Assembly (NCBI GenBank): GCA_012800855.1
Contig: JAAZIN010000098.1
Coordinates: 1 to 63,019 of the forward strand
Reading direction: 5' to 3'
DNA length: 63,019 nt
Source of the DNA: Bacillota bacterium
Lineage (GTDB): Bacteria > Bacillota > Dethiobacteria > DTU022
Shown here: one piece after another, positions 1 through 63,019 of the stretch
Layout: every line of letters starts with the position of its first letter
Numbering within the stretch: position 1 is the first letter of the stretch
Notes under the pieces: model-generated
Database searches by the model: none
Seen by the model: the letters and a program-made list of their open reading frames with translations, nothing else
What the model was told of the DNA's origin: nothing
Program-made: the position numbers and the translations under genes

Positions 1-28
1 AGTAAAAAAACAGCGGGGAGGTGCTTCA

Positions 29-832
29 GTGCTTAAGGCCAACCGCTGCGGTGAGATTACCCAGATCATGATGGGCCGGGAGCTGGACGGCGCGGTGCTT
101 TACTGGACCGCCGCCTACCTCGTGGACGGCCTGCTTATCGATACCGGCTGCGCCTATACCGCGGAGGAGCTGATCCGCTTTCTCGGGGAACATGAAGTGA
201 AGCAGGTGGTGAACACGCATCATCACGAAGATCATGTCGGCGCCAACGCTCTCATCCAGCGGGAACTGGGCCTTGACATATTTGCCCACCCGCTGGCCCT
301 TCCGCTGGTTGACAGGCGCCTGCCGCTGCGCGAATACCAGGAGACGGTCTGGGGGTATCCGGAACCGGCTGCGGTGCGGCCCCTGCCGGAGGCTATTGAT
401 ACGAACCGCTATCATTTTGAAGTAATCGAAACGCCGGGCCACTCCGCCGACCATGTGGCCCTCTTTGAACCGGTTGAGGGCTGGTGTTTTACCGGGGACC
501 TCTTTGTCTCGGAGAATCTGAAAATGCTGCGCGCCGACGAGGATATCGGCGGCATTATCAACTCCTTGGAGAAGCTGCTGGAGCTGCCGGGAGACGAACT
601 GACTCTTTATACTGCCATCGGGCGGATCTTCCCTGAAGGCAAGAAAGCAATTAGCACTTTCTTAGGCTACCTGAGCGGGCTGCGCGATGAAGTGGCCCGG
701 CTGGCCGGACAGTCCCTCAGCGCGCCCGAGATCCGCGACCGCATCTTCGCGCGGGAGACTCAGCTGGCGGCGCTGACGGGGGGCCATTTCTCCGTGCTCA
801 ACCTGGTTGAGCAGCTCATGCCCGGAAAATAG
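29..832 (+). CDS. MBL-fold metallo-hydrolase
   Basis: 267-aa ORF with an HHHEDH (HxHxDH) metal-binding motif and a downstream TPGHSADH. GGGGAGG Shine-Dalgarno lies just upstream of the start. Confidence 0.85.
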   Translation: MLKANRCGEITQIMMGRELDGAVLYWTAAYLVDGLLIDTGCAYTAEELIRFLGEHEVKQVVNTHHHEDHVGANALIQRELGLDIFAHPLALPLVDRRLPLREYQETVWGYPEPAAVRPLPEAIDTNRYHFEVIETPGHSADHVALFEPVEGWCFTGDLFVSENLKMLRADEDIGGIINSLEKLLELPGDELTLYTAIGRIFPEGKKAISTFLGYLSGLRDEVARLAGQSLSAPEIRDRIFARETQLAALTGGHFSVLNLVEQLMPGK

Positions 833-944
833 AACCAGGCTGGATGGCTGTCCTTCCCGGGGTGGGTACCTTCCAAGAAGCCGTCGAAAAGTGTAGGAGC
901 CGGGCATGCCCATACAGGCAATCAGATGCTGGGCGATAGGGCAT

Positions 945-980
945 CGTAAAAACGTAGGGGCGGGCTTCCACGCCCGCCCG
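945..980 (-). terminator. GC hairpin terminator downstream of the CotF-like gene
   Basis: GGGCGGGC-ttccac-GCCCGCCC stem-loop at 958-979. On the minus strand it is followed by tacgTTTTTa. Confidence 0.45.
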
Positions 981-998
981 ACTTGGACTCAAAAAAGC

Positions 999-1472
999 TC
1001 ACTTGGGCTGGTAGTAGCCCTTGCTTTGCATGTAGTTGAAGATCCCCTCGCCGTGCTGCTGCTCCTCCTTTTGGATATGGTTGAGCACCTGCCGCACCTG
1101 GGCGTTGGTCATCTCGAAGATGGCGGTGTCGTAGGTTGCCGAGACATACTTCTCGGTGGAAAGCATATCCTGGCAGAGAGCGGCGTCATTTTGCGCCTCC
1201 GCCGTGAGCGGCTGATTGATCGCTCCCGGGCTCGGCTGAGCCTGTGCCTGGCCCTGCTGCTGCCCGCCTCCCATGGCCGGCGCCTGCCCGGACAGGATCT
1301 GGTTGATCGAGTTCAGGTGCTGCTGCTCATGACCGGCGTAGGTGGAGAAGAGCTGCTTTAGTTCGGGGTCCCGGGCCTGCTGCGCATAGGAGCTGTACTT
1401 GAGGATGCAGAGCTCCTCGTGAGCCTTCTGGTCCTCCAGGAGAAGCCGCTCTTTTTGGGTTAGCTGGATCAT
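999..1472 (-). CDS. spore coat protein, CotF-like (Coat_F domain)
   Basis: 157-aa ORF with two helical halves (LLEDQKAHEELCILKY, then DMLSTEKYVSATYDTAIFE...HIQKEEQQH) separated by a Gln/Gly/Ala-rich linker, typical of the Coat F family. AGGAGGTG RBS lies 6 nt before the ATG. Confidence 0.75.
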   Translation of the reverse strand: MIQLTQKERLLLEDQKAHEELCILKYSSYAQQARDPELKQLFSTYAGHEQQHLNSINQILSGQAPAMGGGQQQGQAQAQPSPGAINQPLTAEAQNDAALCQDMLSTEKYVSATYDTAIFEMTNAQVRQVLNHIQKEEQQHGEGIFNYMQSKGYYQPK

Positions 1473-1590
1473 GCTTGATCACCTCCTCGCTTATAGGCTT
1501 CTGCTTGCCGCTCATTTTTATACTTCCGGAAGAACAAAGGGGCGAGCCGCAGAATTAAAAGGTAATTTTATCTGCCGGGAGGTGCTGCTC

Positions 1591-1779
1591 ATGGCGAGAA
1601 TATATGGAGAGAGAATCATGCTGCGGGAATAACGGAAAGAAGATTTTCCAGTAATCCGCAAATGGGTAAACGATCCGGAGGTCTCCCCATTTCTTTCCGA
1701 TATTTTTCTTTTTCCCCATACGACCGCAGATACTGAAAGATTCCTCAATACTAATCTGAAAATAAACTATATTACGTAA
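1591..1779 (+). pseudogene. GNAT (RimJ/RimL-like) N-acetyltransferase remnant: N-terminal ~60 codons with an in-frame TAA
   Basis: My own translation from ATG 1591 (GGGAGGTG RBS upstream) gives MARIYGERIMLRE*RKEDFPVIRKWVNDPEVSPFLSDIFLFPHTTADTERFLNTNLKINYIT*. It has the N-terminal GNAT signature (LRExxxEDxxxxxxWxNDPEV) but a stop at codon 14 and no acetyl-CoA-binding core. Local GC is lower than the surroundings. Confidence 0.55.
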
Positions 1780-1791
1780 ATAGTCATTTTT

Positions 1792-1809
1792 GTGACGCAT
1801 TTACGTCAC
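1792..1809. promoter_or_regulatory. perfect inverted repeat GTGACG-N6-CGTCAC (candidate enhancer/UAS); related palindrome TTACGTAA at 1772-1779
   Basis: 6+6 bp perfect palindrome about 150 bp upstream of the sigma-54 promoter, which is the usual distance for bacterial enhancer-binding-protein sites. Confidence 0.3.
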
Positions 1810-1944
1810 TTCTGCTACCTGTTTAGGCAAACAAGCCTCCGGCCTGCTCTACACTGGCCCCTTGTGTTTTCTGGAACTCCCCTAAAAATAGCCTTCTGGC
1901 AAAGGTTGGGGGAGTTTTTTTGTTTTCCGCCTTCCAGGAAATCT

Positions 1945-1960
1945 TGGCACGGGCTTTGCA
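1945..1960 (+). promoter_or_regulatory. sigma-54 (RpoN) -24/-12 promoter
   Basis: TGGCACgggctTTGCA matches the consensus TGGCAC-N5-TTGCA exactly. GG and GC are 12 nt apart, and the element sits ~55 nt upstream of the FNT1 start. Confidence 0.7.
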
Positions 1961-2013
1961 CTTTCAAGGGGGCAAAAGAGAGAGAAATACATGGTGAAGG
2001 AGGTTTGTCAGAC

Positions 2014-3102
2014 GTGTCCAAGAGGTGCGAATTCTGGAAGGATTACGATTCCGTAGGAGGTCCCGTTTCGTACTGCGAGCTGGCCGCTTTCAACCGTCCC
2101 GTCAACCCCGATTTCCTCCTTAAGATCGGCTGCACCCCGGAGAAGAGAAAAGAATGCCTGGGGACCATGGAGCTGAACATCGGGGCGGGGGCGGTTCCGG
2201 GAGCGGCGCCGCTGCCGGCGGGCGAGCAGGTTACGCCGGTGGGTTCCTTCTGTCCGCCTCCCGAGATTGCCAAAACCATGGTGGGCGTGGCCGAGAAGAA
2301 GGTAACGACGAAAATGAGCTCCCTGGTTCCGCTGGCTATCCTGGCCGGGGCCTACATCGCCCTGGGAGCGATTATGTTCACCATCATCACCAATGACCTC
2401 GCCGGCTACATTGGGGATGGCCTCACCCGCATGATCGGGGGGATTTCCTTCTCCCTCGGCCTGATCCTGGTTATCCTCGGCGGGGCGGAGCTCTTTACCG
2501 GCAACAACCTCATCATGACCGGCTTCCTGGAGAAGAAGGTCACCGGCAAGCAGCTTTTAAGCAACTGGTTCTGGGTTTACCTCTTCAACTTTGTCGGCTC
2601 CCTGCTCGTGGTCCTGCTCTTCTACTACTCCGGCATCTGGAAGGCCAATGCCGGCGCCATCGGCACTCGGGCGGTAGCCATTGCCGCTTCCAAGGCGTCG
2701 CTGCCCTGGGTGGAAGCGCTCTTCAGGGGAATCTTGTGCAACTGGCTGGTCTGCCTGGCGGTCTGGCTGGCCAATGCCGCACGCGACGTCATCGGCAAAA
2801 TTGTCGGGATCATGATCCCCATTGCCGCTTTTGTTGCTGCCGGCTTCGAGCACAGCATCGCCAACATGTACTTTATCCCCATGGGCCTGGCCCTGAAAAA
2901 TCAACCCGTGCTGCAGTCTGCCTTGCAGGCGATTAGTAATATTGATGGCCTGACCCTGGGAGGGTTTTTCCTGAATAACCTCATTCCCGTGACCATCGGC
3001 AACATTATCGGCGGGGCCGGCTTTGTGGCTGCCACGTACTGGGGAGCTTACCTGCGCCCCATGCTTTCGAAAAAGGACTTTGCCGCCAACGGCAAGGCCT
3101 AG
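2014..3102 (+). CDS. formate/nitrite transporter (FNT) family channel with an N-terminal Cys4 extension, paralog 1
   Basis: FNT core motifs are present: LAILAGAYIALGA, GAELFTGNN, FEHSIANMYF. The start is set at GTG 2014 (GAAGGAGG RBS 10 nt upstream) by alignment with the N-terminus of paralog 2. The 1792-2013 part of the track ORF is non-coding leader. Confidence 0.9.
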   Translation: MSKRCEFWKDYDSVGGPVSYCELAAFNRPVNPDFLLKIGCTPEKRKECLGTMELNIGAGAVPGAAPLPAGEQVTPVGSFCPPPEIAKTMVGVAEKKVTTKMSSLVPLAILAGAYIALGAIMFTIITNDLAGYIGDGLTRMIGGISFSLGLILVILGGAELFTGNNLIMTGFLEKKVTGKQLLSNWFWVYLFNFVGSLLVVLLFYYSGIWKANAGAIGTRAVAIAASKASLPWVEALFRGILCNWLVCLAVWLANAARDVIGKIVGIMIPIAAFVAAGFEHSIANMYFIPMGLALKNQPVLQSALQAISNIDGLTLGGFFLNNLIPVTIGNIIGGAGFVAATYWGAYLRPMLSKKDFAANGKA

Positions 3103-3166
3103 CTGTTTAACAAAATGGCTTGCTACCGCGGGGGGGAAGTGATCAGGAAGGGAGTGACATAAGAAG

Positions 3167-3418
3167 ATGGAAAAACTGGTCCAATGCCTGCACTGGAAAG
3201 AATACCAGGGCTTAAACGGATGGGTTATGTTTTGCAGCGCCGGCGCCTTTGCGAAGCGGTTGACCAGGGAAGAGGCCGAACGTTGCGGCTGCACCGACGC
3301 CCAGAGAGCTACCTGCAAGAGAATCATGGAGAGCAACCTGGGCTACGGGCTGGTCCCGGATATCCTAGAAGGGGAAAAGGTAGCCTTGCGCGAGAAGAAA
3401 GCCGTATCCGAGATGTAG
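3167..3418 (+). CDS. small Cys-rich protein, free-standing copy of the FNT N-terminal Cys4 module
   Basis: 83-aa ORF with an AAGGGAG RBS. It has the same C-X15-C-X18-C-X7-C spacing and shares flanking residues with the N-termini of both FNT paralogs. Confidence 0.65.
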   Translation: MEKLVQCLHWKEYQGLNGWVMFCSAGAFAKRLTREEAERCGCTDAQRATCKRIMESNLGYGLVPDILEGEKVALREKKAVSEM

Positions 3419-3445
3419 CCCTATCCTGTCTTCTCAAAAGGGGAT

Positions 3446-3483
3446 GAGGCTCCGCGTTGCCCGCGGGGCCTCTTTTTCTTTTT
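3446..3483 (+). terminator. Rho-independent terminator
   Basis: GAGGCTCCGCG-ttgcc-CGCGGGGCCTC stem followed by TTTTTCTTTTT. Confidence 0.8.
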
Positions 3484-3681
3484 AAGCGCTTGTGAAAAAA
3501 GGAATTTACGACCTTTTCAGCGAATAACTAAACAATGTTGAGCGGTTTTCACGCTTGCCTGCACGAAGCGACAACGGTGAAAAGGAGATGAGGATACCGG
3601 GGAGCCAGCGCAAAGATTTCGGAGACTGAGCAAAAGACAGAGAACACACAGCAAAAGATACCGCAAAAAGGAGGTCTAGGC

Positions 3682-4743
3682 ATGGCTGACAAGTGCCAGT
3701 TTTTAAAGACGTACAGCACGGGCAACGGTTCTGTGGTCTACTGTGAATTGGCTGCGTTCAACCAGCCGGTAAGTTCCGATTTTCTAACTAAAATCGGCTG
3801 CACCGCGGAGATGAGAAAGGAGTGCCCCGGGGGCACGGAGCTGGATGCGAGGTTAAGTGCGGCCAATCCCCCGGTTACACCGATTATTTCCTGCACCCCT
3901 CCCCCGGATCTGGCCAAGACCATGGTCGGCGTGGCTGAAAAGAAAGCCAACACGGGCATGCCCTCGCTCATGTGGCTGGCCATCCTCGCCGGAGCCTACA
4001 TCGCCCTCGGTGCGATCATGTTTACCATTATCACCAATGACCTGGCCACATTTATCGGCGACGGCCTCACCCGGCTCATCGGAGGGATTTCCTTCTCCAT
4101 TGGCCTGATCCTGGTTATCCTGGCCGGGGCGGAGCTCTTCACCGGCAACAACCTCATTTTCACCGGTTACCTGGAGAAGAAAGTGACGGGCAAGCAGGTT
4201 TTGAGCAACTGGTTCTGGGTCTACCTCTTCAATTTTGTCGGTTCCCTCATCGTGGTCTTCCTGTTCTACTACTCCGGCATCTGGAAGGCCAACGGCGGCG
4301 CCATCGGCGTGCGGGCGGTGAGCATTGCCGCATCAAAAGCCAGCCTCCCCTGGGTAGAGGCACTCTTCCGCGGCATTTTCTGTAACTGGCTGGTTTGCCT
4401 GGCGGTATGGCTCTCCAATGCCAGCCGCGATGTCATCAGCAAGATCCTGTCAATCATGATTCCCATCGCCGCTTTTGTTGCCGCCGGCTTCGAGCACAGC
4501 ATCGCCAACATGTACTTCATTCCCATGGGCCTGGCCCTGAAAAATCATCCTGCCCTGGCGGGGCTGCTTAATCCTGCGGCCATTGAAGGGCTGACTCTGA
4601 GAGGATTCTTCCTGAACAACCTCATCCCGGTAACCATCGGCAACCTCATCGGCGGCGTGCTCTTCGTGGCGACTGTTTACTGGACCGTCTACCTGAGGCC
4701 TGCCTCTGCCGTCAAGAAGGCTGCCGCCAAGAGCGGGGCATAA
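3682..4743 (+). CDS. formate/nitrite transporter (FNT) family channel with an N-terminal Cys4 extension, paralog 2
   Basis: 353-aa ORF with an AAAGGAGG RBS. It carries the same FNT motifs as paralog 1 and is very similar to it over the whole core, at both protein and DNA level. Confidence 0.9.
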   Translation: MADKCQFLKTYSTGNGSVVYCELAAFNQPVSSDFLTKIGCTAEMRKECPGGTELDARLSAANPPVTPIISCTPPPDLAKTMVGVAEKKANTGMPSLMWLAILAGAYIALGAIMFTIITNDLATFIGDGLTRLIGGISFSIGLILVILAGAELFTGNNLIFTGYLEKKVTGKQVLSNWFWVYLFNFVGSLIVVFLFYYSGIWKANGGAIGVRAVSIAASKASLPWVEALFRGIFCNWLVCLAVWLSNASRDVISKILSIMIPIAAFVAAGFEHSIANMYFIPMGLALKNHPALAGLLNPAAIEGLTLRGFFLNNLIPVTIGNLIGGVLFVATVYWTVYLRPASAVKKAAAKSGA

Positions 4744-4775
4744 CAAGCAGTCTCCGGAATGTTCTTTCCATATAA

Positions 4776-4805
4776 CCCCGGCCCTGGGCCGGGGTTTTCT
4801 TTTTG
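4776..4805 (+). terminator. Rho-independent terminator
   Basis: CCCCGGCC-ctg-GGCCGGGG stem followed by TTTTCTTTTT. Confidence 0.8.
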
Positions 4806-4908
4806 CCTAAAAGGGGGCGAAATAGGGTTTTTAGCCATCTTTGTAGAAACATTAAAACAGTATAGATTAGAATTGAGATTGGTTCTATTGTGAAGGAATG
4901 AAATAGTA

Positions 4909-6057
4909 GTGTATATCAGCAAATTTATGGCCCCGGAAATAATTTTCGGCAAGGGTTCGCTGAACCAGGTGGGCGATTGCTGCAGCCGCCTGGGCTCTTC
5001 GCGGGTCTTCCTTGTTGCCGACAAAGGGGTCATCCGGCACGGGTGGGTTGAAAAAGCGCTGCCCTTCCTGGAGGAGGCGGGGCTGGATTACGAGATCTGG
5101 TCCGGGTTCTCCTCCAACCCGCGCGACTACGAAGTGGAGGAGGGCGCGCGGATCTACGGTGATTGCGGCTGCGACGCGGTGCTGGCTATCGGCGGCGGCA
5201 GCGCCATAGATGCGGCCAAGGCGGTGGCGACTCTCTCCACGAATGAGGGGAGAATCCAAGATTACGAGGGAATCGACCTGATTAAAAACCCGCTGCCGCC
5301 GCTGATCGTGGTCCCCTCCACCGCCGGTTCGGGCTCCGAGGTCTCCCAGTTTTCCATAATCGCCGACAGCGAGCGCAAGATCAAGATGACCATCATCTCC
5401 AAGTCGCTGGTGCCCGACATCTCCATCACCGACCCGCTCATCCTTTCCACCATAGACAGCCGGGTTACCGCCCAGACGGGCATGGAGGCGCTGAGCCACG
5501 CCATCGAAGCCTACCTCTCCCTGGCGGCGACGGATATGACCGATCTCCATGCGCTGCATGCCATCGAGCTCATCTCGCGCCACCTGCGCGCCTCCGTGGC
5601 CAGCCAGGTGAACGAGGAGGCCAAGGTGGCCATGGGCCAGGCGAGCCTGCATGCCGGCATTGCCTTCTCCAATGCCGCCCTGGGGCTGGCCCACGCCATG
5701 ACCCACCAGGTGGGGGGGCTGCTCGATCTGCCCATTGGCATGATCAGCGCCGTCATCCTGCCGCATGTGATGCGCTTCAACATGCTTGCCTCCATCGACA
5801 AGTATGTGCGCATTGCCGCGTCCATGGGGGCGCAGGTGGAGCAGATGCCGCCTCGCGAAGCGGCGGAGAAGGCCATAGAGATGGTCCGGGAGCTGGCCCA
5901 GGACCTAGGCATCCCCTCGGGCCTGGCCGAACTGGGGCTGCCCGAAGAGGTGCTGCCCCAGTTAAGCGAAAATGCAATCAAGGATGCCTGCTTCATCACC
6001 AACCCGCGCGATGCTGAAGTCTCCGACATTATCGAAATTTTCCGCTCGGCACTTTAA
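4909..6057 (+). CDS. iron-containing (group III) alcohol dehydrogenase
   Basis: 382-aa ORF with Fe-ADH hallmarks: GGGSAIDAAK, the TTAGTGSE-like STAGSGSEVS, and the His-rich metal site HAMTHQVGG...LPH. Confidence 0.9.
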   Translation: MYISKFMAPEIIFGKGSLNQVGDCCSRLGSSRVFLVADKGVIRHGWVEKALPFLEEAGLDYEIWSGFSSNPRDYEVEEGARIYGDCGCDAVLAIGGGSAIDAAKAVATLSTNEGRIQDYEGIDLIKNPLPPLIVVPSTAGSGSEVSQFSIIADSERKIKMTIISKSLVPDISITDPLILSTIDSRVTAQTGMEALSHAIEAYLSLAATDMTDLHALHAIELISRHLRASVASQVNEEAKVAMGQASLHAGIAFSNAALGLAHAMTHQVGGLLDLPIGMISAVILPHVMRFNMLASIDKYVRIAASMGAQVEQMPPREAAEKAIEMVRELAQDLGIPSGLAELGLPEEVLPQLSENAIKDACFITNPRDAEVSDIIEIFRSAL

Positions 6058-6076
6058 GGGGTGTAGGTGGGCGGCA

Positions 6077-7786
6077 ATGGTTATTAAGAACAAAAAAGAG
6101 CTCATAGAGAAGCTCACGGGGATTCACAGCTCCAAAAAATCGTACTACGTGGAGCTGAAAAAGAAGATCTACGAGACCACCCGCCGGAACATCCAGCTGG
6201 AGATCATCAACCAGCTGGCCAAGGGGATTGGCATCGACATGTCCTTCCAGGAGATTATTGAGAGCGTAATCCCCAAGATGCAGGCGGTGGTTTCTTTTGA
6301 TACGCTCAGCCTTTACGTCATTGACAAGGGCACCCTGGTGAACCGCACCGTCTTTGTGCAGAACCACAAGGAGGGCGCTGCGGCCAGGGCTGCCGAGGGT
6401 GAAGAGGCGGAGGCGCAAAGAGCGGGGAAGGCTGCCGAGGCCTTCTGGCAGGTCCTCAGCGAGAAGAGAACGATCCTCGTTGATCAACTGGGGGCGGAGG
6501 CGGCGGACGCTTCCGACAGTGGACTTCCTTTCATGGTCCTCATCCCCCTGCTGGTTAAAGAGAAGGTTATCGGGGTGCTGGAGGTAATCTGCAAGGAGGG
6601 ATTTGACCGGAGCGACATTCTCTTCCTGGAGCAGGTTGCCGACCAGCTGGCGGTGGGCCTGGAGAATGCCCGCCTTTACAACGAGGTCTTGCAGCACAAG
6701 CGGGATTGGGAGATCACCTTTTCGGCGGTGACCGACCTGCTGGTGTTTATCAACTGCGACTACCGCATCCAGAGGGTGAACCAGGCGGTAATGGACTTCT
6801 TTACCATGCCCGAGGAGGACATCCTGGGCCAGAAGTGCTACCGCCTTTTTTACGGGCGGGAAACGAAGTGCAACCCCTGTCTGGCTGACCAGGTCTTCCG
6901 CACCCAGAAGACGGCGTACCTGCAGTCACGCACGCGCTTCAACCGGGTCCTGGACATCTTTGCCTACCCCGCGTACACGGAAGACAACAAGCCCTACGGC
7001 GTCACCTATTACGCCAAGGACGTGACCCGCTTTGTCGATTCCATCAAGTTTGTCTCCATGGGGGAGATGTCCGCGGGGGTGGCCCACGAGCTCAACAGCC
7101 CCCTCACGGCCATCGTGGGCAATTCGCAGCTGCTGCTGCGGGAAACCGATCCTTCAAGCCCCCACTACCAGCTGATCAAGGATATCAAGAACTGCGGCAT
7201 GCGCTGTCAGCGCATTATCCAGAACCTGCTCACTTTTTCCCGGCAGGAGGAGTACACTTTTGAAGAGGTGGACCTGAACAAGGTCGTGGAGAGCGCCCTG
7301 GGCCTGCTCGCCTACCAGATCGAGAAGAGCAATATCGAGCTGGTGCTGAAGCTGGCGCCGAAGCTGCCGCCGCTGCTGGGCAACGCGCAGGGCCTGGAGC
7401 AAATCATCATCAACCTGCTGCTCAACGCCAAGGACGCCATCGAGAGCAAGGCGCAGCTTGGGGGAATGGAGGAGAAGGGAAGGATCGTCATCGAAACCCG
7501 CGCCTCAGACAAGGTTGTAGCCGTGCATGTCAGGGACAACGGCTGCGGCATCGATGATGAAGATCTGCCCCACGTGTTCAATCCCTTTTTCACCACCAAG
7601 CGGGTTGGCCGGGGCACGGGGCTGGGCCTTTCGGTCAGCCTGGGCATTGCCCAGTCGCACGGGGGGGTCATCGACGTGGAGAGCGTCGCCGGGAAGGGGA
7701 GCACCTTCAGCCTCATCCTGCCCCTGGAGAAGGCCTACCAGAACAACAACCATAACAACCATAACCACGGGAGAGAGGGGGGTTGA
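6077..7786 (+). CDS. soluble GAF-PAS sensor histidine kinase
   Basis: H-box AHELNSPLTAI plus N, G1 and G2 boxes (NLLLNAKDA, DNGCGI, GTGLGLS). A GAF-like segment and a PAS-like segment lie upstream, and no TM helices are evident. The start is taken at ATG 6077, 20 nt after the adh stop. Confidence 0.85.
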   Translation: MVIKNKKELIEKLTGIHSSKKSYYVELKKKIYETTRRNIQLEIINQLAKGIGIDMSFQEIIESVIPKMQAVVSFDTLSLYVIDKGTLVNRTVFVQNHKEGAAARAAEGEEAEAQRAGKAAEAFWQVLSEKRTILVDQLGAEAADASDSGLPFMVLIPLLVKEKVIGVLEVICKEGFDRSDILFLEQVADQLAVGLENARLYNEVLQHKRDWEITFSAVTDLLVFINCDYRIQRVNQAVMDFFTMPEEDILGQKCYRLFYGRETKCNPCLADQVFRTQKTAYLQSRTRFNRVLDIFAYPAYTEDNKPYGVTYYAKDVTRFVDSIKFVSMGEMSAGVAHELNSPLTAIVGNSQLLLRETDPSSPHYQLIKDIKNCGMRCQRIIQNLLTFSRQEEYTFEEVDLNKVVESALGLLAYQIEKSNIELVLKLAPKLPPLLGNAQGLEQIIINLLLNAKDAIESKAQLGGMEEKGRIVIETRASDKVVAVHVRDNGCGIDDEDLPHVFNPFFTTKRVGRGTGLGLSVSLGIAQSHGGVIDVESVAGKGSTFSLILPLEKAYQNNNHNNHNHGREGG

Positions 7787-7790
7787 TCGG

Positions 7791-9290
<1,500 letters not shown>

Positions 9291-9421
9291 ACAATGGCCG
9301 CATAAAGGGGGGGCAGCGGGGCTCCGGGGTAGCGGGCGGGGCGGTGCCCCGATCCTATTACTTTTATGATACCCAATTGCCCATAGGGGCTGCCCCTTGG
9401 GGACAGCCCCGCGGGGCCGGG

Positions 9422-10633
9422 CTAGTAATTCCGGCGCAGCATTCTTCCCATCTCTTTAAATGAAACCGTCCGGTCGAACTGCAGCAGGCCGCGGCTGAAG
9501 ATGCGCGCCCCCACGTAGACAAAGAAGGCGATGCCCAGCAGCAGGGCGGCAAAGGCGGAGGCCAGCTCCCACCACGGCAGGGTCGTGGCGGGGATGCGCA
9601 GCAGCATGGTCATGGGAGTGAAGATGGGAATATAGCTCATTACGCGCACCCAGGCCGCGTTGGGCGCGAGCAGAATGGCGCTGGAAGCAAACATGGGGAT
9701 CATGGGAATAAGCACGACCATCCCCTGCGTCTGGCTGCCTCCCTCGGCATCCTTCATCGTTGCCCCCATGGCGGCAAAGATGGCTGCGTACATGATGTAG
9801 CCGCCGACAAAGAAAAGCGCCGCCGGCAGGAGGAGTTCCAGCTTTATGCCCAGGTCGGAGAGGTCGATGAAGCGGCTGGCTGCGGCCAGCCCCACCGCCA
9901 GCCAGACGGTGATCTGCAGCAGGCCGAGAAGACCGAAGGCAAAGATCTTGCCGAGGAGCAGGTCCACTGCCGTGACCGATGAAAGCAGTATCTCGACGAT
10001 GCGGTTGCGCTTCTCCTTGAGCACGCCATACATGAGCACCTGCCCCGAGATAACCACGGCCAGAACCAGGAGTATGCAAAAGAACATGGGGGCGATGACC
10101 GCGGCGAAGGAGACCTCTTCGCCGCTGACGCTGCGCACCCGCAGCATTACCGGGGCCGTAGCCAGGTTGATCTCCTCTTCGCTCAGCCCCATCTTCTCCA
10201 GACGGTAGCGCGTCAGCGCCGCCTTAATCGCCCCCTCGAGGAGCGCTGTATTCATCCCCTTGGCATCGCGGTCGTAGTAGTCAATGATCCCGCTTTGCAC
10301 GCTCTCCGCGGTGAAGACGAGGTAGCCATCCAGCTCTCTCTCCTGCACCTGCCGGGCCAGCTTCTCCCGCTCGGCGGCATCATGGAGAGTTACTTTTACC
10401 GAGTCGGCCAGATGGGCTTCCAGGTAGGGGAAGAAATCTCCCGTTTCATCGATAACCGCCACCTGCTGCTCCTGCCGGGCGACGCTGGTGCCGGCCAGGT
10501 AGCCGATCCCGCCGGCCAGGGCCATGATCAGGGGGATCATCAGGGTTGTAGCCAGGAAGACGGGGCTTTTGATGTTTTTCAGCAGCTCCCAGCGGAAAAC
10601 CCGGCCTACATTACGCCACTTCAACTTCTTCAC
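9422..10633 (-). CDS. ABC-2 type transporter permease (NatB-like)
   Basis: 403-aa ORF with an N-terminal TM helix, a large extracytoplasmic loop and a C-terminal cluster of 5 TM helices. It overlaps the 3' end of the upstream ATPase gene. Confidence 0.8.
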   Translation of the reverse strand: MKKLKWRNVGRVFRWELLKNIKSPVFLATTLMIPLIMALAGGIGYLAGTSVARQEQQVAVIDETGDFFPYLEAHLADSVKVTLHDAAEREKLARQVQERELDGYLVFTAESVQSGIIDYYDRDAKGMNTALLEGAIKAALTRYRLEKMGLSEEEINLATAPVMLRVRSVSGEEVSFAAVIAPMFFCILLVLAVVISGQVLMYGVLKEKRNRIVEILLSSVTAVDLLLGKIFAFGLLGLLQITVWLAVGLAAASRFIDLSDLGIKLELLLPAALFFVGGYIMYAAIFAAMGATMKDAEGGSQTQGMVVLIPMIPMFASSAILLAPNAAWVRVMSYIPIFTPMTMLLRIPATTLPWWELASAFAALLLGIAFFVYVGARIFSRGLLQFDRTVSFKEMGRMLRRNY

Positions 10634-11534
10634 CCCTTTCGCGGACGGTTTCCACGAAGATCTCGTGCAGCGGCGGCTTCTCCACGGTGATGGCTTTTAT
10701 GGACAGCCTTGAAGCCAGCTCCTGCAGCAGGCTGTTGATGCTGCCACGCCAGCGCATCACCGCCAGTCCCGGCTGCTCCCGCAGCAGGCGCAGGCCCGGC
10801 ATCGTTTTCAGGAAAGAGCCGTCTTCAGCGGGTTCATAGCGCAGCTCCACGATATTCTCCTTGTAGCTGTCTTTAATCTCCTGCAGCTTCCCGGAGAGGA
10901 CTTCCCGCCCGTGATTGATCAGAAAGATGGAATCGCAGAGCTCCTCCACCAGGTTCATCTGGTGAGCCGAGAGCAGCACGGTCGTGCCCTCTTCGCGGAG
11001 CTCGCGAATGATCTCCTTGAAGAAATCCTGGTTCACCGGGTCGAGGCCCGAGAAGGGCTCGTCGAAGAGGACCAGCGGCGGCCGGTGCAGGATGGAGGCG
11101 ACGAACTGCACCTTTTGCTGCATCCCCTTGGAGAGCTTCTCCAGCTTCTGGTGGGCGTAGCCGCCCAGCTCCAGCCGCTCCAGCCACTGCTGCGCCTCGC
11201 GCCGTGCCTCCTGGGCCGTCTTCCCCTTCAGCCCGGCCAGGTAGACGAGGTTGTCGATGACCTTGACGTCCTCGTAGAGGCCGCGCTCCTCGGGAAGGTA
11301 GCCGATCTTGCTCTTGTCCAGCGGCTGAAAGCGGCCGTTGAAATTAAAGCTGACCTTGCCGGCGTCGGGAGAGAGGATGCCCATGATCATGCGGATGGCC
11401 GTGGTCTTGCCAGCCCCGTTGGGCCCGAGCAGGCCCATTATTTCTCCTCGGGAGACGCTGAAGCTGATTCCATCAACGGCTTTCTTGCTGCCAAAGCTCT
11501 TGGACAGGTTTTCTACATTGAGAATAAGATCCAT
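10611..11534 (-). CDS. ABC transporter ATP-binding protein (NatA-like)
   Basis: Walker A GPNGAGKTT, signature LSKGMQQK, Walker B LVLFDEP. The start is set at ATG 11534 (AAAGGAGG RBS 8 nt upstream) rather than the track start. Confidence 0.9.
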   Translation of the reverse strand: MDLILNVENLSKSFGSKKAVDGISFSVSRGEIMGLLGPNGAGKTTAIRMIMGILSPDAGKVSFNFNGRFQPLDKSKIGYLPEERGLYEDVKVIDNLVYLAGLKGKTAQEARREAQQWLERLELGGYAHQKLEKLSKGMQQKVQFVASILHRPPLVLFDEPFSGLDPVNQDFFKEIIRELREEGTTVLLSAHQMNLVEELCDSIFLINHGREVLSGKLQEIKDSYKENIVELRYEPAEDGSFLKTMPGLRLLREQPGLAVMRWRGSINSLLQELASRLSIKAITVEKPPLHEIFVETVRERGEEVEVA

Positions 11535-11607
11535 GCCCCCGAAACCTCCTTTCACTCCTATATTCTTGTAAAGGGGCTGCTATCCTGCAGCGCCTTGCCT
11601 CTCTTTT

Positions 11608-12840
11608 TTACAGGTGGGTCTTTTCAGGAGAGCGCGCTGACCCGGCCAGGGGGAGCAAGGCGTAAAGAATCGCTGCTCCGAGGAAGGCCAGGAGGAAAGA
11701 GATGGGCCAGACCCACGCAATGGCGAAGTGCATCAAGAAGAGGCCGAAGAGCCACGGACCGATGGAGTGGCCCGCCCCGGACATGGACCTGAAAAGAGCA
11801 TGGAAGCGTCCCCGGTGGGAGGCGGGGGCATGCTCGGCGATGAAGACATTAAGATTGACCGCATTTAGAATTTCGCCGGTGGTCCAGATAATAGTGGAGA
11901 TAAAAAAGAGGGGGAGGCTGCGGCAGAAATAAAGCAAGCCGAAACCGCAGGCGAAAAAGATACCGGCCAGGCCCAGGTTGAAGATGCTCTTGAACCGCGA
12001 GGTGGCGGTGGAAACCAGCGGGGTGAGGAGGATTACCGTGATCCCGTTGGTGCTCATCAGGTAGCCGTAATACACGGCTCCCTGCAGGGGAAACAGCTCC
12101 TTCAGCAGGAGGGGCAGCGAAAAGGAGCTCTGGCTGTAGACGATGCTGTAGAGAATTCCGGCGAAGGCGCAGCCCAGGAGAAGCGGGTTTTTAAAGAATA
12201 ATGCCGCGGTGCTGTTCCCGGCGGCTTCCTCCTGGGGAGGCGCCGCGGCATTTCCCGGGGCGGAAGGAAGCGTCTCCCTGACTAGAAAAGCAATCAAGAT
12301 CATCGAAATGAGCATGGCCAGGGCGCTGCCCCAGAAAAGCAGGAGAACGTAATGCTGGTAGAGGAAACCGGCCGCAAGCAGTCCCAGGGAGAAGCCGAGG
12401 TTGTACCCCACGTAGTGCAGGGAAAAGGCCGCTTCCCGCTTCCCGGGGCCGGTGAGATCCATGTACATGGCGGTGTTGGCCGGAGTCGCCGCGGAGGTAA
12501 AGAAGATGGCGGCGAGAATGAGCCAGATTCCCTTCTCGCTGCCGTAGAAGAAAGCGGCGGCGGCGTAGGCGGCGGCGGCAAGCCCGCTGAACAGGAGGAA
12601 GGCGGTCTTGCGGCCGGCGCTGTCGGCCATTTTCCCGCCCGCCAGGTAGCCGGGGAGATGGAGAAAGAGGGCCACCATGACGATGAAACCGGCTTCATTT
12701 GGAGGGAAGCCGAGCTTGTCGGTGAGGATCATGGTGAGAAAGGTGCGCACAAAGCTGCCCGAAGCGTTGATTAAAGCGGCCAGCGTCAAAATGTAGACAC
12801 TGGCGGGCAGGTGGCGATATCTTTCCAGTATGCCCGTCAT
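11608..12840 (-). CDS. MFS transporter
   Basis: 410-aa ORF with ~12 predicted TM helices and the MFS loop motif GKMADSAGRK between TM2 and TM3. AAAGGAGG RBS present. Confidence 0.8.
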   Translation of the reverse strand: MTGILERYRHLPASVYILTLAALINASGSFVRTFLTMILTDKLGFPPNEAGFIVMVALFLHLPGYLAGGKMADSAGRKTAFLLFSGLAAAAYAAAAFFYGSEKGIWLILAAIFFTSAATPANTAMYMDLTGPGKREAAFSLHYVGYNLGFSLGLLAAGFLYQHYVLLLFWGSALAMLISMILIAFLVRETLPSAPGNAAAPPQEEAAGNSTAALFFKNPLLLGCAFAGILYSIVYSQSSFSLPLLLKELFPLQGAVYYGYLMSTNGITVILLTPLVSTATSRFKSIFNLGLAGIFFACGFGLLYFCRSLPLFFISTIIWTTGEILNAVNLNVFIAEHAPASHRGRFHALFRSMSGAGHSIGPWLFGLFLMHFAIAWVWPISFLLAFLGAAILYALLPLAGSARSPEKTHL

Positions 12841-13070
12841 GCGAAGATAGGGCCTCCTTTAACAAGAAAATGGGGGCCGCCTGCCTGTGGACGGCAGCCG
12901 GCGCCGGCGCGGGCCTCTTCCGGCAGGGCGTTGAAAGAAAACCCTGCCCTTGGAAGAGAGGATTCTGCCCTGCGCCAGGGAATATTATACTTTAAAAATC
13001 TGCCCAGGTGGCGGGAAAACCCTTCTCCCGCCGCCGCGAGTGGCCTGGGCCGCCCCGGGGAGGCGATGAC

Positions 13071-13871
13071 ATGGCTGAACTATCTGCCAGGAAAGAGATT
13101 ACTGTAATCCGGGAAGGCGAAAGGCGTCTCACCGACGACGAGGTGGTCGTGGAGGCGCCGCTGACGATCTACCTTAACGGCCGGGAACTGGTGACGCTCC
13201 TCTGCACGCCCGACAAGCTGGAGAGCCTGGCCCTCGGCTTCTTGCGCTCCGAAGGCTTGCTCAACTCTCTCGATGATGTGGCCGCGCTGCGCCTGCGCGA
13301 CGACAGGGGGGCGGTGGAGGTGGAGCTGAAGAATAAAGGCGGCCTGCTGGAGAAGCTCTACGGCCGGCGCACAATAACCTCGGGCTGCGGCAAGGGCACC
13401 ATCTTCTACAGCGCCCTCGACGCCCTGCGCAGCAGCCCCGTGCGCGGCGACAGTGTTACGCTTACCGCCGGCGAGGTCCATGCCCTGATGAGAGAGCTGC
13501 AGGAAAGGGCCACCCTGTTCAAGGCTACCGGGGGCGTGCACGCCGCCGCCCTGGCCGGCGGCGGAAAGATCCTCATCTTCTGCGAAGATATCGGGCGGCA
13601 CAACGCCGTGGACAAGATTATCGGGGAGTGCCTGCGGCAGGGAATGGCCATGGAGGACAAGGTGCTGGTCTGCAGCGGCCGCCTGAGCTCGGAGATCCTG
13701 CTCAAGGCGGCGAAGCTGCGCCTGCCCATGCTGATTTCGCGGGCGGCCCCGACCACGCTGAGCATCGAGCTGGCTCAAACGCTGAACATCACCCTTGTCG
13801 GTTTTGTCCGCGGGCGGCGGATGAATATTTACACTCACCCCCACCGGGTGATAGATGCCCGCAACGCTTGA
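13071..13871 (+). CDS. fdhD: formate dehydrogenase accessory sulfurtransferase FdhD
   Basis: FdhD motifs SGCGKGT (catalytic Cys loop), TGGVHAAAL and GRHNAVDK. The start is set at ATG 13071 with a GGGGAGG RBS. Confidence 0.85.
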   Translation: MAELSARKEITVIREGERRLTDDEVVVEAPLTIYLNGRELVTLLCTPDKLESLALGFLRSEGLLNSLDDVAALRLRDDRGAVEVELKNKGGLLEKLYGRRTITSGCGKGTIFYSALDALRSSPVRGDSVTLTAGEVHALMRELQERATLFKATGGVHAAALAGGGKILIFCEDIGRHNAVDKIIGECLRQGMAMEDKVLVCSGRLSSEILLKAAKLRLPMLISRAAPTTLSIELAQTLNITLVGFVRGRRMNIYTHPHRVIDARNA

Positions 13872-13897
13872 AAAAGCGGCAGGGTTGCCGCCCTCTG

Positions 13898-14749
13898 TCA
13901 CTCCTTTCGCTCGTCAAGGTTTAAATGGATTCTCCTGGCCGTTACGTTGATCTCGTCCAGGTAGAAGCCGGTGAGATATTCAAGTTCCTCTTTGAGCCGC
14001 TGCTGCGCCTCTTTTAAAATCTGCCGCATGTTTTTGCCGGGGGGCATCTGCTCCAGGGATAAGACCACGTCCACGTTCAGGATCATCTTGCCGCCCTGGC
14101 TTTTGATCTCCACGCGGCCGGCACGGTGGATGCCGGGAACCTGGCCCATGATGTGGCTGACCAGCTCGGTGACGACGTGCTCGGCAATGTAAAAATTGCC
14201 CAGGTTGCTGTAGACGGGGCGGATGATGGATCGCTCCACGGCCACGTCCCGGGGTTCTCCCGAGGGCAGGCTGAAAAAAGAGCGCAGCGGGTCGATGAGG
14301 TAGCCGGGAAAATCTTTTTTGATGGCGAAAGTGGGCAGGGGGATGACGTGGCGGTTCTCTTCCTGCCGCAGCCGTCGCGCTTTATTAATTTCTTCCGGGC
14401 TGGCGATCTCTTCAATGTGGATGTAGTGATGGGGATGGGGCAGCCCCAGCCTCTCGGCAATGGCCTGGGCCATCCGCTCGGAGGTGGCCAGGATGAGCAG
14501 CCTGGGCGGCTCCAGTTCGGCCAGCTTTTCTCGCAGCTGCCGGGCGTGGTCCTTGTCTTGCAGGAGGGCCCGCTTGATGGCCCCGTAGCGGGTGTTTTCC
14601 CGCTTCGCCGAGCGACCGGCCAGGACCTGGTTTCCCTTGATCAAAAGACCGTCATCGAGAATATAATCAATCTGGTACTGGTAGGCCAGGAGCGGGGCAT
14701 GGTGGCTTTTCCCGGTGCCCCTGCGGCCAACCAGGGCATAGATCTCCAT
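13898..14749 (-). CDS. P-loop NTPase domain fused to an Asp23/Gls24-like domain, function unknown
   Basis: N-terminal Walker A GRRGTGKS. The C-terminal ~110 aa (YIAEHVVTELVSHIMGQVPGI...VEIK...ILNVDVVLS...QQRLKEELEYLTG) is Asp23-like. The start is set at ATG 14749; the longer track ORF lacks an RBS and has low-complexity sequence. Confidence 0.7.
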   Translation of the reverse strand: MEIYALVGRRGTGKSHHAPLLAYQYQIDYILDDGLLIKGNQVLAGRSAKRENTRYGAIKRALLQDKDHARQLREKLAELEPPRLLILATSERMAQAIAERLGLPHPHHYIHIEEIASPEEINKARRLRQEENRHVIPLPTFAIKKDFPGYLIDPLRSFFSLPSGEPRDVAVERSIIRPVYSNLGNFYIAEHVVTELVSHIMGQVPGIHRAGRVEIKSQGGKMILNVDVVLSLEQMPPGKNMRQILKEAQQRLKEELEYLTGFYLDEINVTARRIHLNLDERKE

Positions 14750-14822
14750 CGCCCATCTGCCTTTCCTGCTCGGGCCGGCGACCCCGCCTGCATCCCTGGC
14801 GGCGGCAGCCACCGGTGCTAAA

Positions 14823-14831
14823 ATTATACCA
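14823..14831 (-). promoter_or_regulatory. extended -10 promoter element (TGgTATAAT) for the P-loop/Asp23 gene
   Basis: The reverse complement of 14823-14831 reads TGGTATAAT, ~75 nt upstream of ATG 14749. Confidence 0.4.
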
Positions 14832-14998
14832 TAAAAAAAGAGCGGTGATGTTGCCGAAAAGGGCTTGGCAAAGAAAGCCGGGGTCTCATCACCAGGGGAA
14901 TCTTTTGTGACCAAAGGCCGCCCTGGAAAGAGCTGCCCGCCGGCTAATAGGGGGAGGGGGATTTGGACAAGGGATAAATCACTGGCTTCTGGTGTTCC

Positions 14999-15027
14999 TT
15001 GCCTCTTCCGGGGGGACATGTTAAAAT
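14999..15027 (+). promoter_or_regulatory. sigma-A type promoter upstream of hisD
   Basis: TTGCCT-17 nt-TAAAAT, ~30 nt upstream of the hisD ATG. Confidence 0.45.
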
Positions 15028-15058
15028 ACGCCTAAATACATAGCTCGGAGCGGGAACC

Positions 15059-16402
15059 ATGCTGCTGCCCATCTACGATGCGCTCTCTTCGTACATGGAA
15101 CGGCGCCGCCCATTCAGCCTCGACGATTACGCTGCCGAAAGGGAGGCCGTTCGCGAGATCATTGAGGCGGTGCGCCGGAGGGGCGACGCGGCGGTTAAGG
15201 AATATACCGCACGCTTTGACGGCGCCGTTCTCGACGACTTGCGCGTGAGCGAGGCGGAATTCAAGGCCGCCGAAAAAGCCGTGGAGCCCCTTCTCCTGGA
15301 GGCGCTGCGGAAGGCAAAAGAGAATATTGAAAAATTTCACCGCCGCCAGCTGCGCGCCTCGTGGTGGGAGAGCGCTCCCGGCATCCTGGTAGGGCAGCGT
15401 TTCCGGCCGCTGCATTCCACCGGCGCCTACGTGCCGGGGGGGACGGCGGCATATCCCTCGTCGGTGCTCATGACGGTGCTGCCGGCGCGGGTGGCCGGTG
15501 TCAAGGAAATCTACCTCTGCACCCCGCCGGGGGCCGACGGGAAGGTGCACCCGCTCACGCTCCTGGCGGCCCGCGAGGCCGGCGCCACCGCCGTCTTCAA
15601 GGCCGGCGGGGCCCAGGCCATTGCCGCCCTGGCCTGGGGCACCGAGACCATCCCCGCGGTGTCAAAAATTGTCGGCCCGGGGAACATCTACGTCACCCTG
15701 GCCAAGCGCGAGCTCTACGGGCGCGTGGGCATCGATCTTCTGGCCGGCCCCAGCGAGATTGCCGTGGTGGCCGATGCGCAGGCCAACGCCGCCTACATTG
15801 CCGCCGACCTGCTCTCCCAGGCGGAGCATGACATTCTCGCCCGGCCTCTTTTAATTACCACCTCCGCGGAGCTGCTCCGCCGGGTGGAGGAAGAGCTGGA
15901 GCGGCAGCTGCAGGAGCTGCCGCGGCGCGAGATTGCCGCGCGCGCCCTGCAGGAGCAGGGGGCGGCGCTGCTGGTGGGCAGTCTTGAGGAGGCCTGGCAG
16001 GCGGTGAACGAGCTGGCCCCCGAGCACCTGGAGCTGCACATCGCCCAGCCCTGGGCCCATCTCGACAGCATCGAGAATGCCGGCGCTGTCTTTATCGGCC
16101 CCTGGACGCCCGAGGCCGCCGGCGACTACTGGGCCGGCTCCAACCACGTTCTCCCCACGGGGGGAACGGCGCGCTACGCCTCTCCCCTGGGCGTGGGCGA
16201 TTTCCTGAAGAACACCCATTTTATCTACTACAGCGCCGCGGCCCTTGCCGAGGCGGCACCGCATATTGAGAGGCTGGCGCGGGCGGAGGGGCTGGAAGGG
16301 CACGCCCGGGCGGCGGCCATGAGGAGGCATGATTATGAAACGCGAAGCGGCCGTGAAGCGCTCCACCCTGGAGACAACGGTGGAGCTGAAGCTGACGATT
16401 GA
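15059..16402 (+). CDS. hisD: histidinol dehydrogenase
   Basis: HisD motifs GPGNIYV, SQAEHD and the LEGHARA C-terminal region. The ORF runs ~20 codons past the usual end and overlaps hisB. Confidence 0.9.
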   Translation: MLLPIYDALSSYMERRRPFSLDDYAAEREAVREIIEAVRRRGDAAVKEYTARFDGAVLDDLRVSEAEFKAAEKAVEPLLLEALRKAKENIEKFHRRQLRASWWESAPGILVGQRFRPLHSTGAYVPGGTAAYPSSVLMTVLPARVAGVKEIYLCTPPGADGKVHPLTLLAAREAGATAVFKAGGAQAIAALAWGTETIPAVSKIVGPGNIYVTLAKRELYGRVGIDLLAGPSEIAVVADAQANAAYIAADLLSQAEHDILARPLLITTSAELLRRVEEELERQLQELPRREIAARALQEQGAALLVGSLEEAWQAVNELAPEHLELHIAQPWAHLDSIENAGAVFIGPWTPEAAGDYWAGSNHVLPTGGTARYASPLGVGDFLKNTHFIYYSAAALAEAAPHIERLARAEGLEGHARAAAMRRHDYETRSGREALHPGDNGGAEADD

Positions 16403-16925
16403 TGGGCGCGGCGAAGCAGACCTGGAAACAGGGCTTCCCTTTTTGGAGCACATGCTGGCCCTCTGGTGCCGGCATGGCTTTTTTGACCTGCGCCTCCGGG
16501 CCCAGGGCGATCTTGAAGTAGAGCCCCATCACCTGATGGAGGATATCGGCCTCTGCCTGGGCAGGGCCCTTTACCAGGCTCTCGGCGACAAGTCCGGCAT
16601 CCGCCGCTACGGCTTCAGCGCCGTGCCCATGGACGAGGCCCTCGTTTTTGCCGCCGTCGACCTCTCCGGGCGCCCCTACCTGCATTACGAGATGCCGCTG
16701 CCCCCGGGGCCTGTGGGAACCATGGATCCCGAGCTCTTTGAGGAATTCTGGAGAGCCTTTGTCAACGAGGGCCGGCTGAACCTGCACCTGAAGATGAGCC
16801 ACGGGCGCAACAAGCACCACCTGGTGGAGGCTTCTTTCAAGGCCGCGGGTCGCGCCCTGGGCGAAGCCTGCGCCAGGCTGGAAGGCTGGGACGGGGTCCT
16901 CTCCACCAAGGGGAGGCTGGAGTAG
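16329..16925 (+). CDS. hisB: imidazoleglycerol-phosphate dehydratase
   Basis: IGPD motifs: HHLMEDIG, and GRNKHHLVEASFKAAGRAL. Confidence 0.9.
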   Translation: MIMKREAAVKRSTLETTVELKLTIDGRGEADLETGLPFLEHMLALWCRHGFFDLRLRAQGDLEVEPHHLMEDIGLCLGRALYQALGDKSGIRRYGFSAVPMDEALVFAAVDLSGRPYLHYEMPLPPGPVGTMDPELFEEFWRAFVNEGRLNLHLKMSHGRNKHHLVEASFKAAGRALGEACARLEGWDGVLSTKGRLE

Positions 16926-17656
16926 TGGCGGCGATCCAGGCCATCCCGGCCATCGATCTTAAGGGAGGGCGCTGCGTCCGCCTCTTCCAGGGCGATCCCG
17001 GCCGCGAGACCGTTTACAGCGCCGACCCGGTGGCGGTGGCCCGGCGCTGGGAGCAGCTTGGAGCCAAGCTGCTGCACATAGTTGACCTCGACGGCGCCTT
17101 CAGCGGCAGCGCCGCGCACGGCGGCGTCATTGCCGAGATGGGGCGCACCCTGGCCATCCCCTTCCAGCTGGGCGGGGGGATCCGCTCCCGCGAGGCCGTG
17201 CAGCGGGCCCTCCAGGCCGGCGCCGCCCGCGTCATCCTCGGCACGGTCATCGTGGAGCAGCCGGAGATCGCTGCCGCCCTGGCGGCGGAATTCAAAGGAA
17301 AGATACTTGCCGGGATCGACGCCCGCGGGGGAGTGGTGGCGGTGCGCGGCTGGACCGCGCGGGCGGAAATGAGGGCGGCCGAGCTGGCCCGCCGGGTGGA
17401 GCAGTGGGGCATCGGCGAGATTGTCTACACCGACACGCAGCGGGACGGCACCCTCGGCGGGCCCAACCTGAAGGGGCTGGAGGAGATTCTTGCCGCCGGC
17501 TCCTTCAAGGTGATTGTTGCCGGGGGGATCTCCTCGCGGGAAGATCTCCTTGCCCTCAAGCCCTACGCGCCGCGGGTGAGCGGCGTGATCATCGGCAAGG
17601 CCCTCTACGACGGCCGGCTCACCCTGCCGGAAGCCATGGCCGCCCTGGCCGATTAA
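16925..17656 (+). CDS. hisA: ProFAR isomerase (1-(5-phosphoribosyl)-5-[(5-phosphoribosylamino)methylideneamino]imidazole-4-carboxamide isomerase)
   Basis: HisA pattern: PAIDLKGGRCVRL, HIVDLDGA, GGGIRS, and GVIIGKALY. Confidence 0.9.
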   Translation: MAAIQAIPAIDLKGGRCVRLFQGDPGRETVYSADPVAVARRWEQLGAKLLHIVDLDGAFSGSAAHGGVIAEMGRTLAIPFQLGGGIRSREAVQRALQAGAARVILGTVIVEQPEIAAALAAEFKGKILAGIDARGGVVAVRGWTARAEMRAAELARRVEQWGIGEIVYTDTQRDGTLGGPNLKGLEEILAAGSFKVIVAGGISSREDLLALKPYAPRVSGVIIGKALYDGRLTLPEAMAALAD

Positions 17657-17765
17657 GCGTCCCGGGAAAGGGGAGTTGATCAACAACCGGCCGGGCAAGC
17701 GGCCGGGCTCCACCCCGGAAGGGGGGAGCTAAAAAGGCACTGTAACATCAACGGAGGATAGACTA

Positions 17766-18167
17766 ATGAACTGTAATGATGTCACTACCAAAAACAGCGC
17801 GTCCCTGCCACTGGACGGGCTTAAATACGATGCCGCCGGGCTCATCCCCGCGGTTATCCAGGACAACCGCAGCGGCGCTGTGCTCATGGTGGGCTACATG
17901 AACCGGGAAGCGCTGCGGCGGACCATGGAAAGCGGCCGGGTCTGGTTCTGGAGCCGCAGCCGGCAGCAGTACTGGTTGAAGGGGGAGAGCTCCGGCAACT
18001 ACATGACCGTCTGCTCCATTTACGCCGACTGCGATGCCGATACGCTCCTGGTGAAGGTAATCCTCGAAGGGCCGGGAGTGGCCTGCCACACGGGGCGCTA
18101 CTCCTGCTTCTTCAATCTTCTTCACGAGGCAAAGGCGGCCGGGAAAGAAGGCTGCGGCCATGATTGA
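17766..18167 (+). CDS. hisI: phosphoribosyl-AMP cyclohydrolase (no HisE domain)
   Basis: HisI motifs: [29 protein letters not shown], and CHTGRYSCF. At 133 aa it is too short to carry a fused HisE pyrophosphohydrolase. Confidence 0.9.
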
Positions 18168-18996
18168 CTATCACCTGCATACGCCTCTTTGCCGCCATGC
18201 CCTCGGTGCTCCGGCCGACTACCTGGAGGCGGCCCGGGGCAAGGGGCTGCGCGAGATCGGCTTCGCCGACCATTATCCCCTGGGCCTGCTCGGGGTGAAG
18301 CCGCATGCCGAGGTGACCATGTCCCCCGAGGAGCTGCCCCAATATGTCAGCGAAATAAAGGCGCTGGCCGCCGGGGAGAAGGAGATCCGGGTCAAGCTGG
18401 GAGCGGAGGTGGACTACCTCCCCGGCAAAGAGAAGGAGTTGGCCCGCCTGCTGGCCCGCGAGCCCTTCGACTATGTCATCGGCTCCATTCACTTCATGGA
18501 CGACTGGGACTTCACCCATCCCTACTTCGCGGCGCGTTTTGAAGAGGCCGACCTGGAGGCGGTCTACCGCCGCTACTTCGAGCTGCTCTGGCAGGCCTGC
18601 CGCAGCGGCCTTTTTGACATCATCGGCCATATTGACGTGATCAAGAAGTTCGGCTACCGGCTTCCCCCCGCCGCCTTGGAGCCTTACCTCCAGCGCACCG
18701 CCCGCATCCTCAAGGAGTGCGGGCTCTGCTATGAGCTGAACAGCGCGGGGCGGGCCGCTCCGGCGGCGGAGTTCTACCCGGGGCGGCGCCTGCTCGAGCT
18801 CTGCTGCCGTGAAGGGGTGCCGGTGACGCTGGGTTCCGATGCCCACGCCCCCGACCAGGTGGGGCGCTACTTTGATGAGGCCCTGCAGCTGCTCCGGGAG
18901 GTGGGCTACCGCGAACTGGCCGTTTTTACGGCGCGGCAGAGGAGCTTTATACCGCTGGATGGCGGCGCCGGTAAAGAGGCCCCTTCCGCTTCCTAG
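18160..18996 (+). CDS. hisJ: histidinol-phosphatase, PHP (HisJ/HisK) family
   Basis: PHP motifs: DYHLHT at the N-terminus, GSIHF, IGHID and GSDAH. Confidence 0.85.
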
Positions 18997-19035
18997 CCGC
19001 TTGGGGCGCGGCTGCGGTGCCTGTCTGCAGGGACA

Positions 19036-19566
19036 ATGCTCCAGGATATTCCTTCTCCCCGGGAGAAAGCGAGGCGGGATTGCATGGACGAGCTCTACTC
19101 TTGCCGGGTGGAGACATGCCGCGGCTGCTGGACCATTCTCTTCCACCGCGGGGGCATCTACGAGATCTTCTTTCCCGGCACCGCCCCGCGGCGGCTCCCC
19201 CCGCAGCGCCCGCTGCCCTGGCCCGGCCTGGAGCGGGAGCTGCAGCGCTACCTGGAGGGGGAGAGACCGGCCTGGGAGGGGTATCCCCTGGACATGAGCG
19301 GCTATCCCCCCTTCACCCGCGCCCTTCTCGGCGCGGTGCGGCGGATTCCGTACGGGGAGACGCGCAGCTACCGCGAGGTGGCCGCCGCCGCCGGTTCGCC
19401 GCGCGCCTGGCGGGCTGCCGGCCAGGCGCTGAAGGCCAACCGCCACCCCCTGCTGGTCCCCTGCCACCGCGTCATCCGCAGCGACGGGCGGCCGGGCGGC
19501 TTCAGCGGCCCGCCGGGCTGGAAGGAGATGCTCCTGGAGCTGGAAAGGGGCCCGGCGATGGGCTGA
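19036..19566 (+). CDS. ogt: methylated-DNA--protein-cysteine methyltransferase
   Basis: Active-site motif LVPCHRVIRSDG and the upstream helix-turn-helix region YGETRSYREVA. Confidence 0.85.
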   Translation: MLQDIPSPREKARRDCMDELYSCRVETCRGCWTILFHRGGIYEIFFPGTAPRRLPPQRPLPWPGLERELQRYLEGERPAWEGYPLDMSGYPPFTRALLGAVRRIPYGETRSYREVAAAAGSPRAWRAAGQALKANRHPLLVPCHRVIRSDGRPGGFSGPPGWKEMLLELERGPAMG

Positions 19567-19596
19567 ACAAGTTTCTCTGAAATTGCGTCGCCGCTT

Positions 19597-19605
19597 TGCT
19601 ATAAT
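19597..19605 (+). promoter_or_regulatory. extended -10 promoter (TGcTATAAT) upstream of secD
   Basis: TGCTATAAT lies ~35 nt upstream of the secD start. Confidence 0.4.
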
Positions 19606-19638
19606 AGAACAGGCAAGCTTACGATCACAGATGGGAAG

Positions 19639-20937
19639 GTGGTCACCTTGGGGTTAAAGCGGAAAGTTAAACCGGGCCTGGTGATTTCTTTTGTCATCGT
19701 CTGCCTGCTGCTGGCGGGCTCGGCCTTTGTGGTGACCCAGATCGCTTTGGGGACAGAGCTGGGCAGGAAGATGACGGCCTGGACCGGCAAGGAGAACATG
19801 GGGATCAAGCGGGGGCTCGATATTGCCGGCGGGCTCTACGTGCTCCTGGAGGCGGTGGAGACGGGCGAGGCGGAGGTTGACGCCGACGCCATCGAGCGAG
19901 CCGCGGCAGTGATCCGCATGCGCGTGGACGAGCTGGGCGTGGCCGAGCCGGTGATCGTGACGCAGGGCAGCAAGCGCATCCGCATCGAGCTGCCCGATAT
20001 CGAGAACCCGGAGGAGGCCCGCGAGATCATCGGGCGCACTGCCAGGCTCTCCTTCATCGGGCCTGATGCCAAGGAGATCCTCACCGGGGCCAACCTGGTC
20101 CGTGCCCAGGCCATGCGCGATCCCAGCGGCAGGGATCCCTATCCCTTTGTCTCCCTGGAATTCGACGATGAGGGAACGCGCAAATTTGCCGAGGCGACAG
20201 GCAAGTTTCTCGGCCAGCCCATTGCCATTCTCCTCGACGACGAGGTCATCTCTGCGCCCGTGGTGCAGAGCGTGATCACCGACGGCAAGGCCCGCATCAC
20301 CGGCCAGTTTACCTTCGAGGAGGCGGCCAAGCTGGCTCTGCTGCTGCGCAGCGGCTCCCTGCCGGTGGAGCTGCGCGAGCTGGAGTCTCGCCTCGTGGGG
20401 CCCACCCTGGGGCAGGAGACGATGAAGATCAGCATTTATGCCGGCGCCGCCGGCCTGGCGGCGGTACTGCTGTTCATGATTCTTTTCTACCGCTTTGCCG
20501 GCTTCATCTCCGGCGTGGCCCTGCTGTTCTACCTCACGCTGGTCCTGGGGGCGCTGACGCTGCTGCCGACAACGCTGACCCTCCCCGGCATAGCCGGCCT
20601 CATTCTCTCCATCGGCATGGCTGTGGACGCCAACGTGATTATCTTTGAGCGCATCAAGGACGAGCTGCGCGCCGGGCGCACCGTCCGCAGCGCCATGGAA
20701 GGCGGCTTCAGGCATGCTTTCCGCACCATTCTCGACTCCAACGTGACGACGATTATCGCCACCGTGGTTCTCTTCGCCCTGGCCAGCGGCCCGGTGCGCG
20801 GTTTTGCCGTCACCCTCTTCATCGGGGTCATCTGCAGCATGTTTACCGCGATTACGCTGACGCGCGGCCTGATGCGCCTCGCCTACCGGGCCGGGCTGAT
20901 GCAGAGCGGACGCTACGTGGGGGTGAAAACAGCATGA
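19639..20937 (+). CDS. secD: protein translocase subunit SecD
   Basis: 432-aa ORF with an N-terminal TM helix, a periplasmic-type domain and six C-terminal TM helices carrying the SecD/F signature (IAGLILSIGMAVDANVIIFERI). Confidence 0.9.
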   Translation: MVTLGLKRKVKPGLVISFVIVCLLLAGSAFVVTQIALGTELGRKMTAWTGKENMGIKRGLDIAGGLYVLLEAVETGEAEVDADAIERAAAVIRMRVDELGVAEPVIVTQGSKRIRIELPDIENPEEAREIIGRTARLSFIGPDAKEILTGANLVRAQAMRDPSGRDPYPFVSLEFDDEGTRKFAEATGKFLGQPIAILLDDEVISAPVVQSVITDGKARITGQFTFEEAAKLALLLRSGSLPVELRELESRLVGPTLGQETMKISIYAGAAGLAAVLLFMILFYRFAGFISGVALLFYLTLVLGALTLLPTTLTLPGIAGLILSIGMAVDANVIIFERIKDELRAGRTVRSAMEGGFRHAFRTILDSNVTTIIATVVLFALASGPVRGFAVTLFIGVICSMFTAITLTRGLMRLAYRAGLMQSGRYVGVKTA

Positions 20938-21857
20938 TGGGCTACATTCGCCGCCGCCGGATACCTTATATTCTATCGCTGCTTGTCATTCTCGCGGGGG
21001 TGATCTCTCTCATTGTCTCCGGCCTGAACCTGGGGATCGATTTCACCGGGGGGACCATCTTCCATGTCAACCTGGCCGAGGAGTTTACCCTGGACGAGGT
21101 AAAGGAGTTGACGGACAGCATCCCCGAGCTGGAGGGCGCCGCATTGCAGCTGGTGCAGGGGCGCGACGTGCAGGGACGGGTGACCACCGAAGGGGTGGTC
21201 ATCAAGACCTCCTACGTGGAAGAGGAGCGCCGCAGTGCCATCCTGAAAGCTTTCCGGGAGCGCTTTCCATCGCTGGGCACGGACGACCTGCGCGTGGAGA
21301 GCGTCGGCGGGGTGATCAGCAGCGAGCTGGCCCGCCAGTCCCTTATTGCCCTGGTCGTGGCCATAGCCGGGATGATCGCCTACATCACCATCCGCTTCGA
21401 GTTCAAGTTTGCCCTGGCGGCGATCATACCGCTGCTGCATGATATCTTCGTCGTCGTGGCCATCTTTTCCCTCTTTCAAATCGAGGCCAACAGTCCCTTT
21501 ATCGCCGCTCTGCTAACCATATTCGGCTACTCGGTGAACAATACCATCGTCATCTTTGACCGCATCCGGGAGAACCTGGGTAGGAAGAAGAGGGAGGAGT
21601 ATGCCGCGGTGGCGGATCAGAGCATCCGGCAGAGCCTCATCCGCACCATCAACACTTCTTTGACCACGCTGCTGACGCTGCTGGCGCTGCTGGTGGGATT
21701 CTACTATTTCATCGGCAGCTCCGATCTCATTGCCTTCGTCACTGCCCTCATTATTGGCGTGCTGGTAGGGACTTATTCGTCCATATTTATCTCCGCGCCG
21801 TTCTGGTGGGACCTGACGGAGCTGGCCTCGCGGCGGGTCCGGCGCCGCCCGGCCTGA
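20934..21857 (+). CDS. secF: protein translocase subunit SecF
   Basis: The start overlaps the secD stop by 4 nt. SecF motifs GIDFTGGT and GYSVNNTIVIFDRIRE are present. Confidence 0.9.
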   Translation: MMGYIRRRRIPYILSLLVILAGVISLIVSGLNLGIDFTGGTIFHVNLAEEFTLDEVKELTDSIPELEGAALQLVQGRDVQGRVTTEGVVIKTSYVEEERRSAILKAFRERFPSLGTDDLRVESVGGVISSELARQSLIALVVAIAGMIAYITIRFEFKFALAAIIPLLHDIFVVVAIFSLFQIEANSPFIAALLTIFGYSVNNTIVIFDRIRENLGRKKREEYAAVADQSIRQSLIRTINTSLTTLLTLLALLVGFYYFIGSSDLIAFVTALIIGVLVGTYSSIFISAPFWWDLTELASRRVRRRPA

Positions 21858-21924
21858 GGCGGCGCCCCCGCCGGCGGGGAAAGGCCCCGCCATGGCGCGC
21901 CGGGCTCAAGGGAGGGATTTATCA

Positions 21925-22353
21925 ATGGGCTCATGGTTGATTGTCCTGGCGCTTCTTTTCAGCCTCCTCATTGCCATCTTTGCCGCGGCCAATTACCAGC
22001 CCGTGAGCGTGAACTATCTTTTTGGCGAGGTGCAGCTGCCGCTCATCGTCCTCATCATCGGGGCCGCCGCGGCCGGCGCCCTGGTAACGGTGCTGATCGG
22101 CCTCTACGGCAGCATCCGCACCGCCCTGCAGCTGCGCAGCGGCAGGAAGCGGCAGGAGGAACTGCAGCGCCGCCTGGAAAGGCTGGAGCAGGAGAAGGCC
22201 TCCCTGCAGCAAGAGCTGGAGCGCCTGCAGGCGCCGGCCGAGCCGGGAGAGGCGGCTGAAGCCGCGGCGGCGCTGGAAGAATCCGCCGTGCCGGAGGCAG
22301 CGGCAGCGGCGGAGGCGGCAGAAGAGGAGGGAGGGGGAGAGTCCCTGCAATGA
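21925..22353 (+). CDS. LapA-like (DUF1049) membrane protein with a coiled-coil and an acidic Ala-rich tail
   Basis: Two N-terminal TM helices, then the coiled coil RKRQEELQRRLERLEQEKASLQQELERLQ. The start is set at ATG 21925 with an AGGGAGG RBS. Confidence 0.6.
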   Translation: MGSWLIVLALLFSLLIAIFAAANYQPVSVNYLFGEVQLPLIVLIIGAAAAGALVTVLIGLYGSIRTALQLRSGRKRQEELQRRLERLEQEKASLQQELERLQAPAEPGEAAEAAAALEESAVPEAAAAAEAAEEEGGGESLQ

Positions 22354-24794
22354 GCCTTGCGCAAAAGCGCTGGGGTGACCCCCTTCCCGCAGCCTCGGCG
22401 GAAGCCGCGGCCCTGGCGGAGGAACTGGGCATCCTGCCCGCCCTGGCCCGCGTCCTGCTCCGCCGCGGCATCAAAAGCGCAGGCGCTGCCCGCGCTTTTC
22501 TTTATCCCTCGCAGGAGCAGCTCCACTCTCCCTGGCTGATGAAGGGGATGGAAGCGGCGGTGGAGCGGATCTGCGCCGCCCTGGAGCGGGGCGAGAAAAT
22601 CGTGGTGCACGGCGACTATGACGTCGACGGCATCACCGCCGCGGCGCTCCTGGTGGAGGCCTTGCGGGAGCTTGGCGCCGCCGCCGTCGACTTCTTCCTG
22701 CCCAGCCGCTTCCGCGAGGGCTACGGGCTGCACCGGGAGGCGCTGGAGCAGATTGCCGCAGGGGGAGCCCGCCTGGTCATCACCGTGGATTGCGGCATCA
22801 ATGCCGCCGCCGAGATAGCTTGCGCCCGCAGCCTGGGCCTGGACCTGGTGGTCACCGATCACCACCAGCCCTTTGGAGAACTCCAGGGAGCCGCGGCGGT
22901 GCTGAATCCGCTGCAGAAAGGCTGTCCCTATCCCTTCAAGGAGCTTTCTGGGGCGGGGATCGCCTTTAAACTGGCCTGCGCGCTCATGGAGCGGGCGGGG
23001 GCGCCTTTCCCCGCCGACCTGCTGGACCTGGCCGCCCTGGGCACCGCCGCCGACGTGGTGCCCCTGCTGGGGGAGAACCGCGTGCTTGTGGCCTGCGGCC
23101 TGGAGCAGCTGCGGCGGGCGCCTCGCTTGGGGCTGCTGGCGCTGGCCCGCGCCGCCGGCCTGGCGCAGGAGCACATTAGCAGCTACGCGCTGGCCTTCAT
23201 CCTGGCCCCGCCTCTCAATGCCGCCGGCCGCCTTGGCGAAGCCGACCCGGCCCTGGCCCTGCTCCTGGAGCGGGAGGAGGCGGAGGCGGAGCGGCTGGCC
23301 CTCCTTCTCCACCGCACCAACCGGCAGCGCCGCGAGGTGGAGATGCAGATCCTGGAGGAAGCCGAGGCCATGCTGGCCGCGGATCGCCGCGCCGCCGGGG
23401 AGAAGGTTATTGTTCTTGCCGGGGAGGGCTGGCCGCACGGGGTCATCGGCATTGTCGCTTCGCGGCTGGTTGAACGCCATTGCCGCCCCGCTGTCCTCGT
23501 GGCCCTGGAAGGCGATGAGGGGCGCGGCTCGGCGCGCAGCATTCCCGGTTTTGATATCACCGCCGCCCTGGACCGCTGCGCCTCCCTGCTGGAGCGCTTT
23601 GGCGGCCATGCCGCTGCGGCCGGCTTTACCATCGCCCCCGCGCGGGTGGGCGAGCTGCGGGAGGCGCTGAACCGCTACGCTGCGCCCCTTTTGCCGGAGG
23701 AAAAGCTGCGCCCCTTCCTCGAACTGGACACCCTCCTGGAGCCGCATGAGATCAGCCTCGAGCTGGCCCGGCAGCTGCAGCTGCTGGAACCCTTCGGGAC
23801 GGGCAATCCCCGGCCCCTCTTCTGCAGCGCCGGCTGGGAGCTCAAGTCCTGGCGCCTTGTGGGAGAGACGCAGGAGCATCTGAAATTAAACCTGGCCTGT
23901 GGCGAGTACAGGGCCGATCCCATCTTCTTCAGGGGAGCGCCGCTGGCCTCCGCCCTGGGCCGCGGGCGGCGCTTCGACCTGGCTTTTTCCCTCCGCGAGG
24001 GGAGCTATCTTGGCCAGCCCGTGGCGGAGATGGTGCTGAAGGATCTGCGCAGCGCCGACAGCGGCAGCTGCGGCCGGGTTACCGTCATCGACCGGCGCGG
24101 CGCCGCCGACCGCCGGACCCTGCTGAAGAAAATTCTAAGCTCCGTGGAGGGGGAGCCGGCGGCCGTCTTTGCCGGCACGGGAAGCCGCGCGGCGGCGCTG
24201 AAGCGGCTCCTGCCCCCGCCGGCGGTGCAGAGGGTTGCTTTTCTCAGCAGCGGCGGAGATAATTATAATGGAGAGAGGGAGGCGGCGCTCCTGGCGCGAT
24301 GCCGGGTGCTGGTGCTCTACGACCTGCCCCTCTCGGGGAAGCTGCTCGAACCCTTTTTCCAGAATTGCCCCGCCGGAGAAGCCATACATATCTGGCTGCT
24401 TTACGGTGAAAGCGACCTGGAGCGGAACCGGCTGCTGCTGGACCTGGGCCTCCCCTCGCGCAGCGCCCTGGTGGAAACCTACCGCGCCTGGTGCGAGGCG
24501 GCGTCCGGGAGCACGGGGCCGGCTTTGCCCGGACCGCCGGGCGGCAGCTTTTCCCCGGGAGCGAGCCGGAAGTTCTGGCAGCGCTGCCTGAAGATCTATG
24601 CCGAAGCGGGCCTCTGCCGCGGCGAGGCGCCCTCTCCGCCTGCCGGCGGCGTACTGGAGAGCGCTTTCGAGCACTCGCCCTCCTTCCGCAGGGCCCTGGC
24701 GCTGCGGGAAAGCTGCTGCCGCTACCAGGAGTTCCTGCTGGGCGCTTCTCCGGAAGAGCTGGCGGCACACTGGAAGGAGCTGCTGGAAAGATAG
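22350..24794 (+). CDS. recJ: single-stranded-DNA-specific exonuclease RecJ
   Basis: DHH motifs HGDYDVDGITA, VDCG, VTDHHQP, and the DHHA1 motif GGHAAAAG. The ATGA start overlaps the upstream stop. Confidence 0.9.
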   Translation: MSLAQKRWGDPLPAASAEAAALAEELGILPALARVLLRRGIKSAGAARAFLYPSQEQLHSPWLMKGMEAAVERICAALERGEKIVVHGDYDVDGITAAALLVEALRELGAAAVDFFLPSRFREGYGLHREALEQIAAGGARLVITVDCGINAAAEIACARSLGLDLVVTDHHQPFGELQGAAAVLNPLQKGCPYPFKELSGAGIAFKLACALMERAGAPFPADLLDLAALGTAADVVPLLGENRVLVACGLEQLRRAPRLGLLALARAAGLAQEHISSYALAFILAPPLNAAGRLGEADPALALLLEREEAEAERLALLLHRTNRQRREVEMQILEEAEAMLAADRRAAGEKVIVLAGEGWPHGVIGIVASRLVERHCRPAVLVALEGDEGRGSARSIPGFDITAALDRCASLLERFGGHAAAAGFTIAPARVGELREALNRYAAPLLPEEKLRPFLELDTLLEPHEISLELARQLQLLEPFGTGNPRPLFCSAGWELKSWRLVGETQEHLKLNLACGEYRADPIFFRGAPLASALGRGRRFDLAFSLREGSYLGQPVAEMVLKDLRSADSGSCGRVTVIDRRGAADRRTLLKKILSSVEGEPAAVFAGTGSRAAALKRLLPPPAVQRVAFLSSGGDNYNGEREAALLARCRVLVLYDLPLSGKLLEPFFQNCPAGEAIHIWLLYGESDLERNRLLLDLGLPSRSALVETYRAWCEAASGSTGPALPGPPGGSFSPGASRKFWQRCLKIYAEAGLCRGEAPSPPAGGVLESAFEHSPSFRRALALRESCCRYQEFLLGASPEELAAHWKELLER

Positions 24795-24886
24795 GCGGCA
24801 GGGGGCGGGCCCCTGGCGGGCCCGCCGGGAGGAGGCGGCCCCGGCCGGCGTCGGGTAAATATGATGAAAGCGGCAAGTGAACAAAG

Positions 24887-27064
24887 ATGGCGCTGGTAAA
24901 AGAGAGAAAACTGGGCGAGCTGAAAAAGCTGCTGGCGCGCCATTATCCCACGGCGGAGGACTGGGCGCTGGTGGAGAGGGCCTATGCCTTTGCCTGCCAG
25001 GCCCATGCCGGCCAGCGCCGCGAATCGGGGGAATACTTTATCACCCATCCCCTGGGTGTAGCCCTCATCCTGGCGGAGCTGGGACTCGACATGACGACCA
25101 TCATCGCCGGGCTGCTGCACGACGTGGTGGAAGATACGGCGGTAACCCTGGAGGAGATCCGCGAGAACTTCGGCGAGGAGACAGCCGCCCTCGTGGACGG
25201 CGTCACCAAGCTGAGCCGGCTTGATTTCGCCTCCCAAGAGGAGCAGCAAGCGGAGACGCTGCGGAAAATGTTCATCGCCATGGCTGAGGATATCCGCGTT
25301 GTCTTGATCAAGCTGGCCGACCGGACGCACAATATGCGCACCCTGCGCTACCTCAATGCCGAGAAGCAGAAAGAGATCGCCCGGGAGACGATGGAGATCT
25401 ACGCTCCCCTGGCGCACCGCCTGGGCATATACAAGATCAAGTGGGAGCTGGAAGACAGCGCCTTCCGCTACCTGCAGCCGGAGGCCTACTACGAGCTCGC
25501 GGAGAAGCTGGCCAAGAAGAGGCGGGAGCGGGAGCAGTTTATCAACCGCATCATCGCCATTCTCCGCGAGAGGCTGGAGGCGGTGGGGCTGAAGGCGGAG
25601 ATCAGCGGCCGCCCCAAGCACCTTTACAGCATATACCAAAAAATGAAGGAGCAGGGCAAGGAGTTCAACGAAATTTACGACCTCACTGCCATCCGCGTCA
25701 TAGTCGACACGGTCAAGGACTGCTACGGGGCCCTGGGAACGGTGCATGCCCTCTGGAAGCCCATCCCGGGGCGCTTCAAGGACTACATTGCCATGCCCAA
25801 GCCGAACATGTACCAGTCGCTGCATACGACGGTGGTGGCGGCGGAGAACGAGCTGGTGGAGGTGCAGATCCGCACCTGGGAGATGCACCGCACCGCCGAG
25901 TACGGCATCGCCGCGCACTGGCGCTACAAGGAGAAGATCACCGACGAGGGCGAGTTTGAGAAAAAGCTGGCCTGGCTGCGCCAGCTGCTGGAGTGGCAGA
26001 AGGACTACCGCGACGCCCGCGAATTCATGGAAAACCTGAAGATGGACCTCTTTACCGACGAGGTCTTTGTCTTTACGCCGCGCGGCGACGTTATCGATCT
26101 CCCCGCCGGCTCCATCCCCATCGATTTTGCCTACAAGATCCACACCGACATCGGCAACCACTGCATCGGCTCGCGGGTGAACGGGCGGCTGGTGCCCCTG
26201 GATTACGTGCTGAAAACAGGGGACATCGTGGAGATCATCACCTCCAAGCACGGCGCTCCCAGCCGGGACTGGCTGAACATGGTCAAGAGTGCCCAGGCCA
26301 AGAACAAGATCCGCAGCTGGTTCAAGCGGCAGCGGCGCGAGGAGAATATTGAAAAGGGCCGCGAGATGCTGGAGCGCGAGTACCGCCGTCTCAATGCCGA
26401 GCCGGGGCTGTTGAAAAGCGAGCTGCTCGAAGAGGTAGTCAAGAAATTCAACCTGCTCACGGTGGACGATCTCTACGCCGCGGTAGGCTACGGGGGGATT
26501 TCGCCGCAGCAGGTTATCGGCAAGCTCCGCGAGGAGTACCGCCGCCAGTGCGGCCTCAAGGAAGAGCCGCTGCCGGAGATTAAGCCGGAGCGGCGGCCTT
26601 CCGCCGCCCATCCCGGGGTGGTCATCGAGGGCGTTGACAACCTCCTGGTGCGCTTCGCCCGCTGCTGCAATCCCGTGCCCGGTGACGCCATCGCCGGCCT
26701 GGTGACGCGGGGGCGGGGGGTCTCCGTGCACCGCCGCAACTGCCCCAACCTGGCCCAGTTTAAATCAGCCAGCGGGCGGCTGCTGCAGGCCAGCTGGGAG
26801 GAGCAGGTGGATCGCTCCTACCAGGTGTCCATAGAGGTGCAGGCCCATGACCGCACCAACCTGCTGGCCGATGTCATCGCCGCACTGAGCGAAAACGGGG
26901 TCCAGATTTACGCCGTGGACGGGCGCGCCGATTCCGATCAGACGGCCGTCATCCACCTTACCATCGGGGTGCGGGATCGCTTGCAGCTGGAGCAGATCAT
27001 GAACCGGATCAAGAGAGTGAAGGACATCTACAGCGTGCGCCGCCACGTTTATGGGAAAAATTAG
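24887..27064 (+). CDS. relA: bifunctional (p)ppGpp synthetase/hydrolase RelA/SpoT
   Basis: HD hydrolase domain (HPLGVA...LHDVVEDT), synthetase domain (YQSLHTTV), then TGS and C-terminal ACT domains. Length 725 aa. Confidence 0.95.
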   Translation: MALVKERKLGELKKLLARHYPTAEDWALVERAYAFACQAHAGQRRESGEYFITHPLGVALILAELGLDMTTIIAGLLHDVVEDTAVTLEEIRENFGEETAALVDGVTKLSRLDFASQEEQQAETLRKMFIAMAEDIRVVLIKLADRTHNMRTLRYLNAEKQKEIARETMEIYAPLAHRLGIYKIKWELEDSAFRYLQPEAYYELAEKLAKKRREREQFINRIIAILRERLEAVGLKAEISGRPKHLYSIYQKMKEQGKEFNEIYDLTAIRVIVDTVKDCYGALGTVHALWKPIPGRFKDYIAMPKPNMYQSLHTTVVAAENELVEVQIRTWEMHRTAEYGIAAHWRYKEKITDEGEFEKKLAWLRQLLEWQKDYRDAREFMENLKMDLFTDEVFVFTPRGDVIDLPAGSIPIDFAYKIHTDIGNHCIGSRVNGRLVPLDYVLKTGDIVEIITSKHGAPSRDWLNMVKSAQAKNKIRSWFKRQRREENIEKGREMLEREYRRLNAEPGLLKSELLEEVVKKFNLLTVDDLYAAVGYGGISPQQVIGKLREEYRRQCGLKEEPLPEIKPERRPSAAHPGVVIEGVDNLLVRFARCCNPVPGDAIAGLVTRGRGVSVHRRNCPNLAQFKSASGRLLQASWEEQVDRSYQVSIEVQAHDRTNLLADVIAALSENGVQIYAVDGRADSDQTAVIHLTIGVRDRLQLEQIMNRIKRVKDIYSVRRHVYGKN

Positions 27065-27082
27065 ACAGGGAGGCATGTGCCC

Positions 27083-27532
27083 GTGCGAGCGGTTGTGCAG
27101 CGGGTGGAAGAGGCCCGCGTGACGGTGAAGGGGGAGGAAACGGGACGCATCGGCGCCGGACTGGTCGTTTACTTGGGCGTGGGCCGGGGCGACAGCGCCG
27201 CCGACTGCGCCTACCTTGCCGAAAAGGTTGCTGGGCTGCGTATCTTTGAGGATGAAAAGGGCCTGATGAACCTCTCCGTCAAGGATATTGGCGGGGGTGC
27301 GCTTTGCATCTCCCAGTTCACACTTTACGGCGACTGCCGCAAGGGGCGGCGCCCCAGCTTTACCGAGGCCGCCCCTCCCGAGGAGGCGGGCCTGCTCTTC
27401 GAGGAGTTTTGCGCGCAGCTGCGGCAGCGGGACGTGCCCGTGGCCACGGGCCGCTTTGGGGCGATGATGCGCATCGAGCAGGTTAACGCCGGCCCCGTGA
27501 CCATCCTCCTGGACAGCCGCAAGACATTCTAA
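27083..27532 (+). CDS. dtd: D-aminoacyl-tRNA deacylase
   Basis: RAVVQRV N-terminus, SQFTLYGD and GRRPSF motifs. GTG 27083 gives the best RBS spacing (AGGGAGG 10 nt upstream). Confidence 0.9.
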
Positions 27533-27795
27533 AAGAAGCAAGAAGCCGGAAGATAGATGCAAGATATTTATCATATCAAGGGCGTTTCTTTTTCTGCCAA
27601 GTCTTGGTTACAGGTGTAGTGGTGGGGAATGCCCCGCAAGAAAACGATCGCCTGCGGAAATTGCCATGGCCGCGTGAAATTGCCGGTATCCTGCCTGCAG
27701 GCGCCTGCAGGGATTGAAATTATTGCCAGCCCGGGACTTTTCCCGCCTGGAGATAATAGATTTACAGGAACGGATCGCACAGGGGGTGTTTGGGC

Positions 27796-27978
27796 ATGGC
27801 CGGCCCGCTGAGCCGCTGGATTAACAAGCTCCTGCTGAGGCGCCGCCAGCGCGAGGAGCAGCCTTATTTTCTGGCGGAATATTTCTCTGGCGAGATTAGC
27901 GAGGATGAAGAGCTCGCCAGCAGCGAGGGACTTACGCCCGCCGAGATGGAGCGGCTGCGGCGCGAGTTCGAGGAGTAA
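27796..27978 (+). CDS. hypothetical small acidic protein (60 aa)
   Basis: ATG 27796 is preceded by an AGGGGG RBS, and the codons are GC3-rich like the neighbouring genes. The sequence has a basic amphipathic N-terminus and an acidic C-terminus. No family was recognised. Confidence 0.4.
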   Translation: MAGPLSRWINKLLLRRRQREEQPYFLAEYFSGEISEDEELASSEGLTPAEMERLRREFEE

Positions 27979-27990
27979 AGGGAAAGCCGG

Positions 27991-28020
27991 TAGACAGAGG
28001 AGCGCTAGTTGATTTATAAT
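27991..28020 (+). promoter_or_regulatory. sigma-A type promoter upstream of hisS
   Basis: TAGACA-18 nt-TATAAT, ~35 nt upstream of the TTG start. Confidence 0.4.
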
Positions 28021-28053
28021 TGTGGATAATTTTTTCGGGAAGGAGAAAGGGAA

Positions 28054-31000
28054 TTGCAGTATCGAGCTCCCCGGGGGACGAGAGATATATTTGCGGAAGA
28101 AGTGGAGAAGTGGCAGCAGCTGGAGGAAACTTTTCGCCGGTTTTGCAAGCTTTACGGCTACAGGGAAATACGCACGCCTCTTTTTGAGCAGACGGAGCTG
28201 TTTACCCGCAGCGTGGGCGAGGAGAGCGACATCGTCTCCAAGGAGATGTACACCTTCCAGGACCGCAGCGGCCGCAGCATGACCCTGCGGCCCGAGGGCA
28301 CCGCCCCGGTGGTGCGTGCCTACCTGGAGCACAATATGAAAGAGGGGCCGCAGCCGGTAAAGCTTTACTATATCGGCCCCATGTTCCGCTACGACCGCCC
28401 GCAGGCGGGGCGCTACCGCCAGTTCCACCAGGTGGGGCTGGAGCTTTTCGGCGCCGCCGGCCCGGCCGCCGACGCGGAGATCATTACCCTCTCCCTGGGC
28501 TTCTTGAAGGCGCTGCACATCGAAGACTTTGACCTGGAGCTCAACAGCGTGGGCTGCCCGCAGTGCCGCCCCGCCTACTGCAGCAAGCTTCTCGACTACC
28601 TGCAGCCGCTGGCGGAAAATTTCTGCCCGGACTGCCGCCGCCGCATTGCCGGCAACCCGCTGCGCGTTCTCGACTGCAAGGAGGAGCGCTGCCGGGAGCT
28701 TATGCGGCAGGCGCCGCAGCTGACGGGCTGCCTCTGCAGTGCCTGCGATTCCCATTTCCGCCAGCTCCGCAAGCTGCTGGAAGGGCTGCACATTCCTTAC
28801 CTGCTCAACCCCCGCCTGGTGCGCGGCCTCGACTACTATACGCGGACCGCATTTGAGTTTGTGCCCCGCAACGCCGGCCCGCAGGGCTCCCTGGGCGGCG
28901 GGGGGCGCTACGACAACCTGGTGGAATCCTGCGGCGGCCCCTCGGTGCCCGGCGTGGGCGTGGCCTTCGGGATCGAGCGGCTCCTTGCCGCCGCGGAAAG
29001 CGCCGCCGCGGCGCCCTTTGCCCCCGCCAGGCCCCCGCTTTACATTGCCATGACCGGCGAGGAGCTGCTGGGCGATGCGCTGGGCCTGGCCGAAGAGCTG
29101 CGCCGGAACGGCGTCGCTGCGGAGGTGGAGCTCATGGGGCGCAGCCTGAAGGGGCAGATGAAGTATGCCGGGCGCAAGGGCTTCCCTGCCGTGGTTATCA
29201 TGGGCTCGCGCGAGCTGGCCGCGGGCAAGGTGACCCTGCGCCGCATGGAGAGCGGGGAGCAGGAGGAGCTGACGCGGGAGGAACTCCTGGAGAGGCTGCG
29301 GGCCGCCGAAGCCGGCCCCGGGGAAGAGGGGAGCGCTTTGCCGGACAATCCTGCCGGGGATCCCCCCGGTTGCGGCGAGCTGCGGGCTGAAGATGCCGGC
29401 AGGGAGGTAACCCTTTACGGCTGGGTGCAGCGCCGCCGCGATCACGGCGGGCTCCTTTTTGTCGACCTCCGGGATCGCACCGGCATCGTGCAGCTCGTCT
29501 TCGACAGCGAAAGCAGCGGGGAGCTTTTTGACGTGGCCGAAACGCTGCGCAGCGAGTACGTGGTCAAGGTGGGGGGCGAGGTTGTCCGCCGCGATCCCGC
29601 CAATGTGAACCCGGCGCTGAAAACAGGCGAGATCGAAGTCCGTGTCAAGTCACTGGAGATACTCAACCGCTCCAAGACGCCTCCCTTCTACATTGAAGAC
29701 GGCATTCAGGTGGATGAAAACGTGCGCCTGCGCTACCGCTACCTGGATCTACGCCGCCCGGAGAATTACCGCCGCCTGGAGATGCGCCACCGCATGGTGA
29801 AGCTCATCCGCGACTACCTCGACGGATGCGGCTTCCTCGAGATCGAGACGCCCATGCTCACGCGGAGCACCCCCGAAGGGGCGCGCGATTTCCTTGTGCC
29901 CAGCCGCACCAGCCGGGGCTCCTTCTACGCGCTCCCGCAGTCGCCGCAGCTCTTCAAGCAGCTGCTCATGGCCGCTGGGGTACAGCGCTACTTCCAGATT
30001 GCCCGCTGTTTCAGGGACGAGGACCTGCGCGCGGATCGGCAGCCGGAGTTTACCCAGATTGACATGGAGATCTCCTTCCTCGGCAGGGAGCGCCTCTTCG
30101 CCATTGTGGAGGGGATGATGGCCTGCCTCTTCAGAGAGATTCTGGGGCGCGAGCTTGCATTACCCTTCCCCAGGATGACTTACCGCGAGGCCATGGAGCG
30201 CTTCGGCTCGGACAAGCCGGACCTGCGCTTCGGCATGGAGTTGGTGGACTGCAGCGAGCCGGCTCGGGAGAGCGAATTCAAGATTTTCCGCGATGCCCTG
30301 GAAAAAGGGGGCGTGGTCAAAGCCCTGCGCGTGCCGGGTAAAGGAGGCGCCAGCCGCAAGGAGTTGGACGACCTGGTGAAGCTGGCCGTGGCCTTTGGCG
30401 CCGGGGGTCTGGCCTGGATGGCGCGGCAGGAGGAGGGCTGGCGCTCGCCCATAGCCAAGTTTTTCAGCCCCGCCCTGCTGGATCGCATCGGGGAGCTGAC
30501 GGAGGCGGCGCCCGGCGACCTGCTCCTTTTTGCCGCCGGCGAGGCCGCGGTTTGCCACGAGGTGCTGGGCAGGCTGCGGCTGCACCTGGCCCCGGAAGAG
30601 CTCTCCCCGGAGCCGCACTTCCTCTGGGTGGTGGACTTTCCCCTCTTTGAATACGACGCCGCGGAGAAGCGGTTGAACGCGGCCCACCATCCCTTCACCG
30701 CACCGCACGAGGATGACCTCCACCTTCTGGAGACGGAGCCGCTGGCGGTGCGCTCGCAGGCTTACGATCTCGTTCTCAACGGGGTGGAGCTGGGTTCCGG
30801 CAGCACGCGCATCCACCGCCGCGAGGTCCAGATGCAGGTGTTCAATCTCCTGGGCCTTTCAGAAGCGGAGGCCATGGAGAAGTTCTCCTTCCTGCTGGAA
30901 GCCTTTGACTACGGCCTGCCGCCCCATGGCGGCATTGCCCTGGGGCTTGACCGGCTGGTGGCCTTCTTCACGGGGGACGAGTCCATCCGCCAGGTCATCG

Positions 31001-31128
31001 CCTTCCCGAAGACTGCCGCCGGAAGCTGCCTTCTCACCGGTGCGCCCGCTCCCGTGGAGCCCCACCAGCTGCAAGAGCTGGGCATTGCCGTCAAATCCGC
31101 CGCAAAAGACGGCGGCCCAGCCCGCTAA
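28054..31128 (+). CDS. hisS/aspS: single 1024-codon ORF encoding histidyl-tRNA synthetase (aa ~1-420) fused in frame to aspartyl-tRNA synthetase (aa ~435-1024)
   Basis: HisRS motifs: RGTRD, MYTFQDRSGRSMTLRPEGT, FRYDRPQAGRYRQFHQ, GGGGRYD. After a Pro/Gly/Glu-rich linker come AspRS motifs: CGELR...LYGWVQRRRDHGGLLFVDLRDRTG, FRDEDLRADRQPEFTQIDME, GGIALGLDR. No stop codon separates them. TTG 29338, with GAGGGGAG 4-6 nt upstream, is a possible internal aspS start. Confidence 0.85.
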   Translation: MQYRAPRGTRDIFAEEVEKWQQLEETFRRFCKLYGYREIRTPLFEQTELFTRSVGEESDIVSKEMYTFQDRSGRSMTLRPEGTAPVVRAYLEHNMKEGPQPVKLYYIGPMFRYDRPQAGRYRQFHQVGLELFGAAGPAADAEIITLSLGFLKALHIEDFDLELNSVGCPQCRPAYCSKLLDYLQPLAENFCPDCRRRIAGNPLRVLDCKEERCRELMRQAPQLTGCLCSACDSHFRQLRKLLEGLHIPYLLNPRLVRGLDYYTRTAFEFVPRNAGPQGSLGGGGRYDNLVESCGGPSVPGVGVAFGIERLLAAAESAAAAPFAPARPPLYIAMTGEELLGDALGLAEELRRNGVAAEVELMGRSLKGQMKYAGRKGFPAVVIMGSRELAAGKVTLRRMESGEQEELTREELLERLRAAEAGPGEEGSALPDNPAGDPPGCGELRAEDAGREVTLYGWVQRRRDHGGLLFVDLRDRTGIVQLVFDSESSGELFDVAETLRSEYVVKVGGEVVRRDPANVNPALKTGEIEVRVKSLEILNRSKTPPFYIEDGIQVDENVRLRYRYLDLRRPENYRRLEMRHRMVKLIRDYLDGCGFLEIETPMLTRSTPEGARDFLVPSRTSRGSFYALPQSPQLFKQLLMAAGVQRYFQIARCFRDEDLRADRQPEFTQIDMEISFLGRERLFAIVEGMMACLFREILGRELALPFPRMTYREAMERFGSDKPDLRFGMELVDCSEPARESEFKIFRDALEKGGVVKALRVPGKGGASRKELDDLVKLAVAFGAGGLAWMARQEEGWRSPIAKFFSPALLDRIGELTEAAPGDLLLFAAGEAAVCHEVLGRLRLHLAPEELSPEPHFLWVVDFPLFEYDAAEKRLNAAHHPFTAPHEDDLHLLETEPLAVRSQAYDLVLNGVELGSGSTRIHRREVQMQVFNLLGLSEAEAMEKFSFLLEAFDYGLPPHGGIALGLDRLVAFFTGDESIRQVIAFPKTAAGSCLLTGAPAPVEPHQLQELGIAVKSAAKDGGPAR

Positions 31129-31396
31129 AGGCGTTGATGAGATCGTGCATGACCCCGGAGCCGCGGGAGATGAGCAGCCCGGTAAGGAGGTAGTCGGCAT
31201 AGGGGCAGCGGATGAAGCCGTCCCCGGCCGGCGCCAGCAGCCCCCGGTCGGTAAGGAAGCAGATGAGAACGCCCATGGCAGCGGCGAGCCAGGCCGCCGG
31301 CAGCCGCTGCAAAAAAGGGAGGCCTTTCCGGAGCGTCTCGGTGATGAATTCCACCGCCACGGCCAGGTAAAGCAGCTTGGTCAGCGCATCGCCCAC
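31091..31396 (-). CDS. small membrane protein, holin-like
   Basis: 101-aa ORF with a GTG start and an AAGGAG RBS 9 nt upstream. It has predicted hydrophobic helices (LLYLAVAVEFI, WLAAAMGVLICFL, LLTGLLI) and a basic C-terminal tail. Its 3' end overlaps the aspS 3' end by 38 nt, convergently. Confidence 0.5.
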   Translation of the reverse strand: MGDALTKLLYLAVAVEFITETLRKGLPFLQRLPAAWLAAAMGVLICFLTDRGLLAPAGDGFIRCPYADYLLTGLLISRGSGVMHDLINAFSGLGRRLLRRI

Positions 31397-31560
31397 GGTG
31401 CCATTCTCCTTTTAAATTGACAGGGTATTCCATATATCATATGACCCCGGCGTAGCTGCTGACAGCGTTTAAGGGGGATGTTTTTTGGGCAAGGGGGCGT
31501 TCATGGCGGCTGTTTCATGCCTCCTGTATCTTTTTTCCTGCTGCCGGCCTCTTGAAACTC

Positions 31561-31589
31561 TTGCTTCTTGCCGGCCCTTATGCTATGAT
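31561..31589 (+). promoter_or_regulatory. sigma-A type promoter for the 6S-like RNA
   Basis: TTGCTT-17 nt-TATGAT. Confidence 0.5.
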
Positions 31590-31595
31590 CCTAGT

Positions 31596-31781
31596 GCCAA
31601 AAGCCCTGCTGTGCTCGTGTAAACCGGTTAAGTTTTGAGCTAACACACATTTAAAGGGAGCCCGGGCTTTAGCTGTAGCGTAGAAGCCTCCTTCGAGAGG
31701 ACCTACAAAGCAGCTAAGAGGGCACCCACCTTTAGGGGGAAGGGTTCAAAACCCAACGGTCCACGGCATGGCGGGGTTTTT
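31596..31781 (+). ncRNA. ssrS: probable 6S RNA (SsrS)
   Basis: ~186 nt with no ORF. The 5' end (AAAAGCCCUGCUGUGC) pairs over 16 bp, counting G-U pairs, with the 3' end (GCACGGCAUGGCGGGGUUUUU). Further helices (GUUUUGA/UCAAAAC and ACCGGUU/AACGGU) extend a long irregular rod around an internal bubble and an apical hairpin. In Bacillus subtilis the 6S-1 gene also lies next to aspS. Confidence 0.55.
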
Positions 31782-32022
31782 GTAGGCGCCGCCTTTCCGG
31801 CATGAAGCGCCCTGCGGCGACAGCTTGCCCCAGCAAAGGCGGGGCTGTCGTTTCGGGACTGCCGCGGTTCGCGGCAAAGATGATTGATTGGGAAGATCGC
31901 CCGCGGAAAAGGGCGACAGATGCTGAACGATGGCTGCACCCCGCGGGGGAATATAACAAAAGGCGACAGGGGCAGCCAATATTTATTGTAAATATATGTC
32001 AGTCCTGTCATTAATTAGTGAG

Positions 32023-32057
32023 AAGAGGAGGTATTTTTTCCTCTTTTTTTTTATTTT
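32023..32057 (+). terminator. Rho-independent terminator
   Basis: AAGAGGA-ggtattttt-TCCTCTT stem followed by a 12-nt T-rich run. Confidence 0.7.
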
Positions 32058-32107
32058 TGGGCGGTTTTAAGAAGGAGTTTTTCCCGGTGGCGCGAATTGA
32101 TATGTAA

Positions 32108-32132
32108 GTGGTGGATAGTGGAGCAAAGTGGA
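32108..32132 (+). promoter_or_regulatory. three direct GTGG(T/A) repeats at exact 10-bp spacing: candidate MraZ operator
   Basis: GTGGTggataGTGGAgcaaaGTGGA sits 13 nt upstream of the mraZ ATG. MraZ is known to bind phased GTGGG-type direct repeats in its own promoter region. Confidence 0.55.
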
Positions 32133-32144
32133 TGGAGGCGGGCC

Positions 32145-32576
32145 ATGTTTACCGGGGAATTCCAGCACACCCTCGATGAGAAGGGGCGGGTGATCATTCC
32201 GGCCAAGCTGCGGGAAGGCCTGGGCGACGTGATCATGATCACCAGGGGCCTTGACCGCTGCCTTTTCATCTACCCCCTGGAAGCCTGGAAGAAAATCGAG
32301 CAGAAGCTCAAGGAGCTCCCGCTGACCCGCAGCGAGGCCCGCGCCTTCGCCCGCTACTTTTTCTCCGGCGCCGCCGAGGTGGAGATTGACAAGCAGGGGC
32401 GGATCTTGATCCCGCAGAACCTGCGCGAATATGCCGGCATCGAAAAAGAGGTGGCCATCATTGGCGTTTCCGACCGGGTGGAGGTATGGAGCGAGGCCGC
32501 CTGGAGAGAATATACCAGCGCCGAAAACCTCAATTTCGAGGCGGTGGCGGAGAAGCTTGCCGATTTCGTCTTTTAG
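32145..32576 (+). CDS. mraZ: transcriptional regulator MraZ
   Basis: Two SpoVT/AbrB-like halves with the DxxGR motif ([10 protein letters not shown] and DKQGRILIP). ATG 32145 has a GGAGG RBS. Confidence 0.9.
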
Positions 32577-32588
32577 CGGGGGACGCGC

Positions 32589-33548
32589 ATGGCGGAAGAG
32601 CATATCCCGGTCATGGTCCAAGAGGTGCTCCACTACCTCAACTGCCGCGAGGAGGGCATTTACGTCGACGCCACCGTGGGGGACGGCGGGCATGCCGCCG
32701 CCATCTGCAGCCGGCTGAAGGAGCCGGGCCTGCTCATCGGCCTGGACTGGGACGACGCCGCCCTGGAGCGGGCGGCGCGGCGGCTGGCGCCTTTTGCAGG
32801 TAGGTTCCGGCTGTTGCGGCGAAGCTATACCGAGCTGGAAGCGGTCTTGTGGGAGTTAGGCGTTTCCCGCGTGGACGGCATCCTCATGGACCTGGGCGTC
32901 TCCACGCTCCAGCTGAGCGATCCGGCGCGCGGCTTCTCCTACCGGCAGGATGAGCGGCTGGACATGCGCATGGACCGCCGCCTGGAGACGGATGCCGCCA
33001 GGCTGGTCAACGAGCTCCCGGAGGCTTCGCTGGCCCGAATCATCCTGCGCTACGGCGAGGAGAGGTGGGCGCGGCGCATCGCGGCGGGGATCGTGGCCCA
33101 CCGCGAGAAGGAGGGGCCCATCCAAAGCGGCGCCGAGCTGGCTGAAATTGTAAAAAGGGCCATCCCCGCCCCTGCCCGGAGGAGGGGAGGCCACCCGGCG
33201 CGGCGCACCTTCCAGGCGCTGCGCATTGCCGTGAACCGCGAGCTGGAGAACATCGAGAGCTTTCTCCCGCAGGCGGTGGCCAGCCTGGCCCCGGGAGGGA
33301 GGATCTGCGTCATCGCCTACCACTCCTTGGAGGACCGCATCGTGAAGCGCTTCTTCCGGGAGCATTCCCGCAGCTGCAGTTGCCCGCGGGGCTTCCCCTG
33401 CACCTGCGGGGGGGATGGCGAGCTGCTCCTGCTAACCCGCAAAGCGGTGCGGCCGGCGGCGGAAGAGATCGCGCGAAATCCCCGCGCCCGCAGCGCGCTG
33501 CTGCGCGCCGCAGAGAGGCGCGTTCTAAAGAGAGAAGAGGGTGCATAA
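32589..33548 (+). CDS. rsmH: 16S rRNA (cytosine1402-N4)-methyltransferase
   Basis: RsmH motifs: HIPVM, DATVGDGGH, DLGVS, and SYHSLEDRIVK-like AYHSLEDRIVK. Confidence 0.9.
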   Translation: MAEEHIPVMVQEVLHYLNCREEGIYVDATVGDGGHAAAICSRLKEPGLLIGLDWDDAALERAARRLAPFAGRFRLLRRSYTELEAVLWELGVSRVDGILMDLGVSTLQLSDPARGFSYRQDERLDMRMDRRLETDAARLVNELPEASLARIILRYGEERWARRIAAGIVAHREKEGPIQSGAELAEIVKRAIPAPARRRGGHPARRTFQALRIAVNRELENIESFLPQAVASLAPGGRICVIAYHSLEDRIVKRFFREHSRSCSCPRGFPCTCGGDGELLLLTRKAVRPAAEEIARNPRARSALLRAAERRVLKREEGA

Positions 33549-33550
33549 AA

Positions 33551-33946
33551 GTGTTACAGGCCAGAAATATATTAACCGACCACCGGCCGGTTCATTTGCC
33601 GCAGGAACAGCCTGCCGGGAAGGCAAGCCGTGTCCGGGAGCGCCGTCTTTTGGGGCTGCGGAGCATGCCTTTTCTCCTGCTGGCCGGCTGCTTTCTCCTC
33701 GGCCTGGTGATCATCGCTCAGTACTCCTCCATGGTTTCCCTGCACTACCGGATTGCCCGTGCCGAAGAGAAGATCAGCGCTCTGCAGGAGGAATACCGGC
33801 AGCTGGAGCAGGAGGCGGCCCGGCTGAGCTCCCTGGCCCGCATTGAGATGATTGCCCGCTCCGAGCTGGGCATGCAGGAGCCGGAAAGCGGCCAGGTGAG
33901 GATCCTCACCGCCGGCCGGGGAGGTGCATCCGCCGCAGGGGAGTGA
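33551..33946 (+). CDS. ftsL: cell division protein FtsL
   Basis: Single TM helix (FLLLAGCFLLGLVIIAQ) followed by a coiled coil (RIARAEEKISALQEEYRQLEQEAARL). Its position between rsmH and the PBP gene fits. GTG 33551 lies directly after the rsmH stop. Confidence 0.75.
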   Translation: MLQARNILTDHRPVHLPQEQPAGKASRVRERRLLGLRSMPFLLLAGCFLLGLVIIAQYSSMVSLHYRIARAEEKISALQEEYRQLEQEAARLSSLARIEMIARSELGMQEPESGQVRILTAGRGGASAAGE

Positions 33947-33953
33947 GCGCCGC

Positions 33954-36053
33954 TTGCTGGAGCTATCGGTAACGCTGCCCGCCGTGCGCCGCAGGGTCAT
34001 GGTCATGTTTTTTTTCATTATCATGGCCGTGGCTGTCCTCATCGGCCGGCTGGGCTGGCTGCAGATCATCCGCTCCGAGGAGCTCTACGAGGCGGCCTGG
34101 GAGCAGTGGAACCGCAGCATCCCCGCGCGCTCGCCGCGCGGCACCATCTATGACCGCGAGGGAAGAATGCTTGCCGGAAGCTCCACCGTGGACACGGTGG
34201 TGGCCATCCCGGCGCAAATAGAGGATCCCGTGAAGACGGCGAAGCTCCTGGCGCCGGTGCTGGAGATGAAGGAAGAGGAGCTGCTGGAGAAGCTGACCAT
34301 GAATCTCAGCGCCATCTACCTGAAGCGCAAGGTGACGCCGGAGACCTCGCAGGCGGTGCGGGAGCTGGAGCTGCCCGGGATTATCTTTACCACCGAGGGG
34401 CAGCGCTTCTACCCCAACGGAACCCTGGCCTCGCAGCTGCTCGGCTTTGTGGGCATGGACGAGGGCCTGGCCGGGCTGGAGGTCTACTACGAGGAGCAGC
34501 TCAAGGGGAAGGAGGGCTACCTGCTTTTCCCCTCTGACAACCTAAACCGGCCCATCCCGCACGAGATCAAGCGTTTTGTCCCGCCCAAGGAGGGGATGGA
34601 TCTCTACCTGACCATCGACGAAACGGTCCAGTACATCGTGGAGCGGGAGCTGGCCCGGGCCATGATCGAGTTCCAGCCCAAGGCGGTCATGGCCATTGCC
34701 GCCGATCCCCGCACCGGCGCCATCCTGGCGGCGGCATCGAAGCCTGATTATGATCCGCTGCACTACGAAAAGTATGATTCCAAGTACTGGGCCCTCCCCC
34801 CCATAACGAGCTCCTTCGAGCCGGGGTCGACCTTTAAGCTCATCACCCTCTGCGCCGCCGTGGAGGAGGGGCTTTACAACGAGCAGGAGTATTATTTTTG
34901 CCGCGGCTTCGCCTCCGTGGGCGGCCACAATATCCACTGCTGGACCGGCAGCGGCCACGGCAGCATCAGCTATCTCCAGGCGGTGGAGAGCTCCTGCAAC
35001 CCCGCCTTCATCAACCTGGGGCAGCGGCTGGGCGAGGAGAAGCTCTTCCGCTACATCCGCGCCTTTGGCTTTGGGAAGCCCACGGGGATCGACTATCCCG
35101 GGGAGAGCGGCGGCGTTGTTTTTGAAGATGAGCAGCTCGGTCCTGTGGAGCTGGCCACCACCGCTTTCGGCCAGGGGGTATCGGTAACCCCGCTGCAGCA
35201 GCTCATGGCCGTTTCGGCCATCGCCAACGGGGGCAAGCTGATGAAACCCTACCTGGTGGAGAAGATCTGCAACGCCGAGGGGGAGGTCGTCTACGAGCGT
35301 AAGCCGGAGCTCGTCCGCCAGGTCATCTCCCGTTCTACGGCTGAGCGGGTGGCGCGGATCATGGAGAGCGTGACCCTCAACGGCAGCGGCAAGAACGCGG
35401 CCATCGAGGGCTACCGCATTGCCACCAAGACAGGGACGGCGCAGAAGCCGGGACCGCGCGGCGGCTACATCCCCGGGGAGTATATCGTCTCCATGATCGG
35501 CTTTGTGCCGGTGGAGGATCCGCAGATTGTTCTCTACGTGGCCGTGGACGGGGCCAGCCGCGGCCCCCAGTGGGGCTCCCAGCTCGGCGCCCCCCTTTTC
35601 AGGCGCATCATGGTGGATGTGCTCAACTACCTCCAGGTGCCCCCCTCGGAGAAGCCCGCCGCCCCGGCGGAGCCGGTGGAGGTGCCCGAACTGCGCGGGC
35701 TGACCGTGGATGAGGCGGCGGCGCGGGTCGATACGGCCGGACTTATGTTAAGATTAATTGGAGAAGGGCAATATATTGTTAATCAGACCCCCAAGGCGGG
35801 GGCCACGGTTTCCCGGCAGACGCAGGTCGTGGTCTACCTGGGCGATGAAGAAGCTTTTTCCAGGAGCAGCATCACCGTGCCCGATCTCAGCGGCTTTACG
35901 GTGAAGGACGTGGGGCAGGTGCTCAACTGGCTGGGCCTCTACCTGGAGGCGGAGGGCTCGGGCATCGCCCTGCGCCAGGAGCCCGCTGCCGGAAGCCGCG
36001 TGGAAAAGGGGAATGTGATCAAGGTTTTCTTCGGCTCTCCTCTGGAGCAGTAG
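33954..36053 (+). CDS. class B penicillin-binding protein (FtsI/SpoVD-type) with two C-terminal PASTA domains
   Basis: Transpeptidase motifs STFK, SSCN (SxN) and KTGTA, plus two PASTA repeats at the C-terminus. The start could be TTG 33954 (AGGGGAG RBS) or GTG 33924. Confidence 0.9.
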   Translation: MLELSVTLPAVRRRVMVMFFFIIMAVAVLIGRLGWLQIIRSEELYEAAWEQWNRSIPARSPRGTIYDREGRMLAGSSTVDTVVAIPAQIEDPVKTAKLLAPVLEMKEEELLEKLTMNLSAIYLKRKVTPETSQAVRELELPGIIFTTEGQRFYPNGTLASQLLGFVGMDEGLAGLEVYYEEQLKGKEGYLLFPSDNLNRPIPHEIKRFVPPKEGMDLYLTIDETVQYIVERELARAMIEFQPKAVMAIAADPRTGAILAAASKPDYDPLHYEKYDSKYWALPPITSSFEPGSTFKLITLCAAVEEGLYNEQEYYFCRGFASVGGHNIHCWTGSGHGSISYLQAVESSCNPAFINLGQRLGEEKLFRYIRAFGFGKPTGIDYPGESGGVVFEDEQLGPVELATTAFGQGVSVTPLQQLMAVSAIANGGKLMKPYLVEKICNAEGEVVYERKPELVRQVISRSTAERVARIMESVTLNGSGKNAAIEGYRIATKTGTAQKPGPRGGYIPGEYIVSMIGFVPVEDPQIVLYVAVDGASRGPQWGSQLGAPLFRRIMVDVLNYLQVPPSEKPAAPAEPVEVPELRGLTVDEAAARVDTAGLMLRLIGEGQYIVNQTPKAGATVSRQTQVVVYLGDEEAFSRSSITVPDLSGFTVKDVGQVLNWLGLYLEAEGSGIALRQEPAAGSRVEKGNVIKVFFGSPLEQ

Positions 36054-36146
36054 AAAGACCCGGCACAGCTTCATCTTTCGGGAATATGATAAAATGCCGG
36101 GCTGCGCAGAAGCAGCCTGGCAGAACAAAACCGGAAGAGAGGCTGC

Positions 36147-37664
36147 TTGGGGAAAATGATGCTGGAGGAGCTGCTGAAGCCGCTGCTAATAAAAAGCGTG
36201 GAAGGAGAGATTGACGGCGAGGTCTGCGCACTGGCCTGTCACAGCAAAAAAGTGAAGCCGGGAGCCCTTTTCTTCTCTCTGGAAGGGCGCCGCGGGAAGG
36301 GCTGGCAATATGCCGAAGAGGCCTTTCAAAGGGGGGCCCTGGCCGCGGTGGTGGAGCGCGACTGCCCCCTCAGGGGCCGCCCCCTGGTGCGCGTTCCCGA
36401 GGTGAGGCCGGCCCTGGCCCTGCTGGCGGATCGCTTTTACGGCTGCCCCTCCCGCCATTTCCGCCTCATCGGGGTAACGGGGACCAACGGCAAGACGACG
36501 ACAACGCACCTCATCGACGCGCTCTTCCGGGCACGGGGCGAAGTTACGGGGCTGCTGGGGACGATCGGCTGCCGGCTGGGGGCTGAAACGCTGCCGGCCA
36601 CGGCGACGACGCCGGAGCCGCCCGAGCTGCAGGAGATGATGGCCCGGCTTTCCGCCATGGGCGCCGGGCATGTGACCATGGAGGTTTCCTCCCACGCCCT
36701 GGCCCAGGACCGGGTCCTCGGCTGCCGCTTCGATGTGGCCGTGCTCACCAATATTACCGGCGATCATCTCGACTTCCACAAGACCTTTGCCTCCTACCTG
36801 CGGGCAAAGGCGAAGCTTTTTGCCCACCTGGGATGGGGCGGCGACGAGGAAGGGAGGCCGCAGGTGGCGGTGCTCAATGCCGATTCGCGCTGCTACCGCT
36901 ATATCAGGAGATGGACGCAGGGGCAGTGCCTCACTTACGGGATCAACGCGCCGGCCGATGTGCGGGCCGAGGATATACGCTGCACCGCGGCGGGGATCTC
37001 CTTCCGCGCCGTTACCTTCGCGGGGAGCGAGCGTTTCCGGCTCCCCCTGAAGGGAAGGTTTAACGTTTACAATAGCCTGGCCGCCATCTCCGTGGGACTG
37101 GTGGAAGGATTTAAGCTGTCAGAAATGGCGGCAATATTTGACTCTTTCCCGGGCGTGCCCGGTCGCTTTGAGGCGGTGGAGGCGGGGCAGGAATACGCCG
37201 TCCTCGTTGATTATGCCCACACCCCCGACGGCCTGGCCAATGCCCTGCAGGCGGCGCGCGAGCTCAGCCCGGGGCGGGTCATCACCGTCTTCGGATGCGG
37301 CGGCGAGCGCGATCGCAGCAAGCGGGCCCTCATGGGCGAGGCCGCCGGCGCGTACAGCGACCTGGCCATCCTCACCGATGACAACCCCCGCGGCGAGGAT
37401 CCGGCGCAGATCTATGCCGACGTGCTGCCGGGGCTGGAGCGCCGCCCCCCAGCCGAAGGTTACCGCGTCATACCCGATCGCCGGGAGGCCATCGCCGCGG
37501 CGCTTGCCGCCGCGCGGTCCGGCGACCTGGTCCTCATTGCGGGAAAGGGGCATGAAGCGGAGCAGATCTACGGCGACCGCAGCTATCCCTTTGACGACCG
37601 GGCGGTGGCGCGCGAACTAATAAGGGAACAGCTGGGAAGGGAAGCGAAAGCTTATGTCCATTAG
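36147..37664 (+). CDS. murE: UDP-N-acetylmuramoyl-L-alanyl-D-glutamate--2,6-diaminopimelate ligase
   Basis: Mur ligase P-loop GVTGTNGKTTT and the DAP-specificity motif DNPRGED. Confidence 0.9.
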   Translation: MGKMMLEELLKPLLIKSVEGEIDGEVCALACHSKKVKPGALFFSLEGRRGKGWQYAEEAFQRGALAAVVERDCPLRGRPLVRVPEVRPALALLADRFYGCPSRHFRLIGVTGTNGKTTTTHLIDALFRARGEVTGLLGTIGCRLGAETLPATATTPEPPELQEMMARLSAMGAGHVTMEVSSHALAQDRVLGCRFDVAVLTNITGDHLDFHKTFASYLRAKAKLFAHLGWGGDEEGRPQVAVLNADSRCYRYIRRWTQGQCLTYGINAPADVRAEDIRCTAAGISFRAVTFAGSERFRLPLKGRFNVYNSLAAISVGLVEGFKLSEMAAIFDSFPGVPGRFEAVEAGQEYAVLVDYAHTPDGLANALQAARELSPGRVITVFGCGGERDRSKRALMGEAAGAYSDLAILTDDNPRGEDPAQIYADVLPGLERRPPAEGYRVIPDRREAIAAALAAARSGDLVLIAGKGHEAEQIYGDRSYPFDDRAVARELIREQLGREAKAYVH

Positions 37665-39042
37665 GGGAACGGATTTGCTCGAAGCCTGCCGGGGCGAGCT
37701 GCTGCAGGGAGACCCGCAGCAGGTCCTGGCCGGCTTCTCCATCGACTCCCGGACCATCCGGAGGGGCGAATTCTTTGTCCCCCTGCGCGGCGAGAAGGAG
37801 GACGGGCATGACTACGTCCCCGCTGCCGTGGCCGCCGGGGCGGCCGGCTCCTTTTACGCCCGGCGCCCACTGCCCGCGCTGCCGCCGCAGGCGCTCATCA
37901 TCGGCGTCCCCGATGTGCTGCAGGCGCTGCAGCAGGCGGCGGCCTACCACCGGCGCCGCTTCCGCATTCCCGTCATCGGCGTCACCGGGAGCAGCGGCAA
38001 GACCACGACCAAGGATTTCATTCACGGCGTTCTCTCCGGCGCCATGAAGGTTTTGAAGACCGAGGGGAACCTGAACAACGAGATCGGCCTCCCCCTGACC
38101 CTGCTGCGGCTGGACGTGAGCTGCCGGGCGGCGGTGCTGGAGATGGGCATGAGCGCCCCGGGCGAGATTGCCGCGCTGGCGAAGTGGGCCGCGCCCAACA
38201 TAGGTGTGATCACCAACATCGGCACGGCCCACCTGGAGATGCTCGGCAGCGTGGAGGCCATAGCCGCGGCGAAGGCGGAGCTGCTACAGGCCCTTGGCCC
38301 TCAGGGCATCGCCGTCCTCAACGGCGACGATGCGCGCCTGCGGGAGATGGCGGCGCGCTTTGAAGGGAAGGCCTACACCTACGGCTTTGAGCACGGCGAT
38401 TTCCGGGCCGTGGCCTGGACGAGGCAGGGGGAGAGCAGTATATTCAGGGTGCGCTTCCCCGGCGGCGAGGAGGCCGCCTTTACCCTGCTCCGGCCCGGCA
38501 GGCACCTGGTCAGCAATGCCCTGGCCGCCATTGCCGTGGGCTGGCTGCTGGGGGTGAGCCCGGATCAGATGCAGGCGGCGCTGGCCGGCATTGAAATGAC
38601 CCCCGGGCGCCTGCAGCTGCTGGAAAGCCCCGCCGGCTGGAAGATTATCGACGACAGTTACAACGCCAATCCCGACTCCGTCAGGGCGGCGCTGGAGGTG
38701 CTCCGCGACCTGGGCGGGGCCCAGTCTGTTGCCGTGCTGGGGGACATGCTTGAGCTCGGCCCGGGGGGCCCGGAGGCGCACCGCGAGATAGGCCGCTTCG
38801 CCGCCCGCGCCCGCATTGGGGCGCTGGTTGCCGTGGGCGAGCTGGGGGCGGAGATTGCCGCGGGGGCCGCCGCGGAAGGCCTTCCGGCCGTGGCCTGCCG
38901 CAGCCACGCGGAAGCCCTGGAGGCGGTAAAAAAGATGCTGCCGCCGGAAAGCGCGGGATGGTATATATTGGTAAAAGGTTCGCGGGGCATGCGCATGGAA
39001 AACATTGTGCAGGGATTAATGGAGATGCGGGAGGGAGATTGA
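37654..39042 (+). CDS. murF: UDP-N-acetylmuramoyl-tripeptide--D-alanyl-D-alanine ligase
   Basis: P-loop GVTGSSGKTTT and the MurF-type C-terminal domain. It overlaps the murE stop. Confidence 0.9.
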   Translation: MSIRGTDLLEACRGELLQGDPQQVLAGFSIDSRTIRRGEFFVPLRGEKEDGHDYVPAAVAAGAAGSFYARRPLPALPPQALIIGVPDVLQALQQAAAYHRRRFRIPVIGVTGSSGKTTTKDFIHGVLSGAMKVLKTEGNLNNEIGLPLTLLRLDVSCRAAVLEMGMSAPGEIAALAKWAAPNIGVITNIGTAHLEMLGSVEAIAAAKAELLQALGPQGIAVLNGDDARLREMAARFEGKAYTYGFEHGDFRAVAWTRQGESSIFRVRFPGGEEAAFTLLRPGRHLVSNALAAIAVGWLLGVSPDQMQAALAGIEMTPGRLQLLESPAGWKIIDDSYNANPDSVRAALEVLRDLGGAQSVAVLGDMLELGPGGPEAHREIGRFAARARIGALVAVGELGAEIAAGAAAEGLPAVACRSHAEALEAVKKMLPPESAGWYILVKGSRGMRMENIVQGLMEMREGD

Positions 39043-39046
39043 GCCG

Positions 39047-40009
39047 TTGCCGAAGACTGTTTTCTTAACCGCCCTCATCGCTTTTGCCGTCAGTGTCCTT
39101 TTCTGCCCCTTTTATATCGCCCTGCAGCGGCGGCGGCAGTTTGGGCAGCAGGTGCGGGCCGATGGCCCCTCCCGCCACCTGAAAAAGGCGGGGACGCCCA
39201 CCGCCGGCGGCGTGGTTTTTCTTGCCGCCGCCACGGTGGCGCTCCTGCTGCGGGGGAATTTCAGCCCGCGCCTCTGGATGGCCCTTTTGCTGGCCCTGGG
39301 CAGCGCCCTCATCGGCTGGCTCGACGACTATGCCAAGATGGCGCACGGCCGCTCGCTGGGCTTAAAGGCGCGCAGCAAGATTGCCGGGCAGGCCCTGCTG
39401 ACCGTCCTCTTCACCGGGCTGCTCTATCTCTCGGGGAATTACAATCCCGTGGTGGAGCTGCCCTTTGCCGGGACAGCCCTTGACCTGGGCTGGCTTTATC
39501 CCTTCTTCATCTTTTTAATCATTCTCTCCACCACGAATGCCGTCAACCTAACCGACGGCATCGACGGGCTGGCCACGGGGGCGGCGATCATCTCCCTGCT
39601 GGCCTTTCTCTACATCGCCCTGGAAAGCGGCCTGGTTGACCTGGCCCTCTTCTGCGGGGCGCTGGTGGGGGGCTGCTTCGGCTTCTTAATCTACAACCTC
39701 CACCCGGCTCGCATCTTCATGGGAGACGTGGGTTCGCTGGGGCTGGGCGGCGCCCTGGCCGCGGCGGCCATTCTGGCCAAGGCGGAGCTCTCCCTGGTGG
39801 TGATTGGGGGTCTGTATGTAATCGAGGCGCTCTCGGTGATCCTGCAGGTGCTCAGCTTCCAGCTTACCGGGCGCCGCATATTCCTCATGGCCCCGCTGCA
39901 CCATCATTTCGAGCTTAAGGGATGGAGCGAGTGGCAGGTGGTCACCGCCTTTTGGGCCCTGGCCTTTATCTTTGCCCTCATCGGGCTCCTGGAGTGGCGG
40001 CCCTGGTGA
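39047..40009 (+). CDS. mraY: phospho-N-acetylmuramoyl-pentapeptide transferase
   Basis: MraY motifs: KKAGTPTAGG, NAVNLTDGIDGLA, MGDVGSLGLGG, HHHFE. Confidence 0.9.
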   Translation: MPKTVFLTALIAFAVSVLFCPFYIALQRRRQFGQQVRADGPSRHLKKAGTPTAGGVVFLAAATVALLLRGNFSPRLWMALLLALGSALIGWLDDYAKMAHGRSLGLKARSKIAGQALLTVLFTGLLYLSGNYNPVVELPFAGTALDLGWLYPFFIFLIILSTTNAVNLTDGIDGLATGAAIISLLAFLYIALESGLVDLALFCGALVGGCFGFLIYNLHPARIFMGDVGSLGLGGALAAAAILAKAELSLVVIGGLYVIEALSVILQVLSFQLTGRRIFLMAPLHHHFELKGWSEWQVVTAFWALAFIFALIGLLEWRPW

Positions 40010-40029
40010 GGGAGGGGAGTTGTTTCCCG

Positions 40030-41424
40030 TTGATTGATCTCATTCGCGGACAAAGCGTCGTCGTCGTCGGCCTGGCCCGCAGCGGCAGCGCCGCCGCGGC
40101 CCTGCTGGCGGAGAAGGGGGCCGCGCGGGTCATTGTTACCGACAGCCGCCCCGCCGCCGCGCTGCAGGAGCAGCTGGCGGCCCTGAAAAAGTACGGGCAG
40201 GTGGAGGCGGTAACGGGAGGCAATCCCCCGGAGCTCATCTCCCCCGGGGTCAGCCTGGTCGTCAAAAGCCCCGGCGTTCCCCCGGGGCTGGAGCTCTTTA
40301 AACGGGCGGCGGAGCTGCAGATCCCGGTTTTATCCGAGGTGGAGCTGGCATATGCTTTTATGAAGGCTCCCATCATCGGGATCACCGGGACCAACGGCAA
40401 GACCACGACCACCGCCTTGCTGGCGGAGATCCTTAAAGAGGCGCGCTTTAACGGGGCCGTGGCCGCCGGCAACATCGGCCTGCCGCTCTGCGCGGCCGTG
40501 GAGCAGGTGGGCCCGGGCGGGGCGGTGGCGGCGGAGCTGAGCAGCTTCCAGCTTGCCGATATCCGGGATTTCAGGCCGGCGGTGGGCGTGTTCTTAAATT
40601 TTGGAGAGGATCACCTGGACTATCACGGCAGCCTGGAGAGCTACTTCCGGGCCAAGGCGCGGCTTTTTGAAAACCAGCGGGAGGGCGATTTTGCCGTGCT
40701 CAACGCCGCCGACCCCGCCGTGAGCCGGCTTCAGGAGGAGCTGCGGGCGGAGCTGCTCTGGTTTGCCCGCGGCCCCGTGGAGCGCGGCGCCGGCATCGAA
40801 GGAGGAGAGCTGGCCCTCTTCAAGGGGGGGCGGAAGGTGGCTTCTCTCTGCCCGGTGAAGGAGCTGGCCCTGCCGGGCGAGCATAACCAGGAAAATGCCC
40901 TCGCCGCCGCGGCGGCAGCCTGGGCGGCAGGCGTGCCGCCACAGGCCATCGGCCGGGTGCTGAGGCGCTTCAAGGGCTTCCCCCACCGCCTCGAGTTTGT
41001 CGCCGAGATCGGGGGGGTGGAGTTCATCAACGACTCCAAGGGCACCAACCCCGCGGCGGTGATCAAGGCGCTGCGCTCATTTCCTGGGAAAAGGAAGATC
41101 CTCCTTGCCGGAGGCAGGGATAAGGGGAGCGATTTTTCAGAGCTGGCGGAGGTTATCAAGGAGGAGGTCAGTTACCTGGTTCTCTTCGGGGAGTCCAGGG
41201 CCAAGCTGGCCCGCGCCGCTGCCGAAGCGGGCTTTGCCGCCTGCCGGGAGGTGGCTACGCTGGAGGAGGCGGTGGAAGAGGCCTGGTCCCGCGCCCGGCC
41301 GGGGGATATGGTCATTCTCTCGCCGGCCTGCACCAGCTGGGATGCCTTTCCCGATTACGAGGCCCGGGGGAACCGCTTCAAGGAACTGGTCCTCCGGCTG
41401 CGCGAAAAAGAGGGCGGAGCATGA
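40030..41424 (+). CDS. murD: UDP-N-acetylmuramoylalanine--D-glutamate ligase
   Basis: Rossmann motif GLARSG and P-loop GITGTNGKTTT. The start is set at TTG 40030 after a GGAGGGG RBS; the upstream part of the track ORF overlaps mraY. Confidence 0.9.
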   Translation: MIDLIRGQSVVVVGLARSGSAAAALLAEKGAARVIVTDSRPAAALQEQLAALKKYGQVEAVTGGNPPELISPGVSLVVKSPGVPPGLELFKRAAELQIPVLSEVELAYAFMKAPIIGITGTNGKTTTTALLAEILKEARFNGAVAAGNIGLPLCAAVEQVGPGGAVAAELSSFQLADIRDFRPAVGVFLNFGEDHLDYHGSLESYFRAKARLFENQREGDFAVLNAADPAVSRLQEELRAELLWFARGPVERGAGIEGGELALFKGGRKVASLCPVKELALPGEHNQENALAAAAAAWAAGVPPQAIGRVLRRFKGFPHRLEFVAEIGGVEFINDSKGTNPAAVIKALRSFPGKRKILLAGGRDKGSDFSELAEVIKEEVSYLVLFGESRAKLARAAAEAGFAACREVATLEEAVEEAWSRARPGDMVILSPACTSWDAFPDYEARGNRFKELVLRLREKEGGA

Positions 41425-42524
41425 AAAAAGAGCAGCTTCATGATCCCGATTATGCGCTGATCCTGGTCATCTTCCTGCTGCTGGGCATCGGCCTGGTCAT
41501 GGTTTTCAGCGCCAGCTATATCATCGCCGAGGAAAGCTACGGCGACCCCTACTATTTCCTGCGGCGGCAGGTGCTCTGGGTGCTGCTGGGCCTGGCGGCG
41601 ATGTACCTGGTCTCGCGGGTAAACTACTGGAAGCTGCGGCGCCTCTCGCTTTTCCTGCTCCTGCTAAGCTTTTTCCTGCTGGGCCTGGTCTATACGGGAC
41701 TGGGCACCGACCTGGGCACCGGGGCCAGGCGCTGGCTGGACTTCGGCGCCTTCACCTTCCAGCCGGCCGAGCTCTCCAAGCTGGCGCTGGTTCTTTTTGC
41801 GGCGGCCTTTATGAGCAGCCGCAGCATCAGGATGGAGCGCTTCTGGTCGAGCAGCTTTGTCCCGCTGCTGCTGGCGGGGCTTTCCTTCGCCCTTGTGGTG
41901 AGCCAGCCCGACCTGGGCAGCGCCCTGATCCTGCTTGCCGGAACGGGCGTCATCGTCCTGCTGGCGGGGATGCCCTTCAAGCAGGTGTTAGGGCTGGCCC
42001 TCATTTCCGTGCCCGCCCTGGTGGCGGTGACCATAAAAAAGCCCTACCGCCTGCAGCGGCTGTTATCCTTTGCCGATCCCTGGGCCGATCCCACCGGCAG
42101 CGGCTATCACATCATCCAGTCGCTCTACGCCCTGGGACCGGGGCATCTTTTCGGGGTGGGCCTGGGGCGGAGCCGGCAGAAGCTTTACTACCTGCCCTTT
42201 CCGCACAATGACTTTATCTTCGCCGTCATCGGCGAAGAGCTGGGCTTTGTGGGAGCCACGGCGGTGCTGCTGCTCTTTTTTGTGCTGGTCTGGCGGGGGT
42301 TGAAGATAGCGCTCACCGCGCCCGACACTTTCGGCTGCCTGCTGGCGGCCGGCATCACCGCCACGCTGGCGCTGCAGGTGATCATCAACGTGGGCATGGT
42401 TACGGGAACGCTGCCGGTGACGGGGATCAACCTGCCGCTCATCAGCGCCGGCGGCAGCTCGGTGTTTTTCAACCTCTTGAGCCTGGGCATCCTGCTGAAC
42501 ATTTCGCGGCACTGCCACCGGTAG
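41421..42524 (+). CDS. ftsW: SEDS-family peptidoglycan polymerase FtsW/SpoVE
   Basis: 10-TM SEDS protein with FQPAELSKLALV and LPFPHNDFIFAVIGEELG motifs. The start overlaps the murD stop. Confidence 0.9.
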   Translation: MKKEQLHDPDYALILVIFLLLGIGLVMVFSASYIIAEESYGDPYYFLRRQVLWVLLGLAAMYLVSRVNYWKLRRLSLFLLLLSFFLLGLVYTGLGTDLGTGARRWLDFGAFTFQPAELSKLALVLFAAAFMSSRSIRMERFWSSSFVPLLLAGLSFALVVSQPDLGSALILLAGTGVIVLLAGMPFKQVLGLALISVPALVAVTIKKPYRLQRLLSFADPWADPTGSGYHIIQSLYALGPGHLFGVGLGRSRQKLYYLPFPHNDFIFAVIGEELGFVGATAVLLLFFVLVWRGLKIALTAPDTFGCLLAAGITATLALQVIINVGMVTGTLPVTGINLPLISAGGSSVFFNLLSLGILLNISRHCHR

Positions 42525-42549
42525 GGAATTAGAAAGGAGGGAACAGCCG

Positions 42550-43653
42550 GTGCGCATGATCATAACCGGGGGTGGGACAGGCGGTCATATCTACCCCGCC
42601 CTGACGCTGGCACGTTATGCCAAAGCGCAGGACCCTGCCGTGGAGATCCTCTTCGTGGGCAGCGAGAGAGGCCTGGAGAAGAAAATCGTGCCGGCGGCGG
42701 GCTTCGCCATGGAGACTATTCCCGCCAGCGGCTTCGGGGGCAGCCTGCGCCGGCTGGGCTCCTTTAGCCGCGATCTCTGGCGGGGGCTGCAGCGGGCGCG
42801 GCGCCTCATGGCCTCTTTCCGGCCGGATGTGGTTTTCGGCACCGGCGGCTACGTGGCCGCCCCGGTAATTCTCGCCGCCCGGCTGGCGGGGCGGCCGGCG
42901 GCGTTGCATGAGCAGAACGCCGTCCCGGGTCTGGCCAACCGCATGCTGGCGCCGCTGGTGCAGCTGGTCTGCCTCTCCTTCGAGGAGTCGCGCGACGCAT
43001 TTCCCCGCCGCAGCAGGACCGCCTTTACCGGCAATCCCCGGGCCAGCGAGGTGGCGGCCGTGGATCGCGCCGCCGCGCAGGAGCGGCTGCGGCTCGATCC
43101 CTCCCTGAAGACGATCGTGGCTTACGGAGGCAGCCGGGGGGCCTTGCGAATTAACGAGGTCATGGTTGAATTTCTCAAGGCGGGCTGGCTCCCGCCGGGG
43201 ATGCAGCTGATTTACGTTACCGGTGACATCTACTACCGGCGGGTTAAGGAGGAGCTGGGGCTGCTGCCCGGCCGGGTGCAGCTCTATCCCTACCTGGAGG
43301 AGATGCCCCTGGCCCTGGCGGCGGCGGACCTGGTCATAACCCGTGCCGGGGCCACCACCCTGGCGGAGATCACCGCCCTGGGGCTGCCGGCCATTCTCGT
43401 GCCCTCGCCCAACGTGGCCAACAACCACCAGTATTACAATGCCCGCCTCCTGGAGCGGGCCGGGGCGGCGCTGCTCATCGAGGAGAAAAATTTCCATCCC
43501 TACCGCCTGCGCCGCGAGCTGGAGAAGCTGCGAGCCGAGCCGGCTCTGCTGGAGCGGATGGCCCGTGCCGGGGCGAAGCTGGCCGTTCCCGATGCCGCTG
43601 CGCGGGTTTACCGCTGCCTCTGCCAGCTGGCGGAGCGGGGCCGGGAAAACTAG
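42550..43653 (+). CDS. murG: undecaprenyldiphospho-muramoylpentapeptide beta-N-acetylglucosaminyltransferase
   Basis: GGGTGGHIYPAL N-terminal loop and the C-terminal ITRAGATTLAEI motif. Confidence 0.9.
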   Translation: MRMIITGGGTGGHIYPALTLARYAKAQDPAVEILFVGSERGLEKKIVPAAGFAMETIPASGFGGSLRRLGSFSRDLWRGLQRARRLMASFRPDVVFGTGGYVAAPVILAARLAGRPAALHEQNAVPGLANRMLAPLVQLVCLSFEESRDAFPRRSRTAFTGNPRASEVAAVDRAAAQERLRLDPSLKTIVAYGGSRGALRINEVMVEFLKAGWLPPGMQLIYVTGDIYYRRVKEELGLLPGRVQLYPYLEEMPLALAAADLVITRAGATTLAEITALGLPAILVPSPNVANNHQYYNARLLERAGAALLIEEKNFHPYRLRRELEKLRAEPALLERMARAGAKLAVPDAAARVYRCLCQLAERGREN

Positions 43654-43704
43654 CATAAAGGGATGCTCGCGCATAGAATAAATTACCTGATGGAGGACTG
43701 AACT

Positions 43705-44604
43705 TTGAACCTGGAACAGGAATTAAGCCGGATCTTGCGCGGCGGATATAAGAAAGACGAACCCATGTCTCTACATACTTCCTGGCGGGTCGGCGGGCCT
43801 GCTGATTACTACCTCTACCCGGCGGACAGGGAGGAGTTGAAAGAGATTGTTCGCTTGCAGAGGCGCGCCGGTTTGCCCCTCTTCGTACTGGGCAACGGCA
43901 CCAACCTGCTGGTGCGTGACGGCGGCATCCGCGGCCTGGTGGTGCATATCGGCGAGCCCTTCAACTACATCCGCCGGGAAGGGGTGATGCTGCGCGCCGG
44001 TGCGGGGACGCCGCTGACCCTTCTGGCCCAGAGGGCGGCCGAAGAGGGGTTGCGCGGCCTCGGCTTTGCCGCCGGCATACCCGGTTCGCTGGGCGGCGCC
44101 CTGGTGATGAACGCCGGCGCATTTGGCGGCTACATCGGGCCGCTGGTGGCGGAGGTGGTGATCATCTCTCCCGAGGGCGAGGAGGTCAGGCTGGCGCCGG
44201 AAGACATTGTTTTCGGCTACCGGCAGAGCAATCTTTCCGGCAGGGGCATCATCGTGGAGGCCCTGCTCAAGCTGAAGGAGGGCGATGCGGAGGCCCTGAA
44301 GGAAGAGGTGGCCTGCTACCAGGCCGAAAGAAGGCGCCGGCACCCCACGCAGCCCAGTGCCGGCAGCGTATTTCGCAACCCTCCCGGGAACCCCGCCGGC
44401 CGCCTGGTTGAAGCTGCGGGAGGCAAGGGTCTCTCCATCGGCGCTGCCAGGGTCTCGGAGAAGCACGCCAACTTTATTGTCAACATGGGCGGCGCCTCCG
44501 CCCGCGACATCGAGGCCTTGATCGAGCTGGTGCGCCAGCGGGTCAAGGAGAAATTTGGGGTGGAGCTGGAGACCGAGGTCCGGATCGTCGGCGAAGAGAG
44601 ATAA
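43705..44604 (+). CDS. murB: UDP-N-acetylenolpyruvoylglucosamine reductase
   Basis: FAD-binding GNGTNLL and the active-site region PSAGSVFRNP. Confidence 0.9.
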   Translation: MNLEQELSRILRGGYKKDEPMSLHTSWRVGGPADYYLYPADREELKEIVRLQRRAGLPLFVLGNGTNLLVRDGGIRGLVVHIGEPFNYIRREGVMLRAGAGTPLTLLAQRAAEEGLRGLGFAAGIPGSLGGALVMNAGAFGGYIGPLVAEVVIISPEGEEVRLAPEDIVFGYRQSNLSGRGIIVEALLKLKEGDAEALKEEVACYQAERRRRHPTQPSAGSVFRNPPGNPAGRLVEAAGGKGLSIGAARVSEKHANFIVNMGGASARDIEALIELVRQRVKEKFGVELETEVRIVGEER

Positions 44605-44624
44605 ATGGACGGGAGTGGAGTGGC

Positions 44625-45902
44625 GTGAGCAAGTATGTCGTTCGGGGAGGTCGCCCTCTTGCGGGTAAGATAAAAGTACATGGAGCCAAGAATTCCATTT
44701 TGCCGGTGCTGGCCGCCTCCTTGTTAAACAAAACGGGAGAGCAGATCCGCCTGCAGAAGGTCCCCTCGCTCTACGATGTCCGGGCCATGATTTCCATCCT
44801 CACCGGCCTGGGGGCTAGGGTGGAGCGAGACGGGGAGGACCTGCTCCTGCAGACGGAAAACGTGGACTGCTACCATGTCCCCGATGCCCTGATGCGGGAG
44901 ATGCGCTCGAGCATCTTTCTCATGGGACCTCTGCTGGGCCGGCTGGGCCGGGCCCGGCTCTGCTACCCGGGGGGCTGCGCCATCGGCAAGCGCCCCATCA
45001 ACCTGCATCTCGACGGCCTGCGGGCCTTGGGCGCCGTGATCGAGGAAAAAGACGGCTACATTGAAGCGCAGGGGCGGCTTCGCGGCGGCGTGGTCAACCT
45101 GGCCTATCCCAGCGTGGGGGCCACGGAAAACCTCATCCTTGCCGCGGCCACGGCACCGGGCGAGACGATCATCCGCAACGCCGCCTGCGAACCCGAGATT
45201 GTGGATTTGCAGAAATTTTTGAACATACTTGGCGCCGAGGTGAAGGGGGCCGGCACCCCGGAGATAAGGATCAAGGGGGTCCCCAGCCTTCACGGCGGCA
45301 GCTTCAGCGTCTTCCCCGATCGCATCGTCGCCGGCACCTATCTCCTGGCGGGAGCGATTACCGGCGGCTGCGTCACCGTGGAAGAGGTTATCCCGGAGCA
45401 TCTCGAGGCGCTGCTGCGGCTGCTTGACCGGGCCGGCGCCTCTGTGAAGGTGGAAGGAAGCTCGGTTACGGTCAGCGCCGGACGGCTGAAAGCCCTTCCC
45501 AGGGTGGAGACCAACCCCTATCCCGGCTTTCCCACGGACCTGCAGCCTCCGCTGGTCGCCTGCCTCACCCTGGCCAACGGCAGCAGCACCGTCATCGAGC
45601 ACGTGTTCAAGGGGCGCTTCCACCACGTGGCGGAGCTGCGCAAGATGGGGGCTCGCATTACCGTCCATGGCAACCGGGCCGTGATCAGCGGCGTTCCGGC
45701 GCTGAAGGGCGCCGTGGTGACGGCCACCGACTTGCGCGCCGGGGCGGCCCTGGTCCTGGCGGCGCTGGCCGCCAGGGGCGAAAGCCAGATCCTGGGGGTC
45801 AGGCATATCGAACGGGGCTACGAGCGGCTGCCGGAGGCGCTGCGCTCTCTCGGGGCCAGGATTTACCGGGTGGAGGGCATGGAGAAGGAGGCGATACCTT
45901 GA
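44625..45902 (+). CDS. murA: UDP-N-acetylglucosamine 1-carboxyvinyltransferase
   Basis: GAKNSILPVLAA N-terminus and the catalytic Cys loop YPGGCAIGKRPI. Confidence 0.9.
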   Translation: MSKYVVRGGRPLAGKIKVHGAKNSILPVLAASLLNKTGEQIRLQKVPSLYDVRAMISILTGLGARVERDGEDLLLQTENVDCYHVPDALMREMRSSIFLMGPLLGRLGRARLCYPGGCAIGKRPINLHLDGLRALGAVIEEKDGYIEAQGRLRGGVVNLAYPSVGATENLILAAATAPGETIIRNAACEPEIVDLQKFLNILGAEVKGAGTPEIRIKGVPSLHGGSFSVFPDRIVAGTYLLAGAITGGCVTVEEVIPEHLEALLRLLDRAGASVKVEGSSVTVSAGRLKALPRVETNPYPGFPTDLQPPLVACLTLANGSSTVIEHVFKGRFHHVAELRKMGARITVHGNRAVISGVPALKGAVVTATDLRAGAALVLAALAARGESQILGVRHIERGYERLPEALRSLGARIYRVEGMEKEAIP

Positions 45903-46645
45903 GAGGCCGCTCCCGCCTTAGCCTGGTGCAGCCCCGGGCCAGGAGGAGGCGCCGCCGCTTCCTGAAGGCCGCCGCCCTGCTTGTTGTCTTCCTGGGAGCG
46001 GGCCTGCTCCTCTTCAAGGCCGGGGAAGCCTGCTGCCGGGTGAAGGAGATTGCCGTCACCGGCAATGTGCGCCTCAGCAGCGCGGAGCTCATTGAGCAAA
46101 GCGGCATCCGGAAAGGGACAAGCCTGTTGCTGCTGCAAGACGATAGTATTGAACAGAAGCTTGCCCTCCTTCCCGAGGTCCGCGCCGTGGAGGTGAGGAG
46201 GCGCTTCCCCTCCACCGTGCAGATCACCGTGGAGGAGCGCACGGCAGCCGCCTCGCTGCTGGCGCAAAACCGCTTTTGGCTCCTTGACCGGGAAGGGGTT
46301 GTTTTTGCCGAGCAGGCCCACCCGGCGGAGAACCTGCCGGTGATTACCGGTGTTGAGGAGGACGAGCTAGGCATGGGGCAGGCCCTGGCCGGGGAGAAGG
46401 GTGCGGCCCTGCGCGTCTTCCTGGAGGCGCTGTCCCGGCTTCCCCTGCTGGAGCCGGCCGAGCTGAACCTCTCCGATCCCGCCGGCCTCGTTCTCTACAC
46501 CGGCGACGGCCGCAAGGTGCTGCTCGGGGACAGCGAGATGATAGAAGAGAAGCTGGCCCTGCTGCAGGCTTTTCTACAGGAGGGCGGGACCGGCCGCCTG
46601 CTCGACCTGCGCGCGGGGGATCGCCTCGTGGTGCTGGCCGAATAG
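45899..46645 (+). CDS. ftsQ: cell division protein FtsQ/DivIB
   Basis: Basic N-terminus, one TM helix, a POTRA-like segment (IAVTGNVRLSSAELIEQSGI) and an FtsQ-type C-terminal domain. It sits immediately upstream of ftsA. Confidence 0.8.
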   Translation: MRGRSRLSLVQPRARRRRRRFLKAAALLVVFLGAGLLLFKAGEACCRVKEIAVTGNVRLSSAELIEQSGIRKGTSLLLLQDDSIEQKLALLPEVRAVEVRRRFPSTVQITVEERTAAASLLAQNRFWLLDREGVVFAEQAHPAENLPVITGVEEDELGMGQALAGEKGAALRVFLEALSRLPLLEPAELNLSDPAGLVLYTGDGRKVLLGDSEMIEEKLALLQAFLQEGGTGRLLDLRAGDRLVVLAE

Positions 46646-46740
46646 GGCAGGGCGACAAATATTTGGTCCCGGAGGCAGAAAGGTGAAGGGGAATAAAGAA
46701 ACAATGTGGAATTGAAATGGAAGGGTAAAGGGGTGGAGAG

Positions 46741-47967
46741 TTGGTTCGCAAAAATTATCTCGTTGGCATTGATGTTGGCACAACTCAGGTTCGGGTCATT
46801 GTCGGTGAACCCCGCCCTGACGGAACCATTAGCATCATCGGTCTTGGGCTGTCTCCCTCCCAGGGCATGAAAAAAGGGGTTATCGTTGATCTGGAGTTGA
46901 CCGTAGAAGCCATTGCTTTCGCCGCCGCCGAGGCGGAGCGCATGTGCGGCATGAAGATCGATTCCGCCTGCGTGGGCCTGCCGGCCTTGAACACGGAGCT
47001 CATCCACAACCGCGGCGTGGTGGCGGTGCAGTCCGAGGACCGGGAGATCAGGCCGGAGGACATTGAGAGAGTTTTGCAGGCAGCCCGCGTCATTGCCCTT
47101 CCGCTCGACCGTGAGATCGTGGCGGTGATCCCTCGCGAGTTTATCGTGGACGGCTATGATGGGATCCGCGATCCGGCAGGCATGCTGGGAGTGCGCCTGG
47201 AGGTGGATGCCATGATCGTCACCAGCCCCATCACCTCTCTGCGCAACCTGACCCGCTGTATCAACCGGGCCGGCATCAACGTCTCCGGCATGGTGCTGCA
47301 GCCCTTGGCTGCCGCCGAGGTCTCGCTTACCGACGACGAGAAGGAGCTGGGCGTCTTTCTCGTGGATATCGGCGGGGGCACCACCGACATCGCCCTCTTC
47401 CAGGAGGGGAAGCTGCAGCGGCTGGCCTCGGTGCCCGTGGGAGGGGACCACATTACCAACGACCTGGCCATCGGCCTGCGGACAAGCTTCTTTACGGCGG
47501 AAAATATCAAGATTGAGCACGGCAGCGCTTCACTCGCCGCCTCCGACAGCGAGGAGGAGATCGAGATTAGCAGCGTGGGCAGCAGGGAGCGGCGCCGCGT
47601 CTCGGTGCAGGAGATCAGCCGCTACATTCAGCCGCGGGTCCAGGAGATTTTGCACATTGTCCGCGAAGAGATGATTAAAATGGGCTGGCCCGAGCTGCCC
47701 CCGGCCGGGGTCGTTTTTACCGGCGGCGTCTCCCAGATGAGAGGATTGATCGAACTCGCCGCCCTGGTCTTTGACAGCGACCAGGTGCGGCGGGCGGATT
47801 TTGATTACGTGGGCCTGCAAAATCCCATCTACACCAATGCGGTGGGGCTGCTCTACTATGCCCACAAACAGCAGCCCAGGCTTTACCAGGAGCGCGCAAG
47901 CGGCTACAAGAAGAAGCCGGGATTATGGCAGCGGCTTAAAGACTGGATGAACGAGTACATAGAGTGA
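46741..47967 (+). CDS. ftsA: cell division protein FtsA
   Basis: Actin-fold phosphate motifs GIDVGTT and DIGGGTTD, plus a C-terminal amphipathic tail. Confidence 0.9.
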
Positions 47968-47999
47968 AAGGCAGCTTCCGAAGGAGGTGTTCCGGCGAG

Positions 48000-49094
48000 A
48001 TGATCGAGTTTGAAACGGAAAAGCATCAATTCACCTCGATCAAGGTTGTCGGCATTGGGGGCGGCGGTAACAACGCGGTCAACCGGATGATCAGCGCCGG
48101 CCTGAAAGGAGTGGAATTTATCACCGTCAATACCGATGCCCAGGCGCTTCACCTGGTGAGCGGGGGGATAAAACTGCAGATTGGCGAGAAGCTCACCAAG
48201 GGGCTGGGCGCCGGGGCCAACCCGGAAATCGGCCGCCAGGCCGCCGAAGAGAGCCGCGAGCTCATCAAGGAGAACCTGCGCGGCGCGGACATGATCTTCC
48301 TGACAGCGGGAATGGGCGGCGGTACCGGCACCGGGGCCACGCCGGTGATTGCCGAAATTGCCCGGGAACTGGACAGCTCCCCCCTCAAGCGCCCCCTGGT
48401 GGTGGGCGTGGTCACGAAGCCCTTCAGCTTCGAGGGGCGGAAGCGGCAGCGGCAGGCCAGCGAGGGGATTGCCGCCTTGCGCGACAAGGTGGACACCCTG
48501 ATCACCATTCCCAATGACCGCCTCTTCCAGGTCATCGAGAGGAGAACGCCCCTGCTGGAGGCCTTCCGCGTAGTCGACGACGTGCTGCGCCAGGCGGTGC
48601 AGAGCATTTCCGACTTGATCGCCGTTCCCGGCCTGATCAACCTCGATTTTGCCGACATCCGCACGATCATGTCCGAAAAGGGGCCGGCGCTGATGGGCGT
48701 GGGCGAGGGCAGCGGCGAAAACCGCACCGCCGAAGCGGCCCATGCGGCGATCAGCAGCCCCCTGCTGGAAACCTCCATTGAGGGAGCTACCGGCTTGCTC
48801 ATTAACGTAACCGGCGGCCCCGATTTAAGCCTCTTCGAGGTGCAGGAGGCTGCCGATATTGCCAGCAACTCCATCGATCCCAACGCCGTGATCATCTTCG
48901 GGGCGACCATTGACCCGCAGCTCCAGGACCGGGTGCGGGTAACGGTCATTGCCACGGGCTTCAAGGGGAAGCGCCAGCCCCAGCAGCAGGCCTTCCCGGA
49001 AACGGCCTTCAGCGATTATGCCCGCGGCAGGGACATTGATCGCCCCGCCTGGTCCCGCTACCAGGAGCAGGCCGAGAAGATCGCGGAAAATTAA
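48000..49094 (+). CDS. ftsZ: cell division protein FtsZ
   Basis: Tubulin signature [20 protein letters not shown], and [17 protein letters not shown]. The start is set at ATG 48000 with a GGAGGTG RBS. Confidence 0.95.
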
Positions 49095-49125
49095 GCCTTT
49101 TCGCCAGGCCGTTTTTTCGCCGGAA

Positions 49126-49156
49126 AACTTCCCCGCAAAAAGGGGAAGTTTTTTTG
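49126..49156 (+). terminator. Rho-independent terminator after ftsZ
   Basis: AACTTCCCC-gcaaaaa-GGGGAAGTT stem followed by a T-run. Confidence 0.8.
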
Positions 49157-49187
49157 TCACATAATTTGGCTTCCTCCCCCCCAAACT

Positions 49188-49220
49188 GCGACAGACTTCT
49201 GCCCCGCCGCCGCTTATACT
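49188..49220 (+). promoter_or_regulatory. candidate spoIIG-type promoter with an over-long spacer and a Spo0A-box-like -35 region
   Basis: GCGACA-21 nt-TATACT. GCGACA resembles the reverse 0A box (TTCGACA), and TGTCACA at 49155-49161 is a second 0A-like element. Confidence 0.35.
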
Positions 49221-49278
49221 AGGACATATCCATGGAGGACCGGTCATATATATCTAAGAACAAGCCCCTCCCGGCGGG

Positions 49279-50160
49279 GTGCAGGGAATGTATCTCGACC
49301 TTCTTTTCCTTCTCAACCTGGTGGTGCATTACTTTCTGCTGCTGTTCACGGCCAGGCTCTTTCACCGCCAGGCGGCTTGCGGGCGGCTGCTGGGCGGGGC
49401 GGCGCTGGGGGCCATGGCGGTCCTGATGGTGCCCTTGCAGCTTCCGCCGTGGTTTAACGCCGCTGTCATCCTGGCCGCGCCCCTGCTGATGATCTTCATC
49501 GCCTTCTGGCCGCTGCGCCCGCTGGAGACGCTCTCTTTCTGGGGGGCTTTCTTCCTCGCCTCCTTCACCCTGGCCGGCGCTCTCACCGCCCTGCTCAGCC
49601 TTGACCTCCCCCGTCGCCTCTTCAGGTTTACCGGCGGCCTGCTTTTGGTTGCCGGCGTCTGCCTGGCCCTTTATCTTCTCTTCGGCCTGCTGAGGCCCAT
49701 CCTTGAAGACAAAAAATGGCAAAAGCTATGGCAGGCGGAGCTGCTGGTGGCCTGGCGGGGCAAGGAAAAGGCCGTGCCGGCCTTCCTGGACACGGGAAAC
49801 AGGCTCCGCGACCCCTTTACCGGCTCCCCGGTGATCATCGTGGACTACCGCAGCCTGGAGGGGCTGCTGCCGCCGCAGGTCTACCGCTGCCTCGCCGACG
49901 AGGCGGCGGAGCCCTGGAGCGCCCTTGAGCAGCTGCCCGACCCGGCGCTGGTGCGCTCTTTCACCCTCATTCCCTGCCGGGGCCTCTCTCGCCGCGGCGA
50001 GCTCCTGCTGGGCTTCAGGCCCGACGCCGTGGCTTTTCTCGAAGACGGCCGGAGCCGGCCGCTGGGGGTGCAGGTCTATTTGGGGTTGACCCGGCAAGGC
50101 TTTGGACCGGCGGCGGAATACCGGGCCCTCCTTCCGCCGGAGCTGCTGCGCACCGGCTAG
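49279..50160 (+). CDS. spoIIGA: sigma-E processing peptidase SpoIIGA
   Basis: Five N-terminal TM helices, then the aspartic protease motif AFLDTGNRLRDP. The start could be GTG 49279 or ATG 49288. Confidence 0.9.
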   Translation: MQGMYLDLLFLLNLVVHYFLLLFTARLFHRQAACGRLLGGAALGAMAVLMVPLQLPPWFNAAVILAAPLLMIFIAFWPLRPLETLSFWGAFFLASFTLAGALTALLSLDLPRRLFRFTGGLLLVAGVCLALYLLFGLLRPILEDKKWQKLWQAELLVAWRGKEKAVPAFLDTGNRLRDPFTGSPVIIVDYRSLEGLLPPQVYRCLADEAAEPWSALEQLPDPALVRSFTLIPCRGLSRRGELLLGFRPDAVAFLEDGRSRPLGVQVYLGLTRQGFGPAAEYRALLPPELLRTG

Positions 50161-50184
50161 CGTTAATTACTGGAGGTGGCATGA

Positions 50185-50916
50185 ATGAAAAGAAAGAGGC
50201 TGTTCATCCTGGGCTTGAAGCTGGCCTATCTTCGCCTGAGGCGGGCGCTGGGCCTGGATTATCTTGACTACATTTACTACGTGAGCAGCAGCGAGGCGCT
50301 CCCCCCGCCGCTGAGCATGGAGGAGGAGGGCTACCTGCTGGAGAAGCTGAAGAAGGGCGACGGGGCCGTGCGCACCATCCTCATCGAGCGCAACCTGCGC
50401 CTGGTAGTATACATCGCCAGGAAATTCGAAAATACGGGGATCAATATAGATGACCTCGTCTCCATCGGCACCATCGGCCTGATCAAGGCCGTCAATACCT
50501 TCGATCCCCACAAGAACATCAAGCTGGCCACCTATGCCTCCAAGTGCATAGAAAACGAGATCCTCATGTTTTTGCGGCGCAATAACCGGGTGCGGAGCGA
50601 GATCTCTTTCGACGAACCGCTGAACGTGGATTGGGACGGCAACGAGCTCCTTCTTTCCGATGTTCTCGGCACCGAGAGCGACCTGGTGTTAAAAAATATT
50701 GAAAAAGAGGTGGAGCGGAAGCTGCTCTACCTGGCCATGGATAAGCTGAGCCCGCGGGAGCGGCGGATCATGGAGCTGCGCTTCGGGCTCATCAACGGCG
50801 TGGAAAAAACCCAGAAAGAGGTGGCCGAGCTGCTGGGGATCTCCCAATCCTACATCTCCAGGCTGGAGAAGCGGATTATCAAGCGGCTGCAGCGCGAGAT
50901 CCGGAAGATGGAATAG
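50185..50916 (+). CDS. sigE: RNA polymerase sporulation sigma factor SigE (pro-sigma-E)
   Basis: N-terminal pro-sequence ([15 protein letters not shown]...[13 protein letters not shown]), then sigma-70 regions 2 to 4 ([36 protein letters not shown]). Confidence 0.9.
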
Positions 50917-50943
50917 GCGCCAGCAACCCCCTGCCGCCGGGCG

Positions 50944-50972
50944 GTATAAAATGAGCCCCCGGGGAGATACTT
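50944..50972 (+). promoter_or_regulatory. forespore (sigma-F/G type) promoter upstream of sigG
   Basis: GTATA-14 nt-GGAGATACT resembles the sigma-F consensus (GywTA ... GGnnAnAnT). Confidence 0.45.
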
Positions 50973-51007
50973 TAGTTATCTCTCAAGAGCTGCGAGGGGC
51001 GAAAGCA

Positions 51008-51778
51008 TTGAACAAGGTGGAAATTTGCGGCGTCAACACGTCCAAGCTTCCAGTGCTGAAGAACAAGACCATGCGGCAGCTGTTTGAGGCCATGCAGAAA
51101 GGAGACCGGCAGGCGCGGGAGAAGCTTATCAGCGGCAACCTGCGGCTGGTTCTCAGCGTGATCCAGCGCTTCAACAACCGGGGCGAATACGTGGACGACC
51201 TTTTCCAGGTGGGCTGCATCGGCCTGATCAAGGCCATCGACAACTTTGACCTGAAGCAGAATGTGAAGTTTTCCACCTATGCCGTGCCTATGATTATCGG
51301 GGAGATCCGGCGCTATCTCCGGGACAACAACCCCATTCGCGTCAGCCGCTCCCTGCGCGATATCGCCTACAAGGTCCTGCAGGCCAGGGATGCGCTGGCC
51401 AACAGGTTTTCCCGCGAGCCTTCCATCGGTGAAATTGCCGCCGAGTTGAACCTGAAATCGGAGGAGATTGTCAACGCTCTGGAGGCAATCCAGGAGCCGG
51501 TCTCCCTTTTCGAGCCCATTTACCATGACGGGGGCGATCCCATCTTTGTCATGGACCAGATTGGCGACGAGAAGAACAACGATGAGCGCTGGCTGGAGAT
51601 CCTGGCCATAAAGGAGGCCATGACCCGGCTCAGCGAGAGGGAGAAGATGATCCTGACCATGCGCTTCTACCGGGGGAAGACGCAAATGGAGGTGGCCGAC
51701 GAGATCGGCATCTCGCAGGCCCAGGTTTCCCGCCTGGAGAAGGCCGCCCTGGGCCACCTGCGGAAACACGTGCAGTAG
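51008..51778 (+). CDS. sigG: RNA polymerase sporulation sigma factor SigG
   Basis: The N-terminus NKVEICGVNTSKLPVLK is diagnostic of SigG, and regions 2 to 4 are conserved. The start is set at TTG 51008 with a GAGGGG RBS. Confidence 0.9.
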   Translation: MNKVEICGVNTSKLPVLKNKTMRQLFEAMQKGDRQAREKLISGNLRLVLSVIQRFNNRGEYVDDLFQVGCIGLIKAIDNFDLKQNVKFSTYAVPMIIGEIRRYLRDNNPIRVSRSLRDIAYKVLQARDALANRFSREPSIGEIAAELNLKSEEIVNALEAIQEPVSLFEPIYHDGGDPIFVMDQIGDEKNNDERWLEILAIKEAMTRLSEREKMILTMRFYRGKTQMEVADEIGISQAQVSRLEKAALGHLRKHVQ

Positions 51779-51790
51779 GAGGGCAGGAAA

Positions 51791-51931
51791 ATGCGTGGGC
51801 GAAGCATCCTCCTGGCGCTGCTGGCACTGCTGGCGGGCGCGCTCATGTACTGCCTGGTTTTCTCGCCCCAGCCGGTGATCGCCTACAACCCTGACAACCT
51901 CATCATGCCTGAAGAGGCCGCCCTCAAGTAG
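51791..51931 (+). CDS. 46-aa single-TM microprotein (below the ORF-track length cut-off)
   Basis: ATG 51791 lies 8 nt after an AGGAGGG RBS and 13 nt after the sigG stop. My own translation gives MRGRSILLALLALLAGALMYCLVFSPQPVIAYNPDNLIMPEEAALK*. Confidence 0.5.
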   Translation: MRGRSILLALLALLAGALMYCLVFSPQPVIAYNPDNLIMPEEAALK

Positions 51932-52054
51932 CGTAAACCCCGTCTCCTCTCCCCAAAGGGGATGCCAGGGACGGACCTCGTTGTCCCGCTTTCTGCCGGG
52001 GAGCGGCGGCTGGCTGCGCGTGCTGGCCCTGTTGACGATTGGCGCAACGTGGAA

Positions 52055-52083
52055 TTGCCTGGGAGCGGTGGAGGGCGTATAAT
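52055..52083 (+). promoter_or_regulatory. sigma-A type promoter upstream of ymxH
   Basis: TTGCCT-17 nt-TATAAT. Confidence 0.45.
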
Positions 52084-52115
52084 AGAGCAGAGGAAGCGCC
52101 GGGAGGAGAGAAAGG

Positions 52116-52358
52116 TTGATCAGAGTCAGCGAATTGCGGGAGCGCGATGTGGTCAATGTCAACGACGGGCGCAGGCTGGGGTTGATCAAGGACCTGGAGC
52201 TTGACCTGGAAAAGGGCGCAATTAAAGCGATCATTGTACCGGCGGCAGGAGGAGTCTGGGGGAAGCTGTCCCGCGCCAAGGATTATTACATTCCCTGGGA
52301 GAAAATTGTCAAAATTGGCGTCGATACCATCCTTGTCGATCATCCCGTGGCGGAGTAG
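52116..52358 (+). CDS. ymxH: YlmC/YmxH family sporulation protein (PRC-barrel)
   Basis: 80-aa ORF: the RVSELRERDVVNVNDGRRLG...D.ELDLEKG.I.AIIVP pattern is typical of YlmC/YmxH. GGGAGGAG RBS present. Confidence 0.85.
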   Translation: MIRVSELRERDVVNVNDGRRLGLIKDLELDLEKGAIKAIIVPAAGGVWGKLSRAKDYYIPWEKIVKIGVDTILVDHPVAE

Positions 52359-52387
52359 AGGGCGGGGCAGGGCATGAACAGTGGAAG

Positions 52388-52423
52388 TGGGACAAGGGGG
52401 ACGTACCTGTTTGTCCCATTTTA
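52388..52423 (+). terminator. Rho-independent terminator after ymxH
   Basis: TGGGACAA-15 nt loop-TTGTCCCA stem followed by TTTTAAAT. Confidence 0.55.
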
Positions 52424-52562
52424 AATGCCCTAAGCTTCTCCGAGGGGGCGGAAGGGTGCCTTTCCAGTGCCCCATAACGGCGGCATCCACTTCGCCCAGG
52501 GCTCTCCCTTTTGGAAAAGGGGGAGGATTTTTTTATGCTCTTTTTCCTGATCTATCCTTTAC

Positions 52563-52609
52563 ACACTAGATATTGTGGTTTATAATGATCGCAACACAAT
52601 ATCTAGGCG
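52563..52609 (+). promoter_or_regulatory. two NrdR boxes flanking a TATAAT -10 element
   Basis: ACACTAGATATTGTGG (52563-52578) and ACACAATATCTAGGCG (52594-52609) both fit the 16-bp NrdR-box consensus acaCwAtATaTwGtgt. They are 31 bp apart, with TATAAT at 52581-52586 between them. Confidence 0.7.
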
Positions 52610-52618
52610 GTAGAGACC

Positions 52619-53125
52619 ATGAAATGCCCCTACTGCGGCACCCAGGACAGCCGCGTCCTTGATTCCCGCGCCACCCAGGAAGGCGCCGCCATCAGGCGGC
52701 GGCGAGAGTGCAACAACTGCGGCAAGCGCTTTACCACCATGGAGAAGATCGAGGAAGAGCCGCTGGTGGTGATCAAGCGCGACGGGCGCCGTGAGCTTTT
52801 TGACGGCAGCAAGGTCCTCCGGGGGCTGATCCTGGCCGGCCGCAAGCGCAACATTCCTCTCTCCACCTGGCAGCAGCTTGTGGAAAACCTGGAGCAGGAG
52901 CTGCGCAGCAACTACGCCAGGGAGATCGCCTCCGAAGAGATCGGGGAATACGTGCTGGAAAGGCTGCGCCAGATCGATGAAGTGGCTTACGTCCGCTTCG
53001 CTTCCGTCTACCGCCAGTTTCCCGACATCGAGACCTTCAAGAGAGAGCTCGAGGAGATGCTGCGGCAGAGAAGAGAGGGCAAGCCGCCCCAAGCCGGAAA
53101 AAAGGAGGAGCAGGATAATGGCTGA
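52619..53125 (+). CDS. nrdR: transcriptional repressor NrdR
   Basis: Zn-ribbon MKCPYCG...CNNCGKRFTT followed by an ATP-cone domain. Confidence 0.9.
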   Translation: MKCPYCGTQDSRVLDSRATQEGAAIRRRRECNNCGKRFTTMEKIEEEPLVVIKRDGRRELFDGSKVLRGLILAGRKRNIPLSTWQQLVENLEQELRSNYAREIASEEIGEYVLERLRQIDEVAYVRFASVYRQFPDIETFKRELEEMLRQRREGKPPQAGKKEEQDNG

Positions 53126-55211
53126 GAGTGCCCTTGTGCCCAACGACCAAGCTTTTGAGGAGAATCCCTTCAAGGAGATCCGGAAGCGCGACGGCCGGGT
53201 GGTCCCCTTTGACCCGGTCAAGATTACCGATGCCATATTCAAGGCGGCCCGGGCTGTGGGGGGCAGCAACCGGGAGATTGCCGAAAACCTGACCGTGCAG
53301 GTGATCCGCCACCTGCAGAAAACCGGCTATAACGGCCTAGTTCCCACGGTGGAAGAGGTCCAGGACGCCGTGGAAAAAGTGCTCATTGAAAATGGACATG
53401 CCCGCACGGCCAAGGCGTACATACTTTACCGCGACCGGCGCACTCGCATCCGCGAGGCCAAGTCGGAGCTCATGGACGTGGTCAAGGAGATCCTCGTGGA
53501 AACCAACCGGGAGAACGCCAATATCGGCAACTCGCCCTCGGCCAAGATGCTGCAAATTGCCATGGCCGCAAGCAAAAAATATTACTTGAGCAACCTTTTG
53601 CCGGAGGAATTTGCCGCGGCGCACATGGAGGGCTATTTCCACATCCACGATCTTGACTACTACAGCAAGACCTTGAACTGCCTTCAGATCGACCTGGCCC
53701 GCCTGCTCAGGGAGGGCTTCAACACCGGCTACGGCTACATCCGGCCGCCAAAGCGCATTTCCTCGGCGGCGGCCCAGGCGGCGATTATCCTGCAGAGCAA
53801 CCAGAACGACATGTTCGGGGGGCAGAGCTTTCCCCACTTTGACCGCAGCATGGGCGAGGTGATCCGCGAGGTCCTGAAGGAGAAACCCACGGAAGACGAT
53901 ATATTCCAGGCCATGGAGGCCTTCATTTACAACCTTAACAGCATGCACTCACGCGCGGGCGCCCAGGTGGTCTTCTCGTCCATAAACCTGGGGACCGACA
54001 CCACCGAGGAGGGGAGGGCGGTGACCAGGGCCGTCCTGGAGGCCTTCTACCGGGGCCTGGGCCGCGGTGAGAACCCCATCTTCCCCAACCTTGTCTTCCG
54101 GGTCAAGGAGAGGGTCAATTTTAACCCGGGGGATCCCAACTACGATCTCTACCGCCTGGCCTTGAAGGTGGCGGCGCGCCGCATGAACCCCACTTTCAGC
54201 TTCATGGACAGCAGCTTCAACCGCCAGTACGGCGACGAGGTGGCCTACATGGGCTGCCGCAGCCGGGTTATCGGCAACCGCCACGGCCCCGAGGTGTCGG
54301 CCGGGCGGGGCAACTTTGCCTTTACCACGCTGAACCTGCCCCGCCTGGCCTTTGAAAGCCGCGGCGTGCAGGAGCTTTTCTTCGTCGAGCTGGACCGCAT
54401 GCTCCGCCTTGCCGCCCGCCAGCTGCTGCACCGCTTTGAAATAATCTCCCGGCTGCGGGTGAGGGACCTCCCCTTCTTAATGGGGCAGAAGCTCTACATG
54501 GGCTCGGAGAAGCTGGGCCCCGACGACACCATCGGCGAGGCCATCAAGCACAGCACCCTGGCCATTGGCTTTATCGGCCTGGCCGAAACGCTGCTTCTGC
54601 TCATTGGGAAGCATCATGGCGAAGACGAGGAGGCGCTTCAGCTGGGGCTGCAGATCGTCGACCACATGCGCCGGCGCTGCGATCAGTTCAGCGACGAGTA
54701 CGACCTCAATTTCACCCTGCTGGCCACGCCCGCGGAGGGGCTCTCCGGCCGCTTCGTAAAAATAGACCGGGAGCGCTTTGGGGTGGTGCCGGGAATCACC
54801 GACAAGGAGTACTATACTAACTCCTTCCACCTGCCGGTGAACTATGCCATCTCCATTGCCGACAAGCTCGGGATCGAAGGCCGCTTCCACCGCTACTGCA
54901 ACGCCGGCCACATCAGCTACGTGGAGCTGGAGGCGCCGCCGCTGCACAACATCGAGGCGGTGGACCGCATTGTGCGCTGCATGGCCGCATCGGACGTGGG
55001 CTACGGCGGGATCAACTTTCCCATCGACGAATGCCGCGCCTGCGCCTTCAGCGGCGTCTTCAGCGACAGCTGCCCCCAGTGCGGCAGCAGCGACATCCGG
55101 AGAATACGCCGCATCACCGGCTATCTCTCCACCGACGACCGCTTCAACGAGGCAAAAAAATACGAGCTGAGAAACAGGCGGCCCCACTTTATGCCGCGTG
55201 AGGGGCAATGA
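53118..55211 (+). CDS. nrdD: anaerobic ribonucleoside-triphosphate reductase (class III)
   Basis: N-terminal ATP-cone ([12 protein letters not shown]), a C-terminal Zn site (CRAC...CPQCG) and the glycyl-radical motif [11 protein letters not shown] 53118 has an AAAGGAGGAG RBS and overlaps the nrdR stop by 8 nt. Confidence 0.9.
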
Positions 55212-55711
55212 AGCTGCGCCTGGCCGGGATAGTCCCCGAGTCCATTGTCGACGGTCCGGGAATTCGCCTCGCCATATTCTTCCAGGGCTGCCCGCACCGC
55301 TGCCCCGGCTGCCACAACCCGGAGACCCACGACCCCGCGGGGGGGATGGAGGTGGAGGCGGCGGAGCTGCTGCGCCGAATCAGGGAAGCGCGGGGGATTG
55401 ACGGGGTGACCTTTTCGGGCGGTGAGCCCTTCGAGCAGGCGGCGGCCCTGGCCGGCCTGGCGGAGGAGATCCGCCGCCTCGGGCTGGACCTGGTTCTTTA
55501 CAGCGGCTACACCTTCGAGGCCCTGCTCCAAAAAGGTGAAAAGGAGCCCCATGTGCGCCGCCTGCTGGAGGCGGGACGGCTGCTGGTTGACGGGCCCTAC
55601 ATGGAGGCGGAACGCGATCTCACCCTGCCCTATCGCGGCTCCCGCAACCAGCGGCTCATTGACCTGCCCCGCTCCCTGGCCGCGGGGGCCGCGGTGGAGT
55701 GGGAAGCATGA
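55208..55711 (+). CDS. nrdG: anaerobic ribonucleotide reductase activating protein (radical SAM)
   Basis: CxxxCxxC cluster motif [11 protein letters not shown], plus GVTFSGGEP. Confidence 0.9.
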
Positions 55712-56571
55712 GCGCGGAAGCGGGCAGGGGCTTTCAGCTTTACCGCCGCGGGGAGCTGCAGTACCTGCAGGCGCCGCTGCTGGAGCGGAGCGGCCTGGCG
55801 GTTCATGCCTTCTCCACCCGCCGGGGGGGCTGCAGCGAGGGGGTGCTGGCCACCCTTAACACGGCCTTCCACACCGGCGACGAATACGAGCGCGTTTGGG
55901 AGAACAGGCGGCGCTTTCTCGAACCCTGGGGCTTCCGGCCGGAGGATGTGGTCGCCGCCATCCAGGTGCACGGGGTGGGGATACGCGAGGCCGGCGCGGC
56001 GGACCGCGGCCGCGGCGCCGCCCCGCGCAGCTTCCTGGGCGAAGGCGACGCCCTCATCACGGCGGTGCCGGGACTGCCGCTCACCGGTTACGCTGCCGAC
56101 TGCCTGCTTCTTTTCCTCCTGGCTCCCGATGTGCCGGCGGTGGCCCTGGCCCATGCCGGCTGGCGGGGCACGCGGCAAAACATGGCCGGGCGGGTGGTGG
56201 CGGCGCTGCAGCAGCGCTACGGGGCCGAACCCGCGGCCATGCTGGCGGTCATCAGCCCGGGCATCTGCGGACGCTGCTATACCGTGGATGGCAGCGTGGC
56301 CGGGCAGTTCATCGAGGCCGGCTGGGAGGGGCGGCCGTACCTCTGGCAGGCTGCCGGCGATGCCTTCCACCTGGACCTGGCGGCAATAAACGAGGCCCAG
56401 CTGCGGCGCGCCGGGATAAGGGAGGAAAACCTCGCACCCGGCGGGCGCTGGTGCACCTCCTGCCGCCCCGACCTCTTCTACTCCTACCGGCGCGAAAAGG
56501 GGAAGACGGGGCGGATGATGGGCTTCATTGCCCTGCGAGAGGTCGCCGCCGGAGAGGTGAGCGTCAGTTGA
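55699..56571 (+). CDS. pgeF: peptidoglycan editing factor PgeF (YlmD/YfiH, DUF152)
   Basis: Conserved His/Cys site elements: [22 protein letters not shown], and C..C...FYSYRR at the C-terminus. Confidence 0.85.
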
Positions 56572-57713
56572 GCCGGCGCCGGCGCCGCGCCGCCGCAGGG
56601 CAGCTGGAGGTGCTGCCGGGAGGAGGGCGCCCCCATGCCCATCTCAAGCAGGCGGTGGTCTTCTATATCATTCTCGCCCTGACGGCGCTGCTTATCCTGC
56701 AAGCCGGCTACCACTGGATGGGGCCCTTTATCCTGGCCCGGCGCCTGCAGATTGTTACCGCGGAAGAGGGCGTCATGGAGCAGCGCCTGGAAGTGGAAGG
56801 GATGGTCACTCGGCGGGAGCTGCTTCTCGAGGCGCCCTGCTCCGGCATCATTGTGGATCTGGCCCCCGCCGGGGAGAGGGCTGCCGCCGGCACCGTGGCC
56901 GCGGTCCTGGCGCCGCTGACACCGGCGCAGCTGGAGAAGCTGCGGGAAGAAGAGCAGGGGTCCCCAAATATCTGGGAGAAGATTAGGGCCTATCTTGGCC
57001 GCTTGCTCCGGGGCAGGGAGGAGGATAAAGAGGTAGAGGAGGCCGGGCCTCTAATCGTGACTGGGCAGCTGCCGCCCTGGCTCGCGGAAAGGGTGGAGGT
57101 TATTCTCCCGGAGGCCGGCCTGCTGCTGCACCAGCTGGACGGCTGGGAGAATTTTGCCGGCAGCACTTACCTGACGGCGGAGCAGTTTGCCGCCGCTTCA
57201 GGGGAGAACTTCACCGCCGTGGAGGGCCTTTACGTGGAGAAGGGGCGGCCCATCCTGAAGCTTGTGGACAACTGGCAGTGGTATTTTCACTTTCTCCTGC
57301 CGCTGGAAGAGGGGCGCATCATGGCCGCCCGGGAGAAGGCCCTCCTGGAGTTTCCCTTTGCCCCCGGCCGCCCCCTGGCCGCGGATATCGTTGCCGCGGA
57401 GGTCGATGGGGAGAAAAGGGAGGTGCGCCTCAGCTGCCGCATCGAGCGGCAGTTTCCCGGCTACGAGGATCTGCGCTGGCTCAAGGCAGAGCTGATTATG
57501 GAACGGCAGGAAGGGGTAATCATACCGGCAGGGGCGCTGGTGGAGCGGGAAGGGGCTACGGGGATCTACCTCAATCAAGGGGGCAAGGTGAAATTTAAAG
57601 AGGTGACCGTAACCCGGTGCATGGATGAGCGGGCCCTGGTAGAGGGCATTGAGCCAGGCAGCATGGTCATAGCGCGGCCCGAGCTGGTGGAAGAGGGGCA
57701 ACGCCTGAATTAA
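56568..57713 (+). CDS. HlyD-like (membrane-fusion/barrel-sandwich) protein with an N-terminal TM anchor
   Basis: The start is set at TTG 56568 (GGAGAGGTG RBS; it overlaps the pgeF stop). It has an Arg-rich N-terminus, one TM helix (VVFYIILALTALLILQAG), a lipoyl-like hairpin (GMVTRRELLLEAPCSGIIVDL...GTVAAVL), a coiled segment and a C-terminal beta-barrel-like region. The upstream part of the 605-aa track ORF overlaps pgeF out of frame. Confidence 0.7.
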   Translation: MSRRRRRAAAGQLEVLPGGGRPHAHLKQAVVFYIILALTALLILQAGYHWMGPFILARRLQIVTAEEGVMEQRLEVEGMVTRRELLLEAPCSGIIVDLAPAGERAAAGTVAAVLAPLTPAQLEKLREEEQGSPNIWEKIRAYLGRLLRGREEDKEVEEAGPLIVTGQLPPWLAERVEVILPEAGLLLHQLDGWENFAGSTYLTAEQFAAASGENFTAVEGLYVEKGRPILKLVDNWQWYFHFLLPLEEGRIMAAREKALLEFPFAPGRPLAADIVAAEVDGEKREVRLSCRIERQFPGYEDLRWLKAELIMERQEGVIIPAGALVEREGATGIYLNQGGKVKFKEVTVTRCMDERALVEGIEPGSMVIARPELVEEGQRLN

Positions 57714-57787
57714 CGCCCGCCGCTTGAAGCTGGGCCCGGAACCTGGGCCCTAGACCCAGCCTGAAGAAAGCAGCCGGGGAGGGAGAG

Positions 57788-58465
57788 TTGATGCTGGAGA
57801 AAAATCTGCGCCATATTCAAGAGGAGATCGCCGCCGCGGCGCGGCGTGCCGGTCGTTTTCCCGCGGAGGTCCGCCTGGTGGCGGTGACCAAAACCGTGGG
57901 CCCCGACAAAATTCGCCAGGCGGCGGCGCTGGGATTGCGCGATTTCGGGGAGAACCGCCTCCAGGAGGCCAGGCCGAAGCTGCAGCTTTTCCCGGAGCTG
58001 CGCTGGCATTTTATCGGCCACCTGCAGACCAACAAGGTCAAGGAGGTGCTGAACTCTTTTACCCTGATCCATTCCCTGGATCGCTACTCCCTGGCCCAGG
58101 AGCTGCAGCGCCGGGCGGAGCAGCTCGACAGGGAGGCCCGCTGCCTCGTGCAGGTGAACATCTCCGGCGAGAAAAGCAAGTTCGGCCTTTCCGAGGCCGA
58201 GCTGCCCGATTTCCTGGAGGCGATGCGCGAATTTCCCCGCATAAAGATTGAAGGGCTCATGACCATGGCGCCCTACTGCGACGATCCCGAGGAGGCGCGC
58301 CCCGTATTCCGCCGCCTGCGCGAGCTGCAAAGGGAATGGGCCCGCCCGGGCATGGAGCTGAAAGAGCTCTCCATGGGAATGAGCAACGACTACATCGTGG
58401 CCGTGGAGGAGGGGGCGACCCTGGTGCGCATCGGCACGGCCCTCTTTGGCGAGCGGTCAGGGTAA
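57788..58465 (+). CDS. ylmE: YggS/YlmE family pyridoxal-phosphate homeostasis protein
   Basis: The LVAVTKT motif carries the PLP lysine; also HFIGHLQTNK, SMGMSNDY, and VRIGTALFG. Confidence 0.9.
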   Translation: MMLEKNLRHIQEEIAAAARRAGRFPAEVRLVAVTKTVGPDKIRQAAALGLRDFGENRLQEARPKLQLFPELRWHFIGHLQTNKVKEVLNSFTLIHSLDRYSLAQELQRRAEQLDREARCLVQVNISGEKSKFGLSEAELPDFLEAMREFPRIKIEGLMTMAPYCDDPEEARPVFRRLRELQREWARPGMELKELSMGMSNDYIVAVEEGATLVRIGTALFGERSG

Positions 58466-58478
58466 AGGCCGGGTTGGC

Positions 58479-58760
58479 ATGGAGATCCTGGGCAACGGGC
58501 TGTTGATCGCCATACATTTCTACTTGTATGTCCTCCTGGGCCGGATCATCCTCTCCTGGTTCCAGGGCCAGTTTTACCGCTATCCCGTTCTCCGGCAGAT
58601 CTTCCGCTTCTGCTGCCTGCTCACCGAGCCGCTGCTGGCGCCTCTGCGCCGGTTTCTGCCTCCGCTGAGGCTGGGCCTGGGCTACATGGACCTCTCTCCT
58701 CTCGTGCTGTGGCTGCTGCTGCTGGCGGTGCAGGAACTGGCCAGGAGTATCTTTTTCTAA
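58479..58760 (+). CDS. ylmG: YggT/YlmG family membrane protein
   Basis: The ILSWF...LTEPLLAPLRRFLPP...DLSPLV pattern is typical of YggT. The start is set at ATG 58479. Confidence 0.8.
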   Translation: MEILGNGLLIAIHFYLYVLLGRIILSWFQGQFYRYPVLRQIFRFCCLLTEPLLAPLRRFLPPLRLGLGYMDLSPLVLWLLLLAVQELARSIFF

Positions 58761-58781
58761 AGTGGGCAGGAGGACATGCGC

Positions 58782-59114
58782 ATGAACGGTGAACAGAAGG
58801 AGCATTTTACCTCAGGAGCTGAGCCCGGCGCCGCCGCCCAGCACGGCGGCGGCAGGGAAATTAGGGGGACGGTGGCCGCACTGCGCCTGGACGCGGTGAT
58901 GGCCCTGGGCTTCGGCCTCTCCCGCTCGCGGGCGGTCCTCCTCATCAAGGGGGGCCTGGTGCAGGTGAACGGGAAGCTGGTAGAGAGCCCTTCCTGCCGG
59001 CTCAACCCCGGCGACAGCGTTGCCGTTGAGGGCCGCGGCAGGGTTGAGCTCGCCGCGGTGACCGGGCAAAGCCGCAAGGGCAGGGTGGGCGTGATCTTAA
59101 AGAAATTTAAATAA
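58782..59114 (+). CDS. ylmH: short YlmH-like S4-domain RNA-binding protein
   Basis: S4 domain (LRLDAVMALGFGLSRSRAVLLIKGGLVQVNGKLVESPSCRLNPGDSVAVEG) in the ylmG-ylmH-divIVA position. It is only ~110 aa, so the N-terminal and central domains of Bacillus YlmH are missing. Confidence 0.7.
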   Translation: MNGEQKEHFTSGAEPGAAAQHGGGREIRGTVAALRLDAVMALGFGLSRSRAVLLIKGGLVQVNGKLVESPSCRLNPGDSVAVEGRGRVELAAVTGQSRKGRVGVILKKFK

Positions 59115-59201
59115 TGAGCAGGAACGAAGCTGAAGACTGTCGAAAATTATCTTGATTACCTTTTTATTTTGATTGAGTATTAATATGGGGGAGGACTTAA
59201 G

Positions 59202-59732
59202 ATGGCTTTATCACCGCTGGACATTCATAATAAAGAATTTTCGCTCTCATTTCGCGGCTACTCCGTGGAAGAGGTAAACGAATTCCTGGATCGCTTGGCC
59301 AAGGATTTTGAGCAAATCCTGCGCGAAAACATGGAGCTGAAAGACCAGGTCAGCCAGTTGAACGAGAAGATCAAGAGCTACCAGAAGCTCGAGGAGACCA
59401 TGCATAATGCCATTGTCATCGCCCAGGAGGCGGCTGAAGAGGTGAAGGCGAACGCCAACCGCGAGGCCGAGCTGATCCGCCGCGAAGCCGACCGCGAGGC
59501 GCAGCGCATTATCGAGGACGCCCGCTACCGGGCCAGCAGGATCCTAACGGAGCATGATGAGCTCATCAAGCAGGCCCAGGTGTTCAAGATGCGCTTCCGC
59601 TCCTTCATCGAGGCGCAGCTCGCCGCCCTGGAGATGGAGGATTGGATGCCCAAGACGGAGCAAACTCCTCCCCCCGGCGGCCGGCCCAAGCCGGGCGAAA
59701 CGAGGATGAACGAACCTAGTCTGGGCGAATAA
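59202..59732 (+). CDS. divIVA: cell division/septum site protein DivIVA
   Basis: N-terminal lipid-binding domain (LSPLDIHNKEFSLSFRGYSVEEVNEFLD) followed by a coiled coil. Confidence 0.9.
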   Translation: MALSPLDIHNKEFSLSFRGYSVEEVNEFLDRLAKDFEQILRENMELKDQVSQLNEKIKSYQKLEETMHNAIVIAQEAAEEVKANANREAELIRREADREAQRIIEDARYRASRILTEHDELIKQAQVFKMRFRSFIEAQLAALEMEDWMPKTEQTPPPGGRPKPGETRMNEPSLGE

Positions 59733-59769
59733 AGATTGATTATTGGGGATATACTTGGTATAATTTAAC

Positions 59770-60043
59770 CCAACACTGCCATGAGAAAGGCAATGAACGG
59801 GCCAGTAGGCTGCAGGACGGCTCTTGCAGAGAGCCGGGGAGAGGTGCAAGCCCGGTAGAGCGCTGCAGCTGAAGATCTCCCGGGAGTCACCGTGCGAAAT
59901 CCGCGCCAGAGGCGGAGAGTAGACACGGGCGGAGCCCCCGTTAAAGGGCATGCGGAGAGGGGCCGCCGGCGGCAGTGCGGCCGGCGGCTAGCAGGGTGGT
60001 ACCGCGGGAGAAATCTCGTCCCTAACCAGGGAGGAGATTTTTT
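59770..60043 (+). promoter_or_regulatory. T-box riboswitch leader (Ile) with terminator/antiterminator
   Basis: T-box sequence AGGGTGGTACCGCG at 59993-60006. Stem I elements are an AGTA box (59804-59807), AGAGA (59828-59832) and a GGTGCAA distal loop. The candidate specifier is ATC at 59875-59877. The terminator is AAATCTCGTCCCT-aacc-AGGGAGGAGATTT plus a T-run at 60011-60043. Confidence 0.85.
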
Positions 60044-60076
60044 GTTATTATGGGAAGCAGGAGGCGAGGAAGCACG

Positions 60077-62836
60077 ATGGAGGATTACCGTGAGACACTG
60101 AACCTTCCCCGGACCGATTTTCCCATGCGGGCGCAGCTGCCCATGCGGGAACCTGAAATCCTCAAGTACTGGGATAAAATAGATATTTACGGGCTGGTCC
60201 AGCAGCAGCGGCGGGGGGCGCCGAAGTTTATCCTGCACGACGGCCCCCCCTATGCCAACAACGATATCCACATGGGCACTGCCCTGAACAAGGTGCTCAA
60301 GGATTTCGTCATCAAGTACAAGACCATGCGCGGCTTCGACTGCCCCTATGTACCCGGCTGGGATACGCACGGGCTGCCCATTGAGCACCAGATCATCAAA
60401 AGCAGGGGGATTAACCGGAAGGAGGTCTCCCCCGTTGAGTTCCGGCGCATGTGCCGCGATTATGCCCTGGAGTACGTGGATATCCAGCGGGAGCAGTTCC
60501 GCCGCCTGGGGGTGCGGGGCTGCTGGGACCATCCCTACCTCACCCTGGAGAAGGAGTATGAGGCCCGCCAGATAGCTGTTTTCGGGGAGATGGTGGCGAA
60601 AGGCTACATCTACAAGGGCCTCCGGCCGGTCTACTGGTGCACCAGTTGCGAAACTGCCTTGGCCGAGGCCGAAGTGGAGTATGCCGACCACTGCACCGAT
60701 TCCCTTTACGTCAAGTTTCCGGTGATCGACGACCGCGGCCTCCTTGGGGGTGCGGAAGGCACTTACTGCATCATCTGGACGACGACCGCCTGGACCATCC
60801 CGGCCAACCTGGCCATCTGCCTCCATCCCGAGCTCGACTACGTGCTGGCGGAGGCAGGCGGGGAGAAGTACCTTCTTGCCGAGGGGCTGCTGGAAAGCGT
60901 CAGCGCCGAGCTGGGCGGCGGCCCCTGGCAGGTGCGGCGCCGCTTCAAGGGGCGGGAGCTGGAGGGGATTGTCTGCCGCCATCCCCTCTTCGACCGGGAA
61001 TCGCCGCTCATCCTGGGCGAGCACGTCACCCTGGAGCAGGGCACCGGCTGCGTCCATACCGCTCCCGGGCACGGCCTGGAGGACTACGAGGTGGGGCGGC
61101 TCTACAAGCTGCCGGTGCTGAGCCCCATTGACGACCACGGCCACTTTACCGCCGAGGCGGGAGAGTTTGCCGGGATGTCCTATGCCGAGGGCGGCGAGGC
61201 GGTGATCCGGGCGCTGGAGCGAGCGGGAGCCTTGATGAAGGCTTCTTCCTACGAGCACCAGTACCCCCACTGCTGGCGCTGCAAGGAGCCGGTGATTTTC
61301 CGGGCCACGGAGCAGTGGTTCGCCTCCATTGACGGCTTCCGCAAGGAGGCCCTCGAAGCCGTCCGCAAGGTGAAATGGACTCCTCCCTGGGGCGAGGAGC
61401 GCATCTACAACATGATCGCCGAGCGGCAGGACTGGTGCATCTCGCGCCAGCGGATCTGGGGGGTGCCCATCCCCATCTTCTACTGCCGGGAATGCCAGGA
61501 GACGATTATCGATCCCCAGGTCATCGAGGCGGTATCCCGTCTCTTTGCCCAGGAGGGATCCGATGCTTGGTTTGCCCGGGAGGCGGCGGAGATCCTGCCG
61601 CCGGGCTACAAGTGCCCCCGCTGCGGCGGCAGCTCCTTCCGCAAGGAAACAGATACCATGGATGTCTGGTTCGACTCGGGCACGAGCCACTTTGCCGTGC
61701 TCGAGGGGCGCCCGGAGCTGCGCTGGCCGGCGGACCTCTACCTGGAGGGGAGCGACCAGTACCGCGGCTGGTTCCACTCCTCGCTCCTCACGGCGGTGGC
61801 GGTGCGCGGCGAGCCGCCCTACCGCGCCGTCCTCAGCCACGGCTGGGTCGTCGACGGCGAGGGGCGGAAGATGTCCAAGTCGCTGGGCAACGTCATCGCC
61901 CCCGCGGAGATTATCGAGGAATACGGCGCCGATATCCTGCGGCTCTGGGTGGCCTCGGCCGATTATACCAGCGACATCCACCTTTCCCCGGAAATATTGA
62001 AGCAGCTTTCCGAGGTTTACAGGAAAATCCGCAACACCTGCCGCTTCCTCTTGGGGAACTGCTATGATTTCGATCCCTCCAGGGAGGCGGTGGACTACCG
62101 CTCTCTCTCGGAGCTGGACCGCTGGGTGCTGCACCGGCTCGCCCGGCTCATCAAGCGGGTCACGCAGGCGTACGAGGATTACAGCTACCACATCGTCTAC
62201 CAGGCGCTGCACAATTTCTGCACCGTGGACCTGAGCAACTTTTACCTTGACGTGCAGAAAGATCGCCTCTACTGCTCGGCGCCGGATGATCCGGGGCGGC
62301 GGGCCGTGCAGACGGTGATGATGATCGTTCTCGAATGCCTCACCCGGATGATGGCTCCCATACTCACCTTTACCGCCGAGGAGATCTGGCAGCTGCTGCC
62401 CGGCGAGCGCCCGCCCAGCGTCCAGATGGCCGGCTGGCCCGAGGCGGACCCGCAGTGGGAGGACCCGGAGTTGGAGCGGCGCTGGGAGGAGCTGCTGGCG
62501 GTGCGCGGCGAGGCCACCCGCGTCCTCGAGGAGGCGCGCCGGGAGAAGCTCATCCGCGGTTCTCTCGAAGCGGCTCTCGCCATCTGGGCCGAGGGCGATC
62601 TCTACCGGCTGCTGGAGCAGTACCGGGAGCTGCTGGCCGAAATCTTTATCGTCTCTTCCGTGGAACTCCATGAAGGCCTGAACCAGGCGCCTGCCGGGGC
62701 ACAGGAGGGGCAGGAGCTGCCGCTTAAAATAATGGTGAAGAAGGCGCCGGCGGCAAAATGCCCCCGCTGCTGGATCTACGCCGCACCGGCCGAAGGCGAA
62801 CTCTGCCCCCGCTGCCATGCCCTCCTTCACGCCTAG
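60077..62836 (+). CDS. ileS: isoleucyl-tRNA synthetase
   Basis: Class I motifs HMGT (HIGH variant, PYANNDIHMGTA) and KMSKS, the CP1 editing domain, and the C-terminal Zn finger CPRC...CPRC. The start is set at ATG 60077 (GAGGAA 5 nt upstream). Confidence 0.95.
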   Translation: MEDYRETLNLPRTDFPMRAQLPMREPEILKYWDKIDIYGLVQQQRRGAPKFILHDGPPYANNDIHMGTALNKVLKDFVIKYKTMRGFDCPYVPGWDTHGLPIEHQIIKSRGINRKEVSPVEFRRMCRDYALEYVDIQREQFRRLGVRGCWDHPYLTLEKEYEARQIAVFGEMVAKGYIYKGLRPVYWCTSCETALAEAEVEYADHCTDSLYVKFPVIDDRGLLGGAEGTYCIIWTTTAWTIPANLAICLHPELDYVLAEAGGEKYLLAEGLLESVSAELGGGPWQVRRRFKGRELEGIVCRHPLFDRESPLILGEHVTLEQGTGCVHTAPGHGLEDYEVGRLYKLPVLSPIDDHGHFTAEAGEFAGMSYAEGGEAVIRALERAGALMKASSYEHQYPHCWRCKEPVIFRATEQWFASIDGFRKEALEAVRKVKWTPPWGEERIYNMIAERQDWCISRQRIWGVPIPIFYCRECQETIIDPQVIEAVSRLFAQEGSDAWFAREAAEILPPGYKCPRCGGSSFRKETDTMDVWFDSGTSHFAVLEGRPELRWPADLYLEGSDQYRGWFHSSLLTAVAVRGEPPYRAVLSHGWVVDGEGRKMSKSLGNVIAPAEIIEEYGADILRLWVASADYTSDIHLSPEILKQLSEVYRKIRNTCRFLLGNCYDFDPSREAVDYRSLSELDRWVLHRLARLIKRVTQAYEDYSYHIVYQALHNFCTVDLSNFYLDVQKDRLYCSAPDDPGRRAVQTVMMIVLECLTRMMAPILTFTAEEIWQLLPGERPPSVQMAGWPEADPQWEDPELERRWEELLAVRGEATRVLEEARREKLIRGSLEAALAIWAEGDLYRLLEQYRELLAEIFIVSSVELHEGLNQAPAGAQEGQELPLKIMVKKAPAAKCPRCWIYAAPAEGELCPRCHALLHA

Positions 62837-62862
62837 CCGGGAGCCAGCATATTGGTTACACA

Positions 62863-62892
62863 AGGGCTGTCTAAAAGGGCAGCCCTATTGCT
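62863..62892 (+). terminator. hairpin downstream of ileS (weak U-tail)
   Basis: AGGGCTG-10 nt loop-CAGCCCT stem followed by ATTGCTAT. Confidence 0.35.
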
Positions 62893-63019
62893 ATCCTGTC
62901 AACTTTTTTGCTGCGCCCAGAAGGCAATGATGGGTAATCCCGCAATGGACAGCCGCGAATCTCTCATCTCTCAATTGACGAGCCGCCCGATGTGGAGGGA
63001 CACGCCCGGTCCGGCGTAG

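Follow-up and report, generated by a model that had tools for sequence, protein, structure and literature searches.

A conserved four-cysteine domain, tethered to FocA-type channels and free-standing beside them, in a sigma-54 cassette of uncultured anaerobic Bacillota

Formate is a main electron carrier between syntrophic bacteria and methanogens in digesters and sediments. GlnK, the soluble protein of the AmtB-GlnK system, is a trimeric PII protein sensing 2-oxoglutarate and ATP. In the ZAS anti-sigma factor RsrA and in Hsp33, SoxR and WhiB-like proteins, a partner or DNA binding is switched through invariant cysteines that bind Zn or Fe-S. In Escherichia coli, the N-terminal helix of the formate channel FocA binds the enzyme PflB and is required for gating (PMC11841067). 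The FNT N-terminus is cytoplasmic (PMC5572259), and the N-terminal regions of characterised FNT members average 25-32 aa (PMC5525234). In the ethanol-oxidation network of Pseudomonas, ercA, the gene of a regulatory Fe-containing alcohol dehydrogenase, is directly followed by ercS, the gene of a cytoplasmic sensor kinase (PMC12997753).

The window analysed here is a stretch of 63,019 nt from an uncultured Bacillota bacterium (Dethiobacteria; DTU022), comprising positions 1-63,019 of the forward strand of contig JAAZIN010000098.1 (GCA_012800855.1). All features given below with coordinates lie on the + strand. A sequence-only reading had proposed that three copies of a C-x15-C-x18-C-x7-C module (Cys4 module) are encoded in the window, one at the N-terminus of each of two FNT channels and one free-standing between them. 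Examination of the three genes bore this out, and the quoted sequences are present. The FNT1 gene (2014-3102) has its cysteines at residues 5, 21, 40 and 48 (codons 2026, 2074, 2131 and 2155), within a module formed by residues 1-62 (2014..2199). Its likeliest start is the GTG at 2014, with GGAGG ahead of it, and gene callers on identical contigs also give a protein of 362 aa. ORF83 (3167..3418) encodes a free-standing protein of 83 aa whose residues 1-64 constitute the module, with cysteines at residues 7, 23, 42 and 50 (codons 3185, 3233, 3290 and 3314). The FNT2 gene (3682-4743) carries them at residues 5, 21, 40 and 48 (codons 3694, 3742, 3799 and 3823), in a module of residues 1-60 (3682..3861) that is degenerate past Cys4 (W8L, Met52 lost). 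The spacing is 15/18/7 in each case. BLASTP aligned ORF83 with the N-terminus of FNT1 at 34% identity (E=4e-14) and with that of FNT2 at 30% identity (E=6e-8). Scanning the six-frame translation of the whole window with a profile of the module returned three matches only (E values of 2e-34, 7e-28 and 4e-21), the next one lying at E>1. The similarity and the scan rule out a chance pattern, and the three modules are homologous.

Both channel proteins continue into a linker and a FocA-type core. The cores score 272.5 bits (FNT1, 2254..3102, E=4e-81) and 270.3 bits (FNT2) against PF01226 (Form_Nir_trans), for a cutoff of 34.6. FocA is the best-scoring named subfamily for both proteins, at 244.8 and 246.4 bits, below the TIGR04060 equivalog cutoff of 290.1, and the general fnt model TIGR00790 is passed. 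In the PDB, FNT1 is closest to E. coli FocA (3kcu, 183 bits). Aligned with 3kcu, it retains residues equivalent to T91 and H209 as well as the Y-L-R at the C-terminus (AELFTGN, FEHSIANM and YLR), the pore Thr/His and Y-L-R motif being defined as in PMC9380403 and PMC5572259. FNT2, whose linker and core span 3862..4743, is a paralogue of FNT1 with a core about 80% identical.

The N-terminal extension had been put at about 60 residues. It is indeed present on both channels, but it extends over 80 residues in FNT1 and 72 in FNT2 before the PPPEIAK or PPPDLAK motif, and consists of the module of about 62 aa and a Pro/Ala-rich linker. The linker of FNT1 (residues 63-80, 2200..2253) is Pro/Ala/Gly-rich and flexible. 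Its length is variable family-wide, with 24 to 40 aa separating Cys4 from the N-helix motif in the 64 channels compared. A full-length model of FNT1 (pLDDT 60, from 13 sequences) was used for secondary-structure order and linker disorder only. In this low-confidence model the module shows the same order of secondary structures as ORF83, and the pLDDT of the linker is about 30. The N-terminus of E. coli FocA, in contrast, is short, largely disordered and without a cysteine domain, and its partner is the large glycyl-radical enzyme PflB, whereas in FNT1 the N-helix is preceded by a folded Cys4 domain with a long linker, and the candidate soluble partner is a paralogue of that domain. Besides the FocA-type core, the two systems would share a cytoplasmic N-terminal element which is met by a soluble protein and controls formate passage (PMC11841067).

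The module could not be assigned to any named domain, in agreement with what had been supposed from the sequence. Neither ORF83 nor the N-terminal 80 residues matched Pfam-A or NCBIfam, and 43 module members searched against Pfam at E<=10 gave chance-level matches only. Two members matched DUF2769 at E 0.047, where about two such matches are expected by chance, and this family was rejected. Sequence and profile searches of the PDB were negative, the matches to a SQHop-cyclase-domain protein (E=0.15) and to phosducin (E about 0.8) being at chance level. With a fold match defined as a Foldseek E<=0.001 or TM>=0.5 against the PDB and BFVD, the ORF83 model had none (best PDB E=0.84, TM 0.23; best BFVD E=0.6). 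Zinc ribbon and rubredoxin-like sites have two CxxC (or CxxH) knuckles; no CxxC occurs in 139 distinct copies of the module, and Foldseek gave no zinc-ribbon match. The 4Fe-4S ferredoxin (CxxCxxCxxxCP) and WhiB-like (C-Xn-C-X2-C-X5-C) motifs are absent too, as are matches to Pfam Fer4 or Whib. Searches of the literature turned up no account of FNT channels that bear a cysteine domain. The domain family is unannotated, and has no detectable sequence relatives, or fold relatives in the PDB or BFVD.

The Cys4 module is nevertheless a real, conserved domain. Of the distinct copies, 72 fused and 67 free, all but three have the four cysteines at x15/x18/x7; the exceptions are one free copy on a contig of 0.36x coverage and two fused copies in which one extra residue precedes Cys2. 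They are kept even in members about 30% identical, so that the pattern is not lost in orthologues. The flanking motifs first noticed in the three copies (W-K-x-Y, G-x-V-x-[YF]-C, A-[FY], G-C-T and R-x-x-C) are likewise kept across the family. Tethered and free modules have class-specific invariant residues (YCELAAFN versus MFCSAGA[FY]); because each class has its own, the two kinds of copy are not redundant. The free protein is a genuine gene product by its pattern of substitution. The doubt that ORF83 might not be translated found no support, since its dN/dS of 0.06-0.23 indicates strong purifying selection and its differences by codon position (621/507/1441) also rule out a non-coding explanation. 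AlphaFold2 predicts for ORF83 an alpha/beta fold with a pLDDT of 84.7, above 90 in the core, in the order beta-hairpin, short helix, strand and two helices.

The survey of the extension and of the small gene revealed a stable arrangement. A module-FNT gene followed by a free module occurs in 45 of the 47 GTDB species loci, and in the same order in about 40 further metagenome loci, including those of a high-GC lineage with 36% identity. Ancestrally, the unit consists of a single fused and a single free copy; a second module-FNT is found in the closest relatives only, and FNT2 is a recent duplicate. ORF83 homologues form 42 clusters at 90% identity, every one annotated as hypothetical. The distribution is narrow, which restricts the wider impact of the finding: among 1.84 billion representatives scanned exhaustively, 47 matched, and every one of them comes from uncultured anaerobic Bacillota.

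The usual cassette comprises a sigma-54 promoter, a FocA-type channel bearing the module, the free module, an ErcA-like Fe-containing alcohol dehydrogenase (Fe-ADH), a GAF/PAS kinase and a sigma-54 activator. The promoter in the window, TGGCACGGGCTTTGCA (-24/-12; 1945..1960), lies 54 nt 5' of the FNT1 start. It is an exact sigma-54 motif, and the sole match in the window when one mismatch is allowed. In most loci TGGCAY-N5-TTGCW lies 52-83 nt 5' of the first module-FNT gene, with a variable spacer sequence. About 150 nt upstream of the promoter are putative activator sites (1772..1809), consisting of TTACGTAA at 1772-1779 and the palindrome GTGACG-N6-CGTCAC at 1792-1809. GTGACG/CGTCAC or TACGTCA-type motifs, mostly 120-175 nt away, are present upstream of the promoter in most related loci, and of the 67 distinct upstream regions, 45 contain the TACGTCA 7-mer; the motifs at 1772..1809 are probably sites for the response regulator. 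The latter (7791..9290) is sigma-54-dependent and of the NtrC/AtoC type, with a Sigma54_activat domain, and follows a cytoplasmic histidine kinase with GAF and PAS domains (6077..7786). The -24 GG/-12 GC promoter and the adjacent activator gene, as read from the DNA, are those of a sigma-54-dependent operon. The module pair has the promoter before it and an intrinsic terminator after it (3446..3482; 11-bp stem with 9 GC pairs, T-run), a hairpin kept in relatives with different stem sequences. A second intrinsic terminator lies 3' of FNT2 (4774..4806), and the regulators form a unit of their own, set off by a terminator or gap.

The Fe-ADH (4909..6057) directly follows the free module in nearly all loci. 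Its best model is the ErcA model NF041833, at 464.7 bits against a cutoff of 550, and this model beats lactaldehyde reductase by more than 100 bits for the cassette Fe-ADH. As in ercA-ercS of Pseudomonas, the Fe-ADH is followed by a cytoplasmic sensor kinase (PMC12997753). The cassette differs in this sub-cutoff score, in the GAF/PAS type of the kinase, in the sigma-54 activator which would drive a formate channel operon, and in belonging to anaerobic Bacillota. The five-gene sigma-54 cassette would tie a sensor set of the alcohol/aldehyde type to formate transport.

Four invariant cysteines are usually taken to indicate a metal site. On this basis the module is most likely to hold a metal, be it Zn or an Fe-S cluster. 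Structural disulfides are unlikely in anaerobic hosts and at an FNT terminus that faces the cytoplasm. The x15/x18/x7 spacing, however, fits no known Zn or Fe-S motif, which counts against a metal site; the module may bind Fe-S through a new motif. Like RsrA, Hsp33, SoxR and WhiB-like proteins, the module would be a small cytoplasmic cysteine domain, and its fusions to HTH domains fit such a use; it differs from all of them in its spacing, in the absence of CxxC and in its predicted fold.

We tentatively favour a reading in which the Cys4 module is a metal-binding regulatory domain of the channel and the soluble paralogue, encoded in the same transcript, is its partner. The module may plausibly serve in gating, redox sensing or docking. 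A flexible linker of 20-40 residues tethers one module to the N-terminal helix of the FocA-type channel, which would give five tethered modules on each pentamer, and the same sigma-54-dependent transcript would also yield the second, diverged module in soluble form, as the 83-aa protein. The tethered domain would control formate passage, and the soluble paralogue would pair or compete with it as a pseudo-homodimer. The cysteines would read a cytoplasmic signal, redox or metal state, which channel activity would follow. The set of ErcA-like Fe-ADH, GAF/PAS kinase and sigma-54 activator would switch the operon on, with an alcohol or aldehyde as the probable trigger, so that these anaerobes, which are presumably syntrophic, would induce formate export along with the oxidation of substrate. 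Since the set of fused and free modules is conserved in about 100 related loci, it probably represents a new way of regulating formate export, and it would offer a regulatory hypothesis for FocA-type channels without a PflB partner. The arrangement recalls AmtB-GlnK, where a channel and a small cytoplasmic protein are also encoded in a strictly conserved two-gene operon, and by analogy the free module is proposed to bind at the cytoplasmic face and to close or tune the channel. The two pairs have no sequence or fold relationship, however, and AmtB has no GlnK-like domain. Two observations count against the favoured reading: one relative has kept the module-FNT and deleted the free module and the regulators, and a few free modules lie away from any FNT, beside an MFS transporter, PotABC/MscS or an aldehyde oxidoreductase. 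That FNT2 has no second free partner counts against pairing of tethered and free copies. The domain is small, soluble and confidently predicted, and metal content, structure and channel binding are therefore directly testable.

A bolder version, which we consider rather unlikely, would make the tethered and free copies, working as a pair, a metal or redox sensor of new fold. The soluble copy would in one state dock on the copy that the channel carries and plug or open the pore; in the other it would be set free and, in the variants fused to HTH domains, would act on DNA. If true, this would be a self-contained switch by which syntrophic Bacillota link interspecies formate export to the redox state of the cell, and nothing comparable has been described for FNT channels.

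It is about equally doubtful that gene expression, and not the channel, is the main target of the free module, which would be a sensor or co-regulator feeding back on the kinase and activator or on DNA, while the channel-fused copy senses the same signal independently. This would account for rare variants, namely the free modules of three species that carry a C-terminal HTH_17 domain at the same gene position in the cassette, an architecture typical of sensor or dimerisation domains, and an HTH_3-module fusion that occurs elsewhere. It would also suit the stray free modules without FNT (L054, L055 and L066), each of which has a sigma-54 promoter of its own with similar motifs upstream. Moreover, a mirror-tree analysis (partial Mantel) of tethered versus free modules gave a partial r of 0.24 (p 0.001), a positive value but lower than for control pairs and hence of little information; it shows no specific co-evolution of the two, which counts against the favoured reading as well. 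Most free modules nonetheless have no DNA-binding domain, and they are nearly always co-transcribed with the channel and not with the regulators.

It is improbable that the module is a docking platform that brings a cytoplasmic enzyme producing or consuming formate, such as the NAD-dependent formate dehydrogenase or the Fe-ADH, to the channel mouth, with the free copy as an enzyme-side adaptor. The docking of PflB on the FocA N-terminus offers a precedent, the contig has an operon for NAD-dependent formate dehydrogenase 6-9 kb upstream and FdhD downstream, and module and Fe-ADH distances are correlated when other proteins are controlled for (partial r 0.47), a weak indication. The formate dehydrogenase genes are outside the conserved cassette, however, two MAGs (L047 and L052) keep the module pair with the Fe-ADH lost or remnant, and the DNA-binding fusions are left unexplained. 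Least probable is a structural Zn element for oligomerisation or stability without signalling, or a small Fe-S electron carrier incidentally linked to the channel: four invariant cysteines and a compact fold would suit a purely structural metal site, but all characterised FNT pentamers assemble without such a domain (PMC5525234), a soluble paralogue in about 100 loci with class-specific residues and HTH fusions is hard to explain by stability, and the fusion to DNA-binding domains favours a regulatory or sensory reading.

Two further kinds of match were discarded, the 3404-aa surface protein P0086 being a spurious repeat match and viral-contig matches to the HTH_3-module protein involving the HTH part alone. 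Another protein, P0043, has an FNT-type and a free-type module in one chain, which would speak for the favoured reading; it may represent two adjacent genes read through, as an SD-like sequence followed by ATG is present at the junction. Finally, the leader of FNT2 contains a 19-mer, GCTTGTGAAAAAAGGAATT (3488..3506), which is identical in all nine of the nine second-module-FNT loci compared.

FNT1 (2014-3102, forward strand; 362 aa), the free-standing module protein ORF83 (3167-3418, forward strand; 83 aa) and FNT2 (3682-4743, forward strand; 353 aa) are encoded on one strand, and each carries the four-Cys segment at its start. FNT1 begins with a GTG codon preceded by GGAGG, and the same gene call is made on identical contigs. 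The Cys spacing of 15/18/7 that the sequence-only reading had quoted for all three proteins is exact. The extension that it placed before the canonical N-terminal helix of the FNTs is present but longer than the proposed ~60 residues, namely 80 in FNT1 and 72 in FNT2, and consists of a module of ~62 aa followed by a Pro/Ala-rich linker. ORF83 is 34% identical to the N-terminus of FNT1 (E=4e-14) and 30% identical to that of FNT2 (E=6e-8); judged by sequence, the three module copies are homologous. A family profile searched against the six-frame translation of all 63 kb recovered these three copies (E 2e-34, 7e-28 and 4e-21) and no fourth one, the next best match having E>1.

By the tools used, the module forms a family that is not annotated and has no detectable relatives. 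Pfam-A and NCBIfam matched the FNT core only (PF01226) and left the module unmatched. With 43 members scanned at E<=10, all matches were at chance level; sequence and profile searches of the PDB gave no match to the module under E ~0.15, and the best Foldseek matches were at E 0.84 (TM 0.23) in the PDB and E 0.6 in BFVD. The Cys spacing matches no known motif. HMMER, run exhaustively over 1.84 billion representatives, returned 47 proteins, one of which, a giant repeat protein, was discarded as spurious. In a survey of prokaryotic FNT proteins, the N-terminal regions of formate, nitrite and hydrosulfide channels measure 25-32 aa and no Cys domain is mentioned (PMC5525234); further literature searches yielded no account of such a domain on FNT channels either. 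The earlier suggestion of an undescribed module holds after these database, structure and literature checks. We rate the domain family and its proposed partner arrangement as undescribed so far.

Homologues of ORF83 form 42 clusters at the 90% identity level, all labelled 'hypothetical', in uncultured Bacillota, Dethiobacteria and Syntrophomonadaceae genomes. The sequence-only reading had envisaged that orthologues might lose the Cys pattern or that ORF83 might not be translated. The loci collected supply 72 distinct copies fused to channels and 67 distinct free ones. The four Cys positions are unchanged in all but three of these, namely one free copy on a contig of 0.36x coverage and two fused copies in which one residue is inserted ahead of Cys2. 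The four Cys are also retained in family members at only ~30% identity. Among divergent members, x6 replaces x7 ahead of Cys4 in P0079 and P0080, and P0051 has a Tyr where Cys4 is expected. Among ORF83 orthologues dN/dS is 0.06-0.23 where dS is measurable, and substitutions number 621/507/1441 at the three codon positions; ORF83 is therefore translated. Invariant residues near Cys2 read YCELAAFN in channel-type (fused) and MFCSAGA[FY] in free-type modules, and an additional adjacent Cys occurs as CYC in 22/72 channel-type and as CGC in 40/67 free-type copies.

The AlphaFold2 model of ORF83, built from a 43-sequence alignment, has a mean pLDDT of 84.7 (five models span 82.7-84.7) with a core above 90. 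The predicted order is a β-hairpin, a short helix, a strand and two helices. In the model Cys1 precedes the hairpin and Cys2 lies where the hairpin ends; the two final helices have Cys3 between them, and the second of the two contains Cys4.

The family comprises free-standing proteins of ~75-100 aa, N-terminal fusions to FocA-type channels, a channel-type and a free-type module in tandem in one protein (P0043), modules followed by a C-terminal HTH_17 (P0044, P0097-P0100) and a module preceded by HTH_3 (P0071). The HTH fusions show that the module also makes up the part of transcription factors that does not bind DNA, consistent with a role in sensing or dimerisation. The HTH_17-carrying free-module gene is found in three species, and the FNT gene after it has lost its Cys part. 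In this lineage (L058:969-1946; also L059 and L060) the second FNT is 325 aa long, and its start, MHISKFVTPE, is similar to that of the Fe-ADH (MYISKFMAPE), suggestive of a recombination scar. P0064, a 199-aa protein of the representative library, has a channel-type module plus linker fused in frame to the middle of a sigma-54 AAA+ domain and reflects either a large intra-cassette deletion or an assembly chimera.

The order module-FNT, free module, Fe-ADH, GAF/PAS histidine kinase and sigma-54 response regulator is found at 45/47 GTDB species loci, and ~40 more metagenome loci keep this cassette order wherever the contig extends far enough. The same cassette recurs in a high-GC lineage, where the free module shows only 36% identity and the module-FNT is 424 aa long. 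Insertion of a second module-FNT is confined to the closest relatives of the window. The FNT cores are FocA-like, with E. coli FocA as best PDB match and with the T91 and H209 equivalents and the Y-L-R motif kept. For the cassette Fe-ADH the ErcA model is best by >100 bits, yet the score is under that model's cutoff; ErcA is known from Pseudomonas as a regulatory Fe-ADH whose partner is the sensor kinase ErcS (PMC12997753).

Two MAGs have lost the Fe-ADH and kept the module pair and the regulators; in these Dethiobacteria MAGs (L047, L052) the Fe-ADH is absent or a 50-aa remnant, and kinase and activator are retained. One close relative retains the module-FNT, with the free module through the response regulator deleted. 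This locus (L091:5368-9388; L092 is the same) lacks the free module, FNT2, Fe-ADH, kinase and activator; synteny with the window extends over an MBL-fold gene, a CotF/rubrerythrin-like gene, the module-FNT and an ABC transporter, and the sigma-54 promoter shows slight decay (GGGCACAGGCTTTGCG). Of two divergent members at other locations, one is near an aldehyde:ferredoxin oxidoreductase and the other near a glyoxalase and a metallo-β-lactamase-fold gene.

An exact sigma-54 promoter match, TGGCACGGGCTTTGCA (1945-1960, forward strand), lies 54 nt ahead of FNT1, and TGGCAY-N5-TTGCW with a variable spacer recurs at this position in most loci. Behind ORF83 comes a strong terminator (3446-3482, forward strand), whose hairpin is conserved despite differing stem sequences. 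FNT1-ORF83 therefore constitutes a two-gene sigma-54 operon. The motif TTACGTAA and the palindrome GTGACGCATTTACGTCAC (1772-1809, forward strand), ~150 nt upstream of the promoter, are probably binding sites of the cassette's sigma-54 activator; GTGACG-N6-CGTCAC or TACGTCA-type (ACGT-core) motifs occur in most loci, mostly 120-175 nt upstream of the promoter. Directly 3′ of the terminator, the 19-mer GCTTGTGAAAAAAGGAATT (3488-3506) is identical in 9/9 compared loci with a second module-FNT, and a second conserved block, GTGAAAAGGAG[A/T]TGAGGATACC, lies at ~3576-3597. The FNT2 leader contains no sigma-54 promoter and no Rfam match; its conserved blocks may be a promoter/operator or leader element for FNT2.

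The FNT N-terminus is on the cytoplasmic side (PMC5572259), and module hosts come from anoxic digesters and sediments. Because the domain is compact, the N-terminus cytoplasmic and the hosts anoxic, the four invariant Cys are most likely ligands of Zn or of an Fe-S cluster. In E. coli FocA a short N-terminal helix binds PflB and is needed for gating (PMC11841067). Unlike in E. coli FocA, a predicted folded domain and a flexible linker precede this helix in FNT1 and FNT2 (24-40 aa from Cys4 to the helix across 64 module-fused channels; linker pLDDT ~30 in the low-confidence full-length model of FNT1). FNT1 and the diverged soluble module ORF83 would be made from the same transcript. In the simplest model, the tethered module would regulate the channel, the soluble paralogue would pair or compete with it, and the signal would come from the cysteine site. 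Formate export may be linked to alcohol or aldehyde oxidation and switched on jointly with it, as induction through the set of ErcA-like Fe-ADH, kinase and sigma-54 activator would suggest. We infer every functional step of this model, and the functional reading of the module is plausible but unproven.

Alternatively, the free module may act on transcription and not on the channel, as the HTH fusions and the stray copies driven by sigma-54 promoters would favour. There are three such stray genes, each with its own sigma-54 promoter ~60 nt upstream: two Syntrophomonadaceae MAGs each have an additional free-type gene behind an MFS transporter, and one metagenome contig has a free channel-type gene near PotABC/MscS. 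The MFS-adjacent genes (L054:4338-6261, L055:2495-4419) encode 86 aa directly behind the transporter, with the promoter 58 nt ahead of the gene and without an FNT in the vicinity. By analogy with PflB, the module may instead dock an enzyme, e.g. FDH or the Fe-ADH. That it may be merely structural is least compatible with the data, given the conserved soluble paralogue and the class-specific residues. For the proposed channel regulation by the module, importance is tempered by the narrow, uncultured host range.

The contig also encodes an NAD-type formate dehydrogenase, outside the window and 6-9 kb upstream of FNT1 (L001:1-2974). It has a NuoF-like subunit, and its catalytic subunit is divided between two ORFs of 351 and 527 aa, the break probably being a selenocysteine TGA codon. 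The window itself encodes FdhD (13008-13871). Divergently upstream of FNT1, 999-1472 (reverse strand) encodes a 157-aa protein that is found beside the cassette in the closest relatives only; precomputed Pfam results for an identical gene list Coat_F plus a weak Rubrerythrin match, and the NCBIfam matches, all below threshold, are to encapsulin-associated ferritin-like models. The window also contains a 6S RNA gene (31600-31781, forward strand; 105 bits) and a T-box leader (59784-60026, forward strand; 95 bits) ahead of a 928-aa ORF (60050-62836).

Follow-up and report, generated by a model that had tools for sequence, protein, structure and literature searches.

In metazoans, GluProRS (EPRS) unites two complete synthetases in one polypeptide, joined by a linker and produced by gene fusion, and a 2015 review of synthetase complexes does not mention other two-synthetase fusions (PMC4394549). 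The gene described here, located in a stretch of 63,019 nucleotides from an uncultured Bacillota bacterium that was analysed as a whole (the window), likewise places two complete synthetase bodies in one frame with a linker between them, in this case a histidyl-tRNA synthetase (HisRS) followed by an aspartyl-tRNA synthetase (AspRS). To our knowledge, stable two-synthetase fusions are textbook matter only for metazoan GluProRS. The two systems nevertheless differ in several respects. GluProRS pairs a class I with a class II enzyme, whereas the HisRS-AspRS fusion pairs two class II homodimeric enzymes; the GluProRS linker consists of structured WHEP repeats, while the linkers found here span 22-44 residues, are predicted to be disordered and contain no domain; and GluProRS is a eukaryotic protein residing in a multi-synthetase complex, in contrast to the bacterial origin of the present fusion. 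No description of a HisRS-AspRS fusion was found in the literature searched, in keeping with the original prediction that no bacterial example had been described; the proteins themselves are already present in databases under plain AspRS names.

Bacterial class IIb synthetases that form in-frame fusions with some other protein acting in aminoacyl-tRNA metabolism are represented by the AspRS-GatC fusion family (NF009460) and the LysX family (NF002821), in which, unlike here, the partner is not a second synthetase. The AspRS half matches both models partially, with scores so far under the curated cutoffs (623.6 versus 1379 and 146.7 versus 742, respectively) that neither family includes the window's protein. 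With the Bacillus-type unfused operon the window shares an identical order of relA, dtd, hisS-aspS and 6S RNA, and both halves are orthologous to the ordinary housekeeping enzymes of unfused Bacillota, from whose operon the window differs in lacking the intervening stop codon, a separate aspS start and a T-box leader. Indeed, no Rfam match of any kind was obtained upstream of hisS between 27400 and 28200 (E<=1), nor was a T-box detected at the Rfam gathering score upstream of hisS in 16 related loci.

The fusion gene encodes two complete synthetases in a single reading frame: as first proposed, hisS runs in frame into aspS without a stop, in one ORF of 1024 codons (Table 1). The start codon is TTG 28054, with a promoter-like site just upstream of the gene, and the N-terminus, MQYRAPRGTRD, aligns to position 2 of the hisS profile. 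The HisRS half matches the NCBIfam hisS model TIGR00442 over residues 5-407 (528.8 bits versus a cutoff of 286.75; profile positions 2-405 of 406), and the presence of the anticodon-binding domain identifies it as a true HisRS rather than the paralogue HisZ, the hisZ model scoring under its cutoff (193.8 versus 271.65). The AspRS half is of the complete bacterial type, in which OB-fold, class II core and GAD insertion are all found, and matches both NF001750 (aspS; residues 440-1015, 822.6 bits versus a cutoff of 443, profile positions 9-588 of 590) and TIGR00459 (AspRS; 751.5 bits versus 373.85). An N-terminal ATG or GTG of its own, such as a free-standing AspRS would carry, is absent, and the single TTG is not conserved; the NF001750 match opens at profile position 9 with Cys440.

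Table 1. Features of the HisRS-AspRS fusion gene and its surroundings (positions in the window).
Feature	Position	Strand	Residues and basis
relA	24887-27064		upstream neighbour
dtd	27077-27532		upstream neighbour
Promoter-like site (TAGACA, 18 nt spacer, TATAAT; 11/12 matches)	27991..28020	+	consensus scan only
Shine-Dalgarno AAGGAG	28040..28045	+	8 nt before the TTG of the fusion ORF; read from sequence
HisRS-linker-AspRS fusion ORF	28054..31128	+	one ORF, 1024 codons plus stop; ORF listing
HisRS class II catalytic domain	28075..28983	+	residues 8-310; PF13393, E=1.8e-50
HisRS anticodon-binding domain (HGTP_anticodon)	29044..29301	+	residues 331-416; PF03129, E=1e-17
Linker AEAGPGEEGSALPDNPAGDPPG	29305..29370	+	residues 418-439, 22 residues; predicted disordered
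GAGGGGAG, then in-frame TTG (codon 429) 4 nt on	29326..29340	+	candidate internal start, not conserved
AspRS N-terminal OB-fold anticodon-binding domain	29407..29664	+	residues 452-537; PF01336, E=8.6e-19
AspRS class II catalytic domain	29713..31014	+	residues 554-987; PF00152, E=2.6e-122
Bacterial GAD insertion inside AspRS catalytic domain	30286-30564	+	residues 745-837; PF02938, E=1.4e-22
Sole stop codon of the fusion ORF	31126..31128	+	ORF listing
6S RNA	31600-31781		downstream of the fusion gene

The reading that we favour, with a probability of about 0.75, is that this is a genuine in-frame fusion fixed by evolution, translation of which from the hisS start would yield one chain of ~113 kDa comprising a complete HisRS and a complete AspRS. 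Comparison of the junction in related genomes, a check suggested together with the original prediction, extends this reading from a single gene to a whole clade: 86 protein clusters from many projects, 60-84% identical to the window's protein (mean column identity 74%), share the same HisRS-linker-AspRS architecture, in frame throughout. The catalytic-motif residues of the HisRS half are invariant across these 86 homologues, as are those of the AspRS half, and we infer from the former that the HisRS half histidylates tRNA-His. A metagenome scan was keyed on an AspRS-internal motif only, and its sample is therefore blind to fusion state; in the large subclade, every locus with enough upstream sequence (about 20) was open into HisRS or to the contig end, and the 19 distinct linkers recovered contained no in-frame stops, versus 23 and 43 in the other two frames.

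The Pro/Gly/Glu-rich linker of 20-25 residues that was expected to lead into CGELR, the Cys of which (Cys440) is encoded at nt 29371, was found to comprise 22 residues rich in Pro, Gly, Ala and Glu. The tryptic peptide spanning the junction would be AAEAGPGEEGSALPDNPAGDPPGCGELR, which begins upstream of codon 429. No Pfam domain was found by a Pfam scan in residues 417-451, and pLDDT falls below 50 at residues 420-436 in AlphaFold2 monomer models, which reach only modest confidence (pTM 0.44 and 0.53) and are uninformative on quaternary structure. Across the clade the linkers are hypervariable, with 17 different lengths, in frame every time. Two short motifs are nevertheless kept at the AspRS-side end, adjoining the AspRS core rather than in mid-linker. 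In the window's subclade, (E/D)PPG is conserved at the linker end, before CGEL, with codons varying between CCC and CCG and between GGT and GGC; in the large subclade, (A/P)EVxLP is encoded with GAA (8) or GAG (6) for Glu, and with CTG (9), TTG (4), ATG (2), TTA (1) or CTT (1) at the Leu position. Motifs that are preserved as peptide while their codons vary synonymously point to selection at the protein level, and hence to translation of the junction. Judged from these comparisons, both halves and parts of the linker are under purifying selection.

The fusion is likely to have originated in a hisS-aspS operon with closely spaced genes, when hisS lost its stop codon. Translation would then proceed from TTG 28054, served by the Shine-Dalgarno sequence AAGGAG, through the disordered 22-residue linker and into AspRS, so that aspS would no longer need a ribosome-binding site and start codon of its own, and these could decay. 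Since reversion would require a new stop, a new Shine-Dalgarno sequence and a new start, the fusion would become locked in. HisRS and AspRS are both class II homodimers, and the fusion therefore probably assembles through both dimer interfaces. The polypeptide presumably remains uncleaved and retains both activities. No second copy of hisS or aspS occurs within the 63-kb window; we infer the same for the rest of the genome, and the cell most likely relies on the fused protein for both housekeeping activities.

A different, and in our view unlikely, account is that, besides translation of the full ORF, initiation at TTG 29338 by means of GAGGGGAG supplies free AspRS, the fusion being a minor or incidental product in this species. 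Several observations lend themselves to this account. As had been pointed out, there is no ATG or GTG at the usual AspRS start: none is found in frame from 29281 to 29420, where the sole classical in-frame start codon is TTG 29338-29340, and the SD-like sequence described 4-6 nt upstream of it corresponds to GAGGGGAG at 29326-29333, 4 nt away. A TTG start is also used by hisS, the NCBI annotation of a sister record begins a 596-aa AspRS at this very codon, and in the unfused relative L086 AspRS begins with M-P about equally far from CGEL, so that the L-P of the window may be a relic of an ancestral start. On the other hand, TTG 29338 is not conserved even in the window's own subclade. In three of the five relatives with DNA read (P0006, P0009 and P0011), the linkers lack it and none of the 27 codons that precede the conserved Cys is ATG, GTG, TTG, CTG or ATH, and in P0002, the closest relative, a TTG is displaced by two codons from that of the window and lacks an SD-like sequence. 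Within the fusion ORF, an SD-like tetramer lies upstream of 15 of the 68 in-frame start-type codons, and the pairing of GAGGGGAG with TTG is therefore not unusual. In addition, the stretch preceding any such start shows conservation at the protein level. As far as the aligned relatives attest, the junction has no conserved internal start. The internal initiation originally put forward may occur in this one species; as the normal route to AspRS it is not supported.

Two further candidates for expression signals at the junction were considered and rejected. The (A/P)EVxLP motif could be read as a translated Shine-Dalgarno sequence (GAGGT) followed by a live TTG start, but at its Leu position CTG predominates and TTA, CTT and TTT also occur, its Glu is encoded by GAA as often as by GAG, and the fused locus L002 has no SD-like sequence. 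The motif is possibly a relic of the ancestral start; for the large subclade the spacing is a mismatch, the Leu lying 13 residues before the Cys versus 5-8 in unfused relatives. Nor is an internal promoter or terminator apparent: the consensus scan gave no promoter-like site at or near the hisS-aspS junction, and a terminator-like hairpin at 29433-29450, inside the coding sequence, is one of only two such sites in the scan, fewer than the 4.3 expected by chance.

Cleavage of the fusion after synthesis, at a site in the exposed Pro/Gly-rich linker, so that HisRS and AspRS would work as separate dimers, appears very improbable. The predicted disorder at residues 420-436 and the hypervariability of the linker are what an accessible tether would display; however, no cleavage motif is conserved across the clade, and the linker motifs that are conserved adjoin the AspRS core instead of lying mid-linker. 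Loss of the hisS stop, or a frameshift, through sequencing or assembly error, which the original prediction had also contemplated, can be dismissed with near certainty: errors do occur in this region, a local double frameshift being present close to the junction in an ENA assembly of this species (P0128, which reads ...EELTRRNSGELRAAE...), but four independent metagenome assemblies agree exactly with the window at the junction, namely JGI samples 3300025609, 3300000494 and 3300027510, in which the gene sequence is identical, and Logan SRR17841910, which differs by one nucleotide in the gene, away from the junction, and the architecture recurs in the 86 diverged clusters.

The history of the genuine fusion can be approached through its unfused relatives. 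That hisS and aspS are usually adjacent but separate genes agrees with their arrangement in GTDB species representatives: among the matches listed, 78 of 80 hisS-aspS loci have a stop between the two genes; at least two fused representatives (L001 and L002) are known, and the window's own species is not among the matches listed. In two unfused close relatives, L003 (TAA TTG) and L079 (TAG ATG), the hisS stop abuts the in-frame aspS start, placing them one mutation away from fusion. Isolated fused ORFs occur also in other lineages. The unfused L086/P0098 and L158/P0105-6 branch, with weak support, at the base of the fused group or just inside it, which would imply either a single fusion that was later undone by fission or two separate fusions. 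In neighbour-joining bootstraps, all fused sequences and the unfused L086 grouped together in every replicate, but just 19-33% of replicates placed L086 outside the fused set, and the fused set was monophyletic in 10% of replicates when more unfused AspRS sequences were added. The ordinary AT-rich spacer of 113 nt in the unfused L158 argues against recent fission. Within this group, the fusion may have had two origins.

A more ambitious proposal, which we regard as doubtful, is that a whole anaerobic Bacillota lineage has come to depend on covalently linked HisRS and AspRS, the fusion having multiple origins and being retained because the linkage is useful. The (A/P)EVxLP and (E/D)PPG motifs would in that case be docking elements of a minimal bacterial multi-synthetase complex, and the benefit could lie in a fixed 1:1 stoichiometry or in coupled handling of two GUN-anticodon tRNAs. 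Apart from this proposal, a bacterial class II-class II fusion kept in about ninety lineages offers a simple natural system in which to study how and why synthetases become linked, with a clear evolutionary route that leads from an in-frame, abutting stop and start, through loss of the stop, to decay of the internal start, and it raises the structural question of how two homodimer interfaces coexist on one chain.

The fusion genes also expose an annotation problem. In databases, the fused proteins are either named just "aspartate--tRNA ligase" or split, and the length recorded for one and the same gene is 1024, 627 or 596 residues; automated surveys would consequently score HisRS as missing or assign AspRS the wrong size.

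The hisS and aspS coding sequences of the window form a single ORF in which NCBIfam recognizes a full-length HisRS followed by a full-length bacterial AspRS, the profile match of the latter starting at position 9. The 1024-codon HisRS-AspRS ORF described in the original prediction is therefore correct, as are its other factual elements, including the absence of in-frame ATG and GTG codons around the AspRS N-terminus and the presence there of TTG 29338 with GAGGGGAG upstream. No Pfam domain was found in the linker, which is predicted to be disordered (AlphaFold2; pLDDT < 50 at residues 420-436).

Features of the fusion gene and its surroundings (window positions, or residues of the fusion ORF)
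Feature	Position	Source or remark
60-aa ORF	27796-27978 (+)	between dtd and fusion gene
AAGGAG	28040-28045	8 nt 5' of ORF start
Fusion ORF	28054..31128 (+)	1024 aa, start codon TTG; ORF listing
Full-length HisRS	residues 5-407	TIGR00442, 528.8 bits, cutoff 286.75
HisRS core	residues 8-310	Pfam
HGTP_anticodon	residues 331-416	Pfam
Linker AEAGPGEEGSALPDNPAGDPPG	nt 29305-29370	22 residues between HisRS and AspRS
GAGGGGAG	29326-29333	
TTG	29338-29340	only classical in-frame start codon near AspRS N-terminus
Full-length AspRS	residues 440-1015	NF001750, 822.6 bits, cutoff 443
OB-fold	residues 452-537	Pfam
Class II core	residues 554-987	Pfam
GAD insertion	residues 745-837	Pfam
101-aa ORF	31091-31396 (-)	overlaps final 38 nt of fusion gene, opposite strand
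6S RNA	31600-31781 (+)	RF00013, 105 bits; 3' of fusion gene
T-box leader	59784-60026 (+)	RF00230, 95.1 bits, just above gathering score of 93

A search with the whole ORF against 5.8 billion clustered proteins retrieved about 100 clusters of 982-1051 residues carrying HisRS and AspRS Pfam domains together, 86 of which are 60-84% identical to the window. In the alignment of these 86, invariant residues occur throughout both catalytic cores and the mean column identity is 74%, which indicates purifying selection on both the HisRS and the AspRS half. The linker is hypervariable in sequence, with 17 lengths from 22 to 44 residues, in frame every time. The architecture is rare overall, since in a library clustered at 50% identity the entire fused family is reduced to one representative and the remaining 149 of the 150 best matches cover the AspRS half only.

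The fused proteins split into two subclades: a large one (P0019-P0086), whose members include contigs from soda-lake sediment as well as the MAGs L001 (uncultured Syntrophomonadaceae bacterium) and L002 (Firmicutes bacterium UBA993), and that of the window (P0001-P0015), 74-84% identical. A sample unbiased towards fusions came from a scan of the JGI metagenomes, in which a DNA pattern encoding the AspRS-internal motif WVG[RK]RRDHGGLIFIDL gave 69 loci. Those with a large-subclade AspRS N-terminus and sufficient upstream sequence (about 20) are all open into HisRS or to the contig end, with no stop codon; the 19 distinct linkers of the large-subclade loci (545 codons) contain no in-frame stops, versus 23 and 43 in the other two frames.

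Large-subclade linkers share the motif (A/P)EVxLP, nine residues N-terminal of K(T/S)HYCG. Its amino acids are kept while its codons drift (Leu position: CTG 9, TTG 4, ATG 2, TTA 1, CTT 1, TTT 2; Glu: GAA 8, GAG 6; Val: all four codons), indicating that selection acts on the peptide and that the linker is translated. This variation also led to rejection of the motif as a translated Shine-Dalgarno (SD) sequence and start codon. In the window's subclade the linker end (E/D)PPG is conserved, with synonymous codon variation, and no position is conserved for the potential start residues M/V/L/I.

Initiation of AspRS at TTG 29338, proposed in the original prediction, is possible in the window's species but disfavoured. 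The codon and GAGGGGAG are indeed present, but the start is not conserved in relatives: the DNA of P0006, P0009 and P0011 contains no ATG/GTG/TTG/CTG/ATH within the 27 codons preceding the conserved Cys, and the TTG of P0002 is displaced by two codons and lacks an SD-like sequence upstream. Nor is TTG 29338 statistically remarkable, because an SD-like tetramer lies upstream of 15 of the 68 in-frame ATG/GTG/TTG codons of the window ORF; no promoter-like site was found near the junction. From these comparisons, the normal product is concluded to be a single polypeptide. Loss of a stop codon through sequencing error is refuted, as six contigs carry a gene for the identical 1024-aa protein and, among the four examined (JGI samples 3300025609, 3300000494 and 3300027510 and Logan SRR17841910), the gene sequence equals that of the window in three and differs by one nucleotide, outside the junction, in the fourth. 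Together with the 86 clusters, these independent contigs support a genuine fusion ORF, and the finding is real.

The fused proteins are already public but poorly annotated, under the name 'aspartate--tRNA ligase'. For the window's species, public records of the gene (among them P0123, P0124 and P0128) disagree in length: 1024 aa in JGI and other sources, 627 aa with Met398 as the first residue on a 63019-nt NCBI contig, and 596 aa when TTG 29338 is taken as the start. One ENA assembly shows a local double frameshift (...EELTRRNSGELRAAE...) immediately before the linker. Full-text literature searches turned up no description of a HisRS-AspRS fusion, and neither 'HisRS-AspRS' nor 'AspRS-HisRS' appears in any paper that they listed, consistent with the original prediction; a 2015 review of synthetase complexes describes GluProRS as the only two-synthetase fusion (PMC4394549). 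The present fusion belongs to the same known class, from which it differs in its bacterial host and in combining two class II enzymes; its clade-wide conservation and possible recurrence are also unusual.

Two of the 80 hisS-aspS loci listed for GTDB species representatives are fused, namely L001 and L002. In the close unfused relatives L003 and L079 the hisS stop abuts an in-frame aspS start (TAA TTG and TAG ATG, respectively), a junction at which one stop-codon substitution would give a fusion. In the unfused locus L086 (P0098) the spacer measures 10 nt and AspRS begins with MPAFKRIGCGEL, for which reason the L-P of the window linker may be what is left of the ancestral start. In neighbour-joining trees of HisRS, AspRS and both concatenated, the 88 fused sequences and L086 always group together, but no more than 19-33% of bootstrap replicates place L086 outside the fused set; with more unfused AspRS sequences added, P0098 and P0105/6 are placed, weakly supported, between the two fused subclades. 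The spacer of the P0106 locus (L158) is ordinary, AT-rich and 113 nt long, which tentatively favours two independent fusions over a single fusion with later fissions. Isolated fused ORFs also occur in otherwise unfused lineages (P0089, P0090, P0093, P0094/P0137, P0099-P0101 and P0109; P0137, which clusters with P0094, bears the label Acidobacteriota); some rest on a single contig and could be errors. P0093 retains an intact AspRS start, MNKRTHYCGE, within the ORF, suggesting very recent stop loss or error.

A neutral ratchet offers the simplest evolutionary account: the hisS stop would be lost first and the internal aspS start would decay afterwards, so that reversion would require several changes. 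Linkage of the two enzymes could also be selectively beneficial. The ORF is conserved, both enzymes and parts of the linker are under purifying selection and no internal start is conserved; the polypeptide, of about 113 kDa, probably stays uncleaved and catalyses both aminoacylation reactions. Since each of the two enzymes is a class II homodimer, the fused protein is expected to assemble through both dimer interfaces, giving either a closed alpha2 particle or open chains. The AlphaFold2 models (pTM 0.44 and 0.53) are of monomers and uninformative on assembly. In the large-subclade model, the motif-containing block (pLDDT 59, versus 42 for the remaining linker) forms a beta-bridge to the AspRS N-terminus, weakly suggesting that the motif docks on AspRS.

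All close relatives share the neighbourhood relA, dtd, hisS, aspS and 6S RNA, followed in most loci by mraZ and rsmH; 6S RNA was found near aspS in 13 of 16 related loci scanned, both fused and unfused. An Rfam scan of 27400-28200 (E<=1) found no T-box for the fusion gene; the window's T-box leader lies elsewhere. The 60-aa ORF (MAGPLSRWINK...EYFSGEISEDEELA...TPAEMERLRREFEE) has conserved counterparts at this position in L159 and L161 as well as in L162, which is more distant. The hydrophobic 101-aa ORF is also conserved, overlapping the fusion gene to the same extent in L085, L159, L160 and L161 and overlapping by 50 nt in unfused L158, but is absent in L086; neither ORF has a Pfam match. The close unfused relative L003, a Syntrophomonadaceae MAG, carries a PYLIS_3 element (mttB pyrrolysine insertion sequence; 8471-8570 (-), 60.2 bits), which suggests pyrrolysine use in that lineage.
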